Shown here: positions 1-64,000 of the stretch, in pieces
How the letters are laid out: each line of letters opens with the position of its first letter
Numbering within the stretch: the stretch's first letter is position 1
Assembly: GCA_046318155.1 (NCBI GenBank)
Contig: JBKCUU010000011.1
Location: 1-64,000 of the forward strand
Source of the DNA: Bdellovibrio sp.
GTDB taxonomy: Bacteria > Bdellovibrionota > Bdellovibrionia > Bdellovibrionales > Bdellovibrionaceae
Reading direction: 5' to 3'
Length of the DNA: 64,000 nt
Program-made: the position numbers and the translations under genes
Notes under the pieces: generated by a model
What the model was told of the DNA's origin: nothing
Seen by the model: the letters and a program-made list of their open reading frames with translations, nothing else
Databases searched by the model: none

Positions 1-60
1 TGATCCCGCCTGAGATGTCTCAGCCTGCGGCTCAGATTCACTAGTCAAAGATAAGTTAAA

Positions 61-681
61 CTAAAATGGATCTATGATCGTCAGCACTTCGGTGCTGCGG
101 TCGTAGATAACGTTGTCGGTTTTAATCAGGACCAAAGCGCCCATGCCGCCCATCTTGAGCGTCGGGGCGGGGTTGTAGGCGTCTTTTTCGATTTCTCCGC
201 GGCAGAGACCTGAGCTTTGGCAAAGACCAAGAAGCTCGCTTAACGCGCGCTCATACTGCGCGAGGAGTTTGATCTTTTGCTCAGGAGCCGCTTTGATTAA
301 AGCGGATTCGAGCGTCTCGCCGCGAGCATAGGGCAGGCGGCTCTTGGCGATTGGTCGGCCTTGCGCGGGTTGCTCGAGCGGGAGCCATTCAGGCTTCAAG
401 ATTTGCAGGTCTTTGACGCTTGAGCCGCTGAGGTCGGTCAGTTTGTGAAGCAAAGCAAACGCTTTCTGGTCGTTTTCCCGCTGTGAAGGCATGTTGTATA
501 TCTTTTCGACAAAGCTCTGATTTGTCACAGAATTCTGGTGCAGGTAGGCCGTTCCGCTGATGCCTGAGCCGATCCATTTAACGCTCCAATCGCTGTATAA
601 TTGCGCGCAAGTCCGCGCGTTCGCAGAGAGCGAGGTCAAAAGGGTCATCGCAAGCCAGAAGGTCAGAAAGAGCCGAGTCAT
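61..681 (-). CDS. Secreted protein with minimal protein-kinase-like fold (possible pseudokinase)
   Basis: Signal peptide (MTRLFLTFWLAMTLLTSLSANA); GSGISG Gly-loop, FVEK Lys, YARGETL hinge-like segment, IKTDN catalytic-loop-like motif, terminal IIDPF. Start moved to ATG 681. Confidence 0.55.
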   Translation of the reverse strand: MTRLFLTFWLAMTLLTSLSANARTCAQLYSDWSVKWIGSGISGTAYLHQNSVTNQSFVEKIYNMPSQRENDQKAFALLHKLTDLSGSSVKDLQILKPEWLPLEQPAQGRPIAKSRLPYARGETLESALIKAAPEQKIKLLAQYERALSELLGLCQSSGLCRGEIEKDAYNPAPTLKMGGMGALVLIKTDNVIYDRSTEVLTIIDPF

Positions 682-746
682 CGACTCTGAAAAGAGCAAT
701 CAAAGGGCCAGCTGCATTTCGGGGTTTTGCCGAGCTTAGCGAGGAA

Positions 747-2159
747 CTAAAGGGGCAAGGTCGGTGCGGGCCATTGGCGTTCTTTCAAGATAGCTTCAAT
801 CTTGATGATTTGCTCGGAGTCCAAATGTTCTCTAGCAGCCAAAGTCACGGCATTGCTAAAATCAGCGAGCGAGTTGGAGGCACCCAAGCGAGTCAGTGTT
901 CGGAGCGCAAGCTTTTGCGAGACGTCAGCTCCGAGCTCTTTGCGAATCTGCCAAAGTGTGCCACTGACGATCTTGCTATCGCCATAGAGCGAACCCGACT
1001 TGTCTTTGTAGTTGACGACATCCTCAAGATTGCGGCGGGCCGAGCCTTGTTTAAAAGAATACGAACCCATCAAGGGAGTGTTCAAATAACTGGCGGTAAA
1101 AAAATCAGCGAAGCCTTCATTGAGCGATCCGCCTTCTCCCTGGTTCGGGAGGTGGGCAATCACGCTGTTTAGAATGTGGGCCACTTCGTGAATAACAACG
1201 GTCGGATCATTCGGAATATTTTGATAAATCTGGCTATCACCGTCGCCAAGACGAATCTGATTGTTATAAGTGAAAGCGGCATTAGTTTTTTGCGGGTAGC
1301 CCATTGAGGTCTCGACTTCGACCCGAACAGGAAGTCGAAACCCAAGATCAAACTCAAAAAACTTGAGTGCTTTTTGTACAAAGAAAAAGGCCTGGGCCTG
1401 ATAAAACTTAGGATCCTCTGTTTGAAATTGAAAAGGGCCATCCAAGATATTGACGCCTTCTGGATGCCGAGTCTTCACTCGAAGTGAGTCCGTCTCTAAA
1501 AATTTTGAATTCATGAGGCCCTTTAAGATCACCTCTTGAACTTGGGTCATTTTTTGGGGATCAAAAACAAAGGCGGTGTGGTCAAAATACGAACTCACCG
1601 CGAGTCGCTTCACAACTCGGAAGTTGGGCTTGAGGTACCAGCGTTCAACGCCGGTATTGTCAAAGTTGAGCAAATCCATTGCATAGACGGGCGTCAGGGC
1701 TCCACGCATTTCGAGGAGAACGACCTCGATGTCCGAGAGCAGTTCAGAGTGGCGAATTTCATAGTTACGTTTTTTTGCTTGGACAAAGAAAGACGATCGG
1801 TTTTTGTGGAGGGCCTCAATTTCTTCAAGGTTCGCCTTTGATGCTGTTTCAGGCGAAATTCCATAAGAAAGTTTGCCATATTGAAGATCGCCATTTTTAT
1901 TGACGGTATGAAGCGTGCCGCCTTCGACGAAGGCAGACCCAACTTGTTGCCGGGTCGTCAAAACCGTCTCGCCATCGACCATGATGGGTCGCTGCATTTG
2001 ATTGAACTGGACGTTGGTAAAAATCGAAGGGACAGAAGCTGAAGAGCCCTTGGCCCACTCGAGAGTGGTCAAAGGCTCTTGGCTTTTTTTATGGCATCCA
2101 GCGGATGCAGTAACAAAGACCATGAGGAGAAGCAATTTAGACATTCGTTTCATTCCCAT
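747..2159 (-). CDS. Thermolysin/fungalysin-like (M4/M36) zinc metallopeptidase lipoprotein
   Basis: Lipobox SAGC; NAAF, HEVAH zinc motif, GSLNEGFAD third ligand. Confidence 0.8.
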   Translation of the reverse strand: MGMKRMSKLLLLMVFVTASAGCHKKSQEPLTTLEWAKGSSASVPSIFTNVQFNQMQRPIMVDGETVLTTRQQVGSAFVEGGTLHTVNKNGDLQYGKLSYGISPETASKANLEEIEALHKNRSSFFVQAKKRNYEIRHSELLSDIEVVLLEMRGALTPVYAMDLLNFDNTGVERWYLKPNFRVVKRLAVSSYFDHTAFVFDPQKMTQVQEVILKGLMNSKFLETDSLRVKTRHPEGVNILDGPFQFQTEDPKFYQAQAFFFVQKALKFFEFDLGFRLPVRVEVETSMGYPQKTNAAFTYNNQIRLGDGDSQIYQNIPNDPTVVIHEVAHILNSVIAHLPNQGEGGSLNEGFADFFTASYLNTPLMGSYSFKQGSARRNLEDVVNYKDKSGSLYGDSKIVSGTLWQIRKELGADVSQKLALRTLTRLGASNSLADFSNAVTLAAREHLDSEQIIKIEAILKERQWPAPTLPL

Positions 2160-2168
2160 TCGTCAAGG

Positions 2169-2570
2169 CTATCGAATCTCGAGCTTTTTTTCAATAAAGG
2201 TTCCGTCGCCACCCATGAAGCGAATCGTGTGAACACCAGCTTCAAGTTTGCCAAGCGACACCTCTTTGTTGAAGGGCACCAGAACCATTAAGCACATTCC
2301 TTGCTGAACCGAAGCAAAGATGCGAACTTCATGCGCTAAGCCAGCTTGGTGGGTGACTTCAGAACGAGAAAATCGATAGCAACCATTGGGGAACAATCCA
2401 CTGGCAACAACATAAGCCTCTGAGTTGGAGTCAAAGCCAGAGGGAACAAAGGCGTCCGCAACTCCGACAAGCACTTCTTTTGCGGGCTGAGCGGGTTGAT
2501 CTGCTTGAGCTGTAAAACTGAAGCTGGTCAATCCGAGTGCGATCATGGCTGAGAATAAAAATTTTGTCAT
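2169..2570 (-). CDS. Exported hypothetical protein
   Basis: Signal peptide ending AQA; two Cys (PNGCY, CLMVLVPF); 9 bp upstream of the peptidase. Confidence 0.7.
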   Translation of the reverse strand: MTKFLFSAMIALGLTSFSFTAQADQPAQPAKEVLVGVADAFVPSGFDSNSEAYVVASGLFPNGCYRFSRSEVTHQAGLAHEVRIFASVQQGMCLMVLVPFNKEVSLGKLEAGVHTIRFMGGDGTFIEKKLEIR

Positions 2571-2733
2571 GGAGGTCCTCCGTCCTTAGGGTGTTTGACC
2601 ATCAGCTACGCAAAGAAGAGACCAACTCTCTCCTCGTTGTGACGTGAGCTGAGGTCGAGGCTTGTGGCAATTTGACTCAAATCCCGAGGACCTCTGTGAC
2701 ATTGCTGTCCCAGACGGGGCGCGTTGAGCTGCA

Positions 2734-3189
2734 TTAGTTTGCGGCGGGCGTGTAAAAGGCGACGAAGCGTGCGTGCAATTCAGCGCAGAGCTTGTTGCCG
2801 GTTTTGATCTCGGTGTTCATCCAGAGATCGGCTTTGCCCCTGGTTTTAAGTTTGTTCAAAAACTTTTGGGCTTCGTCCTTTGAAACCTCAAGTTCGGCGG
2901 TGAAGTCGCTCTCGACCGGTGCGCGGTAATGCAGCTCGCCTCTTGAGATCACAAAATCTTGCGTGGGGATTTGGGCCTCGCGAACTAAATGCAGAAAAAG
3001 TCCGTAGCTGGCGACAATGGCCACTTGATAAAGTGAGCCACCAAATCCCGTGCCTTTATGGTTCAGGTGATCTTGCAATCTGGCATCGACGCGGATGTTG
3101 TAAGGGCCTAAGGCCGTGATCCTGCACTCAAAGCCCTGCAAGGCGGGGATTTGGCTTCGGATGTACGACTCAAGCTCTTGAGGAGTCAT
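2734..3189 (-). CDS. YiiD C-terminal-type hotdog-fold thioesterase
   Basis: IPAL...NHKGTGFGGSL...Y-APV motif. Confidence 0.8.
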   Translation of the reverse strand: MTPQELESYIRSQIPALQGFECRITALGPYNIRVDARLQDHLNHKGTGFGGSLYQVAIVASYGLFLHLVREAQIPTQDFVISRGELHYRAPVESDFTAELEVSKDEAQKFLNKLKTRGKADLWMNTEIKTGNKLCAELHARFVAFYTPAAN

Positions 3190-3191
3190 AC

Positions 3192-4784
3192 TTAGGCGTG
3201 AGGCCGAGTTGTTTCGTAAGAAGTCGTCTCACGTACAACAACGACTTTGATTTGGCCGGGGTAGTTGCACTCTTCTTCGATTTTGTGAGCGATCGCGGCT
3301 GACAAATCAAGTGCTTTGCGATCATCAATTTGGCGACCGTTGACGATGACTCGGCATTCTCGGCCGCCATTCAGCACATAACAGTCGGTGACGCCATGAA
3401 AGCTCTTGGAGATTGTTTCGAGTTCGGTGACCTTTTGATTGTAGGATTCCATCGTGGATCGGCGAGCGCCGGGGCGCGCGCCCGAAATCGCATCGGCGCC
3501 GATGACCAAGTAAGCCATGTCGGTCGAGGGTTGCTCGTCGTAGTGATGGGCTTTGACGGCATGGATGATATCGGGAGCTTCGCCGCGCTCTTGGATGAAG
3601 TTTGCGCCAATGACCGCGTGACCGCCATCCATCTCGTGATCCATTGACTTGCCAAGATCATGCAGCATGCCGGCGCGGCGGGCCTTTTTCAGCGGAACTC
3701 CACCCAATTCAGAAGCGAGCAAGCCGCACAGCCAGCCGACTTCGCCGCAATGAAAATACTGATTTTGCGTAAATGAATAGCGGTAGCGGAGGCTGCCCAT
3801 CATTTGACGGATTTCGGGGTGAAGTCCATCAAGTTTGAGTTCTTTGGCGAGGCTATCGCCATCTTTTTTAATCAAAGCCATGAGCTCGCGTTTGATGTTG
3901 TCCGCAGTTTTGCGGATGAATTCGGGCCCAATAGGACGTTTTTCTTTCAGACAGCGTTCAAGGATTCGGCGGGCGAGCTCTCGGCGAACGGGATCAAAGC
4001 CGGCCACCCCGATAAACTCCATGTCATCTTGAATCGCAATTTCACAGCCGGTGACCTCAGAAAGAACGCGCAGGTTCTCACCCTTGTTGTCTTTGATGAT
4101 TTGGCGTTGCTCGGGTGTTTCAAAGTAAACGGCCGAAATGCCTCGCTCAGAGCTGTAAGGACGGTGAAACCGAACGAGGGCTCGGTCTAAGATCATTTTT
4201 GCTTTGGTTTCGGCGTGCAGCTTCGTGTCTTCTTCGATAAAGGCGATTCGACTTTCAGCCATTTGACGAGTTTCGGTCTCGAGCTCTTGAATGAGCCGAG
4301 TCCTGACGTCGGTGCGGTTGGTCTCCAGGCGCACGCAAAGATTATCGATAAACGTTTGGTTAAGTTGCTGGCGGTCGCGGGCAATCTTTTTTTGAGCTTC
4401 CTCGAGTTGCTTGATGCGATCTTCTTCTTTTTTGATATTTTGCTCAGTCTGCGAACTTTTTTGGCGTTCTTGGCTGTAACGATCGTCGGCCTTTTGCTTT
4501 CTTTCGGTCACGATCTCTTCGAGCTCTTCGATTTTTTCTTCGAGCTTGATCAGTGCACTTTCTTCTTGCGTCCAGAGTTCAAGTTCGATTTCTTGGAGCT
4601 TTTCTTTTTGATCAAGCTCGATGAGTTCGAGCTCATTTTGAGCTTCGGCGATGATCTCTTGAGCTTCTTTTTGCGCGCGGCTTTTAACTTGGGCCGTATA
4701 GACCCGAAAAGCCAGATACCCAGCTAAGCCGCCAAAGAGGAATGTCACAGCAAAAATGAGGACGCCAAAACCAATCAATTCCAT
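3192..4784 (-). CDS. rny: Ribonuclease Y-like protein (TM, coiled coil, degenerate KH, HD)
   Basis: N-terminal TM, coiled coil, FDPVRRE, LRYRYSFTQN, HDLGK, ADAISGARPGARR, YPGQIKVVVVRE. Confidence 0.85.
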   Translation of the reverse strand: MELIGFGVLIFAVTFLFGGLAGYLAFRVYTAQVKSRAQKEAQEIIAEAQNELELIELDQKEKLQEIELELWTQEESALIKLEEKIEELEEIVTERKQKADDRYSQERQKSSQTEQNIKKEEDRIKQLEEAQKKIARDRQQLNQTFIDNLCVRLETNRTDVRTRLIQELETETRQMAESRIAFIEEDTKLHAETKAKMILDRALVRFHRPYSSERGISAVYFETPEQRQIIKDNKGENLRVLSEVTGCEIAIQDDMEFIGVAGFDPVRRELARRILERCLKEKRPIGPEFIRKTADNIKRELMALIKKDGDSLAKELKLDGLHPEIRQMMGSLRYRYSFTQNQYFHCGEVGWLCGLLASELGGVPLKKARRAGMLHDLGKSMDHEMDGGHAVIGANFIQERGEAPDIIHAVKAHHYDEQPSTDMAYLVIGADAISGARPGARRSTMESYNQKVTELETISKSFHGVTDCYVLNGGRECRVIVNGRQIDDRKALDLSAAIAHKIEEECNYPGQIKVVVVRETTSYETTRPHA

Positions 4785-4912
4785 ACATTGACCAGAGTGC
4801 CTCGTGTTGGCGGCTCTGTCAGTTGATCTCTGGTTTTATGTCGGGTTTTGACGGGTCATGACGAGTGCTGTCAGACGGGCGACACATGGCGGGTCTGCCG
4901 CTTGAGTGGTGT

Positions 4913-6091
4913 TTAGGTCTTTTCGCGAAGAACGCGGAGGGCTTTGCTGACGGCTACAGGTGGTTTTCCCATCAGGATGCGGAGCTGATCCCAAATGGTC
5001 GTCTGCCCCGAGTAAAAGCGCGAGATCACGGGTTCGGGCATTTTATAAAAGTGCGAAAGAACTTTGTAGCGCTCCGTCGCCTCGGCGCCCTTGAACAACA
5101 TTCGATTTAAGAAGCGGTAATAGCGAAGGCGGCCGGTCGAATTCTGTTCGACTTTTGCAAGCACCCGGCGCATCGCTGCGGCCGTCAGATTGCTGTGATC
5201 ACAAATGGCGCAAAGCTGCTTGAGTAGGGTTGGCGCGGTGTAACCGGTTACGGGATGGAAGTAGCCGCTTTCAGCGCCGATGCTTGGAAACTCCTCTCGG
5301 TCTTGCTTTGTGCCGGAGGGGAGGGTGAGGGTCAGGGGCAATGCGCCTGACTCTTTGCGGATCAAGGATTTGATCTTCCAGTTTTGCTTCTGGATGTAGG
5401 CCAGGATCTCTTGCTCAATGCGCTCGATTTTGAGGCCGCTGTGGTGACTGTAATAGGTGTCTTCGACCAAGAGGCGGGTTGGTGACCAAGGCAAAAGGTA
5501 AAAAAAACGATAGCCATCAATTTGCTGGATGCGCGCATCCATCAGGACGACCTTGGTGAGTTGGTGGGGCTGTTCAAGTTCGATATCCAGCCCGACAAAC
5601 TTTTGCCACGCGACCGGTTCGTTTTGTTCGGCCCAACCCCGGGCAAGAAGCACAGTTTCGGCTTGCAGCGTAAGGATGTTGTCGTCACCGCTTTGGCGGA
5701 CTTGCACTTGATGGTGCCCGAGTTCTTTATCCTGTTTTGTCGACAGGACCTCGGCATTGAGCACGACCGTGCGTCCAAATTTTTGCATCGTTTTGTCGCG
5801 CAAGTCCTCAGACGTGATGCTGTGATAGGGCGAGTTGAACTCGCGCGAGTACGCCGGAAAGTGAACCCAATAACCAGGCCATGAATAAGTGATGAGCGGG
5901 CGTAGCCAAGCCTGACAAGAAGCTGGCAAATCAGATTCATGAAACGACCAGGTATGGTTACCGGCGAGCTTGTCGTTTTTTTCGATCAGCAGGATTTTGA
6001 GTTTCGGGCTGGTCTGCTTAATAGCATGCAGAGCCAGGCAACCTGCCAAACCCCCGCCAATGATAATGATATCAAACTGATTCGAGACCAT
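4913..6091 (-). CDS. crtY: Lycopene beta-cyclase
   Basis: GGGLAG FAD motif, NHTWSF, QKFVG, LMDA, DGYRFFYLLP, LLVEDTYY, FHPVTGY; start moved to ATG 6091. Confidence 0.85.
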   Translation of the reverse strand: MVSNQFDIIIIGGGLAGCLALHAIKQTSPKLKILLIEKNDKLAGNHTWSFHESDLPASCQAWLRPLITYSWPGYWVHFPAYSREFNSPYHSITSEDLRDKTMQKFGRTVVLNAEVLSTKQDKELGHHQVQVRQSGDDNILTLQAETVLLARGWAEQNEPVAWQKFVGLDIELEQPHQLTKVVLMDARIQQIDGYRFFYLLPWSPTRLLVEDTYYSHHSGLKIERIEQEILAYIQKQNWKIKSLIRKESGALPLTLTLPSGTKQDREEFPSIGAESGYFHPVTGYTAPTLLKQLCAICDHSNLTAAAMRRVLAKVEQNSTGRLRYYRFLNRMLFKGAEATERYKVLSHFYKMPEPVISRFYSGQTTIWDQLRILMGKPPVAVSKALRVLREKT

Positions 6092-6183
6092 GGTGGGGAG
6101 GGTAGCAGGAGTCCTTGGCCCGAGCAAAAGGTAAAAGTTTAGGCACCCAAGTCATCAAATCGCCCCACCCACTCAGGCAAAGA

Positions 6184-7146
6184 TTAAAGATCGATCTTCG
6201 CCTGCAAACTCAAGAACCCATTGTCCGGTAGCACGGCCTCTTCACTCGCGAAATCCCAGTAACTGCGGCCTTCGAAAAAGCGCCGCTGAAAAGCGTATCC
6301 CACCTGTGCATGGAGCGAGAACCACTTGGCCAGCGGTTGCCGGTAGCCGACGTGGATTTGTTTTTGATCGTAAAAGAGTTTTTCGCGGGTTTCGTCTCGG
6401 CTTTCGCGGAGCCAAGTCTGCTGAGTCCATTCCAAACCCGTAAATGCGCTCGGGCCACCAAAAGGTGCGCCTAGTGCCAATTCCGTTTTCCAAACTGTTC
6501 CGCCAAAAGCAAGCAGTGAGGCGTTCCAAGATTTCCCCGTGGGGAACCATTTCACGAAAACAAACGGCACACCATAAACGGCCAACAGGTCAGGGCGCTT
6601 TTGAAGGTAAGCAAATCCCGGCAAGGGGAAATCTCGAAAAACAGGGTTGTTGTTCGAGTAAAACACAAACCAGATCCACTTGTCCGCCGGATTGTCTTCG
6701 CTCGGAAAGACGTAAGACAAGCTCAAGGACACCGTATTGACTTCTTTGCTCTCAAAAGTTTTGTCGCTTGCCGATCCAAATGTCGCTCGAACCGAAAGAC
6801 TCTTGTCACCCTCCAAGCTGTGTGAATATCCAAGCCCAAATTGCTGACTTCGCAAAGCTTTTGGAACCTCAAGGTCCGCAGCACGGTTCAAATAAAGCGT
6901 TTCTGGGACCTTAAACGTCGTCTCTTGCGCCGTCACGCTAAGAGCTTGCGTCTCGGTCTTATAGACGGGGAGGTTGGCGCTGAGCTGCTGCCATTGCGAG
7001 GTGTCCCACGGATAAAACACGCCCTGGTAACTGAACTTTGTCCTGGGCGGACCTCCGGTCAAGCCTTCCACGGGCGACTCAAATGCAAATGCATTTGAAA
7101 ATAGAAAAACAACACTGCCCAGTATCAGGTTCTTGGTCTTGCGCAT
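6184..7146 (-). CDS. Putative outer-membrane beta-barrel protein
   Basis: Signal peptide; alternating amphipathic, aromatic-rich strands. Confidence 0.55.
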   Translation of the reverse strand: MRKTKNLILGSVVFLFSNAFAFESPVEGLTGGPPRTKFSYQGVFYPWDTSQWQQLSANLPVYKTETQALSVTAQETTFKVPETLYLNRAADLEVPKALRSQQFGLGYSHSLEGDKSLSVRATFGSASDKTFESKEVNTVSLSLSYVFPSEDNPADKWIWFVFYSNNNPVFRDFPLPGFAYLQKRPDLLAVYGVPFVFVKWFPTGKSWNASLLAFGGTVWKTELALGAPFGGPSAFTGLEWTQQTWLRESRDETREKLFYDQKQIHVGYRQPLAKWFSLHAQVGYAFQRRFFEGRSYWDFASEEAVLPDNGFLSLQAKIDL

Positions 7147-7193
7147 GAATGGCGGCCCCTTGGAATATCGATATCATAGGGATGCATAGCCGG

Positions 7194-8033
7194 CTACAAA
7201 GTTTTAAGAAATGTCTCGGTATCCATAGGACGTGACTCGATCAGCTCGATGCGGGGCGGGGACGTCTGTGGTTGCAACATTCGGTGTTTTTTGCGCGAAG
7301 GAATGTACTCAAAGCTTCGCACGACAATAATTGGCAATAAAATGAGGACGACAATCAAACCGCGAATTTGGCGACTCAGCTGCTCAAAAACAAGAGCTAA
7401 GAAACTCCAAATCACAAGTGCCAGCCACAAGACAAAAAATACGCTGTAGATTTCTTTGTACTTAAAGATGTCTGGCAAAAGCCAGCGCACATTGTAAAGG
7501 TCTTGCGATACGACGGCAAAACCCAACAAAGACCAAAGCGACCATTCATAAAGTCTAAGCACGCGGTACTCGCCATGCAAAGCGCGAGACAAAACCGACA
7601 GCAGTGTTGCGATCACAAGTGGTCCGACAAAAAGAGCGAGCAAGTTTTCAAAAATTTTATAAACTTCAACATTCGCCACCGACAAAAAGACTTGTTCGAC
7701 GATCAACAAGAATAAGATTAAGCCCATGACGGTCCAAAGCCCACGCAGCTCTCGCACGCGGATCCAGCCCCAAGAAAAGTTCTGCGCCGACGTCGATTCG
7801 GCAAGTGCGTACAGCGCTAAGTTCGTGATGCGCAAGTGATGGTTTCCGATTGAGATCGTCTTTTGTAATTCTTTGAGTTCGTTTGCAACTAAGGTCAATT
7901 CTGTTTTTTTGATCTCGAGATCCGGAACAATAAAATCGCAATCAAGCGCTCGGCCAATCACGATGGTCTCTTGCCAAAAGTCTTTTGTCATCAGGACGTG
8001 ATTTTTCGCGTCGCGAAGCTCGATTCTAATCAT
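7194..8033 (-). CDS. Membrane protein with N-terminal FHA-like domain
   Basis: IVIGRALDCDFIV FHA-like motif followed by about 5 TM helices; overlaps the protease gene by 4 nt. Confidence 0.6.
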   Translation of the reverse strand: MIRIELRDAKNHVLMTKDFWQETIVIGRALDCDFIVPDLEIKKTELTLVANELKELQKTISIGNHHLRITNLALYALAESTSAQNFSWGWIRVRELRGLWTVMGLILFLLIVEQVFLSVANVEVYKIFENLLALFVGPLVIATLLSVLSRALHGEYRVLRLYEWSLWSLLGFAVVSQDLYNVRWLLPDIFKYKEIYSVFFVLWLALVIWSFLALVFEQLSRQIRGLIVVLILLPIIVVRSFEYIPSRKKHRMLQPQTSPPRIELIESRPMDTETFLKTL

Positions 8034-9307
8034 GGTTTCACCAAGACTTCGTAATCGTGTTCGATGATCGCCCGTGTGACGTCTTTGACAGTTTCAAGCG
8101 TGAGGCCACCAAGTGCCAGCTCACCATGGACGTAGCTGCCCGAGGCCAACGGCACGACCGCCTCAATGTAGACGTCATAAAATTCAGACAGAGGCATCAT
8201 CGATTGCAAACAAACCGAGATTGTTCGCATGAGTCCCATTTTGGGGGTGACGCGTTCGCGCGAGCACTTCATCGGCATAAAGTTGATTTTTGAGTCCTGA
8301 TCAAAACTTTTGACTGACATGGCCGCCGGGTACTGACCCCAGCCGCCGACACGTTTCATATTGAACGAAAGCAACGGCATCGTTTTGTTTTTGATAACCG
8401 AGAACTCGCTGGTAAACACACCAGTGCTTGTCCCCTCAGAAAGCGAGATATTTTGATCGATCGCGCACGACTCAGTCTGTGCATCAAACTTCATGTCATC
8501 ATCATCTTTTTTGCTTGAGCCCCAGCAGCGAATTTTTTTAGAAAAGTGGGGGAGTCTTGCTGAATCAATCGGCTTGGCGTCTTTGTAGCCCTCAATAATC
8601 AGTTCCTTGAACGCCAGCTGTAATGCTGCGAGCTGGCGCCCGAGGCTGCCAATCAAGTCGGCTTCTTCCACTGGCTTTGTTCGATAACGAGCCATCATCG
8701 CATCGACAAACTTAGCGGGGACGCCAAACGAAATTTGCTGCGAGTACCGGTGAGTCGACACGTTGACAGCGACGAGCTCTTTCTTATCATTGACTGTCGG
8801 GCCGCCGCTCATCCCAGGATTGAGTGGGGTGGCCATGTAAATCAATTCGTAAGGGCCTTGATCAACAAAGCCATTGTAAACACCGCGAACAACCGTCCAG
8901 TTCACATCTTCAGGCAAGCCCAGCGAAAAGAGATCACCACCTTGGGGAGGCGATCTCTTTGAAATCCGAACTTCAGAATCAAAAGTCGTCGGAACCTGAA
9001 TGAGGGCCAGGTCATTGACAAAATCAACGGCCAGAATCTGAGCCTCGACCCGGTCTTTGAGGATCTCGACAAAAACTTTATTGTGTTGCGGCTTCCATAT
9101 GGCTTCGGCGACGACATGGTAGTTCGTGACGAGTAGGCCCTTGCGATCAACGACAAAGCCCGTGCCGTAAGAGTTTTTGTCGAGGCTTGAGTTGGCCGAG
9201 ACTTTGACTTGAAAGATGAGCGGCTTGATTTCTTTGTAGGCATCCGTGGCATCAGCCAAGACAAAGAGTGGAAAGCATAAAAAAATCAGTGCCGCTGTCT
9301 GCAACAT
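8030..9307 (-). CDS. Secreted trypsin-like (S1C) serine protease with Cys-containing C-terminal domain
   Basis: GTGF, TNYHVV, DLAL, NPGMSGGP catalytic triad motifs; signal peptide. Confidence 0.85.
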   Translation of the reverse strand: MLQTAALIFLCFPLFVLADATDAYKEIKPLIFQVKVSANSSLDKNSYGTGFVVDRKGLLVTNYHVVAEAIWKPQHNKVFVEILKDRVEAQILAVDFVNDLALIQVPTTFDSEVRISKRSPPQGGDLFSLGLPEDVNWTVVRGVYNGFVDQGPYELIYMATPLNPGMSGGPTVNDKKELVAVNVSTHRYSQQISFGVPAKFVDAMMARYRTKPVEEADLIGSLGRQLAALQLAFKELIIEGYKDAKPIDSARLPHFSKKIRCWGSSKKDDDDMKFDAQTESCAIDQNISLSEGTSTGVFTSEFSVIKNKTMPLLSFNMKRVGGWGQYPAAMSVKSFDQDSKINFMPMKCSRERVTPKMGLMRTISVCLQSMMPLSEFYDVYIEAVVPLASGSYVHGELALGGLTLETVKDVTRAIIEHDYEVLVKP

Positions 9308-9369
9308 TCAAGCAGCTTAGCCCAAGTTTAAGCACTCATCGAGAGAAACTCGGCGCATCAAGGTCGCCA

Positions 9370-9789
9370 CTAAGAGTGATGTGGAGTCTTGGCTTCGATA
9401 TAGAGCCAAGCGCCGTCCTTTTTTCGAAACAGGCTGCGTTCGTGGTGGACTTGCCTTGTCTGTGGCAAGGCCTTGTCGATAAACCAGGCTTTAAACTCGA
9501 CCAGAGCTGTCTTTGAATCTTCGGTCGCTTCTAAAATTTCAAGGCCGACAAAGTCGGCGGTGTCCATCCATCGCCGGGCCTCTTCGGGACTAAAGCGAGC
9601 TCGCGAGGCCGGATCCATCGTGGCAACAAGATAATCGACATTCTTTGTGGCAAAGGCAGCGTAACGCGAGCGCATGAGCGCTTCGGCACTCAGAGCGTTC
9701 TGGTCTCCCAGATGAAGGGGTTCGCAGCAGATCTGGTAAGGTTGACCGCTCGAGCAGGGACATAAGTGATGTTCGATTTTGACGGTCAT
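9370..9789 (-). CDS. ychJ: YchJ family SEC-C motif protein
   Basis: CPCSSG...CC, AEALMRSRY, VEFKA, HHERSLF. Confidence 0.9.
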   Translation of the reverse strand: MTVKIEHHLCPCSSGQPYQICCEPLHLGDQNALSAEALMRSRYAAFATKNVDYLVATMDPASRARFSPEEARRWMDTADFVGLEILEATEDSKTALVEFKAWFIDKALPQTRQVHHERSLFRKKDGAWLYIEAKTPHHS

Positions 9790-9852
9790 CCCCTTGACCC
9801 TGATCCAGTTTAGCTAAAAAGTAAAGGGCACTCAAATCAAAGGAGTTCGCTC

Positions 9853-10248
9853 ATGATCACGTTACGAGTTATCCTTGTTTTCCTGACTCTTGCAACCGCA
9901 GCATCCTTTTCTCAGGCCCAAGAACCAAAAACGATCGACATCAACGACCCCACACACCTTGTCCGGCAAGGAGAAATCTTTACCGTCCGCATGGTGCCGG
10001 GTGATAAGACGACGACCTTTTACATTGCTGGTAACAAAGCCGCAGACATTAAATTTGATCGCTTGTCGGTTCGAGCAACGGCCTACGGCCCCGGCGGAAA
10101 AACCACCGAGCTGAGTTTCTTGCGTAAAGACAACGCTTTTGAAACCAACGGACTTCTTCGGGATACCGAAAGAGTTGAGTTTCAAATTAGGCAACCCAAG
10201 CCTGACCTCAAAGAAAATCTGGAGATCAAGATGCGCCGAGCGCCGTAA
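9853..10248 (+). CDS. Exported hypothetical protein
   Basis: AAGGAG RBS; signal peptide ending SQA. Confidence 0.65.
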   Translation: MITLRVILVFLTLATAASFSQAQEPKTIDINDPTHLVRQGEIFTVRMVPGDKTTTFYIAGNKAADIKFDRLSVRATAYGPGGKTTELSFLRKDNAFETNGLLRDTERVEFQIRQPKPDLKENLEIKMRRAP

Positions 10249-10405
10249 CCTTCGACACGTCATCTTCGGCAAAGGCCTATGGGATCTTTTTTGAATCGGA
10301 AGAGGAGCGCTGAGTCCAGTCGTTTCGAGTCAGAAGCTTGATGCTTTCGGTGTGAGGATCGAAAACGATCTTGACGTCGCCGCGAGCAAGCTGTTGATTC
10401 GCGAA

Positions 10406-11041
10406 TTACTGAATGGTGATCCAAGTTTGCGAAATGCCGAATTGGCGAACCAAACGATTGAATTTGTAACCTTTGTCGGGATGAACACGGATGCAGCCAT
10501 GAGAAGCGCGAGTGCCCAAACGGGCAAAGTTGCCTTCAGTCGTTCCATGGATTGCGAAACCACCTTCGATAAAAACAGCGTAAGGCATGTTGCCCAAGCC
10601 GCGGTAGTCACCCTCGGGGTATTTCGTCGACGTGTAACGGTCATAAATACGTCCGTTCGGACGCCGGTCAAAAGAAGGGGTGCTATGGCCAGGCGCGCCA
10701 GACGACACCAAGAAAGAATCGATCTGTTGGCCATTCAAGTACAAGTACATGCGCTGTTCGGCCAAAGAAACATACGCATAAACAGGGCAACCTTGACGGT
10801 AGCAAGACGCTGCAAAGAGCAGATTCAGCTGAGGCAAGATCGTGGGTTGGCCCATTTCGTCTTGATAGATTTGATCGAATTCGTTCAAAACTCTTTCGAT
10901 ATGAGGGTCAAAGGGGTTGATCTCATCAGAGACGCTCGGGGAATCATCGATTGATTCCGTCGCCCAAGCCAGTTGAGGCGCCGCTGCCGAGGAAGCAACC
11001 ACAACAAAAAGACCAAGTAAAAAATGTGTCATCATAAGCAT
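10406..11041 (-). CDS. L,D-transpeptidase (YkuD family)
   Basis: MPYAVF, AIHG, SHGCIR motifs; signal peptide. Confidence 0.9.
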   Translation of the reverse strand: MLMMTHFLLGLFVVVASSAAAPQLAWATESIDDSPSVSDEINPFDPHIERVLNEFDQIYQDEMGQPTILPQLNLLFAASCYRQGCPVYAYVSLAEQRMYLYLNGQQIDSFLVSSGAPGHSTPSFDRRPNGRIYDRYTSTKYPEGDYRGLGNMPYAVFIEGGFAIHGTTEGNFARLGTRASHGCIRVHPDKGYKFNRLVRQFGISQTWITIQ

Positions 11042-11138
11042 TTTACTCCGCGGGAATTGCGTGATGACGCTTGCTAACGAAGATCATGACCATATGCAAG
11101 TCTAGTGCGCCGCATTAGGTTTGGGGATGTTTGCAAGT

Positions 11139-11423
11139 TTAGCGAGCGCGCAGCTTGCGAACTTGCTTTTTACCGATCGCGATCTGTTCAGCCGCGTTCT
11201 TGCGAAAGTCTGACAGCAAGATATCTATCATCGCCGCTTCCTCTAAGCCGAGGATCACAATGAGTTTTCCTAAAATTTCCAAGGGAACTTTTGAGACATT
11301 TCGTTCCATCAGATAAACAAACTGTGGACTGGAATAGCCAAGGGCTTTGGCGAGTTCCAATTGTGTCAGCCCCTTTTCTAGGCGGGCATCTCGAATTGCG
11401 TTCCCTAAAAAGATTTTTTCCAT
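11139..11423 (-). CDS. XRE-family HTH transcriptional regulator
   Basis: IRDARLEKGLTQLELAKALGYSSPQFVYLMER; start moved to ATG 11423. Confidence 0.8.
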   Translation of the reverse strand: MEKIFLGNAIRDARLEKGLTQLELAKALGYSSPQFVYLMERNVSKVPLEILGKLIVILGLEEAAMIDILLSDFRKNAAEQIAIGKKQVRKLRAR

Positions 11424-11557
11424 AGTTCGTTTAACATGGCCTGCAACTGCTGCGCTTGTCAATTAACAAAGCATGGCCCTAAACAGAACGGACGAGGTCC
11501 ATCGTTGAACTCTGCATGACATTGATTGTGCTATTTTTGCTCAAGCAGGGGGCATCC

Positions 11558-12562
11558 TTAGCGAACCAAGCCGACGGCCTTGTAAACGTTGTCGAGAGTG
11601 CCTCGTGCTCTTATTTGCGCCCGTTCTGCACCTTCTTTTAACAGGGCATCAAGATGATCACGATTTTTCATCAGCTCGTCGTACTTTTCTCTCACGGGCT
11701 TGAGCGTCTCGACGACGAGATCTGCCAAATCAACTTTTAAGTGTCCATACATTTTGCCGGCATAATCCTGTTCAAGCTGGTCCATTGTTTTTTGGCTCAG
11801 AACTGAATAGATCGTCAAAAGATTTGCGAGCCCAGGTTTGTTTTCGGCATCAAAGCGGATTTCAGTTCCCGAGTCCGTTGTTGCTGACTTAATTTTTTTT
11901 TCAATGTTCTTGGCGTCATCGATGATTGAAATAAAATTTTTTTGGTTCTCATCTGACTTTGACATCTTCTTTTCGGGGTCTTGCAGAGCCATAATCCGAG
12001 CCCCCATTTTTCCGATAAAGGGCTGAGGCATCTTAAAAATTCCTGAGCCATACCGATTCTCAAAAAAACCAACCAGATCCCGGCACAGTTCGATATGTTG
12101 TTTTTGATCTTCACCAACAGGCACCATGTCAGCCTGGTAAAGCAAGATGTCCGCCGCCATTAAGACGGGATAGGTGTAAAGACCGGCATTGATGTTTTTG
12201 ATGTTTTTCTCGGACTTCTCTTTGAACTGGGTCATGCGGTTTAAGTAACCCATGGGTGCGAGGCACATCAAAATCCAAGCCAATTCGGCGTGCTCATGCA
12301 CCTGGGACTGAGCAAAGATAATGTTCTTTTTAGGGTCAAGCCCCAAAGCCAAGTACTGGGCAAAAAAACTTGAGGTTCGTTCACGTAAAACTTTGGGGTC
12401 TTGATAAACCGTCAAGGCATGAAGGTCGGCCAAAAAGTAAAGGCAGTTGTACTCATCTTGCAACTGTCTCCAGTTATTGATGGCGCCAATGTAATTGCCA
12501 AGAGTCAGGTCGCCCGTGACCGTGCTGCCGCTCAGAATCGTTTTTTTGCTCGTTTGGTTCAC
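11558..12562 (-). CDS. trpS: Tryptophanyl-tRNA synthetase
   Basis: TLGNY (HIGH-like), YPVLMAADIL, VPVGEDQKQH, KMSKS. Confidence 0.97.
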   Translation of the reverse strand: MNQTSKKTILSGSTVTGDLTLGNYIGAINNWRQLQDEYNCLYFLADLHALTVYQDPKVLRERTSSFFAQYLALGLDPKKNIIFAQSQVHEHAELAWILMCLAPMGYLNRMTQFKEKSEKNIKNINAGLYTYPVLMAADILLYQADMVPVGEDQKQHIELCRDLVGFFENRYGSGIFKMPQPFIGKMGARIMALQDPEKKMSKSDENQKNFISIIDDAKNIEKKIKSATTDSGTEIRFDAENKPGLANLLTIYSVLSQKTMDQLEQDYAGKMYGHLKVDLADLVVETLKPVREKYDELMKNRDHLDALLKEGAERAQIRARGTLDNVYKAVGLVR

Positions 12563-12726
12563 AGCATGATTATCGAGCGATCAAAAATGATTGTGAAGGT
12601 CATTCCTCTATGCTGCAAAGTGACATAAGGCACTCGAGATCTTGAAGGCCCGAAGAGTGGCGAAGGGGTTCAAAAAGGGATTCATTTGTTTGACTCTGCC
12701 CTGCTTAAGACTGAGGCTCGGGCCCT

Positions 12727-13992
12727 ATGAAGACCCAGAAACCTATGCAATTGAACTCCACGTTCTGGAGTGATTTTGCTAAAAATATTTGGGAACGTAA
12801 ACCCTTGGTTCTGCGTGATGTTCAGTCGTCTTTACTCGAAATCAATGAAGACGAAATTTTTGCCTTGCTCGTCAGTTATGCGGACCGCTGCCGCAAAGCT
12901 AAAAACTCCGAAGGTTTCAAATTTTTTGTCGAGGGAATCAGAGCTCACGATTATGATGTTCTTCAAGTCTTGCCAGTTAAAAATGACAAATCCTTGCGGG
13001 GTTATCATGCCCGGATGAACGTGTTGTTCACCGACTACTGCCTGGTTTGCGACGAACTCTTGCAGGTCAATCTTGAAAAACAAGCCCGGCTTAAGCAATT
13101 TACTGATGAATTGTACCGACATGTCGGTTTTCCGAACCGGTTTGCCGAGATGGGATTGTACCTGGGTAATTATCAGCGGACGCCCTTCGGTGTTCATGTC
13201 GACAGCTGCGGAGTCTTTAGTTTACCAGTGACGGGGACAAAGACTTTTCGGCTTTGGACGACGGAGTTTGTTAAGAAGAATCCGACGCTCGATCGCGCTT
13301 TTGATTATGCAAAATTCAAAAAGAACTCAAAGGTGATGACAGCAAAGCCCGGCGATATGGTTTACTGGCCGTCGTCGGCTTATCATATCGCTGAATCCGA
13401 TGGTGAGTTTAGCGCGACCTGGAGCCTTGGCATTTGGCTGGACCAGACTCATCAGCAGCAAGTGTCCGAAGCTCTTCAGACCTTGTTGAACGAGAAGATC
13501 GGTGATTTGTGTTTTGCTCCGACCATGCCCTTCAAGAAGCTTCACCGGAAAGACGGTCAAGTCGATCAACTCCCAGATCAATACTTGCAGACGATCAAAG
13601 CTCTGCAAAGCCTGACTTCGCGCCAGCTCAAAACCGCGTTCTTAAAAACATGGATGAGGCACATCTCAACTCAAGGATTTAAGGTGCTTCCGGTTCGACC
13701 TGCCAAGTTGAGCGCCAGATCCACCATCTGGCTGAGTCAAGCGACGAGCCCTGTGCTTTGGTTTGAGTCCAAAGATGAAGACGGAGAGAAGTCAAAAACC
13801 TATCTCAGTTTTGGCGGTCAATTGATCGAGACAAAACGCTCACGTGAACTTTTAAAGATGATTAAAGATTTGAATGCACAAAAAGGCTGTTTGGTTGGTG
13901 CTTATCTCAATAGACCCGGCAGCCGAGGGGCTCTTGCCAGCTTGCAGGCTCTTGCGGAGGCGGGAGCCTTTCGTTTGAGCTCTCCAAAGTAG
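12727..13992 (+). CDS. JmjC/cupin-domain 2-oxoglutarate-Fe(II) oxygenase-like protein
   Basis: WERKP, PFGVHVD (HxD), GTKTFRLW, PGDMVYWPSSAYH. Confidence 0.75.
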   Translation: MKTQKPMQLNSTFWSDFAKNIWERKPLVLRDVQSSLLEINEDEIFALLVSYADRCRKAKNSEGFKFFVEGIRAHDYDVLQVLPVKNDKSLRGYHARMNVLFTDYCLVCDELLQVNLEKQARLKQFTDELYRHVGFPNRFAEMGLYLGNYQRTPFGVHVDSCGVFSLPVTGTKTFRLWTTEFVKKNPTLDRAFDYAKFKKNSKVMTAKPGDMVYWPSSAYHIAESDGEFSATWSLGIWLDQTHQQQVSEALQTLLNEKIGDLCFAPTMPFKKLHRKDGQVDQLPDQYLQTIKALQSLTSRQLKTAFLKTWMRHISTQGFKVLPVRPAKLSARSTIWLSQATSPVLWFESKDEDGEKSKTYLSFGGQLIETKRSRELLKMIKDLNAQKGCLVGAYLNRPGSRGALASLQALAEAGAFRLSSPK

Positions 13993-14002
13993 CCCTGCCG
14001 GA

Positions 14003-14614
14003 TTAGAACTTGAAAAAGAGGTGCGAGACGAGCGCGTACATGCCGGCAACGGTCAACGTGCGCCGAATCCAGATTGTCTTTTGGGGAGACGCTTTGCTAA
14101 GTCCTTTTACAAAATAAAAATGAATCGCGCTGAGTGCGGGAAGTGAGCTGATCCAAAGAACGAAGAGGATCAACGCGCCCGAGTAGGGCGATCCCGTTGC
14201 CGCAGCAGCCGCCAAAAACGTCCAAAGCCATGCGCAAGGAAGTAAAACGCTGCAAAGGCCCAGCACGCCTCCACCAGTTTTTGAGTTCACCAAGAATCTG
14301 TAGAGTCGTCCCATTCCAGGCGGTGCCAGCTGCTTGAGCGGCCAAACAAACGAATGAATGAAATACGCGCTTAAGAATAAACCCAGTAAAATTTTTGGAG
14401 CCAGTCGCTCTGAGAACAGAATATTTTGACCGACAGAGCCGATCAAGGCGCCTGCTCCCATGTAAGAAATCCCTCGGCCTAAATGGTAAGGCCAAATAGA
14501 GCCTTTGTTCGCAATGGCGGCCGCAATAGGTCCGCACATCGCGGCACAGTGCCAGCTACCAAAAACGGCAGCGCTTAAGATTGTCAGCAAAAGAGCAGGG
14601 GTCTCTGCGGTCAT
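14003..14614 (-). CDS. cbb3-associated DsbD_2/TauE-like membrane protein
   Basis: HCAAMCGP, YHLGR, LPC motifs; last gene of the cco operon. Confidence 0.8.
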   Translation of the reverse strand: MTAETPALLLTILSAAVFGSWHCAAMCGPIAAAIANKGSIWPYHLGRGISYMGAGALIGSVGQNILFSERLAPKILLGLFLSAYFIHSFVWPLKQLAPPGMGRLYRFLVNSKTGGGVLGLCSVLLPCAWLWTFLAAAAATGSPYSGALILFVLWISSLPALSAIHFYFVKGLSKASPQKTIWIRRTLTVAGMYALVSHLFFKF

Positions 14615-16017
14615 CGGCTTGGTCCTAAAAGTCGATAGCTTTTTTGCACCTGAAAAGGAAGCTCTGCAATTTGGTTCTCGATTTTTATCTTGATCAAGTT
14701 CTCGCCATGCTCGTCCAAGATATCTCTTTGAAAACGAATAAAGAGATGCACGGCACGATCTTCGCCAGGCAAAAGCGGGAGAGGGTTCACGGCAGTGGTC
14801 AGCTCAAGCTCTCCGGCGCTTTCTGAACGAGCTGATATTCTTAGGAGCGTCTTCTGCCCCGTCTGGTTTTTAAGATGAAGCTTCAGGTGATTGATGAAGC
14901 CCGGCTGACCATCGGTCCCGCTGAGTTCCTGGTAAAGTTCGCCGGGCACGCGCAAAACGACCATGTCGACGGGTGAACGGATCGCAATCGAGATGCTCAG
15001 GCCCGCGGTTAAGAGGACGAGGAGGGCAAGATAAAGCAAGGCGCGCGGACTTTTTAAGGTCCATCCTTTGCCATCAAGACTTGCCAGACGAATCAGTTTC
15101 TTTGGCTTTTGCACTTTGGTCATGATTTCATCACAAGCATCCATGCAGGCCGTGCAATTGATGCATTCCATTTGCAGACCTTGGCGAATGTCGATTCCGG
15201 TTGGGCAAACTTCCACGCAGCGATTGCAGGCGACGCAGTCTCCTTGTTTTTTCTCAGGGGCAATGAGACCTCGGCGAGGTTCTCCGCGCGACTCATCATA
15301 AAGAACTGCGAGCGATTTGCGATCCATCAAAAGGCCTTGGAATCGACCGTAGGGACACATGATGATGCAAAATTGTTCTCGGAACCATGCAAAATCAAAG
15401 AGAATCAACAAAGTCACAGCACTGATCATGACAAAATAAGACCAATTGGCTGTCGGCGATCCGTACATCATTCGTAAAAGCCGGTCGCCGCCAACAAAGT
15501 ACGCGGCAAAACTGTGAGCGATGAGCGAAGACGTCAAAACAAAAAGAATCCACTTCAAAACCTTACGAGCAAAGCCGATTGGACTTAAGGGTGAGCGAGC
15601 CATTTTTCGGCGTTCAAGATAGTTTCCCTCGGTCCAGAATTCGATCCGACGAAAGACGCCATCGATGAACACGGTTTGCGGGCAGGCCCAACCGCACCAG
15701 ACACGGCCCCAGACGGCCGTCATAAAAGCAAGGCCAATGGCCAAAGTCGCAATTAAGAAAAAGATGAGCGGTGCATCGTGCGCGTACAGTTCTAATCCAA
15801 AGAACAAAAAACGCCGTGCACCCACATCAAGGAGGATGGCCTGCTGCCCACCGATTGGGATCCAAGGAAGAAACAAGAATATAAAAATTAAGACCGCCTG
15901 AACCTGAGTGCGCCGCCGGCGGTAGAACCCGCGGACCTCGCCCGGAATCATCTGCTTTCGATGACCGTGATCATCCAAGCTCGAGAGTCGTTCAGGATCG
16001 AGGCCTCGATTTGTCAT
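14611..16017 (-). CDS. ccoG: Cytochrome c oxidase accessory protein CcoG
   Basis: GRVWCGWACPQ, CIIMCPYGRFQ, CxxCxxCxxxCP ferredoxin motifs. Confidence 0.95.
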   Translation of the reverse strand: MTNRGLDPERLSSLDDHGHRKQMIPGEVRGFYRRRRTQVQAVLIFIFLFLPWIPIGGQQAILLDVGARRFLFFGLELYAHDAPLIFFLIATLAIGLAFMTAVWGRVWCGWACPQTVFIDGVFRRIEFWTEGNYLERRKMARSPLSPIGFARKVLKWILFVLTSSLIAHSFAAYFVGGDRLLRMMYGSPTANWSYFVMISAVTLLILFDFAWFREQFCIIMCPYGRFQGLLMDRKSLAVLYDESRGEPRRGLIAPEKKQGDCVACNRCVEVCPTGIDIRQGLQMECINCTACMDACDEIMTKVQKPKKLIRLASLDGKGWTLKSPRALLYLALLVLLTAGLSISIAIRSPVDMVVLRVPGELYQELSGTDGQPGFINHLKLHLKNQTGQKTLLRISARSESAGELELTTAVNPLPLLPGEDRAVHLFIRFQRDILDEHGENLIKIKIENQIAELPFQVQKSYRLLGPSR

Positions 16018-16018
16018 T

Positions 16019-16579
16019 CTACCTTGCCTTGTTTCCTTGCGGAGCTTTTGCCCCGGGTGGATTTGAGTCTTGCTTGCTCAGAATCAGGGCGGTGAGCGAG
16101 AGGATCTCTTTTTGGTCGAGCATGCTTTCCCAAGGCGGCATGCCTTTGTCAGGGACTCCTTTTTTAATCATCTGCAAGATATCAGCTCGTGATCCCTTCC
16201 CATGAATCCAATAAGCATCCGTGAGGTTCGGTCCGATGCCGCCTTGAAGTTCGGGACCGTGGCAGGCGGCACACTTTCCCGTAAAGGCAACGAGTCCGCC
16301 CGCAGCCAATTGTGGATCCTTGAGCATCACTTCGAGCTCTTCTTCGCTGAGTTCTTTTGTCACAACTTGGTGGTTTTGAGCCTGCAGCGCGAGCATGGCT
16401 TGCTTCAATTCGGCTTGTAATGTAGGCCCACCACCAATTTCATAGTGAAGCCAGTAAATGAAAGCAAAAATGATCGTTCCAAAAAAAGTCATCAACCACC
16501 AATTTGGCAGTGGATTGTCAAACTCCTGAATGCCGTCATACTCGTGATCTGTCAGTTGATCATTATCTTGCGGAGTCAT
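16019..16579 (-). CDS. ccoP: cbb3-type oxidase subunit III (mono-heme)
   Basis: HEYDGIQEFDNPLPNWW; single CAACH; GPNLTD. Confidence 0.92.
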   Translation of the reverse strand: MTPQDNDQLTDHEYDGIQEFDNPLPNWWLMTFFGTIIFAFIYWLHYEIGGGPTLQAELKQAMLALQAQNHQVVTKELSEEELEVMLKDPQLAAGGLVAFTGKCAACHGPELQGGIGPNLTDAYWIHGKGSRADILQMIKKGVPDKGMPPWESMLDQKEILSLTALILSKQDSNPPGAKAPQGNKAR

Positions 16580-16745
16580 TTTGTTTTTCCTCGTTAAATA
16601 GAGAATGAGAGAGTGCCGCGTATTTGGCTTTGTTCATTTTTAAACCGGTCCACCAAAGAACGCCAAAAAAGACGGTTAGAAACAAACAAAGCCCAACGAT
16701 CGTCAGAGGGATGTCGGTGTAGTGAGCAAAGGCGAGGGCTTTCAC
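16563..16745 (-). CDS. ccoQ: cbb3-type oxidase subunit IV
   Basis: 60-aa single-TM protein between ccoNO and ccoP. Confidence 0.75.
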   Translation of the reverse strand: MKALAFAHYTDIPLTIVGLCLFLTVFFGVLWWTGLKMNKAKYAALSHSLFNEEKQNDSAR

Positions 16746-18868
16746 TTTTGGCCTCCTTGTGCGGGGTTCGATTTTTGTCCCAAAGCTTGCAAATAAGCGA
16801 TCAAGGCAACGATTTGTTTTTTCTCGAGACCCTGAGGTGCCCCTTGTTCGGCCAACTCTTGTGCGATGATGGCCGCTTCTTTTTGCGCAAGAATATCGGC
16901 ATTGGCGACAGTTTCATCCGAGTAGGGAGTGCCCAGTTGTTTGAGCACCGAGAATTTGCGGCGAAGACCGACAAAATCCGTGTCTTTCGCGACGAGCCAG
17001 GGATAGGCAGGCATAATTGATTTCTCGATGATCGCGCGAGGATCCAGCATATGGCGGTAGTGCCAAAGGTGCGGGTACTTTTTGCCGACTCTGGCAAGAT
17101 CGGGACCTGTGCGTTTTGATCCCCATTGAAAGGGGCGATCCCACATCGATTCTTCGATGGTTGAAGGTTCACCAAATCGAAGAACGTCAAAGGAAAGTTG
17201 GCGGATTTGCTGACTGTGGCAATTGTAGCAGCCTTCTTTGACATAAATATCGCGGCCCGCTTGCTCAAGCGGAGTCCAAGGCTGAGTTGCCTTTTCGAAA
17301 GTAACATAAGCCTTTAAGTTTAAGATTGGAAAAATCGAAATCACAGAGGCCACTGCGACCGCGACAAATGTAAGAACCGAAAAAACGGTGGCCAATCCCT
17401 CCAGTCGTCGGTGGCCTGATTCTGCAAGTTGAGGGACGGGTCCTGCCACTTGAATGGATCCATTAATCACGGGTTGGTGGCGAATGGCTTTGACCACATT
17501 GATGACCATGAGAACAAATCCAGCTATGTATAGAGTACCGGCGAGGGCTCGAACCCAGTAAAGAGGAACGATGCGCATGACGGTCTCGACAAAGTCAGGA
17601 TAGACAAGTTTGCCTTCGGGATTCAGGGCCTGCCACATCAATCCTTGTGTGATGCCCGCAGAAACCATCGAGACGTAGTAAAGAATAACTCCTAGCAGGG
17701 CGAGCCAAAAGTGCCATTCACAGAGTTTTTTCGACAGTTTATCAGTCTGCCACAGGCGCGGAATGAGGTAATAAGCCATGCCGAAGGCGAGCATGCCATT
17801 CCAACCCAGGGCGCCGCCGTGAACGTGGCCCACGATCCAATCCGTGTAATGTCCCAGCGAGCTGACGGATTTGATCGAGAGTAGTGGGCCTTCGAACGTC
17901 GCCATCCCGTAAAAAGTGATCGCGGCAACAAAAAACTTGATGATCGGTTCTGTTCGAAGCAAGTGCCAGGCACCGCGAAGGGTGAGCAAACCATTGATCA
18001 TGCCACCCCAGCTTGGAGCCCAAAGCATGATCGAGAAAACCATCCCCACAGTTTGAGCCCAATCAGGCATCGACGTGTAGAGCAAATGATGGGGGCCGGC
18101 CCAAATGTAGATGAACACAAGAGCCCAAAAATGAATAATCGAAAGTCGATAAGAGTAGACGGGGCGATTCGCGGCCTTTGGAACGTAGTAGTACATGAGG
18201 CCCAAAAACGGGGTGGTGAGAAAAAAGGCGACGGCATTATGGCCATACCACCACTGAATCAGCGCATCCTGAATACCAGCCCAAACAGGATAACTTTGAG
18301 TGAGACTGACCGGGATTTCGATTGAGTTGACGATGTGGAGAATGGCCACGGTGATAATGGTCGCGATGTAAAACCACAGTGCGACGTACAAATGCCGTTC
18401 ACGTCTGCGCGCAATCGTGCCAAAAAAATTCACTGCAAAGACGACCCAGATGACGGTAATGGCGATGTCGATGGGCCATTCAAGTTCGGCGTACTCTTTT
18501 GACTGAGTGTAGCCGAGCGGTAACGAAATGGCCGCTGCCAAGATGATGAGCTGCCAGCCCCAAAAGTGGATTTTACTCAAGAGGTCGTTGAACATCCGAG
18601 CTTTGAGAAGCCGCTGGCTCGAGTGATAGATGCCGGCAAAGATCGCGTTACCCGCAAAGGCAAAGATCGCGGCATTCGTGTGGAGAGGGCGCAGCCGCCC
18701 GAAGGTGATCCACTCCAAATTCATGTTCAAGGGCCAATAGGCGAGCTGAAGAGCAGCTAAGAGTCCGGCCGCAAACGCGGCTGCCGCCCAGAAAATCATG
18801 GCCAGCAAAAAGTAGCGCACGACCTTATCATCAAAAGTTACCGTTTGTGTGGATCCTAGGGGGTTCAC
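16742..18868 (-). CDS. ccoNO: cbb3-type cytochrome c oxidase fused subunits I/II
   Basis: RLRPLHT, WWYGHN, GPHH, HVH (subunit I); EGCYNCHSQ, WGSKRTGPDL (subunit II). Confidence 0.97.
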   Translation of the reverse strand: MNPLGSTQTVTFDDKVVRYFLLAMIFWAAAAFAAGLLAALQLAYWPLNMNLEWITFGRLRPLHTNAAIFAFAGNAIFAGIYHSSQRLLKARMFNDLLSKIHFWGWQLIILAAAISLPLGYTQSKEYAELEWPIDIAITVIWVVFAVNFFGTIARRRERHLYVALWFYIATIITVAILHIVNSIEIPVSLTQSYPVWAGIQDALIQWWYGHNAVAFFLTTPFLGLMYYYVPKAANRPVYSYRLSIIHFWALVFIYIWAGPHHLLYTSMPDWAQTVGMVFSIMLWAPSWGGMINGLLTLRGAWHLLRTEPIIKFFVAAITFYGMATFEGPLLSIKSVSSLGHYTDWIVGHVHGGALGWNGMLAFGMAYYLIPRLWQTDKLSKKLCEWHFWLALLGVILYYVSMVSAGITQGLMWQALNPEGKLVYPDFVETVMRIVPLYWVRALAGTLYIAGFVLMVINVVKAIRHQPVINGSIQVAGPVPQLAESGHRRLEGLATVFSVLTFVAVAVASVISIFPILNLKAYVTFEKATQPWTPLEQAGRDIYVKEGCYNCHSQQIRQLSFDVLRFGEPSTIEESMWDRPFQWGSKRTGPDLARVGKKYPHLWHYRHMLDPRAIIEKSIMPAYPWLVAKDTDFVGLRRKFSVLKQLGTPYSDETVANADILAQKEAAIIAQELAEQGAPQGLEKKQIVALIAYLQALGQKSNPAQGGQK

Positions 18869-18873
18869 GTGAT

Positions 18874-19035
18874 TCAGTCCTTTCCCAAGGTGGGGTTTTC
18901 GTTTTTAAGTATTCGGTGAGCAGGGGTTTCGGCGTCGTCAAACTGGCCATCGCCAACGCCAAAGAGAAACGCGGCCAAAAATCCAAAGCCCATCAGGAGT
19001 GCCATCGGGATCATAAGAATAAGGATGACACTCAT
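18874..19035 (-). CDS. ccoS: cbb3 oxidase maturation protein (53 aa, absent from the ORF track)
   Basis: Hand translation MSVILILMIPMALLMGFGFLAAFLFGVGDGQFDDAETPAHRILKNENPTLGKD; GQFDD...PA.RIL signature; overlaps ccoI stop. Confidence 0.9.
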   Translation of the reverse strand: MSVILILMIPMALLMGFGFLAAFLFGVGDGQFDDAETPAHRILKNENPTLGKD

Positions 19036-21284
19036 CGAGAGGACTCCCAGGTGCTGAGTAAGATAAGAACCGAGCTGATCGGCATCAAGATCGCGGCCGT
19101 GAGCGGCGTTACAAAGCCAAGCAGAGCAGCAGCTCCTGCTCCCACATTGTAAGCCAATGCAAAACTTAAGTTTCGACGCACTAATTTTTGAGTTTGCTTT
19201 CCGATTTGAACGAGTTTTAGAAGTGGCTCAAGGCCAGGTTCCATGAGGTACACCGATGCCGTTTTTAGTCCCCGCTCAATTGCACCTTTCATGCAGACAC
19301 CAACTTCTGCCGCTGCCATGGCTGAGCTGTCATTCACACCATCGCCAATCATGATGCAAGGGGAGTGAGCTTGGACATCGGCCACCTTGTCGCTCGGACT
19401 GCGGTCACCTTTGCCCGCGACGCCGGTCAGCTCTAATTTTTTGAGTAAGTTTTGGACCCGTTCCTGATGATCTCCCGAGGAGACGAAAATTTTGAATTGA
19501 GAAGCCAGTGCTCGAAGTGTGCGGGGGGCTTCAGTGCGGATCCGGTCTTCAAAAGTAAACTCAGCAAGTGCGATCATATCTTGCTCAAGGACAACCTTAA
19601 TTCCCTCTGTGCTCGCACCTTGAGATTTTTTAAGCGAATAAAGTCGGCCTTCAAAAATTCCAAAGACCTTCTCACCAATGTGCTCGTGAACATCTCGCAG
19701 TTGGGCGGCATATTCGCTGACGCCCGCCATGGATGAGCGAAAAGCTTGTGCAACGGGGTGAACTGAATTTTTTTCGAGTCCCAGAATGACCTGTTGGATC
19801 CACAGAGGGAGGACCGAGGGGACTTGTGAAACCAATTGCAGGTGTCCCTCTGTGAGAGTCCCGGTTTTATCAAAAACTAAGCTTTTGCATTTGACCAAGC
19901 GGTCGAGGGTAGCTGCATCCTTGACGAGAATTCCGTGGCGGGCACATTTTCGAATGGCGGCGGCATAGGCAAGAGGACCACCAAAGGCAAGCGCGCAAGG
20001 ACAGGCGACAATTAAAAGACTCAGGGCCCGCTCGAAAGCCTGCGGGTAAGAGAGTTTAAAAAAAGTGGGACCTGTCAGGACTAACGCAATCGCCGTGAGG
20101 CAAACGGCGGCCAGCAATCGCTGGCTCACAACATCAAATTGGTTGAGCTTGGGACTTTTTGTCAGCGCCTGACGTTCGGCCTCCTGCTGTTGTTTTGCGA
20201 GCGAACTATCCGCGACACCGCTTCGGGCTTCGATACTGATTTCGGCCGAGAGGTTCCGGTAGCCAGCAAAAAGGAGGGAGCCACCCAAAATTTGCCGGGG
20301 GAGCGATTCGCCCGTCACCCACGAGGTGTCAAAGAGACCCGCCTCGTCCAATAAGACGGCGTCGACCGGTATCCACTGCCCTGGATGAAGTGCAATGCGT
20401 TCGCCTGCCCGCAGTTCTGAAAAGCGTTTTGTCCAGGGGAGCTCAAGCAAAGGACTCTCGAGCCATTGTCTTTGCGATTTTTTAAGAAACCAGCGTGAAA
20501 TAAGAATGAGAAAGAGAAAACCTGCCGAGGAGTCAAAGTAAATGGACCCCTCACTTCGAATCAAGTTGGCATAGGAGGCGATGGATCCTGCCCAGAATGC
20601 GATCGCGAGCGGAACGTCGACATTAAAGGAGCGGGCTTTGATTCCTGTCCACGCACTTTTGTAGATCGGAACAGCCGCATAAAACAAAGCGGGCAAAAAC
20701 AGTAAGCCCGAAATTGTGTGAAAAATGCGGGCAAGCTCAGCGCTCGCCCCGGCATAAATCCCGATCGTCAATAGCATAATGTTTCCAGCCACGGCACCTG
20801 CAACACCCAATCTTTTGAGTTGATTGCGGTCATCCTGTGTTTGACGTTCGGTCAGGTCTTTTCGTGAGCGTAAAGGGTGGGCCTCGTAACCCATGCGACG
20901 GATCCAGGTTAAAACTTGGGCCAGAGAAAGATCGTTCCTTGTGCTTAACAGAAGATGCGAGGACGCAAAGTTAAGGCGCGCGGCCAAAATTTCTGGAAAG
21001 TATTCAGGCATTGATTCCAAAAGGTGAACACAAGAGGAGCATTGCAATCCCTCGACAAAGAATTCGTACACCGCATGATTCGAAACTTGAGACTGGTTGA
21101 AGCTGGTCGAGAGCGCGGCGCCGTCATAGTTCAAGTACTCAGGCAGGATCGCCAGGTTTCTGGCCTGCTCCGTCCAGCCGGTGTCATGCAAGAGCCGGCA
21201 AGCCTCGCAACAAAAAGGTCCTTGGACCAAGGTGCTCGAATGGCAATGGAGACAGGTTGTCGGCTCTAAAGTTGAAATGGGCAT
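19032..21284 (-). CDS. ccoI: Cu-translocating P1B-type ATPase of the cco cluster
   Basis: CLHC...FCCEAC, CSSC HMA, TGES, CPC, DKTGT, GDGVND. Confidence 0.92.
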   Translation of the reverse strand: MPISTLEPTTCLHCHSSTLVQGPFCCEACRLLHDTGWTEQARNLAILPEYLNYDGAALSTSFNQSQVSNHAVYEFFVEGLQCSSCVHLLESMPEYFPEILAARLNFASSHLLLSTRNDLSLAQVLTWIRRMGYEAHPLRSRKDLTERQTQDDRNQLKRLGVAGAVAGNIMLLTIGIYAGASAELARIFHTISGLLFLPALFYAAVPIYKSAWTGIKARSFNVDVPLAIAFWAGSIASYANLIRSEGSIYFDSSAGFLFLILISRWFLKKSQRQWLESPLLELPWTKRFSELRAGERIALHPGQWIPVDAVLLDEAGLFDTSWVTGESLPRQILGGSLLFAGYRNLSAEISIEARSGVADSSLAKQQQEAERQALTKSPKLNQFDVVSQRLLAAVCLTAIALVLTGPTFFKLSYPQAFERALSLLIVACPCALAFGGPLAYAAAIRKCARHGILVKDAATLDRLVKCKSLVFDKTGTLTEGHLQLVSQVPSVLPLWIQQVILGLEKNSVHPVAQAFRSSMAGVSEYAAQLRDVHEHIGEKVFGIFEGRLYSLKKSQGASTEGIKVVLEQDMIALAEFTFEDRIRTEAPRTLRALASQFKIFVSSGDHQERVQNLLKKLELTGVAGKGDRSPSDKVADVQAHSPCIMIGDGVNDSSAMAAAEVGVCMKGAIERGLKTASVYLMEPGLEPLLKLVQIGKQTQKLVRRNLSFALAYNVGAGAAALLGFVTPLTAAILMPISSVLILLSTWESSR

Positions 21285-21312
21285 AGCCCACTATCGAACG
21301 CTCAGTCGTTTT

Positions 21313-21336
21313 GGAACATGATGGCCATCATGTTCC
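21313..21336. promoter_or_regulatory. Perfect 24-bp palindrome with FNR/CRP-like core upstream of ccoI
   Basis: GGAACATGATGGCCATCATGTTCC; core TGAT-N4-ATCA; centre about 40.5 bp upstream of the ccoI ATG. Confidence 0.65.
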
Positions 21337-22023
21337 GTGTGCTTTTTTAAGGATGCGTTCCCGGTCCAGGATCTTATAATGGCGACCTTTTGCTTCGATC
21401 CATTGGTCTTTCTCAAATTGGGCCAGTGTTCGCATGACAGTCTCGGGGGTGGTGCCAGCCCATTCGCTAATTTCGCGCCGGGTCCAGACCTGATCTTTAA
21501 AATGATCGGCTAAAAACAAAACCGCTTCGGCCACCCGGGACCCTGCATCTTTATCAACTTGTGCAACCCATTTTTCTTCAGCCGTGCGTAAATCATCAGA
21601 CAGGCGACGGAGCAAATTGACGGCAACCTCAGGTGTTTTTTCAACCAGGCTGAGAAGAGTGTTCTTAGGTAAAAAGCAAAGACGTGAATCTTCAACGGCG
21701 ATTGCGGTTGCTTGATAGGATTCTTTGGCAAAGAGGGAGCGATAGCCGAGGGCTTGTCCTGGTCCCATGAGCCGCAAGGTGTGAGCGGAGCCATCATTTG
21801 AGAGAACTTCAAGTTTCACAAGTCCCGACTGAACGGTGTACAGACCCAAAGGTTCGTTGCCAGTATAAAATATCGTCTGTCCAGCCTTGAAATTGGATGT
21901 CGTGCGTGCCTGTTTGACTGTCTCAAAGGCTCCCTCAACCGAGCAAAGAGGATTGTCTTGCCGACTTTGGCAGGAGTCGCAAATTTGTGGCTGGGGCCTG
22001 CAATTTTCTTTGGCGTTAGTCAT
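21328..22023 (-). CDS. Crp/Fnr-family regulator with N-terminal Cys cluster
   Basis: C..ICDSC..LC cluster, cNMP-binding fold, TPETVMR HTH; start moved to ATG 22023. Confidence 0.88.
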   Translation of the reverse strand: MTNAKENCRPQPQICDSCQSRQDNPLCSVEGAFETVKQARTTSNFKAGQTIFYTGNEPLGLYTVQSGLVKLEVLSNDGSAHTLRLMGPGQALGYRSLFAKESYQATAIAVEDSRLCFLPKNTLLSLVEKTPEVAVNLLRRLSDDLRTAEEKWVAQVDKDAGSRVAEAVLFLADHFKDQVWTRREISEWAGTTPETVMRTLAQFEKDQWIEAKGRHYKILDRERILKKAHGT

Positions 22024-22130
22024 CGACAAGAGTTTACAGGATCCTGGGGTTGGTTTCAATGAAGACTCGTTTGGCTTGAGGCAAAAAAGGACCAAGAAAA
22101 TGGGCTCTTGAAGTTTGCGCCCTCTTTTGC

Positions 22131-22679
22131 CTAGCCTCTTTGTCTTTGTATGCTGACAAATTTGAGTCTATAAACAGCTTCAGTTGCGACGTAACCTCCG
22201 ACAAGCGCACCCAAAAGCCATAAGCTCGCGAACGTTATCGCGAGTTCTGCACCAAAGAAACCAAAGAGCGAGAGCGAGACTGTGCCCAAGGCCAGAGTCT
22301 GGAGAAACTCAGTTCGTTTCAAGGCTCGAACCTCTTCGATCGAAAGAAAGTATCCGGCGGTCAAAAGGCTGACACTTAAAAACAAAACCCCACAGATAAT
22401 CATGCAAGTACTGTGGCCCCACATCGCCATCATCCAGCTATCAAGCGAACTTTCAGTGCCAAACGGGTTCATGCCAAATTGATGACAGACACTTAAGGAA
22501 AGAAAGCCAACAGCTAAGTGAACACCAAGAATTTTAAAGAAGACCGTCCAAGCGCTCGGCCTTACAAGTTCACGCATTCGAGTAAAAACTTTGTCTGTAA
22601 TCTCACGAGGCACGGAAGTGTCTTCAGATTTCAAAAAGGCTTCGTACTCACTCAGCCAGTTCTTTTCAGGGCTTTTCAT
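22131..22679 (-). CDS. Putative membrane anti-sigma factor rich in Cys/His/Met
   Basis: 4-nt overlap with ECF sigma; about 4 TM helices; VCHQFGM and MMAMWGHSTCMIICG segments. Confidence 0.6.
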   Translation of the reverse strand: MKSPEKNWLSEYEAFLKSEDTSVPREITDKVFTRMRELVRPSAWTVFFKILGVHLAVGFLSLSVCHQFGMNPFGTESSLDSWMMAMWGHSTCMIICGVLFLSVSLLTAGYFLSIEEVRALKRTEFLQTLALGTVSLSLFGFFGAELAITFASLWLLGALVGGYVATEAVYRLKFVSIQRQRG

Positions 22680-23215
22680 GTTTTGCTTCCTCCATTCACA
22701 AGCCGCTTTAAGTTTTTTACCCCTCGGCTGATCATTTGCCGAGCGTTGGTCGGCGACGTCCTTAACGTTCTCGCGATCTCCTCAAATGTTTTTTCATCCA
22801 CAAATCGCATCTGAAGCGCCAGATTCTGATTCTCGGGCAAGCCCTGAATCAGTGGAGTGACGGACGCAAGTTGGCTACTTTCTTGGTCTTCGTTGACGGG
22901 AAGCTGATCGAAATCAAAGCCAAAAACCTCTTTCTTGCGCTCGGTCTTTCTTTTTCCATCGACAAGAACGGAGTGCGTAACCGAGAAAATCCAAGGCAAT
23001 GCAGGCAAAGAGGGGTTGTAAAGGTGCTTTGATTTATGAATTTTAACAAAGACCTCCTGAAGTAAATCCGTCGCTTCTTCGGCCGATGCTGATCGGAATC
23101 TCAAATATCCAAACACCTTCCCAGAGTGCCGAACATAGAGAGCATTGAAAGCGTCTTCAGAGCCCTCTTGGTAAAGGGCCATTAACTCTTCATCGGTTTT
23201 GCGACTCTTCAGCAA
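22676..23215 (-). CDS. ECF-family RNA polymerase sigma factor
   Basis: DEELM...AFNALY, DLLQEVF region 2, TFEEIA region 4; TTG start at 23215 behind an AAGGAG RBS. Confidence 0.9.
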   Translation of the reverse strand: MLKSRKTDEELMALYQEGSEDAFNALYVRHSGKVFGYLRFRSASAEEATDLLQEVFVKIHKSKHLYNPSLPALPWIFSVTHSVLVDGKRKTERKKEVFGFDFDQLPVNEDQESSQLASVTPLIQGLPENQNLALQMRFVDEKTFEEIARTLRTSPTNARQMISRGVKNLKRLVNGGSKT

Positions 23216-23236
23216 ATCAGCTCCTTTGCTTTCTTC

Positions 23237-23263
23237 TACGCTTGTCGTTGACGAGTTGTGACA
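23237..23263 (-). promoter_or_regulatory. ECF promoter TGTCACA-N16-CGTA driving sigma/anti-sigma
   Basis: Minus strand TGTCACA actcgtcaacgacaag CGTA just upstream of the RBS. Confidence 0.75.
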
Positions 23264-23327
23264 GGCGCCCTCAAAATAGTTAACTTTGTTACTATTTTCA
23301 ATGACTTGCGCGGTCACTCTTTTTTTG

Positions 23328-23354
23328 TGTCACAAATCTCATGCTTGGTTCGTA
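23328..23354 (+). promoter_or_regulatory. ECF promoter TGTCACA-N16-CGTA driving the metal-handling operon
   Basis: Plus strand TGTCACA aatctcatgcttggtt CGTA, 21 bp before ATG 23376. Confidence 0.75.
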
Positions 23355-23375
23355 AAGGAGTAGACGGGAGATGTC

Positions 23376-24011
23376 ATGATACGAAGAAAACTATCCTTAG
23401 GGTTGTCCATTTTGCTCACCGGCATGACGTCGTTTGCCCATCCCGTAGCCTATCAAGGGGCCACCGGGGTGATGTCATGGAATCAACCGTTCATGTCGGA
23501 CCACTGGATGACCTACAGCTTTAGACCAGATATGGCCATCGCTGGCAGGTTCGTGCGTATGGAAATGCCCGAGGGAAGACTCAGTTACTCAGGATTGCAG
23601 TACGACTATCTCGTCAAACGCTGGAACGGTGACGACCACCAAGCAAATATCTATGTTTATGGCGGCGCCGGAAACGTGGACTTCAACAGTCAGAACGAAG
23701 TCGGATACTTTGGAGGATTTGAAGCGGATGCCGAGAACCGAAAGTACTTCTCACTCATCAAGGCCGAATCCATGCAGACGAATATTGCCGACGACTTCAA
23801 TCACTTGGAGGCCCGTCTTGGCATTGCGCCTTACGAGGCTGAGTACACAGAGCTTGCGACGTGGTTCATGGTTCAAGCCCAATGGCATCCCACATTGCAA
23901 CAAGAGTTCGTCTTCACGCCGCTGGCGCGCATTTTCTTTAAGAGCTTTTTGATGGAGACGGGAGTTAGTCTCGATGGCGATTGGATGATGAACTATATGT
24001 TTCACTTTTAA
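23376..24011 (+). CDS. Met-rich putative outer-membrane protein in metal locus
   Basis: Signal peptide with mature N-terminal His-Pro; beta-strand pattern; C-terminus MMNYMFHF. Confidence 0.65.
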   Translation: MIRRKLSLGLSILLTGMTSFAHPVAYQGATGVMSWNQPFMSDHWMTYSFRPDMAIAGRFVRMEMPEGRLSYSGLQYDYLVKRWNGDDHQANIYVYGGAGNVDFNSQNEVGYFGGFEADAENRKYFSLIKAESMQTNIADDFNHLEARLGIAPYEAEYTELATWFMVQAQWHPTLQQEFVFTPLARIFFKSFLMETGVSLDGDWMMNYMFHF

Positions 24012-24022
24012 CTGGAGGAATT

Positions 24023-24304
24023 TTGAGAAAACTAATTTTAATGGCGGCCTTTCTTTCGCTTCCAATATTGGCTCAGGCAAAATCGATCTCTATTCAAGTC
24101 AGGGGAATGGTCTGTGGCTTCTGCGCCCAAGGAATCGAGAAGAAATTCAATGCACTTCCCGAGACGGCTTCAATCAGTGTAAGCCTTAAGACAAAGATGG
24201 TCGATCTCGAAACGAAGGAAGGAACAGACATCAGTGATGATCAAATTAAAAAGATCGTGACCGAGTCTGGCTACGAAGTGGTGAAGATCGAGAGAGAAAA
24301 GTGA
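24023..24304 (+). CDS. Periplasmic heavy-metal-associated (MerP/CopZ-like) protein
   Basis: GGAGG RBS with TTG start; signal peptide; GMVCGFC motif; GY loop. Confidence 0.85.
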   Translation: MRKLILMAAFLSLPILAQAKSISIQVRGMVCGFCAQGIEKKFNALPETASISVSLKTKMVDLETKEGTDISDDQIKKIVTESGYEVVKIEREK

Positions 24305-24666
24305 ACCGCGTAGCGAACTTTCTCACGCTGTTTACGTCAGTCAGCACGCTGGTCTGTTGCGCGCTACCTGCGCTTCTTGTGAGCTTAGGTCTTGGCGCCG
24401 TGATGGCGGGACTTGCCAGTCAAGTTCCTGGCTTGATTTGGCTGTCAGAAAATAAAACAGGTGTTTTTCTTTTTGCAGGGGCAATGCTGTTAGGAAACGG
24501 CATTTGGCTTTGGAGAAGTCGCAATGCGCCTTGTCCGATTGACCCGGCCCTTCGAGATGCGTGCCGAACAGGCCGTCGAACAAGCCAGGTTGTCTACTTT
24601 GCGAGCCTCGGCGTTTCTCTTGTGGGCTCTTTTTTTGCTTATGCCGCACCGACAGTTTTAAGCTGA
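24301..24666 (+). CDS. MerT/MerF-like inner-membrane metal transporter
   Basis: 3 TM helices, vicinal CC in TM1 (LVCCALP), loop CPIDP...AC. Confidence 0.75.
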   Translation: MNRVANFLTLFTSVSTLVCCALPALLVSLGLGAVMAGLASQVPGLIWLSENKTGVFLFAGAMLLGNGIWLWRSRNAPCPIDPALRDACRTGRRTSQVVYFASLGVSLVGSFFAYAAPTVLS

Positions 24667-24759
24667 GCAAAGGGTCGTGGTGTCCTTGGAATGTTCGCTG
24701 CCGCGACCAGTGTTCAAGGACAGTCGCTACTCGACTGTCCTCCTTGAGGCAAAGTCGTT

Positions 24760-25209
24760 TTATTCTGCGTCGACGTCAACAGTTTCGTAGTACGCTGATT
24801 TCTTGTCTCTGGCGATAACAACAAAAAGAGCTGCGACGCCATCTCCGCTGTATTGTGAGTACCCAATTTGTGCCACAAACAGTTGGCCTGCATTTTGGTC
24901 GGCAAAGCTCTTCAAGTCTTGCTTCTGAGCTGCATCCAATTTTGCATTGCCGTTAAGGTCTTCACGTTCCGCCAATTGATCAAGTTCTATGATATCGACA
25001 AATTCAGCTTCAGACGTGCTGATCTTTTCAAAGCCGTCTCTGTAGTAGGAGGCCCGAATTCCACGCAAAACTGCATCTGCTGCTTCTGCGAAAGTTGTTC
25101 GGCTGGTGACTCCAGACAAAGTCACTTGCCCAAGATCGGCCCGTGCTTTGACTTCGGCCTGAGCAGATGTCGCAACCACTAACAACAAAACACACATCAA
25201 CTTTTTCAT
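24760..25209 (-). CDS. Exported hypothetical protein
   Basis: MKKL signal peptide ending AQA; GGAG RBS. Confidence 0.65.
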   Translation of the reverse strand: MKKLMCVLLLVVATSAQAEVKARADLGQVTLSGVTSRTTFAEAADAVLRGIRASYYRDGFEKISTSEAEFVDIIELDQLAEREDLNGNAKLDAAQKQDLKSFADQNAGQLFVAQIGYSQYSGDGVAALFVVIARDKKSAYYETVDVDAE

Positions 25210-25472
25210 CTAATTCTCCCTTTTTTGTGTCGAGACCAGCTATAATCCAGTCAGGCGAAAAACAAAATCATGTTCTGCACAATTTTTTATTCACAAACCG
25301 TATGGTAAAAAATTTACAGCCTATTGGCAGCGCCTCATGGGGTTGGGTTCTGAAGCTTTAACCTTTTGTACTTTTCAGGTTCTTGAAATATTCAAAAAAA
25401 CAAGTTCCTGACAGGTAAATTTGTTTTTTTTGTGTCTAGAGTATTGCAATCGTTTAAACGAAAGGAACTCTT

Positions 25473-25895
25473 ATGAAAAAGATGATTGTAGCACTTAGTT
25501 TTCTTCCTCTGTTTGCAATGGCAGCCACCGATAAAGAAATTCTTGAAGGTCAAGAGACGACGCCGCTTAAGATTCTTTGCAAGATTGAAGGCGGGGCGCC
25601 AGATCGGTCTCCGAATGCGGGCCTTTTAGTCCAGTTTGTCAAAGACAACCAAGCAGAGCCCGGAGTTTACTCAGTAGTTGGCGGAAGGTTTTTTCCGGGA
25701 AACAAAATCGTCAAGACGACCTATGAATTGATCGGTGAGAGTTTCTCAAAAGTTGGCCATCTCGACAATGGTGGAAAAGTCGTTATTCAATTTTCTGTCG
25801 ATGGCACTGATCTTGTGGGCTCGATCGACAAAACAGCGGCTCTTTTTGGTGACGGTGCACTTCTTTACAACTGCGTTCACCTGAAACTCAAGTAG
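25473..25895 (+). CDS. Exported hypothetical protein
   Basis: AAGGA RBS; signal peptide ending AMA; two Cys. Confidence 0.65.
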   Translation: MKKMIVALSFLPLFAMAATDKEILEGQETTPLKILCKIEGGAPDRSPNAGLLVQFVKDNQAEPGVYSVVGGRFFPGNKIVKTTYELIGESFSKVGHLDNGGKVVIQFSVDGTDLVGSIDKTAALFGDGALLYNCVHLKLK

Positions 25896-25930
25896 GCAAA
25901 ACCACTTGATTCAAAGGCTCTAAAATGCTG

Positions 25931-25963
25931 AAAAGCCGCGACCAGAGAAGTCGCGGCTTTTTT
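25931..25963. terminator. Bidirectional intrinsic terminator
   Basis: AAAAGCCGCGAC-cagagaa-GTCGCGGCTTTTTT between convergent genes. Confidence 0.85.
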
Positions 25964-26028
25964 CTTGTGGTCAGCTCATTTCTAATTTTTTTCAAGACCC
26001 CGGATGAATGATTTTTTTAGACCCCGCA

Positions 26029-27423
26029 TTAGGGTGAGGGATTCAAGTACAAGGGGCTACTTGCGCTAAACGCACCCGGGGTATCAGGGGTTGCAACAAT
26101 GGCAAGATTTTGATTTGAAGTTGTCCAGTCCAATCCGACAGTAAAAAAACGCATTGCAAACGATTTATTGTAAGTCGAGGTGGTGACCTCGAGAGTTGAG
26201 TCTTTGGCAGTGCTGAACCCTTCTGAGAACCCAGAGGTTGTGGGTGGCATTGTTGCCACAGCTGTTAAGTCCGCATTCATTAGACTAAATGTTGCATCAA
26301 TTCGCGGGATCGAGTACACGGTCGACCCATCTATTGCAGTGAAGAAAAATTCAAACGCCTTTGTTTTTCCGGGGGCGACAAAAAGCTTTTCGTTAAAGAA
26401 GCTCAGTGTTGGATTTGATGGTGCAAAGGCCTTGATATTGATCAATCCAGAAACAGGTTGCAGCTGCGACGTTGGATCTGAAATTGTAAACACCTGGCTT
26501 CCGGAGTCCGTTCCATCGACCCAAGCAGCACCTTTCCCCTGAACAAAAACATCAACGGCGTTTTCACCTGCGGGAATGAGGAAGGAGTCTCCGTTGTTAA
26601 CCAGAGTTGAACACTCTCGATCCCTATAAAAACGAGGTTCTGTCGTCCAAGCTGACGTTTGCGTCAACGTTTGATAGCTAACGACCAATTCTCTCGGCTT
26701 CAAATTGATGACGCCGCCGCCCCCTTCGCCATTCGCAGAATTTGATAAGCGTATGTAATAGATTCCGCAGGTTTGATCTTTGAGATTGAGTTGATAGTCA
26801 CTACCAGTTTGCGTGACAGGTCCGATAAAATTTAAATGTGAAACCGCTTCAGCGCCGTCAAATTTGCAATCCCCGATGCGGCTGTCATTAAGATTAGCGG
26901 CGTTTAGGGTCGCGTTGATGGTTACGGTATCAGATCCGCCCGAGATTTCTTTGGTTGCCTCGCCCAAAACAAAGGGGCTCGAAAGGTTTGAGCTTGGCAG
27001 CTGATCAAAATTTTCGCAGCTAGCAGAGCCCTTTTTAAAGCCAACCAGATAAAAGGTTCTGAGCCCGGTTTTCACATCGACCTGAAGGGCCGAGCCACTG
27101 GCGGCCAGACCTGCTTTTTCTGAAAATTGAAGTGCTCTAAAGGAGCTTGTGCCCGTGCCAACCGTGCAAACACTCGAGTTTGATTCGGCACTTTTAACAA
27201 AAACTCCCCAGCAATCAATTTCCGAAATACTTGAAGGATCTGGCTGCCCCCAATTTTGTCCTTCATTCATGGCCTGTTGTGACATGACAGAGGATCCAGT
27301 CGTCGTCATCGATGGCAGTTGAATCTTGACCGTACTCACTTCTTCAGTCGGCCTGGTGCAACCCATAAGAAGTGCCGCCATTGTGAACAAAGTCAAAAGC
27401 GTCTTTACCTTGTAATTTGCCAT
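26029..27423 (-). CDS. Hypothetical lipoprotein, beta-rich with several Cys
   Basis: Lipobox LMGC; GAGGA RBS before ATG 27423. Confidence 0.7.
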   Translation of the reverse strand: MANYKVKTLLTLFTMAALLMGCTRPTEEVSTVKIQLPSMTTTGSSVMSQQAMNEGQNWGQPDPSSISEIDCWGVFVKSAESNSSVCTVGTGTSSFRALQFSEKAGLAASGSALQVDVKTGLRTFYLVGFKKGSASCENFDQLPSSNLSSPFVLGEATKEISGGSDTVTINATLNAANLNDSRIGDCKFDGAEAVSHLNFIGPVTQTGSDYQLNLKDQTCGIYYIRLSNSANGEGGGGVINLKPRELVVSYQTLTQTSAWTTEPRFYRDRECSTLVNNGDSFLIPAGENAVDVFVQGKGAAWVDGTDSGSQVFTISDPTSQLQPVSGLINIKAFAPSNPTLSFFNEKLFVAPGKTKAFEFFFTAIDGSTVYSIPRIDATFSLMNADLTAVATMPPTTSGFSEGFSTAKDSTLEVTTSTYNKSFAMRFFTVGLDWTTSNQNLAIVATPDTPGAFSASSPLYLNPSP

Positions 27424-27795
27424 CTTGTGGTCCTCATTTCTTGCTAATGAAACTGTATCGGAGCCCAGGACTGCGTTGTTGATCAGGGTCTCAAAAATGA
27501 ACAAAGATTAACTCAAGCTAAATCCAAGCAATCTGTGCAGGTGCAGGACAACTTCCAGATTCAATTTAACAGCCTAAATAAAATTCTCATTATGAGATTT
27601 TCGTAAAATGATTTTTTCTACCTTAGCTGCAATTTTGTTAAGGCTTCCTGGTACCTGCCTGCTGTCGTAGTAGCGGTCTACTTTCTGGCATTGATGATCA
27701 AGGGCTTGCCCCATTTCAAACTCTGAGACTCTTTCAAGATTTTGTACTGAGCGATTCGAAGCTCGTTAAATGTGGCAAGTCGATCACGATGGTGT

Positions 27796-29172
27796 TTAAA
27801 AGACAAATTCCTCATGCAACTCTGGAATCACAACGTTAAAGCCAAACTCTTTACGAATTCTTTCAGCAAAAATGGTTTGAGCTTCTATTTCCCCATGGTT
27901 TAGAAAAATGCGCTCAGGTGGTTTTCTGAAAGACTTTAGCCAGTTCATTAAATCATTCGCATCACCGTGCGCTGAATATCCTTCCAAAGAAAATATTTCG
28001 GCTTCGACAGAAATTTCCTGGTGGTGAATTCGAATGGTCGGGATTTTCTCCAATAGCAAACGACCCTTGGTTCCCTTTCCTTGAAAGCCAACAAACAAAA
28101 CGCCATTTTTTTCGTTGGGAAGTTTTTGTTTTAGATGATGTAAGACCCGACCGCCTTGAAGCATGCCAGATGCCGACAACACTATTTTGGGTTCGTCTGA
28201 CATGCACAGAAGCATAGACTCGTCAGGACTTTCGACCGCACGAAAGTTGCGGGTCGACAGAGATTCTTCGATCTGATTGTTAACGGGATCGATACTGAGT
28301 TCATCAAGATGTTTTTGATAGATCTTGGTCACCGCATTCGCCATCGGGCTATCTAGATAGACGGGCACGTCTGGGATTAAATTGTTTTGACTCAGGCGAT
28401 AAAGCGAAAAGAGCAGGTCTTGAGTTCGCCCCAGCGCAAATGCCGGTATGACAAGAGTGCCGCCACGGCCAATCACTTTATTCACAACTTCCGCAAGTCG
28501 TCTTTCGCGCCCCTCAGCACCCACTTGCCTGTCACCATAAGTTGATTCAAGTACAAGCTCGTCTGACTCCAGCCCCTTTATCGGATCATTTAGCAAATCA
28601 GAGTGGCCGCCACCTAAATCTCCGCTGAAAGTAAGAATTTTTGAGCGGTGTTCGTCCGTATATGCGAATTGTACAATCGCACTTCCCAGAATATGACCGG
28701 CGCGCAGAAATCTAAAACTTATAAAAGGTGATAGTTCCTGCCACTGATCAAAGGGCAACGGACGGAGCAGCTTTAGCGCAGCCTCAGCATCTTCTGTCGT
28801 ATAAAGCGGCAAAGCTGGATCATGGCGAGAGTGTTTTGTTTTGTTGGCAAAGCGGGCGTCTTCCTCCTGCAGCTTTGCGGAGTCGAGAAGCAAAATCGAT
28901 AAAAGATCAGCTGTTGAAGGAGTGCAATAAACTGGTCCTTTCCAACCCCAATAACACCAACGCGGAAGAAGACCAGAGTGATCAATGTGCGCATGGGTTA
29001 GAATTATTGATTTAATATCTTGGAAGTACGTGGGCTTTTCCCAATTCAACAGGCGCAGTGGTTTTGGAGCTTGGTAAAGCCCGCAATCCACCACCGAAGT
29101 ATAACCCCGATGACTAACAACTGTCTGACTACCGGTGACGGTTTGGGCCGCACCCTCAAATTTAATTTTCAT
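27796..29172 (-). CDS. MBL-fold beta-CASP metallo-hydrolase (putative RNase)
   Basis: VDCG, THAHIDHSG, AGHILGS, SGDLG, ESTYG, YSAHGD, NHGE. Confidence 0.92.
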   Translation of the reverse strand: MKIKFEGAAQTVTGSQTVVSHRGYTSVVDCGLYQAPKPLRLLNWEKPTYFQDIKSIILTHAHIDHSGLLPRWCYWGWKGPVYCTPSTADLLSILLLDSAKLQEEDARFANKTKHSRHDPALPLYTTEDAEAALKLLRPLPFDQWQELSPFISFRFLRAGHILGSAIVQFAYTDEHRSKILTFSGDLGGGHSDLLNDPIKGLESDELVLESTYGDRQVGAEGRERRLAEVVNKVIGRGGTLVIPAFALGRTQDLLFSLYRLSQNNLIPDVPVYLDSPMANAVTKIYQKHLDELSIDPVNNQIEESLSTRNFRAVESPDESMLLCMSDEPKIVLSASGMLQGGRVLHHLKQKLPNEKNGVLFVGFQGKGTKGRLLLEKIPTIRIHHQEISVEAEIFSLEGYSAHGDANDLMNWLKSFRKPPERIFLNHGEIEAQTIFAERIRKEFGFNVVIPELHEEFVF

Positions 29173-29307
29173 AAACTTCCCGACGATCAAGTCGACGCTT
29201 TAAAATTTTCGATATGTATTCGTGTGCAAGTCTTGCGTGCTGTGCTGCTGTCGAAGTTTACAAAATGAATTGTCAGTTGAACCCATCGATTTTACGCCTA
29301 AGTTAAA

Positions 29308-29907
29308 TCATTCTTTATAGAGCTGAGCTACGATTTTTGTCAGCTCGCCAAGCCCAGAGTTTACTTTCTTAATAAATGATTTGTCGTGAGGCACGAATAC
29401 AAAGTGAGGATGACGCGACCATAGACGTTTGAGTTTATGGTCAAGCTGAAGCGCCTCTTCAATCGATTCAACACGGGTTGGATTGCCGCCTTCGATTGAT
29501 ATTCCACCAACAGCGGCGGTTTCAAAAAAAATGACGGCGTCGTAGCGCGAAAGTTCTTTCTCTAGGTTGGTACCCAAGTGTTCAAAAAACTCTTCAGGCT
29601 CGCCCGGCCAGTAAACGGCTCCATCCACCGTACCTCGATCACAAAGAAGCACACGACTTTGATAATGAGCTGACTGCGCATCTTCGAGATTTAACTGAAC
29701 ATGATAGATCGCACGCTGAGTTGCGCGACGAACTCCAGTTTCTCCTCCGCGGGGAAAGCCACCCGAATAGAGCAGGGTCGCGGCCTCTGGGACTATGACG
29801 ACTTCGTCGCCAATTTCTCTGCGAAATAAATCTGCTGCAGTTGTCTTTCCTCCCCCTGGTCCTCCAGTTAAAACAACTCGACAACATTTTCCATTCATTG
29901 CGGTCAC
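29308..29907 (-). CDS. AAA_28/NadR-like P-loop ATPase or kinase
   Basis: VLTGGPGGGKTT Walker A, VPEAA, LCDRG. Confidence 0.8.
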   Translation of the reverse strand: MTAMNGKCCRVVLTGGPGGGKTTAADLFRREIGDEVVIVPEAATLLYSGGFPRGGETGVRRATQRAIYHVQLNLEDAQSAHYQSRVLLCDRGTVDGAVYWPGEPEEFFEHLGTNLEKELSRYDAVIFFETAAVGGISIEGGNPTRVESIEEALQLDHKLKRLWSRHPHFVFVPHDKSFIKKVNSGLGELTKIVAQLYKE

Positions 29908-29911
29908 CTTG

Positions 29912-30790
29912 CTATTTCAAAACCAAAACGGGAACCTGACTGCCTCTGACAATCTGGCGGGTCAGGCTGCCGCCCATAAGTGCTGCCAAGGGGCCAGCTT
30001 TTGCGCTAACAGCCACGAGATCAATTCTCTTCTTTTTCATGTTTTCAAAAATGAGATCAGATGTAGCCTTAAACTCAGAAGCGACAATGACTTCAACAGA
30101 AATGCCCGCGCGATGGGACTCTTGCTCGATCCACGCCTTCATTCGATCGACTTTTCTTCGATAGGCGTGAATTTTCGGATTGGATTCATCAAAAGACCAT
30201 TTGTAAATCACTTCTGCTTGATGAAACACGGTGAGATCTGATTTTAGTTTTTTGCAATAAGCTAGAACAGTTTTCAGATGCTTTTTTGAGGTGGGACTGA
30301 AATCACTCGTGTAGAGGACATTTTTAATTTTGGGCGCTACTTTGGTTTGTGGATTGAAAATCAGTAAGCTTAATTTACTTCTATGAATGGCCGTTTCTGC
30401 GAAGCTTCCGATGGCAAGACGTCTATAGCCCTTTCTGGCGTGCGTAAAAAGACCAATCAGATCTGCGCCGCGATCAGAGGCAAGTTTCAAAAGTCGATCC
30501 ACAGACTTTGTGTTAGACATTGTTTGATAATCGACGACATGGATGTTTCTATCCTCGTGTTTTATTCGAGCTTTTGTTAACTCTTGTTTTATCAACCTAT
30601 GCGGATAAACACTAAACCGCTCTTCTTCCGGAATATCAAAAGCCAAATTGAGTGAAGATTCGGTGCGAGTAGCAACAAACCCGACTTCAACCTTCGATGG
30701 CGAGCCAACGAGAAGGCTAAGCGTCTTGTGCATACCCTTTAGTCTTTTTTCGTCTTGATGAAACGGCTCAAGTGCCCACAGCGCTTTCAT
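29912..30790 (-). CDS. Tandem universal stress protein
   Basis: Two USP domains (GSFAE, DFSPTS, MGGSLTRQIVRGSQVPVLV). Confidence 0.88.
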   Translation of the reverse strand: MKALWALEPFHQDEKRLKGMHKTLSLLVGSPSKVEVGFVATRTESSLNLAFDIPEEERFSVYPHRLIKQELTKARIKHEDRNIHVVDYQTMSNTKSVDRLLKLASDRGADLIGLFTHARKGYRRLAIGSFAETAIHRSKLSLLIFNPQTKVAPKIKNVLYTSDFSPTSKKHLKTVLAYCKKLKSDLTVFHQAEVIYKWSFDESNPKIHAYRRKVDRMKAWIEQESHRAGISVEVIVASEFKATSDLIFENMKKKRIDLVAVSAKAGPLAALMGGSLTRQIVRGSQVPVLVLK

Positions 30791-30980
30791 TTTTTATTCT
30801 CCTTATTATTCTCGGAAAGGGAAGATCGGCTGATTCTAGCAGGGGAGATGCTAGTTGCCTAGTGATCTTGACCTTGATACCTTCACTTTTTGACGCAGGA
30901 GCGCCAAGTGAAATGAATAAGAGAAAAAAGAGTGCGCAAAGTTCTCACGTGAATCATTCATCTGAAAAAGGAGGCCAATC

Positions 30981-31991
30981 GTGAAAATCGCATTCTTTGA
31001 TACCCATGGATTTGAAAAGTCCGTTTTTCAGAAGGCAAACAAAAGCACTCAACACGAGATTTCTTATTTTGAAACGAGACTGACTGAGCAAACGGCAAAC
31101 TTAGCTTCTGGCTACCCTTGCATTTGTGTATTTGTAAACGACCGCTTGGATAAAAAAACCCTTCAATCCCTTGCGGCCGGAGGAACTCAGCTTATTGCTC
31201 TGAGATCCGCTGGATTCAATCATGTGGACTTGGCCTCCGCACAATCACTGGGACTTAGAGTTGTGAGGGTTCCTGAGTATTCCCCTCATGCAGTGGCCGA
31301 GCATGCTGTTGCACTGATACTTTCGCTCAACAGAAAGATTCATCGCGCTTACAATCGAGTCAGAGAAGGAAACTTCTCTTTGGATGGCCTCGTCGGATTT
31401 GATCTAAACAAGAAGACCGTGGGAGTTGTCGGCACGGGACGAATTGGATTTGTCTTTGCAAAAATACTAACGGGGTTTGGGTGCAATGTGATTGCCCACG
31501 ATCTTGCACAGAACCCTAAGCTTATCGAGATGGGTGTGAAGTATGTGGACCTTGATGAAGTTTTTCGAAAGTCAGACATCATTTCTTTGCATGTGCCGCT
31601 GACGCCAAAGACGCGATATTTGATAGACGAGCGCGCACTTGCACTTACTAAACCGGGAGTCATGCTCATCAACACGGGTCGCGGCGCTCTCATCGACACC
31701 CGTGCACTGATAAAATATTTAAAGTCAGGACATATTGGGTCCGCAGGGCTTGATGTTTACGAAGAAGAGGAAGGTCTCTTCTTTGAAGATTTGTCTGAAC
31801 AAATTCTTCAGGATGATAAACTAGCTCGCTTGTTAACTTTTCCCAACGTGCTTATGACTTCCCATCAAGCATTTTTAACAAAAGAGGCATTAGAGAACAT
31901 TGCCCAAGTGACGCTCCGAAATATCTCTGAGTTTAAAAATGGAAACGATCTTGAGAATGAAGTTTATGCGGAAAAGCATCTCGTAAAGTAA
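30981..31991 (+). CDS. ldhA: D-lactate dehydrogenase (D-2-hydroxyacid dehydrogenase)
   Basis: RSAGFNHVD, VPEYSPHAVAEH, GTGRIG, INTGRG, TSHQAFLT. Confidence 0.92.
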   Translation: MKIAFFDTHGFEKSVFQKANKSTQHEISYFETRLTEQTANLASGYPCICVFVNDRLDKKTLQSLAAGGTQLIALRSAGFNHVDLASAQSLGLRVVRVPEYSPHAVAEHAVALILSLNRKIHRAYNRVREGNFSLDGLVGFDLNKKTVGVVGTGRIGFVFAKILTGFGCNVIAHDLAQNPKLIEMGVKYVDLDEVFRKSDIISLHVPLTPKTRYLIDERALALTKPGVMLINTGRGALIDTRALIKYLKSGHIGSAGLDVYEEEEGLFFEDLSEQILQDDKLARLLTFPNVLMTSHQAFLTKEALENIAQVTLRNISEFKNGNDLENEVYAEKHLVK

Positions 31992-32149
31992 AAGCTATTG
32001 AGTGGGAAGCTGTTCATGGTATTCCTAGGAACGCCTGCAAATTTTGCGAGATGTGGTGGTGGTTCACCTCTTCTACTACAGAAGGATGTTTTTTTCATTA
32101 CAGAAGCTCATTGCAAAATCAGTTTTGTCATTTTAGCCTACTTGCCTAT

Positions 32150-33820
32150 ATGACGTTGCCGCTTCTTGCTGTCTTATTTCTTGGAATTCTAACGCTCGGA
32201 TACTTCGGTTACGGTCGATGGGTTGCGGGCGTTCTGGAGCTGGATGACCGCTCGGTCACTCCGGCACATACGCAAAATGATGGGACGGACTTCGTCCCCA
32301 CCAAGGTGTTTTATCTTTTTGGTCAACATTTTTCTGCCATCGCAGCAGCAGGGCCGATTGCGGGTCCTATCGTCGCTTGCACCCTTTTTGGCTGGGGACC
32401 CTGTTTGCTTTGGATCCTCGTGGGTGTTGTGATGATTGGCGCCGTCCATGACTTTACAAGTCTGGCGGCTTCTGTGCGGCACGGAGCCTGTTCGATCGCA
32501 GAAGTTGCGCGTCGACAGATCGATGGTCCCGCCGGGCGAGCCTTGATGATCTTTATTTGGTTGGCGCTAGTTTACATTATTGTCGCCTTTGCTGATATCA
32601 CCGCCGGATCTTTCGTCACGAAACCTGATGAACTTGGGGCGATGATTGTCAATTTTAATCCTGGCGGTGCCGTCGCGGCAGCCAGCATTTTGTTTTTGGC
32701 TTTGTCGCTGCTTTTGGGGGTTGTTCAGAGGTATCTGAAACCGCCGCTCTGGGTGGTCTCCTTGATTTTTGTGCCTCTGGCCTTTGTTTCAGCCATGATC
32801 GGCACCCAGATTTCTGAGTTTTTCATCATGGACGTCAAAAGCTGGGCGCTCCTGATCGTTGTCTATTGTGCGTTAGGCTCCATGACTCCGGTTTGGCTGC
32901 TTTTACAACCCCGCGGCTTTTTGGGCGGGTTCATTTTGTATTTTTCTTTGATTGTGGGCGTGATCGGAATCTTTTTTGGTGGGTATGAAATCAAGCAACC
33001 GATGTTTACAGCCTTTGACGTCGGAACTTCGACGGGGATGTTGTTCCCATTTCTATTTGTGACGATCGCCTGCGGAGCGTGTTCGGGATTTCATGGACTG
33101 GTGTGTTCGGGAACAACTTCGAAGCAAATTGATCGCGAATCACATATGCACCCGATTGGGTATGGCGCCATGCTAGCCGAAGCTTTTGTCGCTTTCATTG
33201 CACTTTCGACCATTATGATCTTGAGCTTAGATGAGGCGGCGGGCTTGCGACCTGGAACCATCTATGGGCAAGGCTTGGGCAGGTATATGACATTGGTTAT
33301 TGGTGAACAGCATTTGCCCTTTGCGATTACGATGGGCGCCATGGCCTTTTCAACTTTCGTGTTTGATACCTTGGATGTGTCCACGCGGCTTGGCCGTTAC
33401 TTGATTCAGGAATTGACGGGTCTTCGAGGTTCGGTGGGAGCATGGCTTGGAACTCTGCTGACCATCGGTGTCCCAGCTTTGATTTTGGCCATGACCGCAG
33501 ATGGAAGCTGGATCAAATTTTGGACGCTCTTTGGCGCTTCAAATCAGCTGCTCGCAGCACTGACGTTGCTGAGTGTGACGTTGTGGTTGTATGAGGCGCG
33601 CCGGCGGATCGCGTTTACCTTGATTCCGATGCTGTTTGTTTTAATGACGACATTAACTGCGCTCATTCTGATCGCAAAATCGGGCTTCGAAGCCAGTCAA
33701 GGTTTTGACACGAATCTATTCAACTCTTTAGTTTCGGTGGCGCTGATTCTGCTCGCCATTTTTATCTGTTTTGCGGCACTCAAGAAAACCTGGCTTGGCA
33801 GAGAGCAGAGAAGGACTTGA
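32150..33820 (+). CDS. cstA: Carbon starvation protein A family transporter
   Basis: HFSAIAAAGPIAGP, GAVHDF, TIACGACSGFH, FGASNQLL; start moved to ATG 32150. Confidence 0.92.
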   Translation: MTLPLLAVLFLGILTLGYFGYGRWVAGVLELDDRSVTPAHTQNDGTDFVPTKVFYLFGQHFSAIAAAGPIAGPIVACTLFGWGPCLLWILVGVVMIGAVHDFTSLAASVRHGACSIAEVARRQIDGPAGRALMIFIWLALVYIIVAFADITAGSFVTKPDELGAMIVNFNPGGAVAAASILFLALSLLLGVVQRYLKPPLWVVSLIFVPLAFVSAMIGTQISEFFIMDVKSWALLIVVYCALGSMTPVWLLLQPRGFLGGFILYFSLIVGVIGIFFGGYEIKQPMFTAFDVGTSTGMLFPFLFVTIACGACSGFHGLVCSGTTSKQIDRESHMHPIGYGAMLAEAFVAFIALSTIMILSLDEAAGLRPGTIYGQGLGRYMTLVIGEQHLPFAITMGAMAFSTFVFDTLDVSTRLGRYLIQELTGLRGSVGAWLGTLLTIGVPALILAMTADGSWIKFWTLFGASNQLLAALTLLSVTLWLYEARRRIAFTLIPMLFVLMTTLTALILIAKSGFEASQGFDTNLFNSLVSVALILLAIFICFAALKKTWLGREQRRT

Positions 33821-34080
33821 GTCGGAATTGTTCAATCTTTTTTGAATGCGACATTTTCTTCTTTTAGTTTGCGTTCGAAATCTCATGGATCAAAGAATTC
33901 ATGAGATCGGTTACGGGTTTGAATTTGAGTAATGGGGTGCCTTGTCCGCAGAAAAAGTGACGTCTCAATTGGAAACAGTTTCTGCGAACGCTGTGCATCC
34001 AAGAGTCCGATTCGTTTAAGATTTGATTATATCAAAAGGTGATTGTTTAGGTCTCGCACAAGTCCGACGATAAGATCACC

Positions 34081-34575
34081 ATGAAAGAAAATAAAAGCAT
34101 TGTCATCGTCGAAGATGAAGTCGAAATCGGCAGTTATTTGAAGGACCTTCTGGAACCACTTTATAGCGAGGTCGTCTACTTTAACTCTGCCTTAGAGGCG
34201 CAAGAAAATTTGAGATCCAGAACCTACTCACTCGTGATGAGCGACATTAAAATGCCGGGTTTGCCCGGGCATGAATTGGTCGAGTTCCTCAGGTCGATTG
34301 GTCGGATTGAGCCCGTGGTCTTCATCACGGGCCATGCCACGCATGAAGTCTTGCTCACGGCCGTAAGGCTGGGAGTCAGCGATGTCATCGAGAAGCCTTT
34401 CGACGAAGTGACTTTGTTGGAGTCGATCCAGCGTATTTTTGAAATTGAGAAACGTCGATTCGAACTCTACGAGGCCCAATCAGGTCAAGACAAACTTGCA
34501 TCCTCAGATCACCAGAAGAAAAAAATGATCGGACTCTTGCAGGTCGTGAACTCAAGAAAAAAGTCCAACTATTGA
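34081..34575 (+). CDS. Response regulator (receiver domain with short tail)
   Basis: VEDE, SDIKMPG, FITG, EKPF. Confidence 0.88.
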   Translation: MKENKSIVIVEDEVEIGSYLKDLLEPLYSEVVYFNSALEAQENLRSRTYSLVMSDIKMPGLPGHELVEFLRSIGRIEPVVFITGHATHEVLLTAVRLGVSDVIEKPFDEVTLLESIQRIFEIEKRRFELYEAQSGQDKLASSDHQKKKMIGLLQVVNSRKKSNY

Positions 34576-34636
34576 AGCGATCTGACTCCGCCAAAACGGG
34601 GAATTTTTAGATTGCCTATGGTCGAGCAAGGTTGTT

Positions 34637-35590
34637 TTAATTAATCTGACGCAAGTTTTTCGCAAGGCGGTCAAGCATTTGTTGCCAGTTGGAGTGGGCG
34701 CCGGTGCGGAGAGCTAGTTCTTCTCGAACCGTCTGATGCAAAGTCACTTTGGTTTTACCATGACGCTCTTCGAAGGTGGTCGTGACGGTGGTCGTCTGGG
34801 GCCACTCGGTATTGATCCCAGAGCCGCCGCCGCCGCCGCCCGCTGGGTCGATGGGAGTGCCCTCGTTTTCGCAGGTCGTGCGCGTGTAGCTGAGTCTCTC
34901 GGGAGCTTGGATCTCCAGATACGTGCCGGTCGTCCAAGAGTCACCACTCTTGGGATCATGAAGCCGTGCTAAAAAGTCGCCGCCAACTTTAAAGTCCAGT
35001 CTTTCAAACTGAACCGTACAGCCGTAAGGCGCATACCACAAAGCCAGGGCCTCGGGTTTGCTCCAAGCCTTGTAAACTAAGGTTCGCGGCGCTTGGTAAA
35101 GGCGGGTGATCAGCACTTGGCGTTCGCTCGGCATAATCTTGTAGTAGTCAGCGAGGCGCTCCATCGTTTGCTTTTGACCTTCGATTGCACCAAATTCACG
35201 GGCGGCCCGGTTTTTTTGTTCGATTGTATCAAAGAGCATACGCATGACAATTTTGGTTTTGTTTTCTTTGGCCTCAAACGAAACCGTGACTCGAAAAGGG
35301 GCTTCTGAATCGACACCTTGAGAAAAAACCAACTTTTCAGGACGGATCACTTCGTTGTAGGTGACAAGTTGGGACGAGTTTTTTCCATCAGGACCATGCA
35401 TCGTTGAGCGCCACGCGCCGCCTGGGATGACGTCCATCTCGGTCGTCGTATTGGTAAACCCTTTTGGGCCCCACCACTGAGTGATATGTTTGACATTGGT
35501 CCAGGCCTCAAAAGCGATCTCGCGAGGCGTATCAAAGATTCGGCTGGCGACGATCTCGCGGTCTGCAATTTCGTCGTTCCGTTCGTACAT
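34637..35590 (-). CDS. Tandem SRPBCC/AHSA1-like domain protein
   Basis: Two repeats (WWGPKGF / WYAPYG; GGAWR / GGDF; PEKL / PERL). Confidence 0.85.
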   Translation of the reverse strand: MYERNDEIADREIVASRIFDTPREIAFEAWTNVKHITQWWGPKGFTNTTTEMDVIPGGAWRSTMHGPDGKNSSQLVTYNEVIRPEKLVFSQGVDSEAPFRVTVSFEAKENKTKIVMRMLFDTIEQKNRAAREFGAIEGQKQTMERLADYYKIMPSERQVLITRLYQAPRTLVYKAWSKPEALALWYAPYGCTVQFERLDFKVGGDFLARLHDPKSGDSWTTGTYLEIQAPERLSYTRTTCENEGTPIDPAGGGGGGSGINTEWPQTTTVTTTFEERHGKTKVTLHQTVREELALRTGAHSNWQQMLDRLAKNLRQIN

Positions 35591-35751
35591 GGTGGTCTCC
35601 TGTCGCTGCGCTCAAAGTTCAACTTGCGGGGGGCTGGTTTTTCTGTCAACAGGCAAGTCTAAAATGGTCTGGTGCCAGGCTGGGTCATCAATTGATTTCT
35701 CTGCGACGCTCGACTAATTTCTTGCTGATCCTAATTCTTTAAGGAGAAAAA

Positions 35752-36399
35752 ATGAAAAAGCTCATGATCGGTTTGTTTCTCGTTGCGGCGATGATCGCGG
35801 GCTGCGCCACCAACGACGAAAATAAAAATACAAAAAAAGGTATTGGTATCGGAGCGGGTGCAGGCGCTCTGCTTGGTGCTGTCATCGGGAATCAATTTGG
35901 TGATTCAACAAAAGGCGCGATCATCGGGGGAGCTCTTGGTGCGGGTGTTGGTGCTCACATGGGTCGGCGAATGGACAAGCAAGCTAAAGAACTAGCGGCC
36001 GTTGCTGAAACGAAACGAACCGAAGAAGGGATCGTGACAAAACTTAAGAGCGACATTCTGTTTGATACGGGTCAGTCCACCTTGAAGCCTGAAGCCAAAA
36101 ATAATTTGCGCGAAATGGCGACGATCATGAAGAAATATCCCGAGAATGTTTTGACCGTGAACGGTTACACCGACAATACAGGCGGAGCAAAAATCAACGA
36201 AAAACTTTCAGAGAAACGAGCCGAAGCTGTTCGTCAAACCTTGGTCGCCAACGGTCTTCCTGCCGAGACCGTGAAAGCTCAAGGCTGGGGTCCTTCGAAA
36301 CCAGTGGCTGCAAATGATTCAGCCGAGGGGCGCAAAAAAAATCGCCGCGTCGAGATTGAAATCGCGGTTGATCCCTCTAAAGTTCCAGCCGAGAAATAA
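35752..36399 (+). CDS. OmpA-family lipoprotein with glycine zipper (YiaD-like)
   Basis: Lipobox IAGC, Gly zipper, GYTD, LSEKRA, NRRVEI. Confidence 0.92.
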   Translation: MKKLMIGLFLVAAMIAGCATNDENKNTKKGIGIGAGAGALLGAVIGNQFGDSTKGAIIGGALGAGVGAHMGRRMDKQAKELAAVAETKRTEEGIVTKLKSDILFDTGQSTLKPEAKNNLREMATIMKKYPENVLTVNGYTDNTGGAKINEKLSEKRAEAVRQTLVANGLPAETVKAQGWGPSKPVAANDSAEGRKKNRRVEIEIAVDPSKVPAEK

Positions 36400-36475
36400 A
36401 TTTCAGGTTTCGCCATTTGATCACGAGCCTTCTGTTTTGTTTCGCGAGCTTGACCGCGTTAGCCAAGGAGCAGTC

Positions 36476-38299
36476 ATGACACAGATTTTTTTAATGGCGT
36501 TCGCGCTGAGTTTGACTCTGCTGAGACCCACACAGGCGCAAGCGCAAAAAGCAAAGGCCTCGATCTGCCAAGCCTTTGAACTCGCGGTCGCGAGCGGACC
36601 TGCGGCGCAAAGACTGAAAAGATTTTTGGATGTCCAATGGAACTACAATATGAACGAGTTTCCAGAATGGGCCACGTTCGTGGGACTTAAAGGCCACGGA
36701 CAAGATTTCACGGACGTCTCGATAGGCGCCATCCAGCGCCGCAAGAATGAAGCCCGTTGCCACTTGAAAGCGGCCGAAAGAATAAGCCGGCCGGCTCTTA
36801 AAGAGGTTGATCAAGTCACCCTGGATCTTTTGTTGAGAAATCTGCGTCAAGATGTGGAGTCTCAGCAATTTGAAGGTGATTATCTCGTTTTAAGTCACTT
36901 GAGCGGTGTGCACTTGGATTTGCCGGAGTTATTTCAGGCCATGCCGGCCGCGACGGTCAAAGATTACGAAGACATCTTGGCGCGTTTAGAGAAAATCCCA
37001 GTCCTGGTTCGTCAGCATGAAGCCTTGCTGCGCAAGGGACTCGAGAAAAAAATCACGCCGGTCAAAATGTTTTTACAAAAAGTCCCGGCGCAGTTCGATG
37101 CCATTTTGACCAAGAACCCCGAGGACAGTCCCTTGTTTGCGCCGTTCAAATCGATGAATGCGAATGTGAGCCCTGTGGATCAATCGCGTTTGCAAGAAAA
37201 AGCCAAGTCCCTAGTTAAAGAAAAGGCTTATCCGGCCCTCGAGATTTTGCGCAACTTTCTTGTTCGCGATTACATCCCGGGCGCACGCGAGAGCATAGCC
37301 TGGAGCGAAATGCCTGACGGCGTGAGATGGTACGATTTCATGGTTCGAATTCAAACCACGACGGACCGCTCGGCTGAGCATCTTCATGCCTTGGGGTTAG
37401 CAGAAGTTGAGCGCATCACGGCGCAAATGCGCGACGTGATCAAAGAGGTTAAATTCAAGGGCGACATCCCGGCCTTTAACAAAATGCTCCTCAAGGATTC
37501 TCAATTTTATTTTGAAAAGCCTGAAGACTTGATGATGGCTTACCGAGATTTAGCGAAGCGGATTGATGCTGAACTTCCCAAGCTTTTTGGGCGACTGCCA
37601 CGGCTCCCGTATGGTGTTCGTGAAATGCCGGCGTACAAAGCCAAATCTGCTCCGACCGCCTATTACATGCCCGGCAGCCGCGAGGGAGGCCGGGCCGGCT
37701 TCTTTGAAGCCAACACTTTTGACCTCAGAGCGCGCCCTAAGTGGGGGATGGAAGCGCTGACAATGCATGAAGCGGTGCCAGGGCACCATTTGCAAATCGC
37801 CCTGGCTCAAGAGATTGAAGGTCTGCCTGAATTTCGTAAACACGGTGGTTACACAGCTTTCACTGAGGGTTGGGCCTTGTATGCCGAGAGTCTTGGTGCC
37901 GAGTTGGGCTTTTACAAGGATCCCTATTCCAAATATGGCGCGCTGTCTTATGAGCTTTGGCGCGCGGTTCGCCTCGTGGTGGATACAGGGATGCATGCCA
38001 AAGGCTGGTCGCGCGAGCGGGCCCTGACTTATTTTAAGGAGTTCATGCCGAAGTCCCAACTGGAGTCCGAAGTCGAGATCGATCGATACATCACTTGGCC
38101 CGGACAAGCCTTGGCTTACAAAGTGGGACAGCTTAAGTTCCGCGAGCTTCGCGAAGAGGCTCGGCGCGAATTGGGTGAGGCTTTTGACTTACGTGCTTAC
38201 CACGACGAAGTTTTGCGGCACGGCGCCTTGCCGATGGATGTCTTTGAGAATCTGACGCGAAGCTGGATTCAGACACAAAAGGCAGCCTTGAAGAAATAA
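36476..38299 (+). CDS. DUF885 family exported protein
   Basis: HEAVPGHHLQ, EGWALYAE, RLVVDTGMH, PGQALAYKVG; AAGGAG RBS before ATG 36476. Confidence 0.9.
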   Translation: MTQIFLMAFALSLTLLRPTQAQAQKAKASICQAFELAVASGPAAQRLKRFLDVQWNYNMNEFPEWATFVGLKGHGQDFTDVSIGAIQRRKNEARCHLKAAERISRPALKEVDQVTLDLLLRNLRQDVESQQFEGDYLVLSHLSGVHLDLPELFQAMPAATVKDYEDILARLEKIPVLVRQHEALLRKGLEKKITPVKMFLQKVPAQFDAILTKNPEDSPLFAPFKSMNANVSPVDQSRLQEKAKSLVKEKAYPALEILRNFLVRDYIPGARESIAWSEMPDGVRWYDFMVRIQTTTDRSAEHLHALGLAEVERITAQMRDVIKEVKFKGDIPAFNKMLLKDSQFYFEKPEDLMMAYRDLAKRIDAELPKLFGRLPRLPYGVREMPAYKAKSAPTAYYMPGSREGGRAGFFEANTFDLRARPKWGMEALTMHEAVPGHHLQIALAQEIEGLPEFRKHGGYTAFTEGWALYAESLGAELGFYKDPYSKYGALSYELWRAVRLVVDTGMHAKGWSRERALTYFKEFMPKSQLESEVEIDRYITWPGQALAYKVGQLKFRELREEARRELGEAFDLRAYHDEVLRHGALPMDVFENLTRSWIQTQKAALKK

Positions 38300-38302
38300 A
38301 AC

Positions 38303-38326
38303 AAGCCCCTCATCACGAGGGGCTTT
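38303..38326. terminator. Probable bidirectional terminator
   Basis: AAGCCCCTC-atcac-GAGGGGCTT between convergent genes. Confidence 0.7.
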
Positions 38327-38330
38327 GCGA

Positions 38331-38948
38331 TTACTTTAAGAGTCCTTCTGATTTCAGGGCCTGATGAACGGCCGGGCGATTCTGAACCCGTTCCATGTAG
38401 CCCATTAACGTCGGCCATTTTGTCAGATCTAAATTCAACATTTTGTTCCAGCTCAACACCGTAAACAGGTACGCATCTGCGACCGTAAAGGTTTGGCCCA
38501 TCAAAAAGGGTCGGCCTTGCAGTTGTGACGAGACCCAGTCGAGGCGCTTGCTCACATTGTCGAGAACAGTTGCGCGGTAGGATTCTGAAGTTGCGGGATA
38601 CCACAGAGGCGTGACGCCTTTGTGAAGTTCAGTTCCGATGAAGGTGAGCCACTCTTGCAGTTTATAGCGCTCAAAAGTACCATGGGCTGGGGCCAATCCT
38701 TTTTCGGGTGCGCGGTCGGCGATGTATTGCAAAATCGCTTGGCCTTCGGTCAATATCTCGCCCGTTTGAGTTTCGAGAGCGGGGACGTACCCCTTGGCAT
38801 TTAGGGTCAAAAAGTTGGTCCCTTTTGCCGTGAGTTTGGCACCGCCGTCTTTTGTTGAAACAGTTTCGGTCTCAAAGCGCAGACCCGCTTCGATCAAAGA
38901 AATGTGCGAAGCCAAAGAGCAAGCGCCGGGTCTAATATAGAGTTTCAT
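38331..38948 (-). CDS. gstA: Glutathione S-transferase (beta class)
   Basis: PGACSLASHI, KGYVPAL, LTEG.AILQY, TELHKG, FTVADAYL. Confidence 0.93.
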   Translation of the reverse strand: MKLYIRPGACSLASHISLIEAGLRFETETVSTKDGGAKLTAKGTNFLTLNAKGYVPALETQTGEILTEGQAILQYIADRAPEKGLAPAHGTFERYKLQEWLTFIGTELHKGVTPLWYPATSESYRATVLDNVSKRLDWVSSQLQGRPFLMGQTFTVADAYLFTVLSWNKMLNLDLTKWPTLMGYMERVQNRPAVHQALKSEGLLK

Positions 38949-39094
38949 GAAAGCCTCCGTTACTTTGAAGTATTTTGAAGGCCCAGGGCCTTCGTTAAGA
39001 TTGAAGACCAGTTCACACCCAAGATTGGCATCACGGCAAGGCGCGAGCGTTGCGGCTTTCCCGGGCGTGCTCGGCGGGAGCCATTAAATAGATT

Positions 39095-39892
39095 TTAGTT
39101 TTTCCAGGGCGGAGAATGACCAAGTTCAGCTTCTGGCGAACGGCCTAGATACTGGAGGCGTTCCCATTCGCGGGCCAAAAAACGACGTCCTTCGACACGA
39201 GCCGTCTGCTCAGAGGACTGCTTGGTGTCGCAAGCCGAATTGGGATCGTAACTGTTGGTCGAGCAGATCGAAATCGCGGCGTTCGGTGCATGCATCAGAT
39301 CGAGCCACTCTTGCGCTTTCAATGGACGTTTCGCTTCAATGGCCGGGTCAAAGACGTAGTACTCAGTCCCAACGCGAACGATTGGCGCCACATGGTACCA
39401 CCAAGTGACGACTCCGTCCGGATGATTGGGACTGTTCACGGCCAGACTACCAAAGGCAAAAATCTTTGCAGGCGCCAGAGCTCCCTGTGCTTGAAGGTGG
39501 CGGGCGGCCAGTTCAGCCCTCGCGTAGCAACCATCATCCGGAAAAAGCCAAGTCAGTCGGCGGTCGCGGTTTTGAGCATCTTTGAGCATCTTTTCATCAC
39601 GGAGGTCTTGAAAACGTCCCTGCAGGAGCTCAGGCGCCAAGGCGGGAACTCCCTTCCAGTTGGCTTCTTTCCAGGCTTTTTTGGCTTGAAGAGCTGAAGG
39701 GGTTGAGGTCTGAGCTGTGATGGCTTGCGTTCGCTGGCGGAGCTCGTGGAACTGGATGATGCTCTCGCTCGAGAGTTGAGCCGAACGCTTGGCAGAGAGT
39801 CCGCCGCGTGTTTGAGCGAAAGATGTCGAACTCAACAAAACAAAGGCGACAAGGGCCGAAAGTGATCCCGAAGGTGTTAGAAGTGAGCGCAT
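39095..39892 (-). CDS. Secreted protein-glutamine glutaminase-like enzyme
   Basis: DGCYARA (Cys), WWYHVAP (His), VFDP (Asp); signal peptide; start moved to ATG 39892. Confidence 0.8.
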   Translation of the reverse strand: MRSLLTPSGSLSALVAFVLLSSTSFAQTRGGLSAKRSAQLSSESIIQFHELRQRTQAITAQTSTPSALQAKKAWKEANWKGVPALAPELLQGRFQDLRDEKMLKDAQNRDRRLTWLFPDDGCYARAELAARHLQAQGALAPAKIFAFGSLAVNSPNHPDGVVTWWYHVAPIVRVGTEYYVFDPAIEAKRPLKAQEWLDLMHAPNAAISICSTNSYDPNSACDTKQSSEQTARVEGRRFLAREWERLQYLGRSPEAELGHSPPWKN

Positions 39893-40117
39893 GGAGGTCC
39901 CCTGAAAGTGGTCGAAGCTTAGCTTATAAAGCATGGTTTTGATTAGAATTCTTACCACCGTTCCCCTTTTTCAATCACTGTGTGATTTGTTCGACAGTTA
40001 GGACCGTGTTCCAAAAATTTGGTGGCGAGTTCGCAAGGGTTGCAGTCGCCCCTCGACAATGGCCTCAATTTAAACAAATCCAGTGCCATCTCCGGAGCGT
40101 CTTTTTATGCTTAAGCC

Positions 40118-40930
40118 ATGATTCAAGCAAAACACGTCATGAATCTCTCGACCCCGGTGCTGAGCTTTGATGCGACCGTCGCGGAAGCTATTGAATTTAT
40201 GAGAAAAAACTCGGCCGGTTTTGTCGCCGTTCGTGCCAGCGACGAACGTTTTCAAGGGGTGCTGACCGAAGGCGGCTTGGTTCGCGTTTACTTGCGCTAC
40301 CAACTCCAAGCGGACAAAGAGGCTCTGATTCTTTATCGCGATCTTTTGGAGCCGATGCAGCTGATCCACGAAGAGGAAGTCTTCCCCGAGGTGGTCAGAA
40401 AACTTCTGACGGCCGTTGGCCACCGCATATTTGTGATCAACAACGGGGGCCAGGTTGTGGGTTACGTGACCGCCAAGGATGTTTTGCCTTACTTTACGGC
40501 GGCGCCTCGCGGAAAACCCACCGACCAAAACGAGTCTCTCAAGTCAGATCTCTATATGTACGAAAGCTTTTTTGATAAAAGTCCATTCATGATGCATTCT
40601 GTGAACAAAGACGGCGTCATTCAGATGGCCAATGAGATGCTTCACAGCGTGCTCGAGTTTCCGTACGGCGAGTTGATTGGTAAAACAATTTTTGATTTGT
40701 ATCCGAAAGAAGCCCACAAGTATGCGGAAGAGGGTTTGAAGACAATTTTGTCTCAAGGCTACCACAAGGTCGTCAGGTCACAGATGCTGACCAAAACGGG
40801 CAAATCAGTTGAGGTTGAGTTGGTCTCGCGCGTTTTGACGAATCAGTTTCAAGATCCCATTGGGACCATGACCGTCGCGCGGCCGATCGAAATGGCGGTT
40901 CTTCTTAAAACACTTCAGCTGTCTGAGTAA
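40118..40930 (+). CDS. CBS-pair plus PAS domain protein
   Basis: AKHVM...GVLTEG and GYVTAKDVL CBS repeats; PAS (N..GVIQMAN, ELIGKTIFDLYP, TKTGK). Confidence 0.8.
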   Translation: MIQAKHVMNLSTPVLSFDATVAEAIEFMRKNSAGFVAVRASDERFQGVLTEGGLVRVYLRYQLQADKEALILYRDLLEPMQLIHEEEVFPEVVRKLLTAVGHRIFVINNGGQVVGYVTAKDVLPYFTAAPRGKPTDQNESLKSDLYMYESFFDKSPFMMHSVNKDGVIQMANEMLHSVLEFPYGELIGKTIFDLYPKEAHKYAEEGLKTILSQGYHKVVRSQMLTKTGKSVEVELVSRVLTNQFQDPIGTMTVARPIEMAVLLKTLQLSE

Positions 40931-41822
40931 ATCCAGCTTTGATATCGGGAGCTGAGCAGGCACCGGGTTTGCGCATTTCATTGCGGATCTTCGCGAGCTC
41001 GGTACGAGTGATCTGAAGATCTTTGGTGTCACAGCCATTGGCGAGCAAGAGATCCGAAATTTTTTCGGTCTCGTTAGCGAACATCACCATTTTCCAAATC
41101 AATTTGATTTTCAGCCAGTTCGTTAAGTACGTGCACTGATATTTGGTGTTTGGCGGCATGTACTCATCAGGACCGCGATCACCCTTGCGCATGTTTTCGC
41201 GTCCGCTCGCTGAGATGAGGTGGAAGGTGTTTCCCAAAAAGTTTCCGTAAAGACAGCGAGTCTCTGGCGTCCATTGCCAGCCACCGGAGATGTAGGCGTG
41301 CTTGAGCGGAACCATGTGATCAATTTGAATTTGCCGAGAGGACTCATACAAGTCCCCTGTGTAGGGGTCTTTCCAAAGACCCGTGTCGACAAGACATTTG
41401 TTGTTGCCACGAAAGGTCACTTTCTTTGAGGAGTCGCGGATCAAGACTTTTGCACGGACATTGTAGCAGTTTTCATCATCGGGATCATTGACCCAGCTGC
41501 CAAAGTGCTTGCGACGGCTGTAAGGTTCGGAGGCCACAGGAGGTGCCTTGTCGTGATGAACCCATTTGAGAAGAGAGATCGAAGAGGCTGCGGCTTCAGC
41601 GGCTGTGAAAAGTTCAGTGTCAACAAACAGAGTAACGGGATCTTCCCAACTGGAATTTTTTGCGGTCGAGGCCTCGTCAAGAGTGAAGTACTCAAGTTCT
41701 CTTGATGGATCTGTTTTTTGACCGGAGAGATGACTGTCGATCTGAAAAGCAAACGTGGTGGTGGACACTAGTAGTAGTCCGACCGCCCAAGACACACGAG
41801 ACAAGCCGTGCAGTTTGAACAT
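40905..41822 (-). CDS. Secreted HNH/DUF1524-type endonuclease
   Basis: Signal peptide; YSRRKHFGSW, WKDPYTG, IDHMVPL, N..KGD. Confidence 0.82.
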   Translation of the reverse strand: MFKLHGLSRVSWAVGLLLVSTTTFAFQIDSHLSGQKTDPSRELEYFTLDEASTAKNSSWEDPVTLFVDTELFTAAEAAASSISLLKWVHHDKAPPVASEPYSRRKHFGSWVNDPDDENCYNVRAKVLIRDSSKKVTFRGNNKCLVDTGLWKDPYTGDLYESSRQIQIDHMVPLKHAYISGGWQWTPETRCLYGNFLGNTFHLISASGRENMRKGDRGPDEYMPPNTKYQCTYLTNWLKIKLIWKMVMFANETEKISDLLLANGCDTKDLQITRTELAKIRNEMRKPGACSAPDIKAGFTQTAEVF

Positions 41823-42040
41823 GAATCCCCCTCGTTGAATCAATTGAAACCGGCCCCGACCAAAGAATCAAGTAGAGCTCCGTCAGGTTTCTCTCAAGAC
41901 TCATATGGTCGCGCCTGCAACGACGCACCATTTCTTTGTTTATGCGTGGCAGCAGTGGTCGAGTTTGCCAGCCAACAAAGGAGCTGGGTTGTTTCCTTTT
42001 AAGCTTTCTTAATATGCTGAAACAACTCGATTATTATCAT

Positions 42041-42088
42041 ATTCAAACGTTTGATTGAATATAACGTTGTGTTAATCAAGTGATTGAA
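42041..42088. promoter_or_regulatory. Putative TetR operator pair
   Basis: Perfect palindrome TCAAACGTTTGA (42043-42054) inside ATTCAA-N8-TTGAAT, plus related site TTAATCAAGTGATTGAA just upstream of tetR. Confidence 0.55.
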
Positions 42089-42101
42089 ATACGATGATTT
42101 C

Positions 42102-42815
42102 ATGGTTGATGACACAAGAAATGACAAAAAAACTGAAAAACAAATCAGTGATCGAGTGGCGCAAGAAACAGAAGGCTCGATTCTTCCTGCCGATCTCGAG
42201 AGCGGCTCGCGCGACAAACTTAAAGACGTGGCCATGCGCTTGTTTGCGGAGCGTGGAATTGATGGCGTGAGTACGCGCGATATCGCCAAAGAAGCAGGCG
42301 TGAACATCAGTCTGATCAGCTACTACTTCGGCGGTAAAGAGGGTCTGTACAAAACAACGATCAAGGAATTTGCCGAAGCTGCCGTGCTTGAGTTGACCGC
42401 ATTGATGGATGGCTACGCAGCCCAGACGCTTGATCAAGTAACTTACGTGAAGCTCATGCGTGGAATTTTAACTGGCATCATTACGTTTAAAATCCGCTCT
42501 CCCTATATGAGCGAATTGATGATGCGAGAAATGCTGGCGGGTCTTCCGCACATGCGTGACGTTTATGAAACTCTATTTAACACCGTTGCCGTTCGTATTA
42601 TGAATGTGCTCACGATGGCCCAGAAAAAGGGGATCGTTCATTCTGATGTGAATGTTCATACTTTGCTTTTTTCGATGATTCATTCGATGGACGTTTATTT
42701 TTTCGCCAGTAAATGCGGAACCCCGTTTATGCAGCAGTCGTACAAGATGCCGCAGGACAAAGAACTTTTAGTTGATCAATTCACCAAGATATTTGTTGAG
42801 GGAGTGATGAAATGA
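42102..42815 (+). CDS. TetR/AcrR-family regulator
   Basis: LFAERGIDGVSTRDIAKEAGVNISLISYYFGGKEGLY; exact start uncertain. Confidence 0.9.
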   Translation: MVDDTRNDKKTEKQISDRVAQETEGSILPADLESGSRDKLKDVAMRLFAERGIDGVSTRDIAKEAGVNISLISYYFGGKEGLYKTTIKEFAEAAVLELTALMDGYAAQTLDQVTYVKLMRGILTGIITFKIRSPYMSELMMREMLAGLPHMRDVYETLFNTVAVRIMNVLTMAQKKGIVHSDVNVHTLLFSMIHSMDVYFFASKCGTPFMQQSYKMPQDKELLVDQFTKIFVEGVMK

Positions 42816-44242
42816 GATGGCAAGTTGCCGTGTTATTGGTGCTTTTGGCACCTTTTATGGTGCAAGCACTGACGCTTGAGGAATACCTCGCTCAGGTCAA
42901 ATCTAAACACCGAGGCTTGCAAGCTTTGCAGGCTTCGAAAAGCGCGGCTCTTGCACGGCGCGAAGCTGGGGATGTGGGCCTCTCTCCTGTTTTGACTTTA
43001 AAAGCAACGTCTCTCGATGACAAAAAGCCACAAAACTTGGGCAACTTCGTAACGGATCATACCGAAGTTGTCGATTACTCGTTGGGTTTGGGAAAGTCGT
43101 TTTCGACCGGGACGAATGCTCAGATCACCGCCAACGCCAATGCAACCACGGTTTCGGGAACAAATTTTGGTTCAACCCCACCCGGATCAATCAGTCAAAC
43201 CAACGGGACGGGGTCCTTGGGCCTTGCGTTGTCACAATCGCTCTGGAAGGGCGGTTTTGGTCGCAACGTTCGCTTCCGGCAAGCGCGCGAAGTCCAAATC
43301 GAACGCACCGAAAGACAATCCTATGATCTGCAGGGGCAACAAATTTTGATTCAAGCAGAAGCGGCTTATTGGGATGTCTTGTTTCAACGTGATGAATTGA
43401 AACTGCGCAAAGATTCGCTCGAGCGTGCCAAGCGGATCGGTTCATGGGTCAGCCGCCGAGTTTCTAATGGCATCGGTGATGAAGCAGATTCGTACAACGC
43501 ACAAAGCTTGGTTGCGGGACGTGAACTTCAGTTGCTGGTCGCACAAGATGACCTGATTGCGGTCGAGCAGCGTTTAAGAGACATCCTTGAGTTGCCACCG
43601 GGAGAGAAGCTGCCAATCTTGACCGGAGACCTGAACGGCGTTCGTCGCCTCGAGCAAATGGCGCAAGGTCAATCTGGCCGCAAAATCCGTCTGGATGCTT
43701 ATCTGGCTGTCCTCGAGGCCAAAACAAAAGTCATCATCGCCGACGAAGTCGAAGACAGTTACAGGCCAGATCTCGTGCTCGAGGGTTTGTACCGCACTAA
43801 TTCGGCAGAAGCGAACTTGCGAGAGGCTTCAAATCAAATCTCTGATCGCAGTCGTCCCACGCAGTCAATTGGCGTGAAGTTGGTTTGGCTTTTGGACGAC
43901 GATGTCAAAAATGCGGCCCGCCAAACGGCAAAGTCTGAGGCGCTTTCGGCCGCCCTGAAGAAAGAACGGCAATTGCTCGAGAGCGATTCAGCTTGGAGTG
44001 AAATCAACCGCCGCCACATCGAGCTAGGACGAAAGATTCAAGCTGCTCAAGTGGTGAGCGATCTGCAAACCAAAAAAGCCGCCGCTCAGCGTGACAAGCT
44101 TTCAAAAGGTCGCTCGATCACCTCGGACGTGATTACGGCCGAACAAGATGCGGCCGAAGCCGTGTCGACTTTGATTCGTCTAAAGACCGAACAGCGTAAA
44201 CTAGAAGCCCAAGGTCGCTTGTTTGTGACCTATGAGGAGTAA
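42812..44242 (+). CDS. TolC-family outer-membrane efflux protein
   Basis: Signal peptide, helical OEP repeats; lies between tetR and the RND gene. Confidence 0.82.
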   Translation: MRWQVAVLLVLLAPFMVQALTLEEYLAQVKSKHRGLQALQASKSAALARREAGDVGLSPVLTLKATSLDDKKPQNLGNFVTDHTEVVDYSLGLGKSFSTGTNAQITANANATTVSGTNFGSTPPGSISQTNGTGSLGLALSQSLWKGGFGRNVRFRQAREVQIERTERQSYDLQGQQILIQAEAAYWDVLFQRDELKLRKDSLERAKRIGSWVSRRVSNGIGDEADSYNAQSLVAGRELQLLVAQDDLIAVEQRLRDILELPPGEKLPILTGDLNGVRRLEQMAQGQSGRKIRLDAYLAVLEAKTKVIIADEVEDSYRPDLVLEGLYRTNSAEANLREASNQISDRSRPTQSIGVKLVWLLDDDVKNAARQTAKSEALSAALKKERQLLESDSAWSEINRRHIELGRKIQAAQVVSDLQTKKAAAQRDKLSKGRSITSDVITAEQDAAEAVSTLIRLKTEQRKLEAQGRLFVTYEE

Positions 44243-44245
44243 TTT

Positions 44246-47200
44246 ATGAATTTGGCAGCACTCTCAATCAAACGTCCGATTTTTATTACGTGCATTGTAC
44301 TCTTGATGCTCGTGCTCGGCGCAATGAGTATGAAAAAGATGAGTGTCGATCTGTTTCCCGACGTGACGTTTCCGATTGTTTTTGTTCAGTCGATCTACCC
44401 CGGGGCGTCGCCGGTCGACATGGAAAAGCTTGTTTCAAAACCGATCGAAGATGAACTGGGTTCGCTTTCGGGTCTGGATACAATGTCCTCAACAAATGCG
44501 GAGTCTGTCTCTTACGTCATTTTAAAATTTAAACTTGGGACTGACATTAAGGATGCTGAACAGCAGGTCCGGCAGCGCATTGGGAATATTCGCAAGAATC
44601 TTCCGGATGAACTCGAACAACCCGTGATTCGTCGGCTTGATCCTGCTGATCAAGCCGTTGTTCAGTTGGCCGTCGTGTCGGATATGGATCCTGCCGAGCT
44701 TTATGACGTCACGAATGAAATCATCAAACCCAAGTTCGAAACCGTGGCCGGTGTCGGTCAGGTTTTGATTGTTGGTGGAACCAAAAAAGAGATCCAAGTC
44801 CTGGTTGATAAGTCTAAATTGCAAGACCGTCGCTTGTCGTTGCTACAGGTTTCGGACCGCATTCGCAGTACGTCGAAAGACGTTCCTGTCGGAAAGCTGG
44901 ATACAGGTGATAGCGAGATGGTGTTTCGTGCGACGGGGGAGTTTGAAAAAGTAGACTCTCTCAAAAAAGTAAACGTGAGCTTTTTTGGTAGTGATCAGGC
45001 CGTTGCACTTGAATCAATCGCCGAGGTCAAGGAAGGCTTAGAAGAACGCAAATCCATTGCGACAGTCATGGTCCGCTCAGAGGACTTTAAAAAAGTCCCC
45101 TCGATCTTTGTCTCTGTCTTCAAGCAATCGGGTTCGAACACGATTGCCGTCGTGGATACGTCGCTCAAGCGTTTACCCGAGGTGAACAAGATGCTGAAGG
45201 ACCGCGGTATTAAGGCTGAGGTTAAAGTTGTTCGAGAAAATGCGCGCCCCATTCGCTTGAACGTCGCAGACGTTCGCGAGTCGATCGTGATCGGGATCAT
45301 TCTTTGTATCATCGTGGTTTTCTTTTTCTTGGGATCCGGACGCTCGACCTTTATTACGGCCATGGCTCTGCCAAATTCGCTGCTTGGTGGATTTGTCATT
45401 ATGTACGCCATGGGGTTTACGATTAATATCCTGACCTTGCTCGCCCTGTCGTTAGCCGTGGGTCTTTTGATCGACGATGCGATCGTGGTTCGAGAAAATA
45501 TTTTTCGTCACTTAGAAATGGGTAAATCGCCCATGCAGGCGGCGCTTGAGGGAACAAAAGAGGTTGCTCTCGCTGTGATTGCGACAACTCTTGTTGTTAT
45601 CGCGGTGTTTGGTCCGATCGCCTTTTTATCGGGGATCGTGGGGCAGTTTTTCAAGCAGTTTGGTCTGACCGTGGTCTTTACGATGCTGATCTCATTGTTC
45701 GACGCTTTTACCGTCGCTCCGATGCTGTCAGCCTACATGGCAACCAAGCACGAGAAAGACAAAGGCACAGGTTTCATCGCCCGAATGCTGGCGGGCTTTG
45801 ATCGTTTTCAAACAGGGCTCGAAAGTGTCTACGAATCTTCGCTGGAGTGGGTTCTTAAAAATCCTAAAAAAGTCTTGCTGATGGGGTTTGGAACTTTCGT
45901 TGCCAGCATTTTATTGGCCCGGTTTATCCCGGCGACCTTTTTGCCCGCGCAGGATAACGGCGAGTTTATCGTGGGGATCGAAAAACCCGTGGGGACTTCG
46001 CTCGAAGCGACGGGTCAGTTTATGCTCAAAGTTGAACAGATGCTCAAAGACAACAAGTCCGTTGAACTGATTGCCTCGACAGTGGGGTCGACCTCGGGGC
46101 AAAGTGAATCCAATAAAGGTTCTTTCTACGTGCGCCTGGTGCCACGCAAAGACCGGGATTCAAATACGACGGGGGTTAAAGAGACCTTGCGTAAAACATT
46201 TGAACCTTTGCAGGCCGAAGCTCGACTCGAGATCGGGGACATTAACATCGGTGGCAATGCCGAGAAGGTCTTGAACCTAAACTTAATCGGGGATGATCTG
46301 GACACCTTAAGCGCCTATGCCGACAAGCTGGCCGCTCGGGTTAAGCAAGTAAAAGGATTGGCTGACGTGGATACCAATTACCGCAGTGGTAAGCCAGAAT
46401 TTCACATCGACTTTAAGCGTTCGCAGTCAGAATCACTGGGGGTCTCGACGGTGACAGCGGGGGCTGAGTTGCGTGCACGGGTTGAGGGGGTGATCGCTGG
46501 GACCTTCCGCAACAACGGAATCGAGTACGACATTCGCGTGCGTCTGCGAGATCGGGACCGTGATTTGCGCCAAGAGTTTGCAACGACGATGGTTCCGAAC
46601 ACCAACTTCAATCAGATTCCCTTGGCGAAAATTGCCGAGGGCGTCGAGACCAAGGGATTTTCACAGATCAACCGTCAGAACAAAGCCCGGTACATCAATA
46701 TCGGAGCAAATTTGGGTGCGGGCGGATCGCTTGGAAATGCGACAACAGACATCGAGAACATCATCGCCAAAGAGCCTGAATTTGCGCCGCCTGCGGGTGT
46801 GAGTTACAAGTTCATCGGGCAGGCCGAAGATTTTAAAGAGCTCATGCAAAACATGATTCTGGCGATGCTCTTGGGTGTGTTGTTCATCTACCTAGTTCTG
46901 GCTTCGCTGTATGAGAGTTTTGTCACCCCCTTCACGATCTTGCTGGCACTCCCCTTGGGGATTTCGGGTGCCTTGTTTGCGCTCTTAATAATGGGTAAGA
47001 CCCTGGACCTGTTTTCGATGATTGGTTTTGTCATGCTCCTCGGAGTCGTGGCCAAGAATTCGATCTTACTTGTGGATTACACCAAGCATTTGACCGAGGG
47101 CGGAATGGATCGAAGCCGCGCTATCGTGAAAGCGGGACGCACACGGCTTCGCCCCATCTTGATGACAAGCTTTGCTTTGATCGGCGGAGTCATCCCAATT

Positions 47201-47437
47201 GCCATCGGCCTCAATGAAGCCTCGGCTCAGCGAACTTCGATGGGAGTTGCGATCATTGGTGGTCTGATCAGCTCGACGTTCTTGACGTTGTTGGTGGTTC
47301 CGGCGGCTTACGGTTATATCGATGACTTTAGACTGTGGTCGTCGCGTCTAGTTTTGCGTCTCCGTGACGGAAAGACAGGAGCCCATGCTCGTCATTCGGG
47401 TCCCGTGACCGTGGATCAAATCGCGGGTCCAAAGTAA
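44246..47437 (+). CDS. RND efflux permease (AcrB/AcrD/AcrF family)
   Basis: 1063 aa; GLLIDDAIVVREN, KNSILLVD, RLRPILMT. Confidence 0.95.
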   Translation: MNLAALSIKRPIFITCIVLLMLVLGAMSMKKMSVDLFPDVTFPIVFVQSIYPGASPVDMEKLVSKPIEDELGSLSGLDTMSSTNAESVSYVILKFKLGTDIKDAEQQVRQRIGNIRKNLPDELEQPVIRRLDPADQAVVQLAVVSDMDPAELYDVTNEIIKPKFETVAGVGQVLIVGGTKKEIQVLVDKSKLQDRRLSLLQVSDRIRSTSKDVPVGKLDTGDSEMVFRATGEFEKVDSLKKVNVSFFGSDQAVALESIAEVKEGLEERKSIATVMVRSEDFKKVPSIFVSVFKQSGSNTIAVVDTSLKRLPEVNKMLKDRGIKAEVKVVRENARPIRLNVADVRESIVIGIILCIIVVFFFLGSGRSTFITAMALPNSLLGGFVIMYAMGFTINILTLLALSLAVGLLIDDAIVVRENIFRHLEMGKSPMQAALEGTKEVALAVIATTLVVIAVFGPIAFLSGIVGQFFKQFGLTVVFTMLISLFDAFTVAPMLSAYMATKHEKDKGTGFIARMLAGFDRFQTGLESVYESSLEWVLKNPKKVLLMGFGTFVASILLARFIPATFLPAQDNGEFIVGIEKPVGTSLEATGQFMLKVEQMLKDNKSVELIASTVGSTSGQSESNKGSFYVRLVPRKDRDSNTTGVKETLRKTFEPLQAEARLEIGDINIGGNAEKVLNLNLIGDDLDTLSAYADKLAARVKQVKGLADVDTNYRSGKPEFHIDFKRSQSESLGVSTVTAGAELRARVEGVIAGTFRNNGIEYDIRVRLRDRDRDLRQEFATTMVPNTNFNQIPLAKIAEGVETKGFSQINRQNKARYINIGANLGAGGSLGNATTDIENIIAKEPEFAPPAGVSYKFIGQAEDFKELMQNMILAMLLGVLFIYLVLASLYESFVTPFTILLALPLGISGALFALLIMGKTLDLFSMIGFVMLLGVVAKNSILLVDYTKHLTEGGMDRSRAIVKAGRTRLRPILMTSFALIGGVIPIAIGLNEASAQRTSMGVAIIGGLISSTFLTLLVVPAAYGYIDDFRLWSSRLVLRLRDGKTGAHARHSGPVTVDQIAGPK

Positions 47438-48906
47438 TCTGGTTTGACTGTTTTTAGGTTCATCAAGGCTCGAAGAGATCTGATTTCTTCGAGCTTTTTG
47501 TTGTAAGGACCCCAATCATCTTGCTGATCAATCGGCGCCCAGAGGGCTTCGATCTCATCAATCAAAAGCGTCACGGGCGCGGCTCTTTGCAAGAGGGGGT
47601 GCTCACCTCGCTCGTGGCTGTCGATTGCAAATTTTTTGAGTTCATCGCAAAGCAAAAGACCCGCTTGAGTTCCCGTGTAGAGAGCGGCCTGCGGTGACAT
47701 CGGCCATGGGCCGGTGCCTTGATCCAAGGTGTTCCAGTTTCGACGGCAGCAATCAAAGAAGGTCTGCTCGTATTTGGTTGGCTGAGCCTCTTGAAAGTGG
47801 AAAAAGGCTCGAAGCAGGGTGTTATTCTCGTCAGTCGTGCGCGGTTTCAAGTTCAGCTTGTGCAAAAACATCAGCATCGTGCTGTCCGAAAAAATGTCGC
47901 CAAAATCGGCCAAAATTTCGGAGGTCGGGAGTTCGGGTACCAAGACTTCAAGGCTGCTCGCGAGCTGCTGGACAGCCCACAAGACCATTTGTGGTTGCCG
48001 GCCAAACGCGTACAGGCCTTGATGGTCAAAGTAAGCGGCCGTAAATCCCGGATCGTAGTGGGGGAGAAACCGGTAGGGCCCGTAATCAAAAGATTCGCCG
48101 GTGATGTTTAAATTATCCGTATTCAGAACGGCATGAACAAAGCCGGCAATCATCCACTGCGCTGTCAGGTGCGCCAATCGGTGGCTCACGTTCTTAAGAA
48201 ATTGAACGGCAAGCAGGCCCGTGTCTTCATTGGGATCTAGTTCGGTGATGAGGTGTCTGGCTGAATAGCGAAGTAGAGCTTCAAGTGCTGTCTTATTTTG
48301 AAAGTAGGCCAGGCGCTGAAAGGTGCCGATCCTGATGTGCGAGTGGCTAAACCTGGTCAGCACGGCCGATCGTGTGGGCGAGGGTTCATCGCCCCTGGTC
48401 AAGGGCTCACCCGTTTCAAAGAAGCAGAACGTGCGGCTGGTGTTGACGCCAACGGCCTCGAGAAGTTCCGTGGCCAATGATTCTCTGAAGGCCCCTTTAA
48501 GGGTCAGGCGGCCGTCGCCTCGCCGAGAGTAGGGTGTGGTGCCGGAGCCCTTGGTGCCAAAGTCCCAGAGTTTTCCTTGCCACTGCACCTGAGCGTACAA
48601 AAAGCCGCGTCCATCCCCCAGGTCAGGATTGTAATGTTGAAACTGATGCCCGTGGTAGCGAAGCGCGAGAGGCTTTGTAAGGCTTGAGGGAAACGGCTTA
48701 AATTCTTGAAACCGTTCTCTTTTTTGCGCCAGCTCTGGATACTCGGCCGTCCAGCCCATTTGATCGACAAGATCCTGATTCCAATACCGTAGGTGACTTT
48801 CAGGAAAGACAGCCGGCTTGACGGCATCATAGAATTCCGGCCCCAATTCGAGGAGATTTTTTGCAAGGAGGGCCTTTGTGTTGACAGAATCAGAGGGCTG
48901 GCTCAC
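47416..48906 (-). CDS. selO: Protein adenylyltransferase SelO (YdiU)
   Basis: YHGHQF...LGDGRG, KGSGTTPYSRRGDGR, FVHAVLNTDN, DYGPY. Confidence 0.93.
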   Translation of the reverse strand: MSQPSDSVNTKALLAKNLLELGPEFYDAVKPAVFPESHLRYWNQDLVDQMGWTAEYPELAQKRERFQEFKPFPSSLTKPLALRYHGHQFQHYNPDLGDGRGFLYAQVQWQGKLWDFGTKGSGTTPYSRRGDGRLTLKGAFRESLATELLEAVGVNTSRTFCFFETGEPLTRGDEPSPTRSAVLTRFSHSHIRIGTFQRLAYFQNKTALEALLRYSARHLITELDPNEDTGLLAVQFLKNVSHRLAHLTAQWMIAGFVHAVLNTDNLNITGESFDYGPYRFLPHYDPGFTAAYFDHQGLYAFGRQPQMVLWAVQQLASSLEVLVPELPTSEILADFGDIFSDSTMLMFLHKLNLKPRTTDENNTLLRAFFHFQEAQPTKYEQTFFDCCRRNWNTLDQGTGPWPMSPQAALYTGTQAGLLLCDELKKFAIDSHERGEHPLLQRAAPVTLLIDEIEALWAPIDQQDDWGPYNKKLEEIRSLRALMNLKTVKPDYFGPAI

Positions 48907-48917
48907 AAGTTTTGTCT

Positions 48918-49343
48918 ATGCGTCTCGTGCTCCAAAGCCAACTCAAAACTCGCGAAGACTCAAGCCTGCTTGATCGGCTTGGGATTTTCTTGTCGGCGCT
49001 TTGTATGCTTCACTGCCTGGTGACCCCATTTTTGATTTTGTCGCTGCCAATCATGGCCCGCTACTATCTTTTGCATCCTTACTTTCACTTTTTTATGGCG
49101 GCCGTTCTTTTGCCCTTGGGTCTTTTTGCCTTTGCCCGTGGCTACCGCTATCATCACAACAAGTGGGTTTGGATCTGGGGTCTGCCGGGTTTGTTTTTGG
49201 TGGTGATCAGTCCATTTATTTTGCACGAATATCAGGCACTGGGTCCCGAACCCCTATGGATTTCAGTCGGGAGTGTCTTGCTCGTCGCGGCCCATTGGAA
49301 GAACCAGCAGTCCTGCAATTGTGCCGTTCATCAACACCGCTAG
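48918..49343 (+). CDS. MerC-domain membrane protein
   Basis: LDRLGIFLSALCMLHC, HH loop, AAHWKN, C-terminal CNC..HQH. Confidence 0.82.
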   Translation: MRLVLQSQLKTREDSSLLDRLGIFLSALCMLHCLVTPFLILSLPIMARYYLLHPYFHFFMAAVLLPLGLFAFARGYRYHHNKWVWIWGLPGLFLVVISPFILHEYQALGPEPLWISVGSVLLVAAHWKNQQSCNCAVHQHR

Positions 49344-49344
49344 T

Positions 49345-49372
49345 TTTCATTTCACTTTCATTTGGTTTTCAT
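49345..49372 (+). promoter_or_regulatory. 11-bp-period TTTCAT direct repeats upstream of HiPIP
   Basis: TTTCAT at 49345, 49356 and 49367; 20/21 identical to 63346-63366 (reverse strand). Confidence 0.55.
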
Positions 49373-49407
49373 GAAAAATGGGGCTTCAACTTACTTGGAG
49401 GACCTTC

Positions 49408-49800
49408 ATGGATTCATCTCGTCGCGAATTTTTTAGAAAGACCCTGACCGTTGTGGGACTCGGTCTTGTTTTACCCACTCTACTCTCTCGTGTCGTTCAA
49501 GCCGAAGAGCGCCGCCGCTCACGCGATGCAGGTGCCAAGCCCGGCGAGCTTCCCATGGTGAAGCCCGGTGTTGGGATGGCCGTGAGTCTGAACTACGCCG
49601 AAAAGCACAGCGATATCAAAGACGCCAAGCTCAAGACGGAGCGTTCAGGGGTCCCTTTTGAGAAGCAGTACTGTAACAATTGTCTGCTCTATTCAAAAGA
49701 AAAGGGCGCTGGCGCCGCCGAAGTCGGAAAATGCCAGCTCTTTGCTGGTCAGCTCGTCAAAGGACAAGCTTGGTGCACCTCTTGGGCAAAAAAAGCCTAA
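49408..49800 (+). CDS. High-potential iron-sulfur protein (HiPIP), Tat-exported
   Basis: SRREFF Tat motif; CNNCLLY...CQLF...V...AWCTSW; GGAGG RBS. Confidence 0.88.
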   Translation: MDSSRREFFRKTLTVVGLGLVLPTLLSRVVQAEERRRSRDAGAKPGELPMVKPGVGMAVSLNYAEKHSDIKDAKLKTERSGVPFEKQYCNNCLLYSKEKGAGAAEVGKCQLFAGQLVKGQAWCTSWAKKA

Positions 49801-49813
49801 GGCCTCAAAAAAA

Positions 49814-51502
49814 CTACGCCGTTGGTTTGTCGCGCAAAGCACGGCGTAGGATTTTTCCGACATTGGTTTTTGGCAGTTCAGCTCTGAACTCGATCAACCG
49901 GGGAACTTTGTAATTCGTGAGCGTGCGTTTGGCGTGCGCAATCACATCATCGGCTTTGAGGCCGGGGTCTTTTTTGACCACAAAGGCCTTGACGACTTCG
50001 CCCGATTTATCATCCTCAATACCGATCACTGCAACCTCAAGAACGCCGGGGTGAGTTGCGATCGCATCTTCGACCTCATTGGGATAAACATTAAATCCCG
50101 AAACGATGATCATATCTTTTTTTCGGTCGACAATCTTGAAATAGCCTTTTTCGTTCATCATCGCGATATCGCCCGTTTTCAGCCAGCCGTCTTGCAGAGT
50201 TTTTGCGGTTTCTTCAGGACGTTGCCAGTACCCTTGCATGACCTGCGGGCCCTTGGCAAAAAGTTCGCCCTCTTGTCCCTGCGGGACTTCCTTGCCGTTG
50301 TCATCCATGATGGCCACGATTGTGGAGGGGAGCGGAAAGCCGATCGTGCCGACGATGTCTCCGCCCGCAATGGGATTGCAGCAGACAACGGGGCTGGCTT
50401 CGGTCAGGCCGTAGCCTTCGAACACAGGTGTGCCGGTCAATTGTTTCCAGCGATCGCTGACCGCTTTTTGCAAAGCCATGGCTCCAGCGACTGACATTTT
50501 TACTTTTTTGAAATCGATTTCTTTAAAGTCGGGATGGTTCATCAACCCATTGAAAAGAGTATTAACCCCGGTCATCACGGTAAAAGGAGTCGTGCGCAAA
50601 GTTTTTATAAAGGCGGGGATGTCGCGCGGGTTGGTGATCAAAACATTGTGTCCACCAAAACGCATGAAGGTCAGGCAATTCACGGTGAGCGAGAAGATGT
50701 GGTAAAGCGGCAAGGCGGTGATCACCACTTCGGCGCCGGGTTTTAACACAGGCTTCATCCACTCAACGATCTGCTGCATGTTGGCCATGATATTTCGGTG
50801 CGTAAGGACTGCGCCTTTTGAAAGGCCTGTGGTGCCTCCGGTGTATTGCAAAAAGGCGATGTCGTCGAGCGACAGATCAACGACCGAGTGCTTTGCTTTT
50901 GCGCCCAGCTCTAGAGCTGACTTCCAGCTGTAGGCTTGGGGGAGAGAGTAACTCGGGACCATTTTTTTCACGTACTTAACAACGGTGTTCACGAGCAAAT
51001 TTTTAGGAAAGGGGCACGCATCACCAATTTCGGTGATGACGACCGATTCAATGTGAGTGTCTTTGATGATCTCTTGGAGGTTGGCGGCGAAATTGGCTAA
51101 AATGACAATGGCCTTGGCGCCTGAATCTTTAAACTGATGGCGCATCTCGGTTGGTGTGTACAAAGGATTGGTGTTAACGACGATGAGGCCTGCCCGAATC
51201 GCCCCAAACAGAGCGACGGGAAACTGCAAGAGATTGGGCATTTGCAAGGCGATGCGATCGCCTTTCTTAAGCTTCAATTCATTCTGAAAGAAAGAAGCCA
51301 TGTGGGCAGACTGTCTTTCGAGATCACCAAAACTCAAAGTGACACCTAAGTTGGTAAAGCAAGGAGAGTCTTTGTAGGTGCGAACCGCTTCATCAAAAAC
51401 GGTCAGAATGGATTTGTAGGCCGAGAGATCGATCTCAGGGACGACGTTTGCGGGGTAGGATTTGAGCCAAACTTTTTGATTCGCAACGGGTGTTTCAAGC
51501 AT
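49814..51502 (-). CDS. fadD: Long-chain fatty acid-CoA ligase
   Basis: WLKSYP, YTGGTTGLSKG, GYGLTE, TGDI, PKTNVGKILRR. Confidence 0.95.
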   Translation of the reverse strand: MLETPVANQKVWLKSYPANVVPEIDLSAYKSILTVFDEAVRTYKDSPCFTNLGVTLSFGDLERQSAHMASFFQNELKLKKGDRIALQMPNLLQFPVALFGAIRAGLIVVNTNPLYTPTEMRHQFKDSGAKAIVILANFAANLQEIIKDTHIESVVITEIGDACPFPKNLLVNTVVKYVKKMVPSYSLPQAYSWKSALELGAKAKHSVVDLSLDDIAFLQYTGGTTGLSKGAVLTHRNIMANMQQIVEWMKPVLKPGAEVVITALPLYHIFSLTVNCLTFMRFGGHNVLITNPRDIPAFIKTLRTTPFTVMTGVNTLFNGLMNHPDFKEIDFKKVKMSVAGAMALQKAVSDRWKQLTGTPVFEGYGLTEASPVVCCNPIAGGDIVGTIGFPLPSTIVAIMDDNGKEVPQGQEGELFAKGPQVMQGYWQRPEETAKTLQDGWLKTGDIAMMNEKGYFKIVDRKKDMIIVSGFNVYPNEVEDAIATHPGVLEVAVIGIEDDKSGEVVKAFVVKKDPGLKADDVIAHAKRTLTNYKVPRLIEFRAELPKTNVGKILRRALRDKPTA

Positions 51503-51689
51503 GATGAACCTCTCAGATTTATTGAGGTTTTAGTTTGCATCAGGATTTGGGCGGCTGTCGAACAATTTGCCACTTCTAGAACGCTGTTATGGTTCTTTGC
51601 TGCCGAAGAAGGGCGTAACCACCTGAAATGAGAGCGCTTTTGTTTTGGCTCCGGGGCCCCGGCCTTGCTCTTAGCAGGGGGTGGAGGCC

Positions 51690-53042
51690 ATGATGAAAAA
51701 CTGGAAACTTGTGACACTCAGCCTGACCGTGATTCTTGGTACGGTCGCCTGCTCAAATCAGAAGGACTCCAAACCTGAAATCGGCCGCGCCGGAAATAGC
51801 ACCCCTGTACCTGCTGGGCCGAAAGCCAAAGCCACGGGTGAAAACACGCCCCAGGATGTTTTGGAACTTCTCAAGACTTTAGAAATGTCGCACCAAATGT
51901 TTCAGCAAGTTTGGTTTCATGTTTGGCCCCAAGGCCGTCAAGAGATTGAATCGCCCTTTTTCGCTCTCAAAAAGCGTTTGCTGCGTCACCAAAAGGGCAA
52001 TTCTGGCTGGGTCGAGACGTTTGAGCAGTGCCCCAGCTATGCCAGCAAGTTGACGATCCAAAAACAGACCATCGGTGGACGCGAGTTGATCTCGAAGCTG
52101 AAGTTGTCGCGAGTCTCTTGTCAAAACCGCGTGAGTTCTGATGTCGCTGAATTGACGTTTAAGCCCCAAGAAATTCTGATCAAAATGCATCGGGGTCACT
52201 TTCGCGATGGTTTTGGTCTCAGCCTTGAGACCGTGGGCGGGGTTGCTCAATGCCGGATTCTGCTCAATGCACAGAATAAAATGGAAAACTTAAAATGTGT
52301 GGGACTTGGTCAAAACCGGGAGTCCGAAACGCACGTTGTTTTTGACCATTTCGAGTACAGCCGCTCGTCACAAAAAATGATGATTATCCGTGGTTCAAAG
52401 TACCACAAGTTTCAAAAATCTTGCGAAGTTCCAGAGCCTCGTCCTTGCATTGACATCACTGTTCCCTTGGCTGGTGCGATCCGGATTTCTGAAAACTTGG
52501 TGCGCACGGAAGACCGCGAGCAGTACGAAAAAGAATTGCGCCGGATCGAGTTTGAAAACAAAAAAATCGAATCGGTTCAAGCTCAGGAACAAACGCGGCC
52601 TGCTAAGCCGGGAGCAAAACCCGGTCAAGCGCGGCCGACCTTTGGTCGCCCTGCACCCGAGCCTTTGGATGGCGAGATGACGGATACGCGCAACGCGCCC
52701 GGGTCTGCGAACGGTCTTCGTACCCGTCAGACTGGAGCTTCCGGAGCACCTGCTCAAACGGCGCCGACCGAGCAACCCGAGCCAAAGCCCATGAGTGAGC
52801 GTGAACTGCGCGACCGTTTGGGGCTCAGACCCGAAGAGCCCTTGCCGGAGTATGTGCGTCCCGTTGCTCCCGAAGCTTCGGTTGCATCTCCGGGCCAGAC
52901 CGTCGTTGACGCCGTCACCGGTCACCCAGTTGAGCCTGAGACTCTGTATACGTTGCCCGCAGAATTGAATCCCTCAGAACCCGCAACGCCGGAGGAGCAC
53001 GAAGCTGCGCCGGTTCAAGAGGGGCGAGAACAAATCCGCTAA
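51690..53042 (+). CDS. Hypothetical lipoprotein with Pro/Glu-rich disordered C-terminus
   Basis: GGAGG RBS; lipobox VAC; Cys pairs; low-complexity tail. Confidence 0.7.
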   Translation: MMKNWKLVTLSLTVILGTVACSNQKDSKPEIGRAGNSTPVPAGPKAKATGENTPQDVLELLKTLEMSHQMFQQVWFHVWPQGRQEIESPFFALKKRLLRHQKGNSGWVETFEQCPSYASKLTIQKQTIGGRELISKLKLSRVSCQNRVSSDVAELTFKPQEILIKMHRGHFRDGFGLSLETVGGVAQCRILLNAQNKMENLKCVGLGQNRESETHVVFDHFEYSRSSQKMMIIRGSKYHKFQKSCEVPEPRPCIDITVPLAGAIRISENLVRTEDREQYEKELRRIEFENKKIESVQAQEQTRPAKPGAKPGQARPTFGRPAPEPLDGEMTDTRNAPGSANGLRTRQTGASGAPAQTAPTEQPEPKPMSERELRDRLGLRPEEPLPEYVRPVAPEASVASPGQTVVDAVTGHPVEPETLYTLPAELNPSEPATPEEHEAAPVQEGREQIR

Positions 53043-53126
53043 TGCCACTTTGCAGCTTGCTGGGATTGATCCCTTGATTTGTCCGTGAAGATTGGATTCT
53101 CTAGGTCCTAGACCTCGGGAGGATCC

Positions 53127-53783
53127 ATGGCAAAAAAAGCAGTCAAAAAGACAAAGAAGAAAATCGCAAGAAAAACGACCAAAAAAGCAATCAAGACAGC
53201 GACTAAAAAAGCGACTAAAAAAAGCTCTTTAAAGGCGTTTCAGCAGCCAGCGAAGAAGACACTCGCAAAAAAAGCGGCTGCGCCTGCAAAAGGTCGCGTT
53301 GTGGGATCTTCGAAAGTCCAAGTGGGTGAAGTGGTTCCGTCCTTTACAGTGCCGGCGACTTCAGGTTCAGAATTTGATTTGCAAAAATTCAAAGGGAAAA
53401 ATGTTGTCCTTTATTTTTACCCCAAGGATGCGACGCCCGGTTGCACAATCCAGGGGCATGAGTTCACCAAACTTCTCCCGGAGTTTAAAAAAACAGGCAC
53501 CGAAGTTTTTGGCATCTCTCGCGATAGCATCAAGTCGCACGAAAAATTTAAGGCCAAAGAGTGTTACACCTTTGATCTTTTGAGCGATGAAGACGAAGCC
53601 TTGTGTCGTCTTTTTGGCGTCATGAAGGAAAAAAACATGTACGGCAAAAAAGTGTGGGGGGTTGAGCGCAGCACTTTTTTGATTGATCGCGAAGGCAGGC
53701 TTGCAGCCGAATGGCGCGGCGTTAAAGCCGAAGAAAATGCGCAAGAAGTCCTCAGCAAAGTTCAAAGTTTGTCTGTGACATGA
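53127..53783 (+). CDS. bcp: Peroxiredoxin Bcp with Lys/Ala-rich N-terminal extension
   Basis: YFYPKDATPGCT, GISRD, RSTFLID. Confidence 0.92.
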   Translation: MAKKAVKKTKKKIARKTTKKAIKTATKKATKKSSLKAFQQPAKKTLAKKAAAPAKGRVVGSSKVQVGEVVPSFTVPATSGSEFDLQKFKGKNVVLYFYPKDATPGCTIQGHEFTKLLPEFKKTGTEVFGISRDSIKSHEKFKAKECYTFDLLSDEDEALCRLFGVMKEKNMYGKKVWGVERSTFLIDREGRLAAEWRGVKAEENAQEVLSKVQSLSVT

Positions 53784-54457
53784 AAGTATATGATCTGACG
53801 CCCTTGATTGAGCCCGAGCTCGCCGTGTTTCCGGGCGATGTCGGTTACACGCGCGAAGTTTCAATGGACTTTAAGAGGGGACAGCACCTTTTGCTGTCGG
53901 CATTTCGAACCACCTTCCATCTTGGTGCTCACGCGGATTCAAGTTCGCACTACCACGCCCAGGGTGAAGGTATCGATAAGCGAGATCTGCAAAGTTATTG
54001 CGGATGCACGCAAGTGATCAAAGTTGCCGTTAAACGGGGAGAGAGGATTGGGGTTGCTCATTTAAACGATCGTCCCATTCTTGCTAAGCGAGTTCTGTTT
54101 TGCACGGGGACTTTTCCGAACCCGCGTGTTTGGAATTCTGATTTTGCGAGCCTGTCTCCAGAGCTTATCGAGTATTTAGATCATCAAGGTGTGCGCCTCG
54201 TCGGAATCGATACACCCAGTGTTGATCCCGAAACATCCAAGGGACTTGAGTCCCATCATGCACTTTATAAAACTCAGATGTCTGTTCTGGAAGGCATTGT
54301 TTTGGACGGAGTGCCCGAAAGCCTATACACGCTGGTGGCGCTTCCGCTGCCATTCAAAGATTCAGATGCTTCACCGGTACGCGCGCTGCTCTTTGAAAAG
54401 CCCGATTTGTTTTCAGAGCAAGCTTGGAGTGTGGTTCAAACGCGATCTTCTTGGTAA
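53780..54457 (+). CDS. kynB: Cyclase family / kynurenine formamidase
   Basis: FPGD, HLGAHAD, GIDTPSVD, DASPVRA. Confidence 0.8.
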   Translation: MKVYDLTPLIEPELAVFPGDVGYTREVSMDFKRGQHLLLSAFRTTFHLGAHADSSSHYHAQGEGIDKRDLQSYCGCTQVIKVAVKRGERIGVAHLNDRPILAKRVLFCTGTFPNPRVWNSDFASLSPELIEYLDHQGVRLVGIDTPSVDPETSKGLESHHALYKTQMSVLEGIVLDGVPESLYTLVALPLPFKDSDASPVRALLFEKPDLFSEQAWSVVQTRSSW

Positions 54458-54490
54458 GCCAAAGTTTACCAGGGTGCGCGCGGCGGCGGC

Positions 54491-54991
54491 TTAACTCTTT
54501 TCTTTTTCGCGAGTTCGGAGTGCCAGCAGGACCAAAAAATCCCCCAGATCAGAGCTGCATTGAAAAAAGAGGCCATGCCCCGACAGCGCGGATTTCGACA
54601 TCGCTAAGTTCTGACCGATGATGGCCGTCGGGAATGAAGGCTCAAAATCAAAACCATCTTCGTTGATGTCTTTTCGAGCGCTGGCGTAAACGATGTTTAA
54701 AATCTCACTGGCGGCATCCGCATTTTCGACTGTGATCTTGTCGATTTTTTCTCCCAGCATTTGCTCGATCAACTTGAAATAGGTTTTTTCAGGAAAGCCA
54801 ATTGAGAGCGATCCCGCATAGCCACTCGACTTCATCGGAAGCGTACTCAGGCAGTCGATCGAATAGAGCTCAGCGGTCTCTGGCTTCATACTGAGGTTGC
54901 GAACCTGAGCTTTTGTTGAGAGCTGGACGTGGAATGCATTCACGATTGATTTGTCAATATGGGCGGGGATCGCCTTAATTTTTCCGCTCAT
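54491..54991 (-). CDS. cheX: Chemotaxis phosphatase CheX
   Basis: GSLSIGFP, DAASEILN (ExxN), P.AIIG. Confidence 0.82.
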   Translation of the reverse strand: MSGKIKAIPAHIDKSIVNAFHVQLSTKAQVRNLSMKPETAELYSIDCLSTLPMKSSGYAGSLSIGFPEKTYFKLIEQMLGEKIDKITVENADAASEILNIVYASARKDINEDGFDFEPSFPTAIIGQNLAMSKSALSGHGLFFQCSSDLGDFLVLLALRTREKEKS

Positions 54992-55386
54992 TTTTCAGTT
55001 ACCTTTTTGTGGGCTTGCTCAAGCTTTTCCCGCAGCGTTTGCGTCGTAAACGGCTTGATAATGTAATTGGTGACGTCGAGTTGCAGTGCCGACAAGACCT
55101 GGTGCGATTCGGATTCGGCCGTCAGGAGGACAAAAGGCAATTTTGCAAAATTTTCGCTTGCCCGCACTCGCTTCAAAAGCTCGAAGCCTGTGCAGTTTGG
55201 CATGTTCCAATCCGAAATAACAAGCTCAATTGGTGGTGTGGATGAATTCAAAATTTCCCAACCTTGAAGGCCATCAATGCCATCCTGCACATCGGTAAAG
55301 CCAATGTCCTTTAGCGCTTTGACGACGATCTTTCGCATTGTCATCATGTCATCAAGAATGAGAATCCGTGTCGTGGGTGCAAACAT
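54988..55386 (-). CDS. cheY: CheY-like response regulator
   Basis: DDMMTMRKIV, SDWNMP, LTAE, KPFT. Confidence 0.85.
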   Translation of the reverse strand: MFAPTTRILILDDMMTMRKIVVKALKDIGFTDVQDGIDGLQGWEILNSSTPPIELVISDWNMPNCTGFELLKRVRASENFAKLPFVLLTAESESHQVLSALQLDVTNYIIKPFTTQTLREKLEQAHKKVTEK

Positions 55387-55605
55387 GTCGATCCTTCACT
55401 AGAGTTTCGGTGATCAAGAAAATCACTTGAGTCCGAAAATAGTGTGAAGTGTGTCGAAAAAAAAAACGAGACCTGATATTGCTAAGATTCTACGAAGACG
55501 ATGGAGAGCGACCCACGATGGCGAGGGTCATGTTAGACTCAGAGAAACAGTTGTCTGAGGTTTGAGATGATAGAGCTCGCGTCATTTGCCGCCTAGACCA
55601 AGGGA

Positions 55606-56484
55606 CTAGTGGATCGTTTGCTGAATCCAGTCGTACATCGCCGGGATCGAAGTGTAGACGCCTTGTTGGACGCAAGGACCGTCACCCCAACTTGTCGCAC
55701 CAACCAATGTGAGTTGATTGCCCTCGACCATGTAGGCAGGACCACCAGAGTCGCCCGAGCAAGCCGTTTGACCATTCGTCACCTTGTAAGCGAACTGCAC
55801 GGGATTTAGAGCGGCATTGTCGACGGTCACTTCTGTTTTGCGAAGTTCATTTGATGCAATGGGAAAGGGAGCTCCCCGAGTCACGCCGTAACCAGCAAGA
55901 ACCAGCTTAAGTCCTGCAACGAGGCGAGCGGGTGAGTCCAAAAGTTTTGCGGCTTTGTAGCCAGCAGGGATGGACGAGTTCAAACGGATAATCGCGATAT
56001 CGTAAAACGCGACACCGTTGCCTGCTTTTTCGAGAGCATCCTCAGCCATCACGTAATCGGGGTGAACGGTTGCGGATTTCAGCTCGATCCACTGCGTGCG
56101 CGAATCATCAATCGATTTGACCAACTTTAATCCGAGACCAATTCGCAGATTCGGTAAAAGTTGATCGACGGTGAGGTCAAACATTTTGGCGACGTCAGCC
56201 AGGCAGTGAGCGGCCGTGACAAGAGTGTCGCTCGCGATGATCGTGGCCGTGCAAAAATTTTCAACACGTGTGGAGTCCGGAAATTTTAAATACAGAGCAA
56301 CGGTTGATTTTGAAATCACGTCATCCGCGGTCACGATTCTACCATTGACAATCGTTGTCGTTGCATCAGGGCTTGCAAGCTCGATGGAGCGAGCAGTTTG
56401 ACCTTCAGGACTGCACCCAAGCGCAGTCAAAACTGAAAGGCTTGCCACGGTGATTTTGAGTAGTTCGATCAAATTTGCTTTCAT
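55606..56484 (-). CDS. Trypsin-like (S1A) serine protease lipoprotein
   Basis: Lipobox LGC; IVNG, TAAHC, DIAII, GDSGGP; start moved to ATG 56484. Confidence 0.92.
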   Translation of the reverse strand: MKANLIELLKITVASLSVLTALGCSPEGQTARSIELASPDATTTIVNGRIVTADDVISKSTVALYLKFPDSTRVENFCTATIIASDTLVTAAHCLADVAKMFDLTVDQLLPNLRIGLGLKLVKSIDDSRTQWIELKSATVHPDYVMAEDALEKAGNGVAFYDIAIIRLNSSIPAGYKAAKLLDSPARLVAGLKLVLAGYGVTRGAPFPIASNELRKTEVTVDNAALNPVQFAYKVTNGQTACSGDSGGPAYMVEGNQLTLVGATSWGDGPCVQQGVYTSIPAMYDWIQQTIH

Positions 56485-56714
56485 TGGTTCCCCCCGGCGA
56501 AAAGCTGCTGGTTGTTTCCAACGAATCACGCCGCTGTGCAAATCACATTTTGTTATCTGGCACATAAGTGATCTCCCAAAGGATGGCGCTAAGTAATAGA
56601 TTTAATTGGCATTTGTGTTAAATTTCCGGACTCTTTAAAAAATGTAACGCGTCGCAATATTTGCTGTTTGAGGGCGTGTTCAAGGGGCTCGCGGCCTGGT
56701 GACTTGGAACAGAA

Positions 56715-58925
56715 TTAGAAAACCTGTTCGATCCCCACCATCACGCTTTGGGGTTTGCCCGGACGCAAACCGAAGGGACGCCAAGAAACGGCGTACTCTT
56801 TGCCCAGAAGATTGTCGACCCGAGCAAACAGATGGCCCTGCCTGGTGTACTGATACCGCGTGTTCCAGTCGATGATACCGTAGGCTGGCAGTTGCAGTCG
56901 CCCTTGGCTGACCGACTGGTCATAGACCGCGCTCGTGTATTGAAAGAGCAGCTCTTGTTGCCATTTGCGAAATTCGGTTCCAAAGGCCAAGGTTCCCTGA
57001 AAAGCAGGGATGTAAGGAAGCGGATCCCCGGATTGAATTTGGCCCGTACCCCATTCTGGATTTTTGGATTCACTGTTCTCGGCAAACTGCGCCGAGAGCC
57101 AAGTCATATTCGCGCGGATTGGAAGTCCTAGAGAACCATAACGAAAGCGTTTGGCGAGTCGTCCTTCAAGGCCATACACCTTAGCTTTACCGCCCGAGTA
57201 CTCTTCATTGAGTTGATCATTGGTCGAGCCCGAAGCAAAGCTCGCGGTGCCTTTGATATTTTGGTAATCGTTAAAAAAGCCTGCAAGCTCAGCTTGAACT
57301 TCAAGATCTTCATTCAAATAACGAGAGAACACTTCATAGTTGATGCTCTGTTCAGGATCCTCATCATCAACGGCGTTGACGCCAACCAGAGTCAGTCCGC
57401 GAGCCACGGTGGATCCCACTGTCCAATTGTCGGTGACTTTGTAGGCCAGCCCCGCGCCGGGCGCAAAACCCTCAACGGATTTGGACTCAGATTCGCCGCT
57501 GAGATCATTGTTCATTGCGTACTCAACCGATTCGGCTCGGCCCATGAACTGAAATCTCCAGCGGCGAATATCCATCTCGTAGCCCACACCCAAGGTTCGC
57601 GCCGAGGCCGAATCACGGTTTTGCGCGGTTAGTAGCGAGGTGGGCGTCACCCGCTCGAGCTGGCCTTGAGTCATCGAAAAATAGTCGGTGCGGTGGTGAC
57701 GCTCGATCTGATCTTGGTGCAAGCGAAAGCTGACCGACAAACGGTGTTCTTTCTCGCCTTGGGTAAAGCTTTGCCAAAGTTCGGTTTGAACGCCTTGGCT
57801 ATAAAAGAAACGGTCATTTTGAATAACGGCCAAGTCTCCGCCCGTTCCAATCGAAGAGGAGTCTTCTTCGCCAGTCAGGACTTGGTAATAAGGCAACTGC
57901 CTCCCGGTAGGATTTCGCATGACTTGGTCGATGCTCATCGCCTGATTTCGAAATCCGTTCAGGCGGTTCCAATTACGATGAAAATCGTGACGGTAAGCGG
58001 TCGCTTTGATGGTCCCCTGACCTAAGAGCTGCTGGTAATCAAACTGAAGACGCGTGTGTTTCCAGCGCATCTCATCTTGAGCGCTCGAGGCGTAACGGCG
58101 AAACGGATCTTGGGCAAAATCATTGGCGGTCAGGCCCGTGTAGGTCTCATCCGAAATTTCATCGGCGTAGCCCAGTTTAAATCCCACTTTGGCTTGGTGG
58201 CTCGCTCCCGGCAGTTCGTACTCGGATTTCATCAAGAGATCATTTTTTGAAAAACCCGTGGACTTATCATCGGGAAGTTTTTTGAAGCCATTCGACTCGG
58301 CTTTTGAAACATTAAGCAAACCCGCCAACCCGTTCGATTTGCCGCCGCCTTCGAGCAAATAAATTTGCTGACCAAAGGATCCACCCGAAACTTGGGCGCG
58401 CGTTTGATTTTGCAGCGGAATGGGGCGCGTGCGGTAATTGATTGCGCCGCCAATTGAGTTCGGACCATACGGAACGGCGGCAAGTCCCTTCATGACTTCG
58501 AGGTTACCCGTATGAAGCATCGAGGGCGAGTAGTAAGCAGCAGGAGCGGCGTAAGGTGCGGGTCCAATCAGAACGCCGTCTTCGAGGAGCACCACTTTGC
58601 GCGAGCGGTGGGGATGGGTTCCGCGTAAACCAATGTTGGGGCGAAGACCCATGCCATCTTCTTCTTGAATCTGAACACCCGGAACCTGCTTCAGAGCACG
58701 GTTCACGTCTTGAATTTTTTGATTTTGTAAAACCTGAGATCCTACGGTTTGCGAGGCCGACACTTGATCAAGACGTTCGCGGTTATCAAGAATCCGGATC
58801 GTCTCCAGCGTCGTCGTTTTGCTGTCTGCGGGAGCCGAGAGGGCGGCGTCTGGCATTTTCTCGATGGAAGTCGACTGGGCCCACAGGGGTGATGGAAGAA
58901 GAGAAAAAAGTAAAATGATCATCAT
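56715..58925 (-). CDS. TonB-dependent receptor (FecA-like Fe3+ family)
   Basis: Plug VPGV...EEDG.GLRPNIGLRG...RS.KV.LLEDG, APYAAPAAYY; C-terminal DNLL...RPG...F. Confidence 0.93.
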   Translation of the reverse strand: MMIILLFSLLPSPLWAQSTSIEKMPDAALSAPADSKTTTLETIRILDNRERLDQVSASQTVGSQVLQNQKIQDVNRALKQVPGVQIQEEDGMGLRPNIGLRGTHPHRSRKVVLLEDGVLIGPAPYAAPAAYYSPSMLHTGNLEVMKGLAAVPYGPNSIGGAINYRTRPIPLQNQTRAQVSGGSFGQQIYLLEGGGKSNGLAGLLNVSKAESNGFKKLPDDKSTGFSKNDLLMKSEYELPGASHQAKVGFKLGYADEISDETYTGLTANDFAQDPFRRYASSAQDEMRWKHTRLQFDYQQLLGQGTIKATAYRHDFHRNWNRLNGFRNQAMSIDQVMRNPTGRQLPYYQVLTGEEDSSSIGTGGDLAVIQNDRFFYSQGVQTELWQSFTQGEKEHRLSVSFRLHQDQIERHHRTDYFSMTQGQLERVTPTSLLTAQNRDSASARTLGVGYEMDIRRWRFQFMGRAESVEYAMNNDLSGESESKSVEGFAPGAGLAYKVTDNWTVGSTVARGLTLVGVNAVDDEDPEQSINYEVFSRYLNEDLEVQAELAGFFNDYQNIKGTASFASGSTNDQLNEEYSGGKAKVYGLEGRLAKRFRYGSLGLPIRANMTWLSAQFAENSESKNPEWGTGQIQSGDPLPYIPAFQGTLAFGTEFRKWQQELLFQYTSAVYDQSVSQGRLQLPAYGIIDWNTRYQYTRQGHLFARVDNLLGKEYAVSWRPFGLRPGKPQSVMVGIEQVF

Positions 58926-60352
58926 GGGCGGGCCTCGTTTTTAGCAGCGGCGTCTTTCAAGGCAACGACCGGTCTGGGGGCTGTCGGCTGTTTTGAAGGC
59001 GCGGGGAGAATCCAATTTTTTTGTGTGAGCCGGTCGGCCTGTGTCGTGAGATCCACTTTGGGATCAATCATCAATTGCGCGGGCCGCGAATTGAGTGAAA
59101 CCCAAGCCTCGGCATAAACGGCGACATCAAAACCTTTGCCTTTAAAATCATCACGAATCAAATGAGCCATTTGTAAAATTAAATCGGGTTGGCCCGACAT
59201 CTCGAGCTCTTGGTGCTGTGCTAAGTATTGGGCCGGCGACACGTCCCAAGTTCGATCAGACTTTCGGTCGACCACTTTAAAGGTCACTTGACCATTCTTC
59301 TCTCGAACCATCACCTTCCAAGAAAAACGCATGCCTTCTTCCGACCACAACAAGTGACTGTCATAGGCCAGGTGCCTGAGCGGCATTAAAAATTGGAAGC
59401 AAACCCACGAGCCAATTCCGGCCTGGAGCAGAAAACCTCGGGCTCTGGACAAGCTCGGCGCGGTCGAAGTTACGCTTGGGGCTGAGACTGAATCTCGATC
59501 CACCCGCCAAGGCGTCAAGGTTTGGAGATGTGCCGCAAGCTGAAGCGGCCACGTTGGCGAAAAGAAGACTGTGGCCATGCCGATCATGATGAGTGGAAAG
59601 AGTCCAATCGGAAAGAACAGACTCGTCAACGCGTGAAAGACGACGATGACACCGTAAGCGACCAAACGCGTGCGCGGAATCAGCATCCAAATCCAAATCG
59701 TCGTATCAAATAAAAAGCCCGACCAGGCCATCACATACTGAACCCAAGTTTGCGTGAGCCATGTGCCGATCAAAGGGAGATCGCCTTGGGCCATCATCCA
59801 GCCGTGCATGGGCTGAGCAAAAAGCAACCAATCCGATCCGAGTTTGGCGATGCCCGCAAAAAAATAAACGGTGGCCACCTGAAACCGAAGCAAATTCAAG
59901 CACCACGCGGGTGCAGTTTTGTTTTCGGTGGTCCATCCAAAGACGACGTCAAGCGAAAGCCGGGTGTTCAAAGGTAAAAATAAATTTAAAAAGGCGAGCA
60001 GCGAAACCAGGTAGTAGTGGTTTAAGTAATTCGAGAGGTCCATCAACTCGATGTAAGTAAAACTTAAAAACAGCGCCAAGCTTGCAAAGCGGTATAAAAA
60101 TCCAAAGGCGACGGCCAAGCCACTGAGGATCCCGATCACGAACAAAGCATACACAAAAACTGGCGCGGGGACAGTGACCCAGTCAAAGCCCCAATAGCTA
60201 AAGAAGTGCGTGGGTTCAATAAACGAGCGCTCCAGCCAGCCGTTCCACCAAAAACGCGTCAAACTCCAGGCGACCAAAAGCCCAAAGTACACCCGGTAAA
60301 AAACCAGGGACGCATTATCATGAGAGCGCAGGAGCCAGGAGCTCTTAATCAT
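58922..60352 (-). CDS. HTTM-domain vitamin K-dependent gamma-carboxylase-like membrane protein
   Basis: SL..YR.YFG, YLNHYYL, YFFAGIAKLGSDW, FH...IGLFP, EEGMRFSWKVM, QPDLILQ.AH, SLNSRP; start moved to ATG 60352. Confidence 0.88.
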   Translation of the reverse strand: MIKSSWLLRSHDNASLVFYRVYFGLLVAWSLTRFWWNGWLERSFIEPTHFFSYWGFDWVTVPAPVFVYALFVIGILSGLAVAFGFLYRFASLALFLSFTYIELMDLSNYLNHYYLVSLLAFLNLFLPLNTRLSLDVVFGWTTENKTAPAWCLNLLRFQVATVYFFAGIAKLGSDWLLFAQPMHGWMMAQGDLPLIGTWLTQTWVQYVMAWSGFLFDTTIWIWMLIPRTRLVAYGVIVVFHALTSLFFPIGLFPLIMIGMATVFFSPTWPLQLAAHLQTLTPWRVDRDSVSAPSVTSTAPSLSRARGFLLQAGIGSWVCFQFLMPLRHLAYDSHLLWSEEGMRFSWKVMVREKNGQVTFKVVDRKSDRTWDVSPAQYLAQHQELEMSGQPDLILQMAHLIRDDFKGKGFDVAVYAEAWVSLNSRPAQLMIDPKVDLTTQADRLTQKNWILPAPSKQPTAPRPVVALKDAAAKNEARP

Positions 60353-61625
60353 TGTCCCCTTCGATGGTTTTCGGTGGCCGCAGGTCAAAAACGCTCAAGA
60401 ATTCGGATTTCATCAAGATGCTGACTTGGCGAATATCTTGAAAAAGAGCGCAAGCGGGAACAAGGCGCGAATCCCAAGTGGTTTTTGCGCACTCATTGGC
60501 ATCAAGGGTGGCCAAGATTGTCTGCATGGATTCATTTTGCATTTGGGTCGATTGTTTGACCGCGCGGTCAATGGCATCATGCAAACGATCAGCAACATCG
60601 GAACGGCCCAGTTTTTTAAGGCCATCATCAAGGCCAAACCCAAGCTCGTCTCGAGATTTTGCACCCCAGAATAAAATCTGAAGCATCGAGAGGTTTTCTT
60701 TGATCGCCGCAAAGCTTAAATCTGAATAGCGAAGCTCGGCTTGCTCGGGGCAGCTCGCACTCAAGCAATCTTTGTGACGTCCTAAGGGCTTTCCAAGTTT
60801 GGAGTCCTTTATGACCTCAATGCGAAAGAGATGATCAGAAAAATCATTCAAAGAGGCCTGTGCCGTTTTGTATCTTGAACCGTCGACGAGGGCTTTTGCA
60901 AAGTGCCCTTCAGCGGGGTTCCAGGCTTTCCAAAGAAGAGCCGTTTTATCCTCAAGGTCTTTGGCGAGGCCGGCGGCCATTGTACAACGCGACTGGCGTT
61001 TTTCGAGCACAGGCTTTTCGGACCAGATTTTGGTTTCGGGATAAGCTCTGGAGTTGCACACGCTGACTAAAGATTTTTCAAACAGAAGGTACTCGAGAGC
61101 TGAAAGCCCTTTGATCGTATGAAGTAAGCGGGCCGCAGGTGTGCGCTCGGTTGGTGACTGAAGAACTTCGCGGTCAATTCCACAGTAGTTCACGATCGGC
61201 CACGCATAAATATTGTCGATCAAAAAATTGCCATTGTCTTCAAGCGGACCGATGGGCGCCGCGAGCAAGGCTTGAAAACGCAAAAGAGCTGCTTTGTATT
61301 TATTTTGAAGCTCCATCCATTTTGCATCCGTCAGATTTTCGCAGGCGCCGTCCAGACCCAAGGCAAAAACCTGAGCTTCAACTTGGTACTCTTTTACTTT
61401 TTGGGTCAGTAACAGCCCCATGTTGTAGAGCATTTTTTCTTTAGTGAATTCGCCCTCATTTGGTTTTTGCAGCTCCGGAGGGAGCGGCTTTTGGGGGCCG
61501 GCGGGTGTGCCGGGCGCAGGTGGATTGTTCGCCTCGGGTTTATTGTTGTTGGTGAAGTCACTGCAAGCGACGAGGGCAAGTGTGAGAAAAAGCAGAGGCA
61601 GTTGTTTGTAGTTCAGTGAGTTCAT
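60345..61625 (-). CDS. Imelysin (peptidase M75)-family lipoprotein
   Basis: Lipobox VAC; GP, WP, KGLSALEYLLF, KLGKPLG, C-terminal EGDND. Confidence 0.82.
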   Translation of the reverse strand: MNSLNYKQLPLLFLTLALVACSDFTNNNKPEANNPPAPGTPAGPQKPLPPELQKPNEGEFTKEKMLYNMGLLLTQKVKEYQVEAQVFALGLDGACENLTDAKWMELQNKYKAALLRFQALLAAPIGPLEDNGNFLIDNIYAWPIVNYCGIDREVLQSPTERTPAARLLHTIKGLSALEYLLFEKSLVSVCNSRAYPETKIWSEKPVLEKRQSRCTMAAGLAKDLEDKTALLWKAWNPAEGHFAKALVDGSRYKTAQASLNDFSDHLFRIEVIKDSKLGKPLGRHKDCLSASCPEQAELRYSDLSFAAIKENLSMLQILFWGAKSRDELGFGLDDGLKKLGRSDVADRLHDAIDRAVKQSTQMQNESMQTILATLDANECAKTTWDSRLVPACALFQDIRQVSILMKSEFLSVFDLRPPKTIEGDND

Positions 61626-61628
61626 CCG

Positions 61629-62255
61629 TTACTCCAAGTCATAATCAAGCGGGACTAGGAAATCCCAGTAGGTACGGTTCAGTTCTTTCGGAATCGGTTC
61701 GAGGCGCGCTAAAGATTTAAGAATTTTGAGGGCATCTTGATTGATCGAATCATAGGGGCTTGCCTGGCGCAGCTCTGTGTTTTGAACTTCACCTGAAGCC
61801 AAAACTCGAAAGGTCAGAACGACGCGGCCGGTGTGTCCCAACCGGCGAGCGGCCGGTGGGTAAGTCTTTTGCTTAGCAATCTGCGTGCGAACATAATGTT
61901 CGTAGCGTGATTGAAGACTGATTTGCGAGGCCGTTTCAGCGACTTGAGATGAAGTGCCTTGCGCCGAGGGAACGTCTGCCGAAGAACTTGGACCAGAGTC
62001 CGCAGCCTGATCTAGCGCCGGAGTTGCGAGATCTGTCTTTGAGTTTGCGGTGCCTTCGATTGGCCGTGGCTTGCTGGCGACGAGTTGGTTTTTTTCGCGA
62101 ACGTCAGTCTTGAGCGGCAGCAAAGTTTGGATTTCGATGGGTTGCTGACCGGTGTTCGATAGATCCGGAAAAAATCTCAGACCGCCCATCAGGGCGACCA
62201 GAGAGACGTGCAGACCGAGCGAAAGGCCAATGGCTCCGCGCCGCTTCAACTTCAT
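61629..62255 (-). CDS. tonB: Energy transducer TonB
   Basis: TM with SLGLH; YPPAARRLGHTGRV C-terminal domain. Confidence 0.88.
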   Translation of the reverse strand: MKLKRRGAIGLSLGLHVSLVALMGGLRFFPDLSNTGQQPIEIQTLLPLKTDVREKNQLVASKPRPIEGTANSKTDLATPALDQAADSGPSSSADVPSAQGTSSQVAETASQISLQSRYEHYVRTQIAKQKTYPPAARRLGHTGRVVLTFRVLASGEVQNTELRQASPYDSINQDALKILKSLARLEPIPKELNRTYWDFLVPLDYDLE

Positions 62256-63238
62256 TTATAACCAATTTCCGAAAATATTTGGCGGGCTTGGGGAACAAAA
62301 GTTCCAATTTGCGACCAAGGAGTCGAATCCGTTTTGAAGGTGCCCCAGTCTTTGATGAAAGTATTGGGAATCAAACCTTGAATGACGGGGTAGTCCAAGT
62401 GGCCTGATGAAATTTGCAATTGAACCTCCTCGGTTAACAAGAGCTCGATAAATTTCTGCGCTAACGCTAGCTTCTGAGAAGTTTTCAAAATTCCCATGCC
62501 CGAACCATTTGTGTGAACGCCACCTTTTGATTGCTCGAGGAACTGGATTTTGACCGGGAAGTTGGGCTTTTGTGCGACGATCCCAGCCAAGTAATACGAA
62601 TTGACGATGCCAACGTCGCACACACCCGTTGCGATCGCTTCAAGTAAAGCGGTGTCATTTGGAAACACAGTCGTCGCCAAGTTCGCAATAAATCCCATCA
62701 GAATTTCTTTTGCTTTTTCTGCACCGTAAGTCGAGATCAAGTAGGCTCCAAGTGCTTCGCTATAACCTCCGCTTGAACTGCGTAGGCACAAGCGCCCTGC
62801 CCATTTTGCATCCGCGAGATCTGCATAGTTATTAATGTCAGAAGCGTTCACGCGAGAGGGGTCGAAGGCGGCCGTCCGAGCGCGGAAGGTCAGGCCGATC
62901 CAAAGATTTTGGGGGTCGCGCATGGCGGGGATGACTCGTGAGGTTTCGCGTGTGGTTGCCATGGGTTGGAACAAATTTTTTTGCGAAGCCTCAATCAAAT
63001 TCACAAGGTCCTTGGTCATGAGACTATCGGCCGGAGTCTGGCTGCCTTCAGCGGTCAGTTTTGCAATCAAAGCCGGATATCCAGCTTCGACGATGATAAC
63101 CTTCTCTCCCGTCAATGCTTGAAATTTTTGAGCAACAGGTGTGAGGCGAGCGGTGGGTCGGTCTGTGTAAAGTGTCAGGTCAGCGGTTGCCGTCTGCGCG
63201 GTCAAAGCGACCAAAAGAGCCATAGCTGTTTTTTTCAT
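62252..63238 (-). CDS. futA: Fe(III) ABC-type periplasmic binding protein (FutA/FbpA family)
   Basis: AEGSQTPAD, WIGLTFRAR, W.GRLCLR, GVCDVGIVNSYY, GVHTNGSG. Confidence 0.88.
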   Translation of the reverse strand: MKKTAMALLVALTAQTATADLTLYTDRPTARLTPVAQKFQALTGEKVIIVEAGYPALIAKLTAEGSQTPADSLMTKDLVNLIEASQKNLFQPMATTRETSRVIPAMRDPQNLWIGLTFRARTAAFDPSRVNASDINNYADLADAKWAGRLCLRSSSGGYSEALGAYLISTYGAEKAKEILMGFIANLATTVFPNDTALLEAIATGVCDVGIVNSYYLAGIVAQKPNFPVKIQFLEQSKGGVHTNGSGMGILKTSQKLALAQKFIELLLTEEVQLQISSGHLDYPVIQGLIPNTFIKDWGTFKTDSTPWSQIGTFVPQARQIFSEIGYK

Positions 63239-63338
63239 TTGCTTCTCCTGAGAGTAGAGTTAGGTTGTGCCCGATGATTTAACCGCTTTTTATCTTTCGG
63301 TGAAGGTTTGAAAAAAAACCTCGGCATTTGCAAGTCTG

Positions 63339-63367
63339 CTGACAGCCAAATGAAAGCGAAATGAAAT
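63339..63367 (-). promoter_or_regulatory. 11-bp-period direct repeats (Pho-box-like) in the futA/phnD intergenic region
   Basis: Minus strand ATTTCAT-ttcg-CTTTCAT-ttgg-CTGTCAG. Confidence 0.55.
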
Positions 63368-63377
63368 GGAGTGACGA

Positions 63378-64000
63378 ATGCCAATGATAAATGCAGTTCT
63401 AGGTCTTATCTTGATGTTTTCTTGCCACAGCATGAGCCAAACAACGAAAGAGGTTTCGACGTTCGTGATTGCTCTCAAACCTGATAAAAATCCTGAAGCC
63501 ATGATTCAAGAGCGCAAGGAGCTCGAAGCTTACTTGGCTCTAGAAACTGGACGCAAAGTTCAAGTTGTGATTCCGTTAACGGGCTCGGTCATCCAAGAGG
63601 GCTTTATCAACGGCACGATCGATCTAGCTTACGTCTCAGGACTTGAGATGGTTCGCGCCGCAAAAACGAAGGCCGCTGATCTCTTGCTCGTCACCGAGGT
63701 TGATGGGAGGACCTCCTATGAATCTTATTGGGTCAGCCTTAAAGACAAGCCCTATGCAAAAGTGCAAGACCTCAAAGGAAAGCCCGTCACTTTTGCCAGC
63801 CGTACGAGCACATCAGGCTTTTTGATTCCTATGGCCGACTTGGTGCAAAAAAAGTTGATGAAAGAAAAAGCGGCGCCCGAAGATTTCTTTGGCGCCGGCC
63901 ATGTGACTTTTGGCACAGGTTATGTCTCTGCGATTGAACGCGTGCTTGCGGGTCAATCAGAAGCCGCGGCCGTGAGTGACTATGTCATGAAAAAAGACAA
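63378..64000 (+). CDS. phnD: Phosphate/phosphite/phosphonate ABC substrate-binding protein, partial (runs off the window)
   Basis: Hand translation MPMINAVLG...ALKPDKNP...GTIDLAY...DLKGKPVTFASRTSTSGFLIP; GGAG RBS; absent from the ORF track. Confidence 0.82.
   Translation, partial: MPMINAVLGLILMFSCHSMSQTTKEVSTFVIALKPDKNPEAMIQERKELEAYLALETGRKVQVVIPLTGSVIQEGFINGTIDLAYVSGLEMVRAAKTKAADLLLVTEVDGRTSYESYWVSLKDKPYAKVQDLKGKPVTFASRTSTSGFLIPMADLVQKKLMKEKAAPEDFFGAGHVTFGTGYVSAIERVLAGQSEAAAVSDYVMKKD

Follow-up and report, generated by a model that had tools for sequence, protein, structure and literature searches.

Five co-oriented open reading frames (futA, tonB, an imelysin gene, HTTM and a gene for a FecA-like receptor) form a tightly coupled cassette on the minus strand of the window, the whole 64,000-nucleotide stretch of Bdellovibrio DNA that was analysed:

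62252..63238, minus strand: FutA/FbpA-type periplasmic Fe(III)-binding protein, 328 amino acids (Pfam SBP_bac and phmmer)
61629..62255, minus strand: TonB, 208 amino acids (PF03544, E 5e-14; TIGR01352 above its cut-off)
60345..61625, minus strand: IPPA/PA4372-type imelysin lipoprotein, 426 amino acids, the proposed substrate (PF09375, motif and lipobox)
60345..60368, minus strand: acidic C-terminal tail of the imelysin, T420-I-E422-G-D424-N-D426-stop (from the sequence; residues 419-426 lie in the modelled interface)
58922..60352, minus strand: GGCX-like membrane protein with HTTM and VKGC lumenal domains, 476 amino acids (profiles, alignment, AlphaFold2 and Foldseek)
56715..58925, minus strand: FecA-like TonB-dependent receptor, 736 amino acids (PF07715 and PF00593; PDB match to FecA)

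The initial annotation had described this gene order, with ATGA overlaps at the futA/tonB (62252-62255) and HTTM/receptor (58922-58925) junctions and a 3-nt gap between tonB and the imelysin gene, and all of these are present in the sequence. It lacked the 8-nt overlap between the imelysin gene and HTTM (60345-60352), where the HTTM start codon sits within the codons of the imelysin tail. This start is the ATG at 60352; the TTG start at 60388 in the list of open reading frames lies upstream of it. The futA/tonB and imelysin/HTTM junctions are bridged by contigs of DNA run X5, from another study, and the HTTM/receptor junction by contigs of DNA run X2, none of which spans the whole cassette. 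Judging by spacing alone, the five genes are probably co-transcribed. A promoter scan gave two sites, with 4.1 expected, and none upstream of futA, while terminator predictions scarcely exceed those in shuffled sequence. No 19-mer in the window matches the Fur box with three or fewer mismatches, the consensus used being the enterobacterial one, from which that of the host may differ.

The best PDB matches of FutA in phmmer are Fe3+ ABC binding proteins (7li0, E 1e-67; FutA 2pt1, E 2e-54). FecA is the sole PDB match of the receptor at E<=1e-5 (E 3e-24). Against NF041676, the FecA ferric-citrate equivalog, the receptor scores 108 bits (E 3e-31), compared with a cut-off of 1100. Its sequence suggests a FecA-like protein that is not assignable as the FecA ferric-citrate receptor.

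The GGCX-like membrane protein

The GGCX-like motifs noted in the initial annotation (NH, catalytic-base Lys, W/M) are real. An HMM search places both domains above their cut-offs of 27.7 bits (HTTM PF05090, 236 bits, E 6e-70; VKGC_lumenal_dom PF22777, 162 bits, E 2e-47), and the catalytic lysine aligns with that of human GGCX (K170 with K218), as do N111/H112 (N159/H160), W175 (W223) and W345/M348 (W399/M402). The AlphaFold2 model has a pLDDT of 94.6; a single-sequence model, with a pLDDT of 45.5, was discarded. Foldseek superimposes the model on GGCX with an E of 3e-22, a TM score of 0.80 and 24% identity, and all 16 of its 16 matches at E<=0.001 are GGCX. All 96 aligned members carry K170, W175, N111, H112 and F252 (human F299). 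H240 (human H287) is also invariant, D216 (human D263) is kept in at least 90% of the 96 rows, and the equivalents of N159, H160, K218, W223, H287 and F299 occur in every imelysin-linked row aligned. The roles of the GGCX residues are described in the accessible passages of PMC12647623 and PMC13187478.

Compared with human GGCX (PDB 9wfc, 9l21 and 9bvk), the HTTM and lumenal fold is the same and N159, H160, K218, W223, D263, H287, F299, W399 and M402 are kept, with R406 replaced by K. However, the protein spans only human residues 55-504, the alignment stopping at residue 504 of 758, so that the C-terminal propeptide-binding domain is missing. Residues E82 (F34), N290 (T243), S300 (P253), Y395 (M341) and M401 are changed, and mutation of Y395, E82, N290 or S300 impairs the human enzyme. 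Within the HTTM clade the Y395 position holds M, F, Y or W, the partners of this residue in the Glu-binding triad, N111 and H112, being invariant; the pocket of the imelysin-linked clade is marked by N290 to T, M401 to V and D78 to a small residue. Without the propeptide-binding domain, the HTTM protein falls outside the animal-type GGCX enzymes, although its mode of action may be similar.

Genomic partners and alternative genes

The imelysin lipoprotein is the constant partner of HTTM. It adjoins HTTM in 100 of 101 clade members with at least 1 kb of upstream sequence and in all 63 clade loci with both flanks, and is beside none of the 14 standalone HTTM homologues. The imelysin-linked HTTMs form one clade (136 of 150, support 0.83). 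As the initial annotation had anticipated, the neighbourhood recurs in other phyla: the synteny is kept across five groups, namely Bdellovibrionota, Myxococcota, Bacteroidota-like contigs, SAR324 and Granulosicoccus, the Bacteroidota part consisting of metagenome contigs with inferred taxonomy and plasmid records.

The receptor had also been suggested as a modified partner. Its gene shares an ATGA overlap with HTTM here and lies near HTTM in 50 of the 63 loci, and the protein has conserved glutamates (E89, E115, E256 and E260). Carboxylation of its plug EEDG motif or its loops is nevertheless extremely doubtful, as the receptor is missing from the other 13 loci and none of the Glu or Asp residues kept in at least 80% of 24 HTTM-linked receptors is specific to HTTM, all of them being kept in 11 FAH-linked ones too.

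Two other genes, one for a membrane di-iron hydroxylase (FAH) and one for DUF1513, are each mutually exclusive with HTTM. FAH takes the place of HTTM in 11 of 12 loci of one Pseudomonadota order and, among Bdellovibrionota/Myxococcota, in 33 of 40 loci that lack HTTM. Within the family to which this genome belongs, FAH is part of the same FutA-(TonB)-imelysin-receptor cassette. DUF1513 occupies the HTTM position in 24 of 25 downstream open reading frames scanned. The initial annotation had not recognised that these three genes are interchangeable in a single slot, nor that relatives function without HTTM. An Atlas search matched only DUF1513 itself, and no solved relatives were found by sequence for the imelysin, FAH or DUF1513.

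This replacement by FAH would suit a rather unlikely alternative, in which the product of HTTM, like that of FAH, is a lipid-linked or small carboxylate chelator (an alpha-carboxylated acid from HTTM, an alpha-hydroxylated one from FAH) that the imelysin binds or presents, its tail only docking on the enzyme. FAH-family enzymes act on lipids. FAH weakly matches OlsE (E 6e-15), of the lipid-hydroxylase family, and its His boxes are on the predicted cytoplasmic side; both properties are hard to reconcile with a periplasmic protein tail as substrate. The nearest solved relative of the receptor takes ferric citrate, and MloH carboxylates a small-molecule intermediate, according to the accessible part of PMC12186529. 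However, biosynthetic, acyl-transfer and export genes do not recur in the loci examined, and a Glu/Gln swap in the imelysin tail, described below, would be left unexplained.

This genome has menB, menA, menC-like and menE-like genes, in favour of carboxylation with menaquinol. Quinone type was rejected as the cause of the HTTM/FAH swap: menB occurs in two of three FAH genomes tested, and neither menB nor mqnA gave a match in G251, a genome that carries HTTM, which also counts against menaquinol-dependent carboxylation. Most bacterial VKORs tested have no epoxide reductase activity (PMC4555120) and two of five HTTM genomes have no VKOR match. With a quinone epoxide formed per turnover, this scarcity favours low-turnover protein modification over synthesis of a small chelator.

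The imelysin tail and the predicted complex

The imelysin matches PF09375 (Peptidase_M75) with 71.7 bits against a cut-off of 23.5 (E 1e-19). It has the lipobox LVAC21 and the GxxxxE motif G173-L-S-A-L-E178 and lacks the His, as in the IPPA/PA4372 family (PMC3143127). In the IPPA crystal the tail is disordered, and recombinant unmodified IPPA bound neither Fe3+ nor haem (PMC3143127), so that iron binding by this family is no more than putative.

Glu or Asp occupies the fifth position from the end (-5) in 102 of the 128 imelysins linked to HTTM, in 3 of the 42 linked to FAH and in 1 of the 32 linked to DUF1513, tallies that are not kin-independent, with about five HTTM/FAH changes on the tree. 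In this genome the residue is Glu422, and the imelysin branches among FAH-linked relatives, every one of which has Gln. Overlap with a Shine-Dalgarno sequence or start codon does not account for the contrast at -5, which holds among tails with no start codon following (HTTM 62/77, FAH 2/24, DUF1513 0/20). Among HTTM-linked xDND tails, 19 of 41 have no acid at -5, and the acid is more frequent in those xDND tails that are followed by a start codon (15/26) than in the others (8/22), so that a partial contribution of the overlap remains there. Neither the D-x-D tail end, which is family-wide and equally kept in FAH-linked imelysins, nor the interface pair K406/E408, both kept in FAH-linked copies, is an HTTM-specific mark. 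The interface residues that differ between HTTM- and FAH-linked imelysins are R62 and Y216 only, within one clade. Ile421-Glu422 matches the hydrophobic-then-Glu rule of GGCX. Since Asp predominates among the conserved acids of the tail, the gamma-carboxylation of Glu suggested earlier fits only Glu-bearing lineages such as this one.

The tail had been proposed as the contact site before the complex was modelled. The HTTM-imelysin model has an ipSAE of 0.80, compared with 0.59 for the best control, an unrelated protein. The margin of +0.21 only just exceeds the mark of 0.20, which is reached by 116 of 157 solved pairs and 2 of 215 mismatched pairs. Contacts agree between runs to at least 82% and partner pLDDT is at least 85. 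The predicted interface lists the acidic tail (imelysin 419-426) together with active-site residues of HTTM (110-112, 247-252, 347-348 and 351). There are no tail contacts among the 25 best-resolved residue pairs, and human GGCX-peptide structures may bias the placement of the tail.

A tail in the pocket would fit equally well if HTTM were a redox port, to which the tail brings Fe(III) for reduction and release by menaquinol with no carboxylation. The changes at Y395, E82 and N290, the lack of a permease gene in the cassette and a di-haem oxidoreductase (DHOR) in 13 of the 63 HTTM loci are in keeping with this. It is distinctly improbable, however, as the K170/W175 base, the N111/H112 carboxylate site and the CO2-stacking F252, invariant in all 96 members, go beyond what iron reduction needs, and DHOR accompanies HTTM rather than replacing it. 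Very unlikely, too, is that HTTM activates O2 with quinol and hydroxylates or oxidises a tail residue to an alpha-hydroxy acid ligand, as FAH might, or that it acts solely as an epoxidase. It would then be a true analogue of the di-iron hydroxylase, and a Leptospira orthologue is reportedly an epoxidase without protein carboxylation; but the CO2-site residue F252 is invariant and the literature search found no hydroxylation precedent for this family.

Proposed function and related systems

On balance, the cassette probably carboxylates the imelysin tail, with menaquinol, O2 and CO2, and would so turn it into an Fe(III) chelator tethered to the protein. Of the three mechanisms first suggested (carboxylation of a partner, a malonate-type chelator and quinol-driven release of iron), the first is thus the best supported, with the imelysin C-terminal tail rather than the receptor as the partner. 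In the model, the tail would reach the active-site face while the imelysin body docks on the luminal domain of HTTM, in place of the absent propeptide site. The modified residue would be the acid at -5, Glu422 here becoming Gla and Asp in Bacteroidota-type tails becoming carboxy-Asp; the invariant Asp424 and Asp426 may be alternative or additional sites, as the homologue MloH carboxylates Asp. The malonate group and the D-x-D pair would chelate Fe(III) and pass the iron to the FecA-like receptor, with TonB powering import and FutA taking up the delivered iron. FAH and DUF1513 may complete this lipoprotein, or its ligand, by other routes. More tentatively, and as a possibility rather than a probability, the tail of one imelysin may be tailored into a protein-tethered siderophore in many Gram-negative phyla, by any of three interchangeable enzymes, namely a menaquinol-dependent carboxylase, a membrane di-iron hydroxylase or DUF1513.

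Unlike GGCX, HTTM would act on a single neighbouring lipoprotein, which it would recognise by the folded part and which ends in an acidic tail. MloH of malonomycin synthesis in Streptomyces is likewise a bacterial vitamin K-dependent carboxylase homologue acting on Asp, but its substrate is described as a PKS-NRPS intermediate and its HTTM as fused to a DUF5819-like region (Law et al. 2018, as cited in PMC12186529, PMC12647623 and bioRxiv 2026.08.19.745780). The IrpA-DHOR-IPPA-DUF1513 system, whose genes are cofit in mutant screens according to the accessible part of bioRxiv 072470, shares the IPPA-type GxxxxE lipoprotein with its D-x-D end, and its IrpA-DHOR-IPPA core occurs in 13 of 63 HTTM loci; it has DUF1513 in place of HTTM, and its tails rarely carry the -5 acid (1/32). 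The DUF4856/FutA-imelysin-receptor-FAH cassette shares the imelysin subfamily and the receptor, but has FAH for HTTM and Gln or Ala for Glu at -5.

A literature search, with subscription journals and supplements outside its scope, found no description of an HTTM-imelysin system or of such a bacterial protein modification. This agrees with the initial annotation, which knew of no functional description, although an orthologous run in Riemerella anatipestifer (RAYM_09779-09794) is already in an iron-response table (PMC5609570). By annotation, the extent of the likeness, it comprises a receptor, a 'vitamin K-dependent gamma-carboxylase', an imelysin and a hypothetical protein. In table 4 the receptor, carboxylase and imelysin genes are up 2.1-3.1-fold without iron, and the run is up 1.4-1.9-fold in the fur mutant; the function of the run is not discussed in the accessible passages.

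Bacterial GGCX homologues are widespread, and the literature found holds one small-molecule substrate and no protein substrate. The present analysis names a candidate substrate (the imelysin), a residue (Glu422) and a testable shift of +44 Da. What imelysins do in iron uptake has been unsettled ever since their structures appeared in 2011, and the link to HTTM offers a handle on it; recombinant imelysins made without their tailoring partner may have been unfinished. The HTTM/FAH/DUF1513 swap opens two more uncharacterised families to cross-complementation tests. If such tailoring takes place, the HTTM version would give vitamin K-dependent carboxylation a natural protein substrate in bacteria, and equipping exported proteins with malonate groups that bind metal would be a plausible older context for GGCX chemistry.

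The cassette and its GGCX-like enzyme

The cassette consists of five genes, all on the reverse strand of the window:

63238-62252 (-), futA, Fe(III)-binding FutA
62255-61629 (-), tonB, TonB
61625-60345 (-), imelysin, an IPPA/PA4372-type lipoprotein of 426 aa
60352-58922 (-), HTTM, a GGCX-like membrane protein of 476 aa with an additional VKGC lumenal domain
58925-56715 (-), FecA-like TonB-dependent receptor of 736 aa

The products were assigned by Pfam and PDB searches. The genes, strands, two ATGA overlaps and 3-nt gap described in the initial annotation are borne out by the sequence, and imelysin and HTTM additionally overlap by 8 nt. The GC level is uniform over the region, three of the four junctions are bridged by contigs of other DNA runs, and the closest named loci, at about 50% identity, are from Bdellovibrionales MAGs.

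Upstream, a 139-nt gap is common to futA and a divergent, 3'-open ORF (63378-63998), which we take to resemble a phosphonate-type ABC binding protein. A phosphatidylserine decarboxylase gene precedes the cassette upstream of futA in three related genomes (L002-L004) and was not seen at other loci; it is probably local context. Elsewhere in the window, at 48912-49800, genes for a MerC-family membrane protein and then a high-potential iron-sulfur protein diverge from selO (47416-48906).

The proposed likeness of HTTM to animal gamma-glutamyl carboxylase holds. Both the HTTM and the VKGC lumenal domain are matched in Pfam, and residues 7-450 align to residues 55-504 of human GGCX (phmmer, E 3e-36), which places K170 at the K218 base. 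The HTTM model (pLDDT 94.6, built from a 96-row alignment) matches GGCX structures only, with 16 hits at E<=0.001 and TM up to 0.81. According to the accessible parts of PMC12647623 and PMC13187478, the GGCX base is K218/W223, the Glu carboxylate is held by N159/H160/Y395, CO2 is stacked on F299, and the quinone contacts are H287/N290/S300, with E82 backing H160. K170, W175, N111, H112, H240 and F252 are invariant in 96/96 aligned rows; Y395 is changed to M341, E82 to F34, N290 to T243, S300 to P253 and M401 to V347. Unlike animal GGCX, HTTM lacks the propeptide-binding C-terminal domain and so does not classify as an animal-type GGCX; it belongs to the HTTM/VKGC family, with a mode of action that is, if anything, GGCX-like.

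This genome has menB and menA over the cut-off, menC- and menE-like genes below it, in one cluster, and a VKOR-like gene. Near the men genes, L245:13925-14884 weakly matches an IscB model (E 2e-11, 44 bits vs a cut-off of 175) and is probably an HNH domain only. Three more, distant HTTM-domain genes of this genome lie at G000:C111:8640-9008, C80:6133-6891 and C53:11603-12061.

Imelysin and the genes beside it

Genes combining HTTM and VKGC occur in 10 of the 251 Bdellovibrionota, 35 of the 151 Myxococcota and 2 of the 301 Pseudomonadota genomes scanned. With 27 genome loci, the best 80 of 515 metagenome loci and 5 plasmid records added, there are 150 distinct proteins, of which 136 form one clade (support 0.83; its share is inflated by clade-query retrieval, which does not affect the adjacency rate) and 14 fall outside it, the two groups having distinct pocket signatures. 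An IPPA/PA4372-type imelysin adjoins clade HTTM in 100 of the 101 loci with room upstream and in 63/63 with both flanks, and none of the 14 proteins outside the clade. The HTTM-imelysin-receptor neighbourhood suspected earlier thus recurs, with the receptor in 50 of those 63 loci, DUF4856 in 38, di-haem oxidoreductase (DHOR) in 13, and DUF1513 and FAH, a membrane di-iron fatty-acid-hydroxylase-family gene, in none. That the receptor is itself the substrate is given hardly any credence, its presence in 50 loci standing beside that of imelysin in all 63. The linkage to iron is drawn from the cassette neighbours, from the Fur-regulated PA4370-73 operon (PMC3143127, accessible part) and from Riemerella, where receptor, carboxylase and imelysin genes are up 2.1-3.1-fold without iron (PMC5609570, table 4, as far as available).

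The 14 standalone genes (L033, L034, L036-L041, L043, L044, L199, L200, L202, L203) retain N290, M401 and, at position 78, an acidic residue, which brings them nearer the human site; no common neighbour was seen among them. The Granulosicoccus genome G251 carries one linked and one standalone gene (L023, L200); searches there for menB, mqnA and VKOR gave no hit. DUF4856, which lies upstream in the loci that have it (e.g. L120:4158-5384), has a weak hit to NF038033, a model of FEA1-related lipoproteins (E 5e-7), hinting that it may be akin to algal iron-assimilation proteins. A single run at L174:302-10099 holds DUF4856, two IPPA-type imelysins, an IrpA-type imelysin, DHOR, HTTM and receptor, and a hemerythrin-domain gene follows HTTM where the receptor is expected at L155:1602-2345 and L186:3097-3849.

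HTTM, FAH and DUF1513 are alternatives beside imelysin. In Pseudomonadota, DUF1513, which shows cofitness with its operon (bioRxiv 072470, accessible part), is the ORF after IPPA imelysin in 24 of 25 scanned loci, three loci that were non-IPPA or had no called ORF being excluded. In the order of G262, FAH is present in 11 of 12 DUF4856-imelysin-receptor loci, a contig end cutting the twelfth, and the HTTM clade in 0/5 genomes with such loci. Among 40 further imelysin loci chosen as HTTM-less (20 from 39 positive Bdellovibrionota genomes and 20 from Myxococcota), FAH occurs in 33 and full HTTM or DUF1513 in none; of the seven others, four are at a contig edge, one has another imelysin type, and two have no FAH within 13.5 kb. 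PF22777 is absent from all 28 sampled genomes of this genome's family, where the FutA-(TonB)-imelysin-receptor cassette carries FAH. No cassette-type FAH was found in this genome; HTTM is therefore dispensable to the cassette generally, and here it has probably replaced FAH.

FAH and a TonB-dependent receptor share one open frame in 11/20 Myxococcota loci (L298, L300, L302, L303, L304, L305, L307, L308, L311, L314, L315), with an apparent internal signal peptide between them; joining an inner-membrane enzyme to an outer-membrane barrel, this frame likely encodes a polyprotein. FAH is N-terminally fused to imelysin in one ORF at L296:6411-8588 and L297:1625-3919.

The imelysin tail and its predicted placement

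The imelysin ends in T420-I-E422-G-D424-N-D426. A D-x-D end occurs in all IPPA-type imelysins seen and, being family-wide, was rejected as evidence for HTTM; the last six residues are disordered in the IPPA crystal (PMC3143127, accessible part). Position -5, Glu422 here, is Glu or Asp in 102/128 HTTM-linked, 3/42 FAH-linked and 1/32 DUF1513-linked imelysins, counting D-x-D-ending proteins only, de-duplicated on the last 40 residues, with 8 unassigned excluded. Because the tail codons also contain the next start codon, the counts were stratified: without a start codon in the tail the acid occurs in 62/77 HTTM vs 2/24 FAH and 0/20 DUF1513, and with one (this locus included) in 41/52 vs 1/18 and 0/11. 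The remaining members of this imelysin's clade are FAH-linked and have Gln, which is isosteric with Glu and cannot be carboxylated. The acid is missing in 19/41 HTTM-linked xDND tails, L288 conversely has FAH yet Glu at -5, and the tree holds only about 5 HTTM/FAH changes.

The ESMFold2 model of HTTM 3-455 with imelysin 50-426 has an ipSAE of 0.80 vs 0.59 for the best control, a thin margin; the mark is reached by 116/157 solved and 2/215 mismatched pairs, counts that are only approximate when own alignments are used. The runs share at least 82% of contacts, with partner pLDDT at least 85. The contacts resolved best are those of an imelysin helix (402-408) and loop (282-285) with the HTTM luminal domain (353-355, 369-371, 417-425). 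The interface lists include HTTM active-site residues 110-112, 247-252 and 347-348 and imelysin tail 419-426, and none of the 25 pairs listed is a tail/active-site contact. The tail may touch the active site, a placement that may be biased by solved GGCX-peptide complexes.

Proposed carboxylation of the tail and its alternatives

We somewhat favor carboxylation by HTTM of an acid in the imelysin tail, the product chelating Fe(III) for the receptor, TonB and FutA. The exported lipoprotein, anchored in the inner membrane, would dock on HTTM via its body; K170 would activate menaquinol/O2; and the tail acid would be carboxylated, Glu422 to Gla here and Asp in D-x-D-G-D type tails. Asp424 and Asp426 could be alternative sites, since the family can carboxylate Asp, as MloH does (PMC12186529, bioRxiv 2026.08.19.745780, accessible parts). 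The carboxylated tail would then chelate Fe(III) and pass it on to the receptor, TonB and FutA. A single turnover per protein fits with bacteria recycling the epoxide poorly (PMC4555120, accessible part).

Several findings speak against carboxylation: Y395, E82 and N290 are changed, some HTTM-linked tails have no acid at -5, and no menaquinone genes were found in G251. The weightiest is FAH: rough hydropathy and a positive-inside count predict its His boxes on the cytoplasmic side, and its relatives hydroxylate lipids. These objections keep other readings in play. A lipid or small chelator as the product, with FAH on its side and the tail counts on the other, is rather unlikely. Quinol-driven iron release is unlikely; oxidation of the tail by HTTM, or epoxidase activity only, is very unlikely.

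The cassette's gene run is listed in one regulation table (PMC5609570, table 4, accessible part). The accessible parts of PMC5561996, PMC9146348, PMC9478572 and bioRxiv 2020.04.03.015982 hold nothing on HTTM, and searches of the open literature turned up neither a connection of HTTM with imelysin nor any report of a carboxylated bacterial protein. The HTTM-imelysin cassette is real and conserved, and undescribed within the searchable literature. The imelysin tail is now named as a candidate substrate of HTTM, which can be checked by one experiment.
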